A DNA stretch of 11,062 bases from NCBI GenBank assembly GCA_040752415.1, contig JBFMGU010000323.1, forward strand, positions 1 through 11,062, given 5' to 3'. The translations under genes and the position numbers were made by a program. Below are positions 1 to 11,062 of this stretch, piece by piece (position 1 is the stretch's first letter; each line of letters begins with the position of its first letter). The notes under the pieces were generated by a model. That model saw only the letters and a program-made list of their open reading frames with translations, was not told where the DNA came from and searched no databases. Source of the stretch: Myxococcota bacterium. GTDB taxonomy: Bacteria; Myxococcota; JACRCW01.

Positions 1-39
1 GTCGCGCCTTGTGCGCCCAGCGGACGCGGCACATCTACG

Positions 40-114
40 CCTCCCCACGCCGTGGGGGAGGTCGGCCGCCACGACGAGAAATCGGTGAAATCGTGAGGCG
101 GCCGGGTGGGGGGG
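40..114. repeat. GC-rich double-hairpin intergenic palindromic element (REP/CIR/RIME-like)
   Basis: Hairpin CCTCCCCAC-GCC-GTGGGGGAGG (40-61), then CGGCCGCC (63-70) pairing perfectly with GGCGGCCG (97-104) with inner CACGA/TCGTG, then GGGTGGGGGGG. The layout resembles intergenic palindromic repeats of GC-rich bacteria. Only one copy is visible here, so repeat status is inferred. Confidence 0.45.
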
Positions 115-274
115 CCGACCCGCCACCATCCCCGAGTGGTGACACGTTCCACCCCCCGTCGTCCCCCTGGGCCGGGTTCCCTTCGTGGCACCTGGCGGAA
201 TCCCGCCTGTGGCCGTGCCTCCGCTGCGGACTCCGGCCCATCCCGTCGGTACATGCACGGTGAGCCACCACGTC

Positions 275-280
275 GGGAGG
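275..280 (+). promoter_or_regulatory. Shine-Dalgarno site of the CBS gene
   Basis: GGGAGG ending 5 nt upstream of ATG 286. Confidence 0.75.
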
Positions 281-285
281 CCGCC

Positions 286-705
286 ATGTCCCTGGAAAGG
301 TTCTGTCGCAAGCACATCGTGTCCACCACGACGCAGCAGTCCGCGCTGGAGGCCGCGCAGCGCATGAACGAGTCGCACGTGGGCGCCGTGGTCGTCACCG
401 ACGACGGAAAACCCGTGGGCATGCTCACCGACCGGGACCTCGTGATGCGCGTGGTGGCGGAGGGCCGCGACGCCGCGCGCACGCCGGTGGGCGACATCAT
501 GAGCCGCGACCTGGCCTTCGTCTACGACGACGACAACATCGACTCCGCCGCCGCGTGCATGCGCCAGGCGGGGGTGCGGCGCCTCCCCATCCTGCACCAC
601 GACGGGACGCTGGCCGGCATGGTCACCCTCGACGACCTGATGGTGCTCTTCTCGGCGGAGCTGTCCACCACCGCGGGCGCGGTGCGGGAGAACCGCGGGC
701 CCTGA
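286..705 (+). CDS. CBS-domain pair protein (139 aa)
   Basis: In frame with ORF 106..705; start moved to ATG 286 because of the SD. Two CBS motifs: AAQRMNESHVGAVVVTDDGKPVGMLTDRDLV and MRQAGVRRLPILHHDGTLAGMVTLDDL. Confidence 0.92.
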   Translation: MSLERFCRKHIVSTTTQQSALEAAQRMNESHVGAVVVTDDGKPVGMLTDRDLVMRVVAEGRDAARTPVGDIMSRDLAFVYDDDNIDSAAACMRQAGVRRLPILHHDGTLAGMVTLDDLMVLFSAELSTTAGAVRENRGP

Positions 706-709
706 CCGC

Positions 710-1270
710 TCACGCGCTCCACGTCACCTGGAACACCGCTCCCTCGCCATTCAACGTCCCGGCCACCTGCGCGCCCTCGCGTCCGGTGAGCGTGAGCACC
801 GTCTCCAACCCCGCCGAGAGCGAGCGCACGTCGCGCACGGCAATGCCGGGATACCCGCGCAAGTTCAGCTCCGCCCGTCCCGGCGACACCAGTCGCGCCT
901 GCATCTCCCCCACGTTGCGAGTGCGGGAGTAGATGAGCGGCGTGCGGGCAATCAGCGCCTCGTCGGAGGTGAAGCTGAGGAGGATGCGCCACAGCGTCTT
1001 GAAGGAGCGCTCCATGGCTTCACGCAACAGCTTCTCGTGGAAGGCCAGCGGCTCCTGGCCCAACGCGCGCGCGATGGCGTCGTGGACGGCGTACTCGGTG
1101 GCGGTGGGCACCCAGGAGACCGCGGACGCGCCCAGATACTCCTCACGCAGCGGTTCCGGCAGCTCCGCCAGCGCCTTCTGGAGGAACGCCGCGCCGTGCC
1201 GCTCCTCGACGATCTTGCGCATGTGCAGGATGCGCGTTCCCGCTGCGCACGGCACCACCGGCTGAGTCAT
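710..1270 (-). CDS. Hypothetical protein, DUF2378/H-NOX-V4R-like small ligand-binding fold (186 aa)
   Basis: Coding-like ORF convergent with the CBS gene (4-nt gap). The pattern G...ERHG....KALAELP...R..Y......SWVP......VHDAIA...G, then P.IYSRT.NVGEM and C-terminal F.VTW, recalls the myxobacterial DUF2378-like family. Family call is from memory. Confidence 0.6.
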   Translation of the reverse strand: MTQPVVPCAAGTRILHMRKIVEERHGAAFLQKALAELPEPLREEYLGASAVSWVPTATEYAVHDAIARALGQEPLAFHEKLLREAMERSFKTLWRILLSFTSDEALIARTPLIYSRTRNVGEMQARLVSPGRAELNLRGYPGIAVRDVRSLSAGLETVLTLTGREGAQVAGTLNGEGAVFQVTWSA

Positions 1271-1303
1271 TGCCAGCTCTCGTCGGGCAGGTGGTGCGGT
1301 TTG

Positions 1304-2071
1304 TCAACCGGATCGACACGCGCGCTGCATCAGTCCCCACAGGTGCGGCGCCAGCATGCGCGCCCAATCGCGACATCCTACTGGCCCCGGGTGATACCCG
1401 TCCTCCACGAAATCTCCGTCGTCGCGGATGGGCGTGGGGACGTGCGCCGCGTGCGGTGTGCGGCCCGCCAGCTCCGCCAGCGACGCATCCAGGCACGCCG
1501 AGCGCCACCCCATCACCGTGCGCAGCGGCTGGGGCAACGCGGGAAAGGCGTGCAACGGCGGCACCCCCGCCAGCATGAGCGGCAGGACCGCCCCGCGTGA
1601 CGTCGTCACCCGCGTGCGCAGGGTGGCCAGCAGCGTGTGCATGTCGCGGGAGAACTGGGTGGGCGAGCGCAGCCCGGTGGTGTCATTGACACCGAACACC
1701 ACCACGCACACGTCGGCGTGCTCCTGCCAGTCTTCGCGTTGCAGCGTCGTCACGTAGTCCATCACGCGCGTGCCGGTGATGCCGCGCGCCTTCCACCACA
1801 CCGTGCGCCCACTGACCTGCGCGAGCGCCGCGCCGAGCTGACCCCCGATCGCGCTTTCGTGCGAGCCGTGCCCCACGCCGGCCACCGGGGACTCCCCGAC
1901 GACGAGCAACCGCACCGCGTCCCCGTCGCCAGCATGCGTGCCCTCGGCGGCGCCGGGCGCGTCGGGGAGGCGGGGCGTGCGCGCGCGAGTCCAGCGTCCC
2001 TGCAGGAACAACAGCGGCGCCAGCGCCAGCGTGGCGGCGTGCACCAGCGGATACCGCCACGCGTACTTCAT
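1304..2071 (-). CDS. SGNH/GDSL-family hydrolase (255 aa)
   Basis: Block I VVGESPVAGVG (GES variant of GDS), block II Gly in ARGITG, block III FGVND, block V DGYHP. Hydrophobic N-terminus LALAPLLFLQG. Confidence 0.9.
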   Translation of the reverse strand: MKYAWRYPLVHAATLALAPLLFLQGRWTRARTPRLPDAPGAAEGTHAGDGDAVRLLVVGESPVAGVGHGSHESAIGGQLGAALAQVSGRTVWWKARGITGTRVMDYVTTLQREDWQEHADVCVVVFGVNDTTGLRSPTQFSRDMHTLLATLRTRVTTSRGAVLPLMLAGVPPLHAFPALPQPLRTVMGWRSACLDASLAELAGRTPHAAHVPTPIRDDGDFVEDGYHPGPVGCRDWARMLAPHLWGLMQRACRSG

Positions 2072-2204
2072 GCGCGGGCGCGTTGTGTCACGACGTCACC
2101 GCTTCCGCCACCGGCTCCCTCACGCCGGGGACATGCCTGCGCCGCCCGTAACACACCCGCACCGCGGGCATCACCAGCTGCACAATCCGACGCAAGGCAT
2201 GGAC

Positions 2205-5171
2205 CTACGGACAGGGTGGGGCGAGGTTGGCGCTGCCCGGGCTGGGGGGCGCGAGCACGCTGAACCGGCGGCCGTCACGACGCCCATCCGCGCACCGTTG
2301 CACCGACTGGGCGTCCGAAGGACCAGGGGTCGCAGCCTCATCCAGCTGCACGCGGCCCGGGGTTCCCGTCGGTCCAAGCAGCGTGTCCAGCAGCGTGGGA
2401 TCGTCGGTGTCCCCGGTCTCATACACCAGCGCGTCGATCAGCCCGCTCGCGGTGACGGCGGTGTTGTTGGGGAAGTTGCTCGCCGCCGCCTGATAGATGC
2501 CCACGGCGTCCTGGCCGTTTTGCAGGGTGTTGCCGGGCCAAGTGATCGCGGGGGTCGGCAAGACGCCAGTGTTCCCGAGGAGGAGCAACCCGTTGGCGTC
2601 GGTGGACGCGTTCAGGTCCACCGCCAGGTAACTGACGTCGGTCGACCCGTTCCAGCCAATGAGCGAGTAACCCGCGAGCGACACGTAGGGGACGCCAGCG
2701 CTGATCTCCACGAACTCCGCTGCGTCCACGCCCGGCGTGTCCGAGTCCAGCTCATTGATCTGCAGCCGGATCACCGTGACGTTGTACGGCGTGGCCGTCC
2801 CGTTGGGCGTGGTGACCGTCAGGTCCTGCGCGCCCAGCGGCGTGGCGTCGTCGAGCGCGGTGACGGTGATCTGCGTGTCGGAATCCACCGTGAAGACCTG
2901 CGCCACGCCGCCCACCGTCACCGAGGTGGCGCCCGTGAGCTTGCGTCCCGTCGCCACCAGCTGGCCGCCGTGCGCAATCACCGCGTAGTCCACCGCGCTC
3001 ACCGTCGGGACCAGGCAGATCGGCACCGTGTCGCAGTCGGTGTCCGCGCAGTCCACCGCGCCGTCGCAGTCGTTGTCCGTCACGTCGGTGCAGTCCTGCT
3101 CCACCGTGCCGCCCGGGCAGAGGCATTCCACGGTCGCCAGCGCGCACACGCTGCCGTTGGCGTCACACGCCAGGCCGTCGCAGTCGGGGTCCGCGCAGTC
3201 CGCCACGCCGTCGCAATCGTCATCGCTGGTGTTGTCGCAGACCTCCGAGGTGCCCGCCGGACAGGTGCACGCCAGCCCGCTGCACACCAGCCCGAAGTCA
3301 CCGCAGCCCAGCCCGTCGCAGTCCTGGTCTTCGCAGTCCGCCAGGCCGTCGCAGTCGTCGTCGCTGGTGTTGGTGCAGGACACCTCGGTGGTGTTGCCGC
3401 TGGGGCACAGGCACTCCGCCGTTGCCAGCGCGCACAGGCCGCCGTAGGCGTTGCAGGACTGCCCGTTGCACTCGTCGTCCTCGCAGTCGGTGGCGCCGTC
3501 GCAGTCGTCGTCGGTGCCGTCGCCGCACAGTGTCTCGCTGCTTCCCGTGAGGCAGTTGCAGGTGAGGCTCCCGCAGGTCTGGCCGGAGAGGCCGCAGCTC
3601 AGCCCGTCGCAGTCGGTGTCCGCGCAGTCCACCGCGCCGTCGCAGTCGTTGTCGCTGGTGTCCCCGCAGCTGGTCTCCGGTCCGCTGCCCGCGCACTGGC
3701 ATACCTGGCTGATGCACACCTCGTTCACGTCGGAGCACACCTGCCCGTCGCAGCCGGCATCCTCGCAGTCCGCCAGGCCGTCGCAGTCGTCGTCGGTGGT
3801 GTTGCCGCACACCTCCACGGCGCTCTCACACTCGCACGCCAGGCTGATGCACATGAGCCCGTTGGCGCCGCAGGCCAGCCCGTCGCAGTCCGGGTCCTCG
3901 CAGTCCGCCAGGGTGTCGCAGTCGTCGTCGACGTTGTTGTCGCAGGTCTCCGCGTAGCAGCCGCACGCCTCGGTGAAGGTGCAGGTGTCATCCGCGCAGT
4001 CCACGGTGCCGTCCACGTCGTCATCCAGCGTGTTGGTGCAGTCCTCCGCGGGCACCATGTTCGCCGCGCCCGGGGTCACCGCGGTGGTCGCCGCCCAGTC
4101 GGCCTGCGCGTCGCCGGTGTCCTGCCCGTCGGGGAAGCGGATGAGTGAGCGGCTGGGGGTGGTGGCGCCCACGTCGTCAATGACGCTGGTGGCGGTGCCT
4201 TCCACCAGGCTCAGCGTCTGGCCGTCGACGGCGGCGTTGGTGAGGCTGCCCTCGTAGGAGAGCGCGTCCAGCAGCGTGTGGTGCGTGTGGTCGTAGAGCG
4301 CCACACCGTCGGGGCCGCCGTTCTGGATGAAGCTGTCGGTGCCGCTGGGGAAGGGCACCACCACCGCGCCGGCGCCAATCCCGGTGAGCCCCGGGCTGGC
4401 CACCACCAGGTACTGCCCCGACGCCAACGTGCCGCTGAGCGGGATGCTCTCGTAGATCAGGCCGTTGTTGCCGTTGACCAGCTCCAGCGTCACGCCGTCC
4501 AGCACCACCGGGCCGCTGCCCGCGTTCAAGAGCTCCACGAACTCCGCGGTGTCCGTGCTGGGCTGGTCGTAGTCCACCTCGTTGATCACCACGGTCCCGC
4601 ACACCGCCGCGGTGGCGCAGTCGGAATCCGCGCAGTCCACGTCGTTGTCGAGGTCGTCGTCGGTGGTGTTGGCGCAGTCTTCCGCGGGACCGCCGCTGCT
4701 GGATGACGAGGACGAGGTGGAGCTGGACGTGCTGGAGGACGTGCTGCCCGACCCCGCCGTCCCCGAGGAGGTCGACGACGAGGAGGAAGCGCTGCCCACC
4801 CCACCCGACGAGGAAGAGGTTCCACCCGTGGAGGAACTGGCGCCCGACGACGACGACGACACCGACGACGAGCTCTCCCCGCTGGAGGAACCGGAGGACG
4901 TGCTCGCGCTGCCCGACGACGTGGCTCCGCTGGAACTGCTGGAGCCCACCGTGCCGGAGGAGGACGACGCCTCGCTGCTGATGCCGCCGGAAGAGGAGCT
5001 CGACGACGAGCCGCTGGTTCCCGACGCCACCGACGAGCTGGTGGTGATCCCGCCGCTGGAGCTGGTGGATTCCTCCTCCGTCGGGGTGGTGCCGGTGCTG
5101 GTGCAACCCGTCAACGTCAGGAACAGCGCCATCCCCATCGTGGGGGTCCGCCAGGCCAGGGGTCTCGTCAT
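2205..5171 (-). CDS. Large surface lipoprotein: Ser-rich stalk, two lamin-tail-like domains, Cys/Asp repeats, IPT/TIG domain (~988 aa)
   Basis: Start moved to ATG 5171 (GGAG 6 nt upstream). Signal peptide ends in lipobox LTG-C. Ser/Thr/Gly tract; LTD-like domains VVINEVDYDQPSTDTAEFVEL...TPGAAN (~4059-4595) and LQINELDSDTPGVDAAEFVEI...SPGSAN (~2223-2768); IPT/TIG-like PTVSAV...TGATSVTVGG...DSDTQIT...VTTPNG (~2772-3008). Confidence 0.88.
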   Translation of the reverse strand: MTRPLAWRTPTMGMALFLTLTGCTSTGTTPTEEESTSSSGGITTSSSVASGTSGSSSSSSSGGISSEASSSSGTVGSSSSSGATSSGSASTSSGSSSGESSSSVSSSSSGASSSTGGTSSSSGGVGSASSSSSTSSGTAGSGSTSSSTSSSTSSSSSSSGGPAEDCANTTDDDLDNDVDCADSDCATAAVCGTVVINEVDYDQPSTDTAEFVELLNAGSGPVVLDGVTLELVNGNNGLIYESIPLSGTLASGQYLVVASPGLTGIGAGAVVVPFPSGTDSFIQNGGPDGVALYDHTHHTLLDALSYEGSLTNAAVDGQTLSLVEGTATSVIDDVGATTPSRSLIRFPDGQDTGDAQADWAATTAVTPGAANMVPAEDCTNTLDDDVDGTVDCADDTCTFTEACGCYAETCDNNVDDDCDTLADCEDPDCDGLACGANGLMCISLACECESAVEVCGNTTDDDCDGLADCEDAGCDGQVCSDVNEVCISQVCQCAGSGPETSCGDTSDNDCDGAVDCADTDCDGLSCGLSGQTCGSLTCNCLTGSSETLCGDGTDDDCDGATDCEDDECNGQSCNAYGGLCALATAECLCPSGNTTEVSCTNTSDDDCDGLADCEDQDCDGLGCGDFGLVCSGLACTCPAGTSEVCDNTSDDDCDGVADCADPDCDGLACDANGSVCALATVECLCPGGTVEQDCTDVTDNDCDGAVDCADTDCDTVPICLVPTVSAVDYAVIAHGGQLVATGRKLTGATSVTVGGVAQVFTVDSDTQITVTALDDATPLGAQDLTVTTPNGTATPYNVTVIRLQINELDSDTPGVDAAEFVEISAGVPYVSLAGYSLIGWNGSTDVSYLAVDLNASTDANGLLLLGNTGVLPTPAITWPGNTLQNGQDAVGIYQAAASNFPNNTAVTASGLIDALVYETGDTDDPTLLDTLLGPTGTPGRVQLDEAATPGPSDAQSVQRCADGRRDGRRFSVLAPPSPGSANLAPPCP
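3015..4049 (-). repeat. Intragenic tandem array of 8 Cys/Asp-rich repeats
   Basis: Core E-x(1-2)-C-x-N/D-x2-D-D/N-D-C-D-G-x2-D-C-x-D-x2-C repeated 8 times; six units are ~45-49 aa with 8 Cys each. A ninth, isolated copy lies at ~4599-4685. At DNA level GTCGCAGTC recurs. Confidence 0.9.
4695..5069 (-). repeat. Low-complexity Ser/Thr/Gly linker (~125 aa)
   Basis: Translation STSSSGGITTSSS...SSSSSSS directly after the lipoprotein N-terminus. Confidence 0.9.
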
Positions 5172-5195
5172 CGTCATCTCCGTGGAAGCGGGTGC

Positions 5196-5201
5196 ACCAT
5201 A
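5196..5201 (-). promoter_or_regulatory. Candidate -10 element for the lipoprotein gene
   Basis: TATGGT on the - strand (TANNNT), 24 nt upstream of ATG 5171. No good -35 seen. Confidence 0.3.
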
Positions 5202-5470
5202 CACCGCGCCCTCACCCCACGTGACGACCCGTCACCGCGGCTGGTAGGCATCGCTCATGCCCTCGCTGGTCGCCTGCACCTTGCTGGGGTTGTCTCTCTG
5301 CATGGACCGCGGCGACGGCCTCAACGTCTGCATGTAGCTCGTCGTCACACAACGCGGACACCTCCGCACCTTTCCGCTTCTGGCAACGCTTGCGTCCGCT
5401 TTCACCCTTGCCGCTCCGTGATCTGTTGGGAGAGGATCCCACGTCGATCTGCCGCGCGGGGTGCAGCTTC

Positions 5471-6628
5471 ATGGTGGATCAGAGCCCGGAAGGTCGTGTG
5501 ACTGCACTGCAGCGGACCCTGGTGGTGAGCAATGAGCAGCTGCTGCTGTTGGCCGCGCCGGACTGCGGCCCGTGGCTGGCGTGCTCCTCCCGCGCGCTGG
5601 GCACGCTGGGCGTGGTGCGCGTGGTGGCGGAGGCGCGGCTGAACGGCGCGCTGGTGGTCAAGGACCCGCGCGGGAGCCGCACGCTGCACTTCGAGGGGGG
5701 GCAGTTCATTGGCGCGCGCAGCGACCACGTCGCGGACCGCCTGGGCGAGGTGCTGTGGCGCCAGGGGCGCGTCTCCCTGGACCAGGTGCTGATCGCCGCG
5801 GAGATGATGAAGGAAGGGCGCAAGCTGGGCCGGTGCCTGGTGGACCTGGGCTTCATCTCCATGGCGCAGCTGCGCGCGGGGCTGGTGGACCAGGCGGCGC
5901 ACATCCTGGAGGCGGCGTGCCTGGAGGAGAACGCCACGCTGGTCTTCTCCGCCGCGCCCCCACCGGAGCGGCCCATGCGCTTTGGGCTCTCCCTGGACGC
6001 GCTGCTGGCCCGCGCCGCCCAGGCGCTCGACGAGGTGCGCGCGCTCCAGGCCACCCTGCCCCCGCTCCAGGAGCCGCTCCACCTCGAGCTGCTCACCCCG
6101 CCGGAGGCCATCAGTGAGAGCGAGCACGCGCTGTGGCAGCTGGCCGCGAGCGCCAAGCGCAATCTCACCGGGGAGGAGCTGCTGGAACGCTCCGCGCTGG
6201 GCAAGCGCCAGGGCCTGCGCGACCTCGCCAAGCTCCTGCAGGCCGGACATCTCTCGGTGGAGGGCGGCGCACCCAAGGGCCCCAGCCCCGAGCCCACCCA
6301 GCACGTCACCCACCAATGCCTGGCGCTGAACCTGGTCTTGCGCGTGCTGGACCGCGCGGGCTTTGGCGCCGGCGACGCGGTGCGGGAGCTGGTGGCCACC
6401 CCGCCGCCGCAACACGCTCCCGCGCTCAAGGGCCTCTCCCTGGCCGAGCCGCTGGACCCCGACGAGGTCCTGGCCTTGGCCCGCGAGAACACCGGCGGCG
6501 TGCACGCCATGGCCGCGGCGCTGCAGAGCCTGCTGGACGAGGCGCTGCAACAAGCGGGAGAGATCCTCTCCAATGAGGACGCGGTGGACCTGCGTCAGCG
6601 CGTGGAGGCGGTGCTGCCTCCCACGTGA
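5471..6628 (+). CDS. DUF4388/PatA-N-like domain protein (~385 aa)
   Basis: N-terminal signature LNGALVV...RTLHFEGGQFIGARS...DRLGEVLWRQGRVS.DQV..A......GRKLGRCLVDLGFIS..QL..GL..QA..IL, typical of deltaproteobacterial DUF4388 proteins. ATG 5471 preferred over TTG 5390; start uncertain. Confidence 0.75.
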   Translation: MVDQSPEGRVTALQRTLVVSNEQLLLLAAPDCGPWLACSSRALGTLGVVRVVAEARLNGALVVKDPRGSRTLHFEGGQFIGARSDHVADRLGEVLWRQGRVSLDQVLIAAEMMKEGRKLGRCLVDLGFISMAQLRAGLVDQAAHILEAACLEENATLVFSAAPPPERPMRFGLSLDALLARAAQALDEVRALQATLPPLQEPLHLELLTPPEAISESEHALWQLAASAKRNLTGEELLERSALGKRQGLRDLAKLLQAGHLSVEGGAPKGPSPEPTQHVTHQCLALNLVLRVLDRAGFGAGDAVRELVATPPPQHAPALKGLSLAEPLDPDEVLALARENTGGVHAMAAALQSLLDEALQQAGEILSNEDAVDLRQRVEAVLPPT

Positions 6629-6637
6629 TTCACGGCG

Positions 6638-7879
6638 TCACGGAGCGCCAAAGAGCAGCGTGCTGTTGTGGCCGCCAAAGCCCGCGGCGTTGGCAATGGC
6701 GTAGCTCACCTTGGCGCGCTGGGCCTTGCCCGCCACCACGTTGATGGCGCAGTCGGGGTCGGGGTTCTGGTAGCTGATGCACGGGGTCAGGATCCCGTCG
6801 GTGACGGCGAGGATGGCCGCCATGGAGCTGACCCCGCCCGCGCCGCCCAGGCTGTGCCCCACCAGGCTCTTGGTGGCGCCCACCGGCAGCTTCTCCACGT
6901 GGCTGCCGAACACCGCCTTGAGCGCCGCCGCCTCGGCCACGTCGCCCTGCTCGGTGCTGGTGGCGTGCGCGCTGACAAAGCCCACGTCGGTGGGAGCCAC
7001 GCCGCCGGCCTCCAGCGCCTGCTTCATGGCCGCCGCCAGGCCGCTGCCGTCGGGGCGTGGGCTGGTGAGGTGGTGCGCGTCATTGGTGGCGCCGTAGCCG
7101 GCCAGGCGCGCCAGGATCTTCGCCCCGCGCTTCTCCGCCCGGTCACGACGCTCCAGCAAGAGCACCACCGCCGCCTCACCCATCACGAAGCCGTCGCGCT
7201 CCTTGTCGAAGGGGCGGCTGGCCAGCGCGGGGTTGTCGTTGTTGCGGCTCAAGGCACGCGCATTGGCGAACGCGCTCATCACAAAGCGGGTCACCGCCGC
7301 GTCGCCACCGCCGGCCAGGCACGCGTCCACCCGCCCGCTCTTGATCATGTCCACCGCCAACCCCAGCGAGTCCATGCTCGTGGCGCACGCGGTGGCCACG
7401 CAGTAGGCGGGCCCGGTGATGTTCCACTTCTGCGCAATCCACGCGCTGGTGGCGCTGTCCATGAGCTGCGGCACGGCAATGGAGCTCAGCGACCCGGCGC
7501 TCTGGTTCCACAACACGTCCAGCTCGTGGGTCAGCACCTCCAGGCCGCCGGAGCACACGCCCTGCACCACGCCCACCCGGCGACGGTCGCGCAGCGCGGC
7601 GTCGGGGTCCGGGCCCAGCGCCTCCGCGGCGGCGGCCAGGGACATCTGCACCACGCGCGAGGCGTGTGGGATCTGCTCGGGGCTGAGGAGCTTGGTGACG
7701 TCAAAGCCACCGCGCACCATGCCGCCAATGTGCACCGGCATGTCGTCGTTCTTGAACTCGGTGATGGTGACCACGCCGCTGCGGCCTTCCAGCACCGCGT
7801 CCCTGAAGCCCGCCACGCCACCGCCCAGCGGCGTGACCGCACCGATTCCCGTGACCACCACTTCCACGCCTGCTGCCAT
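6638..7879 (-). CDS. fabF: Beta-ketoacyl-ACP synthase II family protein (413 aa)
   Basis: VVVTGIGAVTPLG, catalytic ATAC, SRPFDKERDGFVMGE, HATST, KSLVGHSLG, GFGGHN. Cys-His-His triad intact. SD GGAGG 9 nt upstream. Confidence 0.92.
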   Translation of the reverse strand: MAAGVEVVVTGIGAVTPLGGGVAGFRDAVLEGRSGVVTITEFKNDDMPVHIGGMVRGGFDVTKLLSPEQIPHASRVVQMSLAAAAEALGPDPDAALRDRRRVGVVQGVCSGGLEVLTHELDVLWNQSAGSLSSIAVPQLMDSATSAWIAQKWNITGPAYCVATACATSMDSLGLAVDMIKSGRVDACLAGGGDAAVTRFVMSAFANARALSRNNDNPALASRPFDKERDGFVMGEAAVVLLLERRDRAEKRGAKILARLAGYGATNDAHHLTSPRPDGSGLAAAMKQALEAGGVAPTDVGFVSAHATSTEQGDVAEAAALKAVFGSHVEKLPVGATKSLVGHSLGGAGGVSSMAAILAVTDGILTPCISYQNPDPDCAINVVAGKAQRAKVSYAIANAAGFGGHNSTLLFGAP

Positions 7880-7995
7880 GGCCTAGGCCTCCATCCAGGT
7901 TCCCGACCGCGCGGGGGATGCGTGGAAACCACAGCGCGGAGGTCTTTTGCAAGTGGCCTGGAATTGTCGCGCGTCTCGAAAAATCCCCGGTGCTT

Positions 7996-8592
7996 TCAGG
8001 GGTTCCCGGTCGCCGCCGACGACGGGCGAGAGCGCCAGGTCCGCCAGGCCGCCCCCAGGCCGATCACGGTGGGCCAGGCCATCTCCACCACGAGCTTGAG
8101 GACCACGCGCTCGGGGTGGAAGCGGTTGCCCTCGTAGACCCACCAGCCGTCCAGGGGATGGTTGGGCAGCCAGGGCAGCTTCAGCCCGGCCCGCGTCAAG
8201 AGCACGCCCAGCAGCGTGAGCGCCGCCATGGGTACGTAGAGGTACAGCCCGGCGGTGATGGCGTTGCCGGCGGTGGTGCGTCGTCGGGAGAGCAGCGCCA
8301 CCAGGTAGAAGCCGGCGGCGGCAATGGCGCAGAAGATCAGCTCATTGACCAGGCGCATCCACACGAAGCCGTTGGCGGAGAAGAGCCGGCTCAGCGCCAC
8401 CGCAACGCTGACCTCCGCCGCCAGCGCGTAGCGCGCCACCGTCATGGGGAACGCCGCGGCCACCACGAGGATGGAGAGCAGGATGGGCTCCAGCGGGTCG
8501 CCCTCGCCGTCATGGAGGATGGAGAGGAGCGTGCGCACCGGTCTCACCAGGATCCCGCCCATGCGCCAGAGCACGCCGCGCAGCACGCTCAC
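7996..8592 (-). CDS. Integral membrane protein, possibly Yip1-like (~198 aa)
   Basis: 3' part of ORF 7996..9183. GTG 8592 overlaps the upstream stop (GTGA); ATG 8562 is an alternative start. About 4-5 hydrophobic segments; N-terminal GILVRPVRTL loosely recalls bacterial Yip1-domain proteins. Confidence 0.7.
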   Translation of the reverse strand: MSVLRGVLWRMGGILVRPVRTLLSILHDGEGDPLEPILLSILVVAAAFPMTVARYALAAEVSVAVALSRLFSANGFVWMRLVNELIFCAIAAAGFYLVALLSRRRTTAGNAITAGLYLYVPMAALTLLGVLLTRAGLKLPWLPNHPLDGWWVYEGNRFHPERVVLKLVVEMAWPTVIGLGAAWRTWRSRPSSAATGNP

Positions 8593-9650
8593 ACCTCGGC
8601 AAAGATGTACGGCTTGAGCGCGTCCAGCCGACGAGCCATGCCCTCCGGCTCCATCAGCCACAGCACCGCGCACAGGGCGCTGTACAGCTGCGTCCCCGTC
8701 CTCCCCGCGAACGCGAAGCCGGCGAGATTCACGTTGCGACTGCCGTGCACGCACAACGCCGCGTGCGGCACCACCAGGGAGTTCAGCAGCCGGCCGGCGT
8801 AGCCATTGTCGCGCGCGAAGCTGACCACGGGGTTGGCGGAGAGCTTCTCGGTGAGCGCCACGCGCGGCTCCTCGCGCAGGCGGGAGAGCAGCTCGCTCTT
8901 GCCCATGGGATCGGCGAGGCGGAGCTGGAAGTGCACCGTGGAGAGCAGCTGCGTGTGCAGCTCCACCGACGAGGAGAACACCGGCAGCGCGGTGTTGCCG
9001 CCCAGCACCAGGCTGGCGTCGCGGGCGTGGTGGGTGCCGAACTGCGGGTCGGGGTGGCGCTGGATGACCGGGCTGGCAATGAAGTCGCTGGCGGTGCCGA
9101 GCTCGGCAGCGGGCTCCATGAGCAGGAAGCGACTGTCCTCCAGGCCCATGCTCCCGTCGGGCTTGCGCGCCAGCGCGTGGCACAGCAGGGCGACCACGTG
9201 CGTGCCCACGTCGGGGATGGCGAGGAAGCGGTCGGTGCCACGACGGAGCGCGTCCTCGCTGATGCCGTGGATGAACGGCGCGCCAAAGGAGAGGTCCCCG
9301 CCCACCGCCACGAAGCCGCGCGTGCCGGTGAGCGCGGAGTACTGCGCGTCCTTGTTGGCCACGGCCGCGCCGGTGGTGTCCACGACGACGGTGGCGCGCG
9401 TCAGCGCGTCCGCGGGGGAGAACGCCACCTCCACGCCCATGCCCTCCAGGGCGGTGCGGGTGGGCCCCTCGGCGGCGAGCAGCACGCCGCGCTCCAGCAG
9501 CGCGCGCAGGGCGGGACGGTCGCTCTCGGCGGCGGAGCGCTTGTGCAGGGTGACCTCGGTCAGGCCCAGGTCCGCGCCAAAGTCCGCCAACAAGGACGCC
9601 AGCGTCAGCCCCGACGGCCCCGCCCCCACCACGTGCACCGTGCTCGTCAT
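8589..9650 (-). CDS. Type II (archaeal-type) glyceraldehyde-3-phosphate dehydrogenase homologue, catalytic Cys absent (353 aa)
   Basis: ATG 9650 is followed at once by the Rossmann motif VHVVGAGPSG. Also VVVDTTG (family: VVDCTP/DATP), AVGGD (QGGE/QGSE), FGTHHARD (HH motif), SFARDNGYAGR. The VVSCNT position reads IPDVGT. Confidence 0.72.
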   Translation of the reverse strand: MTSTVHVVGAGPSGLTLASLLADFGADLGLTEVTLHKRSAAESDRPALRALLERGVLLAAEGPTRTALEGMGVEVAFSPADALTRATVVVDTTGAAVANKDAQYSALTGTRGFVAVGGDLSFGAPFIHGISEDALRRGTDRFLAIPDVGTHVVALLCHALARKPDGSMGLEDSRFLLMEPAAELGTASDFIASPVIQRHPDPQFGTHHARDASLVLGGNTALPVFSSSVELHTQLLSTVHFQLRLADPMGKSELLSRLREEPRVALTEKLSANPVVSFARDNGYAGRLLNSLVVPHAALCVHGSRNVNLAGFAFAGRTGTQLYSALCAVLWLMEPEGMARRLDALKPYIFAEV

Positions 9651-9657
9651 GACGGTG

Positions 9658-9666
9658 TGGCTAGCA
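9658..9666 (-). promoter_or_regulatory. Candidate extended -10 for a leaderless transcript of the GAPDH-like gene
   Basis: TGC-TAGCCA on the - strand, 7 nt before ATG 9650; no SD. The final T of the hexamer is missing. Confidence 0.3.
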
Positions 9667-9790
9667 GAGCGCCCCGTGGCCTGGGAAGGCCCGACCTGCC
9701 AGTGTGTTCGTGCCGCCGACAACCACGGCGGTCGCGGTTCCCAATGCGCTGGTTACCAGCTGAATCGATCGAGGCCGGTTGTGCCGCATC

Positions 9791-9970
9791 GGTCCGAGCG
9801 AAAGCGGTACTTCATACCGCAGTCCGAAAGTGCCGGCGCGGAGATCGTGGTGGACAGTCGGGCCGGCACGGTTCGCTACGTCAAGCGGGTGCGGGCGCTC
9901 GCACCACCAGAAGTGAGCGGTGCCCGCACCCTTTCGGACTGCGGCATGAAGTGCCGCTTTCGCTCGGACC
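9791..9970. repeat. Inverted pair of structured modules (40-nt arms, 38/40 identical), candidate structured ncRNA or ssDNA element
   Basis: 9791-9830 GGTCCGAGCGAAAGCGGTACTTCATACCGCAGTCCGAAAG versus reverse complement of 9931-9970 GGTCCGAGCGAAAGCGGCACTTCATGCCGCAGTCCGAAAG. Two further hairpins lie between the arms (9830-9869, 9887-9931). Confidence 0.9.
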
Positions 9971-10061
9971 CCTGCAGGACGGCCGACCCGAATGACTCAA
10001 GCGTGACGACTTCGACGTGACCGCTGTAACGCCCTGGCTTCGTGTCATCGGTAAAGGGCGT

Positions 10062-10790
10062 TCACCCCAGGTGCAGCAGCGTGCGCACCGTCTCCACGAT
10101 CTGCGCGAGCCGCACCGGCTTGTGCATGAACGCCTGCACCCCGAGGTCCAGCACCTGCTCGCGCGCCTCCTGGTCCCCCGCGGTGATGACGAAGACCGGG
10201 GTGGCCTTGAAGCGCGGGTCGGCGCGCATGCGCGAGATGAGCGTGAAGCCGTCCATCACCGGCATGTGCAGGTCGGTGATGACCAGGTCCACCGCGGGCG
10301 CCCGGTTCAGCCGCTCCATGGCGGTGAGCCCATTGTCGGCGAACTCCACCGACACCTCCGGGCTCACCCCCTGCACCCGCTTGAGCGCATAGCCGTACAG
10401 CTCGGTGGTGTGCGGGTTGTCCTCGACGAGCAGGATCCGATAACCGCGCCCCGTCCCCTTCCCCGGTTCCCGGCCCGCCGCCTCCACCAGCGCACGCAGC
10501 CTGGCCAGGTCCGGGGAGCTGGGAAGGAAGCGCACCTGCATGCCCGCGGCGTGGTGCACGCTGGGGTCCTGCTCACCCAGCACCTCGGCGTCGATGCTGA
10601 GGGGCTCCATGAGCCCGGGGAAGCCCAGCCCCAGTCGGAGCCGCTCTCCCACGGGGAAGCGCTGCTCGGTGACAATGAGCGTTCCCTCGGGCGACAGCCC
10701 GTCGGTCCATGCCCGCGCAAGCTCCCCCAGGTGCGGGAAGTCCACGCGCAGCATCAGGTGGATCGGTTCCGGATGCGCGTCGGTGGTCAC
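10062..10790 (-). CDS. PilZ (myxobacterial type) plus response-regulator receiver protein (242 aa)
   Basis: N-terminal PilZ-like LRVDF...WTDGLSPEGTLIVTE..FPVGERLRLGLGFPG..EPLSIDAEV...GMQVRF. C-terminal REC with ILLVED, DLVITDLHMPVMDG, ITA and HKP. Confidence 0.9.
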   Translation of the reverse strand: MTTDAHPEPIHLMLRVDFPHLGELARAWTDGLSPEGTLIVTEQRFPVGERLRLGLGFPGLMEPLSIDAEVLGEQDPSVHHAAGMQVRFLPSSPDLARLRALVEAAGREPGKGTGRGYRILLVEDNPHTTELYGYALKRVQGVSPEVSVEFADNGLTAMERLNRAPAVDLVITDLHMPVMDGFTLISRMRADPRFKATPVFVITAGDQEAREQVLDLGVQAFMHKPVRLAQIVETVRTLLHLG

Positions 10791-10797
10791 GGGCCGG

Positions 10798-10803
10798 ATG
10801 CTA
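10798..10803 (-). promoter_or_regulatory. Candidate -10 for a leaderless transcript of the PilZ-REC gene
   Basis: TAGCAT (TANNNT) on the - strand, 7 nt before GTG 10790; no SD; TTTCCT 17 nt further upstream. Confidence 0.4.
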
Positions 10804-10838
10804 GTCCAGGCGCGCGCGGGAGGAAAAAGCCCAACTCG

Positions 10839-11062
10839 TCAACCCTGCAGCTCAAAGCGGAAGGAGTAGCGCGGGATGGTGTACTGCACCGCCTTCCCGT
10901 CGACAGTGGCCGGCTTGAACCGGAACCGCCGCATCGCCTCCACCGCCGCCTCGTCCAGCCCGTAGCCCAGGCCACGAACCACCCTGGCGCTGCGCACCGT
11001 CCCGTCCTCGAAGATCTCCACCCGCAGCTCCACCACGCCCTCGATCCCCGCGCTCTTGGCCT
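10839..11062 (-). CDS. tonB: Energy transducer TonB family protein, C-terminal domain (5'-truncated by the window edge)
   Basis: AKSAGIEGVVELRVEIFEDGTVRSARVVRGLGYGLDEAAVEAMRRFRFKPATVDGKAV is a classic TonB_C pattern. The frame stays open to the window end. Confidence 0.88.
   Translation of the reverse strand, partial: AKSAGIEGVVELRVEIFEDGTVRSARVVRGLGYGLDEAAVEAMRRFRFKPATVDGKAVQYTIPRYSFRFELQG

Follow-up and report, generated by a model that had tools for sequence, protein, structure and literature searches.

A scattered hairpin repeat in a Myxococcota genome is most likely a REP/REPIN-type element and not a new RNA gene

The closest described systems to the repeat reported here are the REP/BIME and REPIN-RAYT elements, represented by E. 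coli (TnpA-REP, PDB 4ER8) and Pseudomonas fluorescens. A further group, the TIRtrons or TIRYT (Di Nocera et al. 2013, PMC3733652), consists of RAYT-like genes flanked by inverted repeats that lack GTAG; according to the accessible part of that paper, these repeats include double palindromes and form moderately abundant families found as singles, dimers and clusters. The accessible text of the same paper makes no mention of Myxococcota (0 occurrences of 'Myxococc'). Our literature search found no paper naming both REP-associated tyrosine transposases and Myxococcus, and none on Myxococcus together with MITEs, judged from the titles listed; a search for the tail sequence of the repeat described below gave, among the matches listed, only unrelated primers.

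The locus studied here belongs to a Myxococcota bacterium (GenBank assembly GCA_040752415.1) whose genome assembly comprises 11.0 Mb in 520 contigs (68.9% G+C, 96.8% complete). The window is the whole stretch of DNA that was analysed, 11,062 nucleotides of contig JBFMGU010000323.1. Two inverted modules, which the original prediction had described, were confirmed on the sequence at the positions listed in Table 1; the repeat unit, however, reaches further than the two modules, over about 9732-10026. Pairwise alignment of positions 9785-9881 (plus strand) with 9876-9976 (minus strand) agrees with the claim that the 40-nt cores differ only at T/C and A/G, and both differing bases form one mutual pair in GCGG(T/C)A-CTTCA-T(A/G)CCGC. 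A repeat search of the window also recovered the second hairpin proposed for each copy, together with a longer inverted repeat that joins the two. The degenerate core pattern has two matches in the window against 0.03 expected. When folded in isolation, each module takes a three-way shape at minimum free energy, with folding just modestly stronger than that of shuffles (z -2.0 and -3.6), and the whole 216-nt stretch forms a single long hairpin with two side hairpins (z -11.5 as DNA, -12.1 as RNA). A coding reading of the site was rejected: the GC3 criterion does not call the long plus-strand open reading frames across it (8745-9995 and 8806-10020), and throughout the genome the repeat is intergenic. 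Elsewhere the window encodes a DUF4388 protein (5390-6628, plus strand) and a lamin-tail-domain protein of 999 residues (2205-5204, minus strand), both unrelated to the doublet.

Table 1. The inverted doublet, its parts and its neighbours, in window positions
Feature	Position	Strand	Remarks
Downstream neighbour gene	8589-9650	-	ATG at 9650; weak FAD-binding N-terminus, below the Pfam cut-off
Intergenic gap	9651-10061		between two minus-strand genes; contains the doublet
Inverted-repeat shell, decayed	9732-10026		about 295 bp
Left outer arm (shell), decayed	9732-9790	+	from alignment with intact subfamily members
Inverted repeat, both arms	9773-9830 / 9931-9988		58 nt, 84% complementary (repeat search)
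Module 1	9791-9875	+	
REP-like unit 1	9791-9830	+	lead, P2, tail; UA variant of the covarying pair
Unit 1 lead	9791-9803	+	GGTCCGAGCGAAA
Unit 1 core hairpin P2	9804-9820	+	GCGGTA-CTTCA-TACCGC
Unit 1 tail	9821-9830	+	AGTCCGAAAG
Second hairpin P3, type A	9830-9869	+	stem GTGCCGGC (9830-9837) / GCCGGCAC (9862-9869); interior varies between copies
Local hairpin in type A P3	9830-9840 / 9859-9869		91% complementary (repeat search)
Spacer between both P3 hairpins	9870-9886	.	holds the proposed P1 3' halves GTTCG and CAAGC (+), unconserved in the family
Module 2	9882-9970	-	
Second hairpin P3, type B	9887-9931	-	stem GGGTGCGGGC / GCCCGCACCC
Local hairpin in type B P3	9887-9896 / 9922-9931		100% complementary (repeat search)
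REP-like unit 2: tail, P2, lead	9931-9970	-	CG variant
Unit 2 core hairpin P2	9941-9957	-	GCGGCA-CTTCA-TGCCGC
Right outer arm (shell)	9971-10028	-	aligned with the C18 arm; matched by the shell profile at nhmmer E = 0.001
Upstream neighbour gene, PilZ + response-regulator receiver	10062-10790	-	stop codon at 10062

The motif had been described as present once per strand, which is true of the locus but not of the genome, where the window core GCGGYACTTCATRCCGCAGTCCG has about 110 copies, arranged as 35 convergent pairs plus singles. Searched as a 40-mer with up to three mismatches it gave 64 own-genome matches against 0 for the reversed control, and as a 26-mer with up to two mismatches 110 against 0 for the control. 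The outer span of the 35 pairs is mostly 124-157 nt, with two outliers of 319 and 559 nt; true singles number about 40, some 16 of them at contig ends, and the fragmentation of the assembly is partly explained by the repeat, because many units sit at contig ends. In the longer outlier (C412:29825-30383) the two units, 559 nt apart, are followed by downstream sequences that are near-identical over more than 85 nt, making this pair a far longer palindromic version of the element. The genome also holds a sister family, GCGGTATTTCAGACCGCACTCC, of about 118 units with the same architecture, including 20 convergent pairs about 160 nt apart, and units of the window family occur together with sister-family units in mixed clusters. 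A third, more distant family, GGGCGGCGAGGGCCCGCCGCACTCC, has 214 units, mainly in divergent pairs, and has only the tail in common.

Outside this genome, the window-family core was not found in the 40 relatives searched, the lineage having one same-family genome, and an exact 30-mer of the family gave 0 matches in metagenomes. A wider pattern found two metagenome contigs of lower G+C with AAAGCGGCACTTCATGCCGCACTCCAAA units, both with the sister tail ACTCC; one carries three to four units, and a small second hairpin follows each unit. A 1000-bp metagenome contig (L183, positions 1-450, minus strand) from an unrelated lower-G+C organism carries three to four units AAAGCGGCACTTCATGCCGCACTCCAAAC in direct orientation, about 83 nt apart, after a cysteine-rich ORF, and a variant unit there keeps the tail with a quite different hairpin (GCTAAAC/GTTTAGC). 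The core pattern with four Ns, searched against genome contigs, hit 113 loci with one match each and showed no repeat family; we set these loci aside as chance or coding matches, which among the matches listed fall mostly in Actinomycetota and Pseudomonadota.

Each unit of the window family is laid out as a purine-rich lead (CCGAGSSAAA), the near-invariant 6-bp hairpin P2 (GCGGYA-CTTCA-TRCCGC), the tail AGTCCGARAG and a second hairpin, P3, which spans 34-43 nt and has a conserved 8-bp stem base with a free interior. Conservation of the purine-rich junctions, as proposed for the two copies, extends to the family: the exact tail AGTCCGAAAG recurs in 82 of 108 units. The P3 stem base comes in a type A (GTGCCGGC/GCCGGCAC) and a type B (GTGCGGGC or GTGCGGCC, each paired with its own 3' arm), and 29 of 33 window-family pairs combine A with B, the window doublet having type A on the plus and type B on the minus strand. 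TGGTGG, which had been noted as retained in both hairpins, is indeed in both window units, but with 2 occurrences in 108 family units it is a local coincidence and not a conserved loop motif.

To assess the proposed structure, we aligned 57 distinct units with MAFFT and counted paired cells per helix. P2 is paired in 100% of cells, its variable pair being UA in 31 units and CG in 26 with 0 unpaired, and P3 in 91.6%, with pair 48-88 occurring as CG (28), GC (19) and UG (3). P1, by contrast, is paired in 48.6% of cells, and its central A-U is present in 11 of 56 units. The structure as a whole reaches 82.4% against 27-49% in slid controls, with the signal coming from P2 and P3. Pairing of the lead with its own downstream segment gives a mean helix length of 4.19, barely above the 4.07 +/- 0.065 of permuted partners. 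P2 and P3 are thus two hairpins under constraint, and selection on a single-stranded fold, as originally suggested, is borne out for these helices and not for P1; the shared model of a three-way junction closed by P1 has to be given up as a family feature, because P1 pairs in just 48.6% of cells. Genome-wide counts are of the same kind: P2 pair 5-13 is TA in 71 units, CG in 38 and TG in 1, pair 6-12 is AT in 107 and GC in 3, and 80 of 107 units have a P3 stem of 7 bp or more without a mismatch, compared to 14 of 202 shuffles. In a set of 49 TA-type units, pairwise identity is 98.4% in the core, while the P3 interior has 32% identity against 29% for shuffled partners. Either the resident copies are selected, or the cores are renewed apart from the interiors.

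A search for genes bracketed by units (region C476:44100-45200) led to an intact REP-associated tyrosine transposase gene at C476:44274-44873 (L172:175-774, minus strand). Its protein scores 80.6 bits against NCBIfam NF047646, 'REP-associated tyrosine transposase' (cut-off 80, E 1e-22), matches 0 Pfam families at E up to 1, and has as its best PDB match 4ER8, the E. coli TnpA-REP (E 5.4e-5). In the alignment with 4ER8, HYH lies over HMH and RYVMFNPVKHGLV over DYIYINPVKHGWV, which we take to be the HUH and catalytic-tyrosine motifs. Sister-family units stand beside the gene at 44257 (minus), 44988 (plus) and about 45065 (plus), and the reading frame enters the downstream unit without a stop; with some 230 units spread over 11 Mb, we estimate that chance would put roughly 0.03 units within 300 bp of a given gene. 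The linkage to a RAYT gene that had been proposed as a check exists for the sister family, but no RAYT gene found is flanked by the window family. NF047646 and tblastn searches of the assembly returned only C476, C512 and C12. The C512 gene (C512:9225-9803; L173) is a RAYT paralogue, 52% identical to the C476 protein and scoring 71.5 bits, whose flanks are inverted repeats of about 95 nt ending in GCACCGCACTCCAGG, which resembles the tail of the third family, GGGCGGCGAGGGCCCGCCGCACTCC. A PF01797 search of the genome gave two other Y1 genes, C12 and C24, with unrelated repeats in their flanks; the one at C24:5300-6400 (L056) is flanked by a different palindromic repeat, CCTGCCAATCTCATTGGCAGG, with 73 matches at up to two mismatches, both strands counted. 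Because the C24 gene is flanked by a different repeat at this copy number, the genome holds several independent REP-like systems. The window family flanks none of these four Y1/RAYT-like genes in the 520-contig assembly, in which a RAYT gene may possibly have been missed.

Beyond this genome, a C476-type protein is encoded in 3 of 301 genomes of the phylum, the present one included. The homologue in the second genome (G026) is flanked by GGCGGTGTCAAGCCACCGCACTCC, which has 48 copies consisting of a hairpin plus GCACTCC with a T-A/C-G compensatory split. In the third (G134) one unit adjoins the gene, a repeat search found no inverted repeat around it, and the 19 copies in the genome mostly have the tail TTTCC; the copies flanking both homologues have the tail GCACTCC. 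More than 700 homologues of the C476 protein are present in public data, and some, in Verrucomicrobiota and Acidobacteriota, are named REP-associated tyrosine transposase by NCBI.

We conclude that the window feature is probably a REPIN-type element of a dispersed non-coding repeat family, composed of two inverted REP-like units. The scattered hairpin repeat is most likely a parasitic element of the REP/REPIN type moved by a tyrosine transposase, and the window family is a new family within this known kind of element. Of the candidates originally listed, we thus favour the REPIN-like single-stranded DNA substrate of a trans-acting transposase, given that the sister family flanks a RAYT gene. 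A REP-associated tyrosine (HUH/Y1) transposase would bind the folded hairpin and tail on single-stranded DNA and then cut and rejoin it, and gene-free gaps would thereby gain new units, inverted doublets and clusters. A copy without its hairpin or its tail would no longer be propagated or kept, and the compensatory base changes may have arisen because such copies drop out. The enzyme could be the C476 protein acting in trans, a candidate by its linkage to the sister family, or a paralogue that has been lost or was not assembled; that the C476 enzyme moves the window family, which strand and cleavage sites it would use, and what the element would do to its two neighbour genes we can only infer. 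Several observations weigh against this explanation. No RAYT gene is flanked by the window family, and the tail AGTCCG differs from the ACTCC found near RAYT genes, making cross-mobilisation an assumption. Neither GTAG nor CGTC, the tags of the REP super-families set out in the accessible part of PMC3733652, is present in the units. Moreover, near-saturated interiors beside invariant cores would not be expected under simple, recent copy-and-paste of whole elements, and the statistics of genomic context given below depend on crude gene calls.

A decayed shell surrounds the window copy, whose flanks align with a subfamily of eight elements (C18, C62, C106, C256, C445, C258, C64 and C368) that share long inverted arms across about 290 bp. 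This raises the alternative that the window copy and about a dozen relatives moved as a MITE of about 290 bp, by means of a DDE transposase recognising TA-CAGCGGTTCCCGTTGAAGTTG termini, with the hairpin core as a passenger in long terminal inverted repeats; we regard this as possible but unlikely. The subfamily arms begin TA-CAGCGGTTCCCGTTGAAGTTGTCACG. In the window the right arm keeps this terminus, as CCGCTG at 10021-10026 (CAGCGG when reverse-complemented) with TA next to it at 10027-10028, whereas in the decayed left terminus TCGCGGTTCCC (9732-9742) is the counterpart of the subfamily terminus CAGCGGTTCCC, with no preceding TA. The shell presumably resembles non-autonomous elements of the IS630 / Tc1-mariner type. 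With up to four mismatches allowed, the 21-nt terminus of the subfamily has 80 occurrences, with TA before 48 of them (counted from the listing), and it also heads at least four other short inverted-repeat families of 220-360 bp, which share CAGCGGTTCCCGTTSRRGTTG, mostly preceded by TA (for example C85:200-553, C261:301-654, C334:51648-51887 and C484:27150-27388). One TA-CAGCGGTTCCCG family has a CCCTCC-rich interior. Nevertheless, a profile of the shell matches 21 of 224 upstream arms, the window right arm among them (nhmmer E 0.001), and leaves 203 unmatched, so that most units have no shell, and singles and shell-less pairs retain a perfect core. A full-length element with such termini was not seen, nor any pair of termini 1-2 kb apart, and a search of the assembly for DDE_3 (PF13358) genes gave 0 matches. 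Movement as a MITE would account for one subfamily and leave the existence of the core unexplained. We therefore treat the shell as a second, subfamily-specific layer and not as the origin of the core, while the shell family itself may have moved as a MITE.

We further considered where the elements lie relative to genes, using a crude GC3-based caller (7,682 genes covering 84% of the genome), on which all of the following context statistics rest. Among the 54 elements with two called neighbours, 41 are in convergent gaps, 11 in tandem gaps (including the window doublet) and 2 in divergent gaps, whereas 19-20% of all intergenic regions are convergent gaps; a slightly looser pattern gave 41 of 56 convergent, with p about 1e-17 against a 20% share. 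Overlap with called genes is at most 35% in 72 of 75 elements, and mostly 0%. Such a distribution would suit an explanation in which the units are primarily host elements, either two-way transcript-end or mRNA-stabilising hairpins or protein-binding DNA sites, selected at gene 3' ends, with mobility secondary or extinct. The accessible part of PMC3733652 gives the same bias toward gene ends for REPs and proposes RNA roles; cores that stay 98.4% identical beside saturated interiors suggest constraint on the resident copies; and the P3 mismatches, G.T in 12 cases and A.C in 4, are a weak hint of single-strand (RNA-like) selection, although too few to tell selection at the RNA level from that at the DNA level. 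Yet no T-run follows the hairpins, so they lack the mark of an intrinsic terminator; no terminator-like site lies within 9732-10028, and the sole one in 9500-10200 falls outside the element. Single units face either way relative to the nearer gene, a terminator has no need of an invariant lead-hairpin-tail of 37 nt, and a host role alone leaves unexplained why sister-family units flank a transposase gene. We consider a primary host function improbable on these grounds.

The original prediction had also entertained a new structured ncRNA or a self-cleaving ribozyme, with every 85-nt module forming a P1-P2-P3 three-way junction; in our judgement this is very improbable. Both window modules fold to that shape, P2 and P3 covary and the purine-rich junction strands are conserved, but P1 pairing is on a par with that of permuted partners, the modules folded in isolation exceed shuffles by a modest margin, the 113 copies lie in both orientations relative to genes, often as inverted doublets, and Rfam has 0 matching families at gathering score (the best in E-value mode, PtaRNA1, reaches 13.8 bits against a cut-off of 47).

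Returning to the REPIN-type reading, a more speculative extension, to which we give a minor share of our confidence, is that the units represent an undescribed bipartite class of REPs (AAAG, invariant hairpin, A(C/G)TCC tag, second hairpin) belonging to a widespread, mostly unannotated RAYT clade of several phyla; resident copies would be selected as two-way transcript-end structures between convergent genes and so have become domesticated, and the AGTCCG tag would mark a lineage that has escaped or outlived its transposase. In any case, what was a candidate "new ribozyme" is replaced by a testable pairing of REP and transposase in Myxococcota. The family also offers a natural experiment: invariant 37-nt cores beside fully diverged interiors, strict A/B doublets and a four-fold excess in convergent gaps are features that could separate the needs of the transposase from what the host tolerates or uses.

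How, then, does the family compare with the systems already described? Like the subterminal hairpins of IS200/IS605, the units join a hairpin to an adjacent short conserved sequence, likely a signal for recognition and cleavage of single-stranded DNA by an HUH/Y1 enzyme, but they do not form left and right ends around a transposase gene and are dispersed independently of it. The shell subfamily is like TA-duplicating MITEs in its long terminal inverted repeats that start CAG and are mostly flanked by TA, and in the several unrelated interiors found under one terminus; unlike MITEs, no matching transposase was found in the DDE_3 search, the TA could belong to the repeat, and the shell is missing from most units of the hairpin family. 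With TIRtrons, as far as the accessible part of PMC3733652 describes them, the present genome shares a RAYT-like gene with non-GTAG repeats and the occurrence of singles, dimers and clusters, whereas their shared motif GGGGWSAS is absent from the window-family units.

The comparison with REP/BIME and REPIN-RAYT goes furthest. Classical REPINs are shorter than the window-family doublet (about 180 nt). The present units differ from them in being bipartite, with an invariant hairpin and a second hairpin of 34-43 nt, in forming doublets that are A/B heterodimers, and in having AAAG-hairpin-A(G/C)TCC(G/C)ARAG as the conserved flank; CCGAGCGAAAGCGGTACTTCATACCGCAGTCCGAAAG contains neither GTAG nor CGTC on either strand, the tag classes being those given in the accessible part of PMC3733652, and within the assembly the window family lacks a RAYT of its own. 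As in REP/REPIN, on the other hand, a short extragenic hairpin repeat is present in about 100 copies, inverted doublets that form a long hairpin occur alongside singles and mixed clusters, compensatory changes keep the stems, the copies are biased toward gene 3' ends, and a single-copy HUH/Y1 gene of the RAYT type is flanked by units, here those of the sister family. The window family stands apart in lacking both the tag and a flanking RAYT of its own, while by its copy number, its palindromy, its doublets, the covariation of its stems and its location it belongs with REP/REPIN in the broad sense.
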